7,504 nucleotides of DNA from Parvularculaceae bacterium (GCA_026989615.1 JALSJA010000320.1:1-7504), one strand, 5' to 3'; shown: positions 1-7,504, numbered from the stretch's first letter. Notes: generated by a model not told the origin, from the sequence alone. Translations and numbers: made by a program.

Positions 1-1
1 C

Positions 2-124
2 GATCTCGAAGGCGAAACCGGCATTAAGCGCCACCATATTGCCGAAGCCATTTCCTATCGGCGGCGCGAAGACAATAGCGAACAGATCGCCGTAAAAGCA
101 CAAAGCCCTCATTCTTCCCCCTAG
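2..124 (+). CDS. comM: C-terminal 40 codons of a ComM/YifB-family Mg-chelatase-like AAA+ protein (5' part lies left of the window)
   Basis: Frame 2 is open from the window edge and reads DLEGETGIKRHHIAEAISYRRREDNSEQIAVKAQSPHSSP*. The HIAEA(I/L)SYR block matches the conserved C-terminal helix of YifB/ComM proteins; this is recognition from memory, not a search. The ORF is too short for the ORF track. Stop TAG 122-124 lies inside the CTAG terminus of repeat copy 1. Confidence 0.6.
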   Translation, partial: DLEGETGIKRHHIAEAISYRRREDNSEQIAVKAQSPHSSP

Positions 125-225
125 AGCACTTCCCGAAAAGTGGGAACCGGTTTTCGGATAAGAAGTGCTCACAAACAAAGATTTAGAGCCCGGTTTTGAT
201 TCCATCAAAACCGAAAAGGCTCTAG
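121..225 (+). repeat. Modular two-hairpin intergenic repeat, copy 1 (short form, 105 nt)
   Basis: Inverted termini are CTAGAGC (121-127) and GCTCTAG (219-225). Hairpin A (124-170) is GAGCACTTC+CCGAAAA / loop GTGGGAACCGG / TTTTCGG + ATAA bulge + GAAGTGCTC. An A-rich spacer follows (171-184). Hairpin B (185-223) is AGAGCC-CGGTTTTGAT-TCC-ATCAAAACCG-AAAA-GGCTCT. This copy lacks the ~24-nt apical segment TCCTTCGACAGGCTCAGGATGAGG present in the other five copies. Confidence 0.9.
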
Positions 226-340
226 CCCCCCAATCCCTCTTTTCTTTAAAAAACAATCCTTCCCCGCAACCAATAATTAACCAGCTTCCCTAACCAAAAA
301 TCAAAACCCTCATGCCAATATGCAGACATTCTAGTTGTGT

Positions 341-2269
341 ATGGGGTTGTGGGTTGTGAGCCGAACAGATAGTCAAAATTTTTTACATGTCTTATCCGAG
401 GCAGCCATATTAACCGATGCGCGCGGACTCGTGCGCTATGTTAACCCTACCTATTGCCGCATCTTTCATGCGCCGGCCGAGGAATGGCAACAGCGTCAGG
501 CTTTTTTTGGCGAGGTTGAAACCGAACAAAGCGACAAATCGCATTTTACAAGCTTTGTGAAATCGCAACATGGCGATGGCGCAAAAACATATCTGGACTG
601 GCAAGCCTCATGGATGCCCGATGGCGGCGCTCTTTATCTCGGGCGCGATGTCACCGTCAATCGCAAACAGGACGAAGCCCTGCGCGAAATGGCCGCCACT
701 GCCGAAGAAGCCAGCCTGTCGAAAATGCGCTTCCTCGCCACCATGTCCCATGAAATGCGCACACCCTTGAACGGCATTCTCGGCATGACCGGCCTGTTGC
801 TCGATTCAGATCTTGATGCCAGCCAGCGCACCCATGCCGAAGCGGTCCATGATTCCGGCACCGCCCTTTTGGCCCTGATCAATGACATTCTCGACTATTC
901 CAAAATCGAAGCCGGCAAGCTTGATCTTGAAGAAACCGCTTTCGACCCGCAATCACTGGTGCAAAGCGTTTGCGAGCTGCTCTCTCCACGGGCGGTTCAC
1001 AAAGATCTGGAAATCACTTCCTATGTCGATCCGTCGGTCCCGGCGCGCCTGCTCGGTGATGAAGCGCGCCTGCGGCAAATCCTGCTGAACCTTGCGGGCA
1101 ATGGCGTCAAATTTACAGAAAGCGGCGGGGTTTCCGTCACCGTCTCCGCCGAGCCCGCCAAAACCGCCGGTCAGGTCCTTGCCAGATTTGAAGTCCGCGA
1201 TACCGGTATTGGCATTCCCGATGACGCCCAGCGCCGGATTTTTGAAGAATTTGCGCAAGCGGATTCCAGCCATGCCAGAAAATTTGAAGGCACCGGTCTT
1301 GGCCTGTCCATCGCCCAACATATTGTCGAAGCCATGGGCGGTGAAATCAAGGTTGAAAGTGTGGAAGGCGAAGGGTCCTGTTTTTCTTTCCGGGTTCCCT
1401 TGAACACCATGACTTCGCGCCATGATGATTCAACCCCGCGGGAAATCAACCAGACCGTTATCGCGCTGGTGGGTTCAAGCGTCTTGCGTGAATCCCTGGA
1501 GCGCCAATTAACCGCGGCCAATGTGCGCAAGGTTGAAATTACCGATAACGCAGAAACGGCCATGCGCTTTTTGAAGCGCCATAGCGGGGCTACTTTTTTA
1601 TGTGATCTTGCCTTTGCAGCCCAATTCGGAACCCGTCTCGCACCGCAGGCCGCCAATGCCATTGTCCTTTTGTCTCCGGTTGCCAGAGGCCGCCTCGAAG
1701 CATTTCGCCGGGCCGGTTTCCACGGCTATCTGATTAAACCTATCCGCCAATCAAGTCTGGTTGAGCGCATTACCAACCGCTCCATGCCCAATCGCAATGT
1801 CCAGCGCCTCGACAGCCTCACCAATAAACCGGCACCGGGTCCGCGCAAATTGCGCATCCTGCTGGCCGAAGACAATCAAATCAATGCGGTGCTGGCCACC
1901 GCTATTGTCAAGCGCGCCGGCCATCACATCGATGTGGCAGGCAATGGCAAGGAGGCTGTCGAGAATATCGCCAATGCCCCTTATGATGTTATCTTGATGG
2001 ATATGCACATGCCGGAAATGGATGGCCTTGATGCCACCCGCAAAATTCGCTCCATGGGCGGCGCCGCCAGCGAAACACCGATTATCGCACTGACCGCCAA
2101 TGCCATGCGCAGCGACCGCGAAAACTGCATGAATGCGGGGATGGATGATTTCATCACCAAACCCTTTGAACCGGGTGACCTTTTGGCGCTGATCCACCGC
2201 TGGGCTGACGGCCGTGAGGGGGCCGAGGCCAGTGAGGCGGTGGATCTCGCCCAAGAGGTCAATCGCTGA
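341..2269 (+). CDS. Soluble hybrid sensor histidine kinase: PAS-like / HisKA / HATPase_c / degenerate receiver / canonical receiver
   Basis: The long ORF is 335..2269 in the track. TTG335 directly follows an in-frame TAG, so I chose ATG341; there is no clear SD, so the start is uncertain by about 20 nt. Residue numbering below follows the track ORF. Motifs read directly: PAS-like N-terminus (aa ~12-110, NFLHVLSEAAILTDARGLVRYVNPTYCRIF); H-box MSHEMRTPLNGILG (His139, nt 749-751); N-box LLNLAGNGVKFT; G1 DTGIGI; F-box FEEFAQAD; G2 GTGLGLSI. A second receiver-like fold spans aa ~374-478 and a canonical receiver spans aa ~506-622 (AEDN, LMD556MHMP at nt 2000-2002, ALTA, ITKP). There is no hydrophobic TM segment and no HPt domain. 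Confidence 0.95.
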   Translation: MGLWVVSRTDSQNFLHVLSEAAILTDARGLVRYVNPTYCRIFHAPAEEWQQRQAFFGEVETEQSDKSHFTSFVKSQHGDGAKTYLDWQASWMPDGGALYLGRDVTVNRKQDEALREMAATAEEASLSKMRFLATMSHEMRTPLNGILGMTGLLLDSDLDASQRTHAEAVHDSGTALLALINDILDYSKIEAGKLDLEETAFDPQSLVQSVCELLSPRAVHKDLEITSYVDPSVPARLLGDEARLRQILLNLAGNGVKFTESGGVSVTVSAEPAKTAGQVLARFEVRDTGIGIPDDAQRRIFEEFAQADSSHARKFEGTGLGLSIAQHIVEAMGGEIKVESVEGEGSCFSFRVPLNTMTSRHDDSTPREINQTVIALVGSSVLRESLERQLTAANVRKVEITDNAETAMRFLKRHSGATFLCDLAFAAQFGTRLAPQAANAIVLLSPVARGRLEAFRRAGFHGYLIKPIRQSSLVERITNRSMPNRNVQRLDSLTNKPAPGPRKLRILLAEDNQINAVLATAIVKRAGHHIDVAGNGKEAVENIANAPYDVILMDMHMPEMDGLDATRKIRSMGGAASETPIIALTANAMRSDRENCMNAGMDDFITKPFEPGDLLALIHRWADGREGAEASEAVDLAQEVNR

Positions 2270-2280
2270 CCTCCCAAAAT

Positions 2281-2409
2281 CTAGAACAGTTCTGCGAAAA
2301 GTGGACCCTTCGACAAGCCCAGGATGAGGCCGGTTTTCGGATAAGAAGTGCTCAAAAACAAAAACTCAAAGCCCGGTTTTGATTGGCATCAAACGAAAAT
2401 AGGCTCTAA
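2281..2409 (+). repeat. Modular two-hairpin intergenic repeat, copy 2 (long form, most diverged)
   Basis: The sequence CTAGAACAGTTCTGCGAAAAGTGGACCCTTCGACAAGCCCAGGATGAGGCCGGTTTTCGGATAAGAAGTGCTC-AAAAACAAAAACTC-AAAGCCCGGTTTTGATTGGCATCAAACGAAAATAGGCTCTAA aligns along its full length to copies 3, 5 and 6. The left arm of hairpin A carries 2 mismatches (GAACAGTTCT versus GAGCACTTCT). The copy starts 11 nt after the kinase stop codon. Confidence 0.85.
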
Positions 2410-2462
2410 AATTTTTGCGGCCTTTCATCTGCCACAAATTACCCTAGGGTATCTGTCAGCCC

Positions 2463-2485
2463 CGCCCCAATGGGGCGCGATTTTT
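2463..2485 (+). terminator. Candidate intrinsic terminator or leader-attenuator hairpin between the kinase gene and ampG
   Basis: CGCCCC (2463-2468), loop AAT, GGGGCG (2472-2477) form a perfect 6-bp GC stem. It is followed by CGA and TTTTT (2481-2485). The stem is short with a 3-nt loop, and it lies only 9 nt upstream of the ampG SD (GGAG 2494-2497), so its role is uncertain. Confidence 0.35.
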
Positions 2486-2504
2486 CGCGTGACGGAGAAA
2501 ATTG

Positions 2505-4205
2505 ATGACAGCCCCCAGCCCAACCGGTAAAGCCGCACCAACACAACCCCGCAAGGCCTTGCTGCCAAAAATCGTCGCCATGTTTCTGCTCGGTTTTGCT
2601 TCGGGGCTTCCTTATGCAGCCCTTATCGGCACACTCAATGCCTGGCTTGCCGCCGCTGGCATCAAAACCGCGACCATTGGCGTTTTAAGCTGGATTGGCC
2701 TTGCCTATGCTTTTAAGTTTTTATGGTCGCCCTTATTTGGGGTGTTCATGCCGCCCATGTTCAAACCCGGCGGCAAGATTGGCCGTTGGCGCGCCTGGAT
2801 ATTGGCTGCGCAAGGCGTCATTGTCGGCGCGCTTTTCCTTATCACCCGCACCGACCCGGCCAATTCTATCGGCTGGCTCGCTTTGATGGCGTTTATCGCC
2901 TCGCTGGCCTCGGCCTCGCAAGATGTGGTTATTGATGCCTGGCGCATAAAAATCGCCGAAACCTCCCAAGAGCTGGACCGGCTTTCAACCATGTATCAAT
3001 TTGGCTACCGGGTCTCGGCCTTTTTTGCCGGCTTTGCGGCCCTGCTTGTGGCCGGGCGTGTCGGCTGGGAGATTACCTATACAGCCATCAGTATACTGAT
3101 GTTTGTCTCTTTCCTTTCCACCTTCCTCATGCCCGACGCACCGGAAAGCGATACCGGCCGGGTTGGCCGCATATTGCGCCTTGGCTCGCATCTGTCGGCA
3201 GAGCGTAGAAACCGGCTCTTCTATCCTGTCATGATTGCCTGGGCCCTTGCCGGCACCGCCATCATTACCTTCATGGTCGCTTATTTGGGCATGGAAAACC
3301 CGCCCTCCATCCGCACCTTCACAACTTTTGGCGGCCCGCTCATTATCATCGCCACTGTTATTTTCCCGGCGGTGGTTGCCGCCATGGTCTTGCGCGACAA
3401 AACCCTGCTGGAGCAAAAATCCTCCGGCATTCCTGTTCAAACATGGAGCGACCATCTCTATATCGCCATTTTGGAACCCATGATCGACCTTGTGGGTCGC
3501 TTGCGCTGGGCTGCTTTGCTGGTGCTCATCATTGTTTTGTTTTACCGCTATACCGATGCGGTTTGGGGCTCTTTTGCCTATCCCTTTTATATGGGACTCG
3601 ACACTTCCATTGGCGCGCAGGGCTTTACCTATGACGAGGTCGCTGTTGCCTCAAAACTGTTCGGGGTCGGCATGACGATTGTCGGCATTGCCTCTGCCGG
3701 TTTTTTCATGGCCGCCTTTGGGCGCATGCCCTGCATGCTGGCCGGGGCCATTCTCGCCGCCCTGACCAATCTTTTATTTGCCGACCTTGCCAATGGCGGC
3801 GCCACCATGGATGCCATCACCCATGCCATAGGCTTTCCCTATCTTTACGAACCGCTCAATGTTTTCATCAACTGGACCGGCCTTGACGCCACCATGAATG
3901 ACCGCCTCGCCCGATTGATGCTGGCCATTGCCGGGGAAAATCTGGTTGGCGGCTTTGCCGGGGTAATCTTCGTCGCCTTTCTGTCCTCGATAGTGAACAA
4001 GGAATATGCCGCCGTGCAATATGCCCTCTTGCTGTCCATGACCATGCTGATTGGCAATCTCGGCAAACCATTTCTCGGCGAACTCATCGACCAGCGTGGC
4101 TTTGCCTGGGTCTTCGTTCTGACCGCTCTATTGGGCCTAATCGCGGTTTTTGCCTCCATCGCCGAATGGATCCGCGAAGCCAAAAACAAAAAAACCAGCG
4201 CCTAG
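2505..4205 (+). CDS. ampG: AmpG-family (PAT family) MFS permease, probable anhydromuropeptide importer
   Basis: The track ORF is 2502..4205. I prefer ATG2505 because GGAG (2494-2497) sits 7 nt upstream. AmpG signature blocks are read directly: LLGFASGLPYA, AYAFKFLWSPLFG, SASQDVVIDAW, FGYR. The second half also aligns by eye to E. coli AmpG as I remember it: LFYRYTDA, ENLVGGFAGVIFVAFLSS, QYALLLS. The protein has many hydrophobic spans. Stop TAG 4203-4205 lies within the CTAG start of repeat copy 3. Confidence 0.9.
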   Translation: MTAPSPTGKAAPTQPRKALLPKIVAMFLLGFASGLPYAALIGTLNAWLAAAGIKTATIGVLSWIGLAYAFKFLWSPLFGVFMPPMFKPGGKIGRWRAWILAAQGVIVGALFLITRTDPANSIGWLALMAFIASLASASQDVVIDAWRIKIAETSQELDRLSTMYQFGYRVSAFFAGFAALLVAGRVGWEITYTAISILMFVSFLSTFLMPDAPESDTGRVGRILRLGSHLSAERRNRLFYPVMIAWALAGTAIITFMVAYLGMENPPSIRTFTTFGGPLIIIATVIFPAVVAAMVLRDKTLLEQKSSGIPVQTWSDHLYIAILEPMIDLVGRLRWAALLVLIIVLFYRYTDAVWGSFAYPFYMGLDTSIGAQGFTYDEVAVASKLFGVGMTIVGIASAGFFMAAFGRMPCMLAGAILAALTNLLFADLANGGATMDAITHAIGFPYLYEPLNVFINWTGLDATMNDRLARLMLAIAGENLVGGFAGVIFVAFLSSIVNKEYAAVQYALLLSMTMLIGNLGKPFLGELIDQRGFAWVFVLTALLGLIAVFASIAEWIREAKNKKTSA

Positions 4206-4330
4206 CGCGTTTCCAGGATAAGCGGCTCCTTCGACAGGCTCAGGATGAGGCCGGTTTTCGGATAAGAAGTGCTCAAAAACAAAGACTTAGAGCCCGGTTT
4301 TGATCGGCATCAAAACCGAAAAGGCTCTAA
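4202..4330 (+). repeat. Modular two-hairpin intergenic repeat, copy 3 (long form with a chimeric left arm)
   Basis: The sequence is CTAGCGCGTTTCCAGGATAAGCGGCTCCTTCGACAGGCTCAGGATGAGGCCGGTTTTCGGATAAGAAGTGCTC-AAAAACAAAGACT-TAGAGCCCGGTTTTGATCGGCATCAAAACCGAAAAGGCTCTAA. From CCTTCGACAGG onward it is near-identical to copies 4-6. The left arm is the GCGTTTCCAGGATAAG type otherwise seen only in the extra hairpin of copy 4. This copy is the entire spacer between the convergent ampG and lipoprotein genes. Confidence 0.9.
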
Positions 4331-4331
4331 A

Positions 4332-4742
4332 TCACCCCTGCGTCTGCAAACATTGATCGAGGTCGGGCACCGGATCGCCTTGGCGCGATGGGCCGAGCCT
4401 GATGGTCGCGACGATCTCTTCGCCTTCTTGATAGCGGGTCACCGCCCAGATACGGCAATCGCCCATATCAAAACGCAAGAAATTTCCGCCCCCCTCCCCA
4501 TTGCCGCCTTCAGAGCGGGTCAGCGCCGGAAGCCCGAGCAGACCCTCAAGGCGCTGGCGTGATTGTCCGCGATAATCCTCAAGCCGGATGGTCGGCGCTT
4601 CCAGAACCGGGCCAGCCCTCCCGACCGCCGGAACGGCCTGCCCATCCCCGTTTTTCGCGGGCAGGTCCTGAACACTGGCACAAGCCCCCAGCCCCACACC
4701 GATAATCATCAATAATTGCGTGCTCTTTGCCCGACCTGCCAT
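4332..4742 (-). CDS. Small lipoprotein of unknown function (136 aa)
   Basis: ATG is at 4740-4742 (minus), preceded by GAGGA (complement of 4750-4754) with a 7-nt spacer. The N-terminus MAGRAKSTQLLMIIGVGLGAC has a basic n-region, a hydrophobic core and the lipobox L-G-A-C (Cys21). Codon style matches the neighbouring genes. I recognised no domain. Stop TGA (4332-4334) lies 1 nt from the end of repeat copy 3. Confidence 0.75.
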   Translation of the reverse strand: MAGRAKSTQLLMIIGVGLGACASVQDLPAKNGDGQAVPAVGRAGPVLEAPTIRLEDYRGQSRQRLEGLLGLPALTRSEGGNGEGGGNFLRFDMGDCRIWAVTRYQEGEEIVATIRLGPSRQGDPVPDLDQCLQTQG

Positions 4743-4869
4743 CGCTTTATCCTCGTTTGCCCAAACCGAAACGCTTGTATCTTGTGCCTAAACCGCATAG
4801 TAGAGTTTGGCTTTGGCAGGGCCAACCAAATTCATCCTGCTGCCTCTATTATTTTTTCAAGGAGCCTCC

Positions 4870-5880
4870 ATGTCCGCGACCCCTGCGAAATATGATGTTA
4901 CCGGTATCGGTAACGCCATTGTTGATGTTCTTGCCAATACCGATCAGGACTTCCCCGACACCCATAACATCCCCCGGGGCGGCATGCGCCTTATCGATCA
5001 AGACGATGCCCGCACTATTTTAGAGGCGATGAAGCAGACAACCATGATATCCGGCGGCTCGGCTGCCAATTCCATCGCCGCCCTTGCTTCCCTTGAAGGG
5101 CGCGGCGGCTTTATCGGCAAGGTGGCCGGCGACGCCCTTGGCGATGTGTTCCGCAATTCCCTGCAGGAAATGGGCGTTCACTTCCCCACAAACCCCTTGC
5201 GCGATGGCACCGAAACGGGCCGCTGCCTCGTTGCGGTCACCCCCGATGCCGAGCGCTCCATGGCTACTTTTATCGGTGCCGCCGAACATGTCAGCGTCAG
5301 CGATGTGGATAGCGATCTTATCGCCGATAGCGCGGTCACCTATTTTGAAGGCTATCTTTTCGAACAGGAAAAACCCCGGGCCGCTTTTGTAAAGGCCTGC
5401 GAAATTGCCAAACAGGCCGGCCGCAAAACCGCCATCACCCTGTCCGATCGCGATCTGGCCGTGCGCCAGCGCAGCCATCTGCTCGCCTTTATCAGCGCCC
5501 ACACAGATATTGTTTTTGCCAATGAGGGTGAAGCCATGGCACTGATGAACACGGAAAATTTTGACGATGCCCTGCGCGATATTGGCGCGCTTGCCCCTTA
5601 TGTCATTGTCACCCGTTCCGGGGACGGCTCCTTGATTATTGACCCGGAAATGTCCGTACACGAAGTCGCTGCCATCGCACCGGAAATACTCGCCGATACA
5701 ACCGGTGCCGGGGACGCTTATGCGGGCGGGTTTTTGTTTGGCCTGTCGCGGGATATGGCCCCGGAACAATGCGCCATCATTGGCGGCATTTGCGCGGCGG
5801 AAGTTATTTCCCATATCGGCCCGAGACCGGAGCAAAGCCTCAAACAATTGGTCGCGGCCGCCGGTCTCATCGAAGCTTAG
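4870..5880 (+). CDS. PfkB-family carbohydrate/nucleoside kinase, adenosine-kinase-like (336 aa)
   Basis: The track ORF begins at 4807, but AAGGAG (4859-4864) lies 5 nt before ATG4870. Motifs read directly: N-terminal GIGNAIVDV, the SGGSAANS GG motif, NEGEA, and the C-terminal PfkB signature DTTGAGDAYAGGF (nt 5695-5733). Size and layout match bacterial adenosine-kinase-like PfkB proteins. Substrate cannot be fixed from sequence alone. Confidence 0.92.
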   Translation: MSATPAKYDVTGIGNAIVDVLANTDQDFPDTHNIPRGGMRLIDQDDARTILEAMKQTTMISGGSAANSIAALASLEGRGGFIGKVAGDALGDVFRNSLQEMGVHFPTNPLRDGTETGRCLVAVTPDAERSMATFIGAAEHVSVSDVDSDLIADSAVTYFEGYLFEQEKPRAAFVKACEIAKQAGRKTAITLSDRDLAVRQRSHLLAFISAHTDIVFANEGEAMALMNTENFDDALRDIGALAPYVIVTRSGDGSLIIDPEMSVHEVAAIAPEILADTTGAGDAYAGGFLFGLSRDMAPEQCAIIGGICAAEVISHIGPRPEQSLKQLVAAAGLIEA

Positions 5881-6232
5881 GCGGCAAATTCACCGCCGCC
5901 ATATCGACAGGATTGCCATTCCGGGCCCGCAAAGGGTTATCCGCTTCACCGGCCATGCGTTGCAAGGCGATGAGTTCGGCCGCAAGCCGGTCAAGAGAAA
6001 CACCGCTCATCGACAGCAAATCCAGCAGCCTATAAAGCAATTGCGCCCCGTCACGGGCGCATGCCCCGTCTTTTGCCGCCCCTTGGGCAACCAAAACCGA
6101 AAACCCGGCTGCCGCACTGGCAAAATCCGTCGCCGCATTAGGCGAGACATTTTTATCGCCATCAGATTGTTCAAACAAATTCTGGCAAAGGCTATTTAGC
6201 GCTTCCGACAAATCATCTTCATACCGAACCAT
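5867..6232 (-). CDS. Acidic hypothetical protein (121 aa; 123 aa if the first ATG is used)
   Basis: The track ORF is 5867..6238. GGTGAGGA (complement of 6239-6246) abuts the first ATG (6236-6238) with zero spacer. It is 6 nt from the second ATG (6230-6232), so I prefer the second. Codon usage (GAT, GAA, TTT, AAT, GCC/GCG, CTT/TTG) matches the confident genes. I recognised no domain. The 3' end overlaps the pfkB-family gene by 14 nt, convergently. Confidence 0.6.
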   Translation of the reverse strand: MVRYEDDLSEALNSLCQNLFEQSDGDKNVSPNAATDFASAAAGFSVLVAQGAAKDGACARDGAQLLYRLLDLLSMSGVSLDRLAAELIALQRMAGEADNPLRARNGNPVDMAAVNLPPKLR

Positions 6233-6250
6233 AATCATTCCTCACCTTGG

Positions 6251-6437
6251 GCACTTCTGCGAAAAGCGGGTCCTTCGACAGGCTCAGGATGAGGCCGGTT
6301 TTCGGATAAGAAGCGCTCAACAACAAAGACTTAGAGCGTTTCCAGGATAAGTGGACACCGGTTATCCGTCCGGAAACGCGTCAAACTAAAGACTGAGAGC
6401 CCGGTTTTGATTCCATCAAAACGAAAATAGGCTCTAG
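6251..6437 (+). repeat. Modular intergenic repeat, copy 4 (composite: hairpin A + spacer + extra hairpin A' + spacer + hairpin B)
   Basis: Hairpin A spans 6251-6318; its left CTAGA terminus is missing, and 63 nt (6251-6313) are identical to copy 5. Spacer 1 follows, then TTAGAGC (6331-6337). The extra hairpin A' (6336-6379) is GCGTTTCC-A-GGATAA / loop GTGGACACCGG / TTATCC-GTCC-GGAAACGC. A second spacer, GTCAAACTAAAGAC, follows. Hairpin B spans 6396-6435 and the terminal CTAG is at 6434-6437. GCTCTAGAGC (6431-6440) is a perfect 10-bp palindrome. Confidence 0.9.
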
Positions 6438-6609
6438 AGCAAGCAAGATTACAGGCCATATCCTGATATTGCCCTAAAATATCCCGCCATAGGCCACAGC
6501 AAGCCAAAAACCCCTTTGCCATTGAGCATTACCGGCAAGCCTCATTGTTTTAAGGGATTATTTGATAGGCAAAATATTTTTGAACCCCGGCGCGAACAGC
6601 ATCACGGAT

Positions 6610-6738
6610 ATAGAGCACTTCTGCGAAAAGCGGGTCCTTCGACAGGCTCAGGATGAGGCCGGTTTTCGGATAAGAAGTGCCGCAAACAAAGGCTTATAGC
6701 CCGGTTTTTATTGGTATCAAAACGAAAAAAGGCTCTAA
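6610..6738 (+). repeat. Modular two-hairpin intergenic repeat, copy 5 (long form)
   Basis: The sequence is ATAGAGCACTTCTGCGAAAAGCGGGTCCTTCGACAGGCTCAGGATGAGGCCGGTTTTCGGATAAGAAGTGCCG-CAAACAAAGGCT-TATAGCCCGGTTTTTATTGGTATCAAAACGAAAAAAGGCTCTAA. The left terminus is ATAG instead of CTAG. There are uncompensated substitutions in the hairpin A right arm (GTGCCG) and in hairpin B (TTTAT). Confidence 0.9.
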
Positions 6739-6770
6739 GGTTTGAGCCCTTTGCAACGATCCCCCGAATA

Positions 6771-6800
6771 AAAAGCGCGGCCCCAAAGACCGCGCTTTTC
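6771..6800 (-). terminator. Rho-independent terminator of the small secreted-protein gene (structurally bidirectional)
   Basis: Read on the minus strand it is GAAAAGCGCGG-TCTTTGGGG-CCGCGCTTTTTATT: a 7-bp GC-rich stem (AGCGCGG/CCGCGCT) followed immediately by TTTTTATT. It lies 26 nt past the stop of CDS 6826..7113. The A-run on one side and T-run on the other also give a hairpin plus TTTT on the plus strand. Confidence 0.7.
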
Positions 6801-6825
6801 ATAATTCTGAAACACAGGTCAGACC

Positions 6826-7113
6826 CTAATGCTCATGGTCCCCATGACCGTCCCCGGAGCACTCCATAACGGCGCCTTGGGCATCATCATTCAGCAATTC
6901 GACATCTTCCGGCTTGGTTACCTTGTTGAACTCTTCGAGCAGATCCGGATCTTCGCTCACCTTCCCGGCAAGACAGGAGCAATCAAGCTCGGTACGGTCG
7001 AAATCTTCCACATATTGATTGCAATTGGCCTCAAACTCTTCATTGGCCGAAGCGCTAACTGTAATCCCGAGGCCAAGCGCGGCCATACCAGCAATAATCA
7101 AGCTCTTTTTCAT
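6826..7113 (-). CDS. Small secreted, highly acidic 4-Cys protein with a His-rich C-terminal tail (95-aa precursor, ~72-aa mature)
   Basis: ATG is at 7111-7113 (minus), preceded by GGAGGA (complement of 7123-7128) with a 9-nt spacer. The Sec signal peptide is MKKSLIIAGMAALGLGITVSASA, with an ASA|NE cleavage site. By my count the mature part has about 22 D/E of 72 residues. Cysteines are at precursor positions 31, 45, 47 and 85. The C-terminus is CSGDGHGDHEH. The gene has its own terminator at 6771-6800. I recognised no family. Confidence 0.8.
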   Translation of the reverse strand: MKKSLIIAGMAALGLGITVSASANEEFEANCNQYVEDFDRTELDCSCLAGKVSEDPDLLEEFNKVTKPEDVELLNDDAQGAVMECSGDGHGDHEH

Positions 7114-7207
7114 TTTGAGATTTCCTCCATAAATTAAGCCCCCTTACCCGACCTTTTTGGCCATACCGGCAAGTCATACTGGAATTGCCAATGATGATAA
7201 ACCCCCT

Positions 7208-7335
7208 TTAGAGCCTGTTCGGTTTTGATACCAATCAAAACCGGGCTCTAAGCCTTTGTTTTGAGCACTTCTTGTCCGAAAACCGGCCTCATCCTGAGCC
7301 TGTCGAAGGACCCGCTTTTCGCAGAAGTGCTCTAG
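7208..7335 (-). repeat. Modular two-hairpin intergenic repeat, copy 6 (long form, inverted orientation)
   Basis: The reverse complement reads CTAGAGCACTTCTGCGAAAAGCGGGTCCTTCGACAGGCTCAGGATGAGGCCGGTTTTCGGACAAGAAGTGCTC-AAAACAAAGGCT-TAGAGCCCGGTTTTGATTGGTATCAAAACCGAACAGGCTCTAA. The first ~60 nt match copy 5 apart from the first base, and 56 nt match copies 4 and 5 exactly. This is the only copy on the minus strand. Confidence 0.9.
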
Positions 7336-7502
7336 CACCCCGTCCGGCCATCAAGGGCCAAAGGATTGGTGCCCATGCGCAACGGGAATTTTCTTGCCTT
7401 TTTCGCAATAATGGCTTTTGTGACCCCAAGAACCAGACAAAATCCATCCGGATAATCCGGGCCAGAAAAACCGGGCAGGAGCGCCCATACAAGCACAGAT
7501 TT
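7332..7502 (-). CDS. Possible 3' end (56 codons) of an unidentified minus-strand gene running off the right edge
   Basis: One minus-strand frame, open from the edge, reads KSVLVWALLPGFSGPDYPDGFCLVLGVTKAIIAKKARKFPLRMGTNPLALDGRTGC*. Its codons (CTT, GAT, GCC, ATT, AAA, GGC, CCG) fit the local usage better than the other two minus frames, which are also largely open here. Stop TAG (complement of 7332-7334) lies in the CTAG terminus of repeat copy 6. I recognised no family, so confidence is low. Confidence 0.3.
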   Translation of the reverse strand, partial: KSVLVWALLPGFSGPDYPDGFCLVLGVTKAIIAKKARKFPLRMGTNPLALDGRTGC

Positions 7503-7504
7503 TA

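Follow-up and report, generated by a model that had tools for sequence, protein, structure and literature searches.

Intergenic two-hairpin repeats in a Parvularculaceae bacterium are related to Brucella Bru-RS and are probably small mobile DNA elements with TA termini

The window analysed here is a whole stretch of 7,504 nucleotides from a Parvularculaceae bacterium (JALSJA010000320.1:1-7504). It contains six copies of a repeat that, according to the gene calls for the window and for related contigs, is always located between genes. The initial annotation had described a modular two-hairpin intergenic repeat, and folding indeed revealed two hairpins joined by an A-rich linker. A repeat search returned direct and inverted matches of 75-130 nt with 70-95% identity, and the six copies can be aligned with each other. 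All six are found where they had been placed, except that the homology of copy 4 begins at 6246 and not at 6251. The 5:1 orientation bias in the window was confirmed, as was the gap at 4743-4869 as the sole intergenic region without a copy. The copies had been estimated to make up about half of the non-coding bases; calculated from the gene calls, their share is 804 of 1,688 nt (47.6%).

Copy 1 (121-225, plus strand) represents the short canonical form of 105 nt: arm A occupies 124-170, the A-rich linker 171-183 and arm B 184-224, with GATTC at its loop (198-202). The ComM-like gene upstream takes its stop codon from the first TAG of this copy (122-124). Copy 2 (2281-2409, plus strand) is a degraded long form with a nested 22-nt unit at 2306-2327, which starts 11 nt past the stop codon of a histidine kinase gene. 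Copy 3 (4202-4330, plus strand) is a chimera, in which a left arm of type A', the 22-nt unit (4227-4248) and a right arm of type A are followed by the linker and an intact arm B. The AmpG stop codon is the TAG at 4203-4205 within this copy, which takes up the entire space before the convergent gene's stop codon (4332-4334). Copy 4 (6246-6437, plus strand) is composed of arm A, linker, arm A', linker and arm B; the 22-nt unit lies in the long-form arm A (6271-6292), followed by arm A' (approximately 6334-6382) and arm B (approximately 6394-6437) with GATTC at 6409-6413. Copy 5 (6610-6738, plus strand) is a long form with a degraded arm B and the 22-nt unit at 6635-6656. Copy 6 (7208-7335, minus strand) is an intact long form with the unit at 7289-7310, and it forms an inverted repeat with copy 5 over 113 nt (95%).

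Single-strand folding predicted both hairpins for copy 1 (z -8.9), copy 6 (z -8.8) and the second half of copy 4 (z -5.2), while copy 3 keeps arm B and part of arm A (z -4.0). Stem damage had been noted in copies 2 and 5, and both fold as degraded copies (z -0.7 and -2.9, respectively). The hairpin described previously as module A exists; the apical GTCCT/AGGAT stem assigned to it does not belong to arm A and corresponds to the nested 22-nt unit. In the long form, a nested unit of 22 nt (or 36 nt) is added to the short form at the tip of arm A. Elsewhere, the 22-nt unit is found precisely inserted in two unrelated transposase genes. Comparison of three haplotypes (the window, L001 and L002) shows that parts have been exchanged between copies: 41 of the 83 variant columns are located within elements, the right arm at the copy 3 locus is of type A' instead of A in L002, and the arm B loop of copy 5 reads TTATTGGTATC in the window and in L002 and TGATTCAATC in L001.

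The repeat had initially not been recognised as a named family. We searched the window with nhmmer, using profiles of B. melitensis Bru-RS family members (Petrillo et al., 2008; PMC2267715, supplement), and the profile of 31 full-length elements matches copy 1 from end to end (window 122-224 against profile positions 1-105, E = 9.5e-14). Further matches to the full-length profile are located at 6335-6425 (6.5e-11), 4204-4329 (8e-7) and 7334-7209 (5.6e-6). The arm A profile, built from 12 Bru-RS sequences, matches all six copies, and altogether the Bru-RS profile matches over the six copies range from E 1e-15 to 1e-2. Two Rfam models gave sub-threshold matches, RF02599 (Brucella sRNA CI408; 28.1 bits, threshold 398) and RF02600 (CI27; 25.5 bits, threshold 59.8), which span only the repeat embedded in those models. 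Judged by sequence comparison, these data demonstrate that the window repeats are homologous to Brucella Bru-RS. The family has therefore been described before, though not with a known function, and the kinship in kind with REP/BIME, Bru-RS and RIME elements proposed in the initial annotation holds.

Bru-RS1 and Bru-RS2 of Brucella were reportedly described by Halling and Bricker in 1994. Bru-RS and the repeats described here are both 103-107 bp long, palindromic, intergenic and multi-copy, and their parts follow in the same order: TAGAGC, arm A, CAAAACAAAG linker, TAGAGC, arm B and GCTCTAG. Brucella counterparts exist for both window arm types, A and A', and the B2 type of arm B, found in related contigs, has the core CGATTC..GTTTTAA..CGG in common with the Brucella arm B. 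The differences concern the host (a Parvularcula-like metagenome-assembled genome versus Brucella), the outer stem, which in the window is GAGCACTTC/GAAGTGCTC, and the arm B stem, which in the window is of type B1 (CCGGTTTTGAT/ATCAAAACCG) and was not found when searched for in other taxa. In addition, 31% of the copies here carry the nested unit of 22 or 36 nt.

The anatomy also resembles that of CIR1-4, the CcrM-associated intergenic repeats of Caulobacter and Brucella (Chen and Shapiro, 2003, summarised in Delihas, 2008; PMC2229807). According to this review, CIR elements are approximately 110 bp long with two inverted-repeat arms and a linker, carry GANTC at the terminal loop of one arm and 5'TA3' at both termini, are only intergenic, are conserved among alphaproteobacteria and are of unexplained mobility. 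The likeness is drawn from the published anatomy. GANTC is present in arm B of 57 of the 72 full-length copies of the lineage, and also in the Brucella arm B, whereas in the window it is retained only in copies 1 (198) and 4 (6409), the other four loops being TGGC, CGGC or TGGT. A further difference is the TA duplication seen here at two site pairs (see below), since the CIR entry of the review gives the target-site duplication as unknown (PMC2229807). On this comparison of sequence and anatomy, the window repeats are probably a lineage-specific subfamily of the Bru-RS/CIR intergenic repeats of alphaproteobacteria, the link to CIR itself being probable.

At least 204 loci were identified in 119 non-redundant metagenome contigs with a total of 658 kb, and the family has undergone a recent burst in a Parvularcula-like bacterium. 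The 72 full copies are bounded by the consensus YTAGAGC...GCTCTAR: the 5' end is YTAG in 65 and the 3' end CTAR in 66 of them, and the outer flanks are random. Half of the full copies (36/72) are plain A-type short forms of 100-109 nt, a length class that comprises 70 of the 204 element loci. The hairpins are conserved among the copies, 65 of the 72 folding with z < -3 and 63 giving exactly two hairpins. The terminal inverted repeat is confined to GAGC in elements with arm B1 and extends to approximately nine of ten bases in those with arm B2. Taken together, this architecture suggests that the element is likely a small non-autonomous mobile DNA of approximately 105 bp, made up of two independent imperfect palindromes (arms A and B) and an A-rich linker between TA...TA bounds.

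Arm A contains a conserved 30-nt core, CCCGAAAAGTGGGAACCGGTTTTCGGATAAGA, that Hyphomicrobiales and the Parvularcula-like lineage have in common. A search with the 16-mer CGGTTTTCGGATAAGA yielded more than 117 loci, of which about 100 represent genuine elements; Hyphomicrobiales account for almost all, and one (L053) is from a Parvularculaceae metagenome-assembled genome. The outer stem of arm A covaries: in an alignment of 96 hairpin sequences 93.4% of the cells are paired, the observed covariation score was reached by none of 500 shuffles, and pair 12-59, for example, is CG in 40, AU in 28, GC in five and UA in four sequences. Mismatches in the outer stem are balanced between G.T and A.C (20 versus 27), which points to a signal at the DNA level rather than the RNA level. 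The arm A consensus was found in 356 plasmid records, among them 310 of Rhizobium, 14 of Sinorhizobium and 13 of Bradyrhizobium. RIME1/2 and the Sm-repeats of Sinorhizobium/Rhizobium, which Osteras et al. (1995) and Capela et al. (2001) are said to have described, are likewise mosaics of palindromic modules between genes in Rhizobiales; this is a comparison by description, with no identity claimed, to which the Rhizobium and Sinorhizobium plasmid records add a further likeness.

Comparison with close relatives showed sites without the element. The region around the window contains seven copies in 16 kb. Over 12.3 kb of syntenic sequence no copy occurs in the sister contigs L129 and L257 (amino-acid identity 96%, nucleotide identity 88%), and neither of these close relatives has any of the seven local copies. 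Another Parvularcula-like contig, L131, shares the gene order, its gaps measuring 140, 89 and 3 bp, and has no element. In L257 the empty site of copy 1 contains a single TA, within a TAA stop codon, and that of copy 3 a single TA in the TAG stop codon of AmpG, 3 nt from the convergent stop codon. In both cases the filled site has a TA on either side of the element where the empty site has one, a TA target-site duplication. The site of copy 6 in L129 is ambiguous and compatible with this (empty CCCCTTTTTGCACCC versus filled CCCCCTT-TA[GAGCC...GCTC]TA-GCACCCC), so that the duplication is based on two clean site pairs and this one. Copy 2 is absent from L257 and the whole of copy 4 from the orthologous L129 site; these two sites are uninformative or at odds with a simple TA duplication. 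Copies 1 and 3 each went into the TA of a stop codon, where a TAG is restored by the element's first G. In 23 of 55 cases the TAG of the element serves as the stop codon of a co-oriented gene upstream, and in approximately 11 of 47 the terminal TAG on the opposite strand ends a convergent gene.

Ordinary decaying duplications or chance palindromes, without mobility of their own, could account for degraded copies such as 2 and 5. This explanation is highly improbable and, as plain decaying duplication, is refuted by the sharp ends shared by at least 204 copies with unrelated flanks, by presence or absence exactly at the element borders in the sister genomes, and by conservation of the family across orders.

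The lack of a transposase in the window had been noted, and we agree; neither a transposase nor a longer element with the same ends was found in the window, the surrounding 16 kb or the 658 kb of related contigs, and no parent IS with common terminal inverted repeats was found in approximately 690 kb. Bru-RS is also characterised as an insertion hot spot for IS711 at YTAR, and this IS has been reported to duplicate TA at YTAR inside Bru-RS1 (PMC3163539). The elements do have YTAR at both ends, and IS711 or any other IS is absent from the sequences examined.

The elements might instead belong to the REP/BIME or REPIN type, with a RAYT-like (Y1 HUH) transposase, not a DDE one, moving them as single-stranded hairpins; the terminal TA would then belong to the recognition site instead of being duplicated. 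Like REP, BIME and REPIN elements, they are mosaics of short hairpin modules in hundreds of copies at gene 3' ends. The modules also occur alone (approximately 14 solo copies of arm B, and arm A arrayed in tandem with a period of 56 nt), A or A' is freely combined with B1 or B2 in a manner that resembles BIMEs, the nested 22-nt unit is found elsewhere as REPIN-like inverted pairs, and a strand-specific single-strand mechanism could underlie the orientation bias. We nevertheless regard this origin as rather improbable: two empty sites have exactly one TA where the filled sites have two, which HUH transposition does not yield, and the GTAG or CGTC tag of the known REP superfamilies is missing, the termini being TAGAGC. 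No RAYT gene was seen beside any copy; the ORFs flanked by copies are housekeeping genes. Correia/NEMIS, RUP and ERIC elements have 100-150 bp, TA at each end and a TA duplication, and they are non-autonomous, gene-adjacent and co-transcribed (PMC2229807, Table 1). In contrast to the window element with its two separate arms and a terminal inverted repeat of only 4-10 bp, those fold end to end via long terminal inverted repeats, and they have no sequence similarity to it.

In tandem gene contexts the elements tend to be oriented with the genes (24 versus 5 in Hyphomicrobiales and 19 versus 9 in the lineage of the window, by rough gene calls). A purely selfish DNA does not predict this bias, so that either selection or a strand-specific mechanism is needed. 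The orientation with transcription would fit a regulatory module serving the host and co-transcribed with the upstream gene. Its mRNA hairpins would act as a barrier to 3' exonucleases, as a processing site or, where the stem abuts the stop codon, as a brake on the termination of translation; in the opposite reading direction it would be a terminator, and GANTC at the arm B tip would provide a link to CcrM methylation. Liang, Rudd and Deutscher (Mol Cell 2015) reportedly found that E. coli REPs located 15 nt or less from a stop codon reduce translation. Read on the reverse strand, arm B runs into a U-rich tract (CUUUGUUUU) and is terminator-like, and the Rfam families of Brucella sRNAs include the repeat, which is accordingly transcribed in Brucella. 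The cross-order conservation of the 30-nt core and the frequency of GANTC in arm B, in this lineage and in Brucella, agree with such a role. Still, we consider it unlikely that the element exists for this purpose, because the same genes do without any of the seven copies in the sister genomes, the hairpins are lost in copies 2 and 5, only two of the six window copies keep GANTC, the balance of G.U and A.C mismatches indicates no strand-specific RNA signal, and the copies adjoin unrelated housekeeping genes.

As a whole, we favour with reasonable confidence the reading that the repeats are mobile DNA of a Bru-RS/CIR subfamily, moved in trans and targeted to TA. A TA-duplicating transposase encoded elsewhere, for example IS630/Tc1-like or of the IS5/IS427 group, would act on the element and recognise either its ends or the conserved core. 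Insertions would persist where they are harmless, for example at the ends of genes or in stop codons. Any influence of the hairpins on transcripts, and any role of the CcrM site at the arm B tip, would then be side effects or secondary uses and not the reason for the element's existence. A host function could nevertheless underlie the deep conservation of both the core and the GANTC at the arm B tip.

Six related repeats lie in the intergenic DNA of the window, at 121-225(+), 2281-2409(+), 4202-4330(+), 6246-6437(+), 6610-6738(+) and 7208-7335(-) (copies 1 to 6). All six align, with direct and inverted pairwise matches of 75-130 nt at 70-95% identity. They account for 804 of the 1688 non-coding nucleotides (47.6%; non-coding total based on the gene calls supplied with the source contig), in agreement with the initial annotation, which had estimated about half, and the only intergenic gap without a copy is 4743-4869. 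Single-strand folding gave two strong hairpins in copies 1 (z = -8.9) and 6 (z = -8.8), and the second half of copy 4 also folds into two hairpins (z = -5.2). Copy 3 has retained arm B, the downstream hairpin module (z = -4.0), and copies 2 (z = -0.7) and 5 (z = -2.9), for which stem changes had been noted, are degraded. The repeat feature is real and had been well described. The 3′ ends of the adenosine kinase gene and a convergent gene of 121 amino acids overlap by 14 nt (5867-5880), so that this junction offers no space for an element. Directly downstream of the minus-strand gene of 95 amino acids, positions 6771-6790 form a GC-rich hairpin flanked by runs of A and T (AAAAGCGCGGCCCCAAAGACCGCGCTTTT), which looks like a bidirectional intrinsic terminator separate from copy 5. 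L001, another haplotype of the locus, contains an additional 28 nt (CCGGGCCAAAAAAACCGCGCCAGAAAAA; L001 ~12587-12614, window position 7456) adjoining the similar CCGGGCCAGAAAAACCGG, apparently a tandem duplication that has nothing to do with the repeats.

Copy 1 represents the short form, the basic unit of 105 nt. From end to end, its parts are TA, arm A, an A-rich linker (ACAAACAAAG), arm B and TA. Arm A has an outer stem (GAGCACTTC/GAAGTGCTC), an inner stem (CCGAAAA/TTTTCGG) with an ATAA bulge and a small apical stem; arm B is composed of GAGCC-CGGTTTTGAT-loop-ATCAAAACCG-bulge-GGCTC. A second arm type, A′ (GAGCGTTTCCAGGATAAGTGGACACCGGTTATCCGTCCGGAAACGC), is present in copy 4, which therefore has the order A, linker, A′, linker, B. 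Copy 3 is chimeric: its left half derives from A′ and its right half from A. In haplotype L002 this locus has an A′ right half instead, which shows that copies exchange parts. When the window, L001 and L002 were aligned, 41 of the 83 variant columns fell inside elements, whose share of the bases is 11%. Related contigs contain solo arm B copies, arm A tandem arrays, more A′/A chimeras and two arm B types, B1 (the window type) and B2, the latter close to the arm B of Brucella. The tandem arrays, located on metagenome contigs of the same lineage, have a period of 56 nt (L153 15-147, L143 21-99, L207 781-855) and resemble BIME clustering, which within the window is seen only in copy 4. GANTC, the CcrM site, is strongly under-represented across the whole window (9 sites, where base composition predicts ~29), and two of these lie exactly at arm B hairpin tips (positions 198 and 6409).

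GTCCT/AGGAT, previously assigned to the apical stem of arm A, turned out to be part of a separate 22-nt unit (TCCTTCGACAGGCTCAGGATGA) nested at the arm A tip (window 2306-2327, 4227-4248, 6271-6292, 6635-6656 and 7289-7310(-); contigs L121 409-430 and L125 ~151-172). The apex of arm A is 8 nt (72 copies), 9 nt (14), 30 nt (30) or 44 nt (10) long in the lineage, so that each long form equals the short form with exactly 22 or 36 nt added at a single position. In 10 copies, this apex site is taken by a 36-nt relative of the 22-nt unit. The 22-nt unit is also found solo in lineage contigs, and the 22-mer matches plasmids of Methylobacterium, Sphingobium, Novosphingobium, Rhizobium, Nitratireductor, Microvirga, Phyllobacterium, Comamonas and a cyanobacterium, with inverted pairs on Novosphingobium and Comamonas plasmids. 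In Methylobacterium nodulans, an IS3 transposase gene contains the unit as a precise 22-nt insertion, with the intact copies of M. radiotolerans and M. extorquens as reference; a second precise 22-nt insertion was identified in Microvirga ossetica, within an IS630-like gene. Assignment to the CGTC-tagged REPs (Di Nocera, 2013) was rejected, because stem, loop and tail do not follow the rules for that group. The searchable literature yielded no description of the unit. We tentatively suggest that it might be an undescribed, very small mobile unit by itself.

The whole element had been reported as unrecognised, but nhmmer profiles of published Bru-RS members (Brucella repeated palindromic elements) from B. 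melitensis, one built from 31 full-length members and one from 12 arm A members, match every window copy. The best match aligns window 122-224 with profile positions 1-105 (E = 9.5e-14). These members (Petrillo et al., 2008; PMC2267715), which were equated with Bru-RS1/2 of Halling and Bricker (1994), consist of TAGAGC, arm A or A′, CAAAACAAAG, TAGAGC, arm B and GCTCTAG. In a comparison of descriptions, the element also fits point by point the CcrM-associated intergenic repeats (CIR) of Caulobacter and Brucella (Chen and Shapiro, 2003, in Delihas, 2008; PMC2229807), which are ~110 bp long with two arms and a linker, carry GANTC at a terminal loop and 5′TA3′ termini, lack long terminal repeats and are strictly intergenic. 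RIME and Sm-repeats of Rhizobiales resemble the element by description, as intergenic mosaics of palindromic modules. A literature text search for the core and 22-nt sequences gave nothing relevant. At a permissive threshold, Rfam returned sub-threshold partial matches to two Brucella sRNA models, in which the aligned part is the same hairpin (GAGCnCnUCCCGAAAAGnGnGAAnCnGUUUUCGGAUAAGAnGnGC), and apart from these only chance matches, to rimP and MicX. That the repeats are sRNA genes was rejected, because the matches span the repeat only and close relatives differ by gains and losses of copies. The element belongs to the known Bru-RS/CIR kind as a new, lineage-specific member.

Among contigs representing one genome per species, the 16-mer CGGTTTTCGGATAAGA is present at >117 loci, ~100 of which are genuine elements. 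They belong to Brucella/Ochrobactrum, Mesorhizobium, Rhizobium, Nitrobacter, Bradyrhizobium, Xanthobacteraceae, Pseudolabrys, Rhodobium and Afifellaceae as well as to one Parvularculaceae MAG (L053), and the arm A consensus was found in 356 plasmid records. Many copies in other taxa are solo arm A, some have different apical inserts, and a search there for the window-type arm B revealed one weak match only. An archaeon-binned contig labelled Candidatus Methanoperedens (L015, JAPZAO010000125.1) carries a genuine alphaproteobacterial arm A that closely resembles those of L111 and L077; it is probably mis-binned. A 30-nt core of arm A is nearly invariant, partly by force, because the search pattern fixed 16 of its positions. 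The outer stem varies with compensation: 93.4% of cells are paired, the covariation score was matched by none of 500 shuffles, and pair 12-59 is CG in 40 cases, AU in 28, GC in 5 and UA in 4. Mismatches are balanced (20 G.T versus 27 A.C), which gives no hint of selection on one particular RNA strand.

The window is a haplotype of the MAG contig JBPMMA010000109.1 (GCA_054026315.1). Its adenosine kinase has its nearest named relatives in Parvularcula, Aquisalinus and Hyphococcus (54-60% identity), which places the host in a deep Parvularcula-like lineage outside the Hyphomicrobiales. That the family extends past the Hyphomicrobiales into such a lineage is an addition to the literature consulted. 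A lineage-specific 21-mer identified at least 119 metagenome contigs (658 kb in total, 51.9% GC, without ORFs in common), which carry at least 204 element loci; 65 of the 72 full-length copies fold with z < -3 and 63 give exactly two hairpins. The source contig terminates within copy 7, an element outside the window (L255 1-106 / L001 15954-16063), and the assembly therefore appears to be broken at this repeat; Bru-RS/CIR-type repeats break assemblies.

The 16 kb around the window contain seven copies. In the sister contigs L129 and L257 (96% amino-acid and 88% nucleotide identity) the gene order is kept with zero copies in 12.3 kb. It is also the same in the more distant Parvularcula-like L131, where the gaps measure 140, 89 and 3 bp and no copy is present. 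The family was recently active, with seven local gains since the split at ~12% nucleotide divergence, a further addition to the literature consulted. At copy 1 the empty site of the sister reads ...GCCCGCC-TA-ACTCCCC, with TAA as the stop codon of a ComM-like gene, and the filled site ...TTCCCCC-TA-[GAGCAC...GGCTC-TA]-GCCCCCC. At copy 3 the empty site is ...AACAGC-TA-GGGATCA, with TAG as the AmpG stop codon, and the filled one ...GCGCC-TA-[GCGCG...GGCTC-TA]-AATCA. The comparison shows that TA is duplicated at both sites; the G with which the element begins re-creates TAG as the stop codon. Copy 6 (empty CCCCTTTTTGCACCC; filled CCCCCTT-TA[GAGCC...GCTC]TA-GCACCCC) is compatible with TA duplication; the sites of copies 2 and 4, with diverged flanks or no TA in the empty state, are without simple TA duplication or uninformative. 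Empty alleles were sought among the lineage metagenome contigs and none was found. Across a larger set, elements end in YTAG...CTAR and the sequence outside is random. The TAG of the element is the stop codon of the upstream co-oriented gene in 23 of 55 cases, and TAG on the other strand is that of a convergent gene in ~11 of 47. Three of four such genes in the source region end in the terminal TAG of an element: the ComM-like gene (122-124) and AmpG (4203-4205) in the window, and HslU (L001 15955-15957). Every forward frame of the standard Hyphomicrobiales arm A contains a stop codon, namely TAG, TGA (within GCATGATC) or TAA (within GGATAAGA). TA duplication at empty sites, often at stop codons, likewise adds to the literature consulted; the review by Delihas (2008; PMC2229807) gives the target-site duplication of CIR as unknown and the mobility mechanism as unexplained. 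A targeting of stop-codon TA by Bru-RS/CIR, with restoration of TAG, is possible but somewhat doubtful.

Non-autonomous, TA-inserting mobile DNA is the best reading of the element. It would insert at TA and duplicate it, moved in trans by an enzyme encoded elsewhere; insertions would survive at neutral sites, for example stop codons, and inserted copies would later decay, recombine and gain nested units. We infer the trans-acting enzyme, since a search of ~690 kb revealed no transposase or parent IS. The 119 lineage contigs have no ORF of at least 200 amino acids in common, paired half-elements 0.7-2.5 kb apart were not found, and housekeeping genes (for instance Rho, NuoF, glutaredoxin and GST) account for the 14 ORFs that lie between copies. 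An unlikely alternative is that the element serves a function for its host, as would agree with its orientation bias with transcription (24:5 across Hyphomicrobiales and 19:9 in the lineage, both with rough gene calls), the conservation of its core and the presence of GANTC at the hairpin tip in 57 of 72 lineage copies. Movement by a single-strand HUH mechanism is more improbable still. Both retain some weight because orientation bias, conserved core and hairpin-tip GANTC are unaccounted for.

Host range, recent burst and TA duplication, like the nested 22-nt unit, are modest additions that leave the kind of element unchanged. In annotation such repeats should be masked as Bru-RS/CIR-type elements instead of being called as a new class of element, as sRNAs or as hypothetical ORFs. 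If true, targeting of stop-codon TA by Bru-RS/CIR would settle how CIR elements move.
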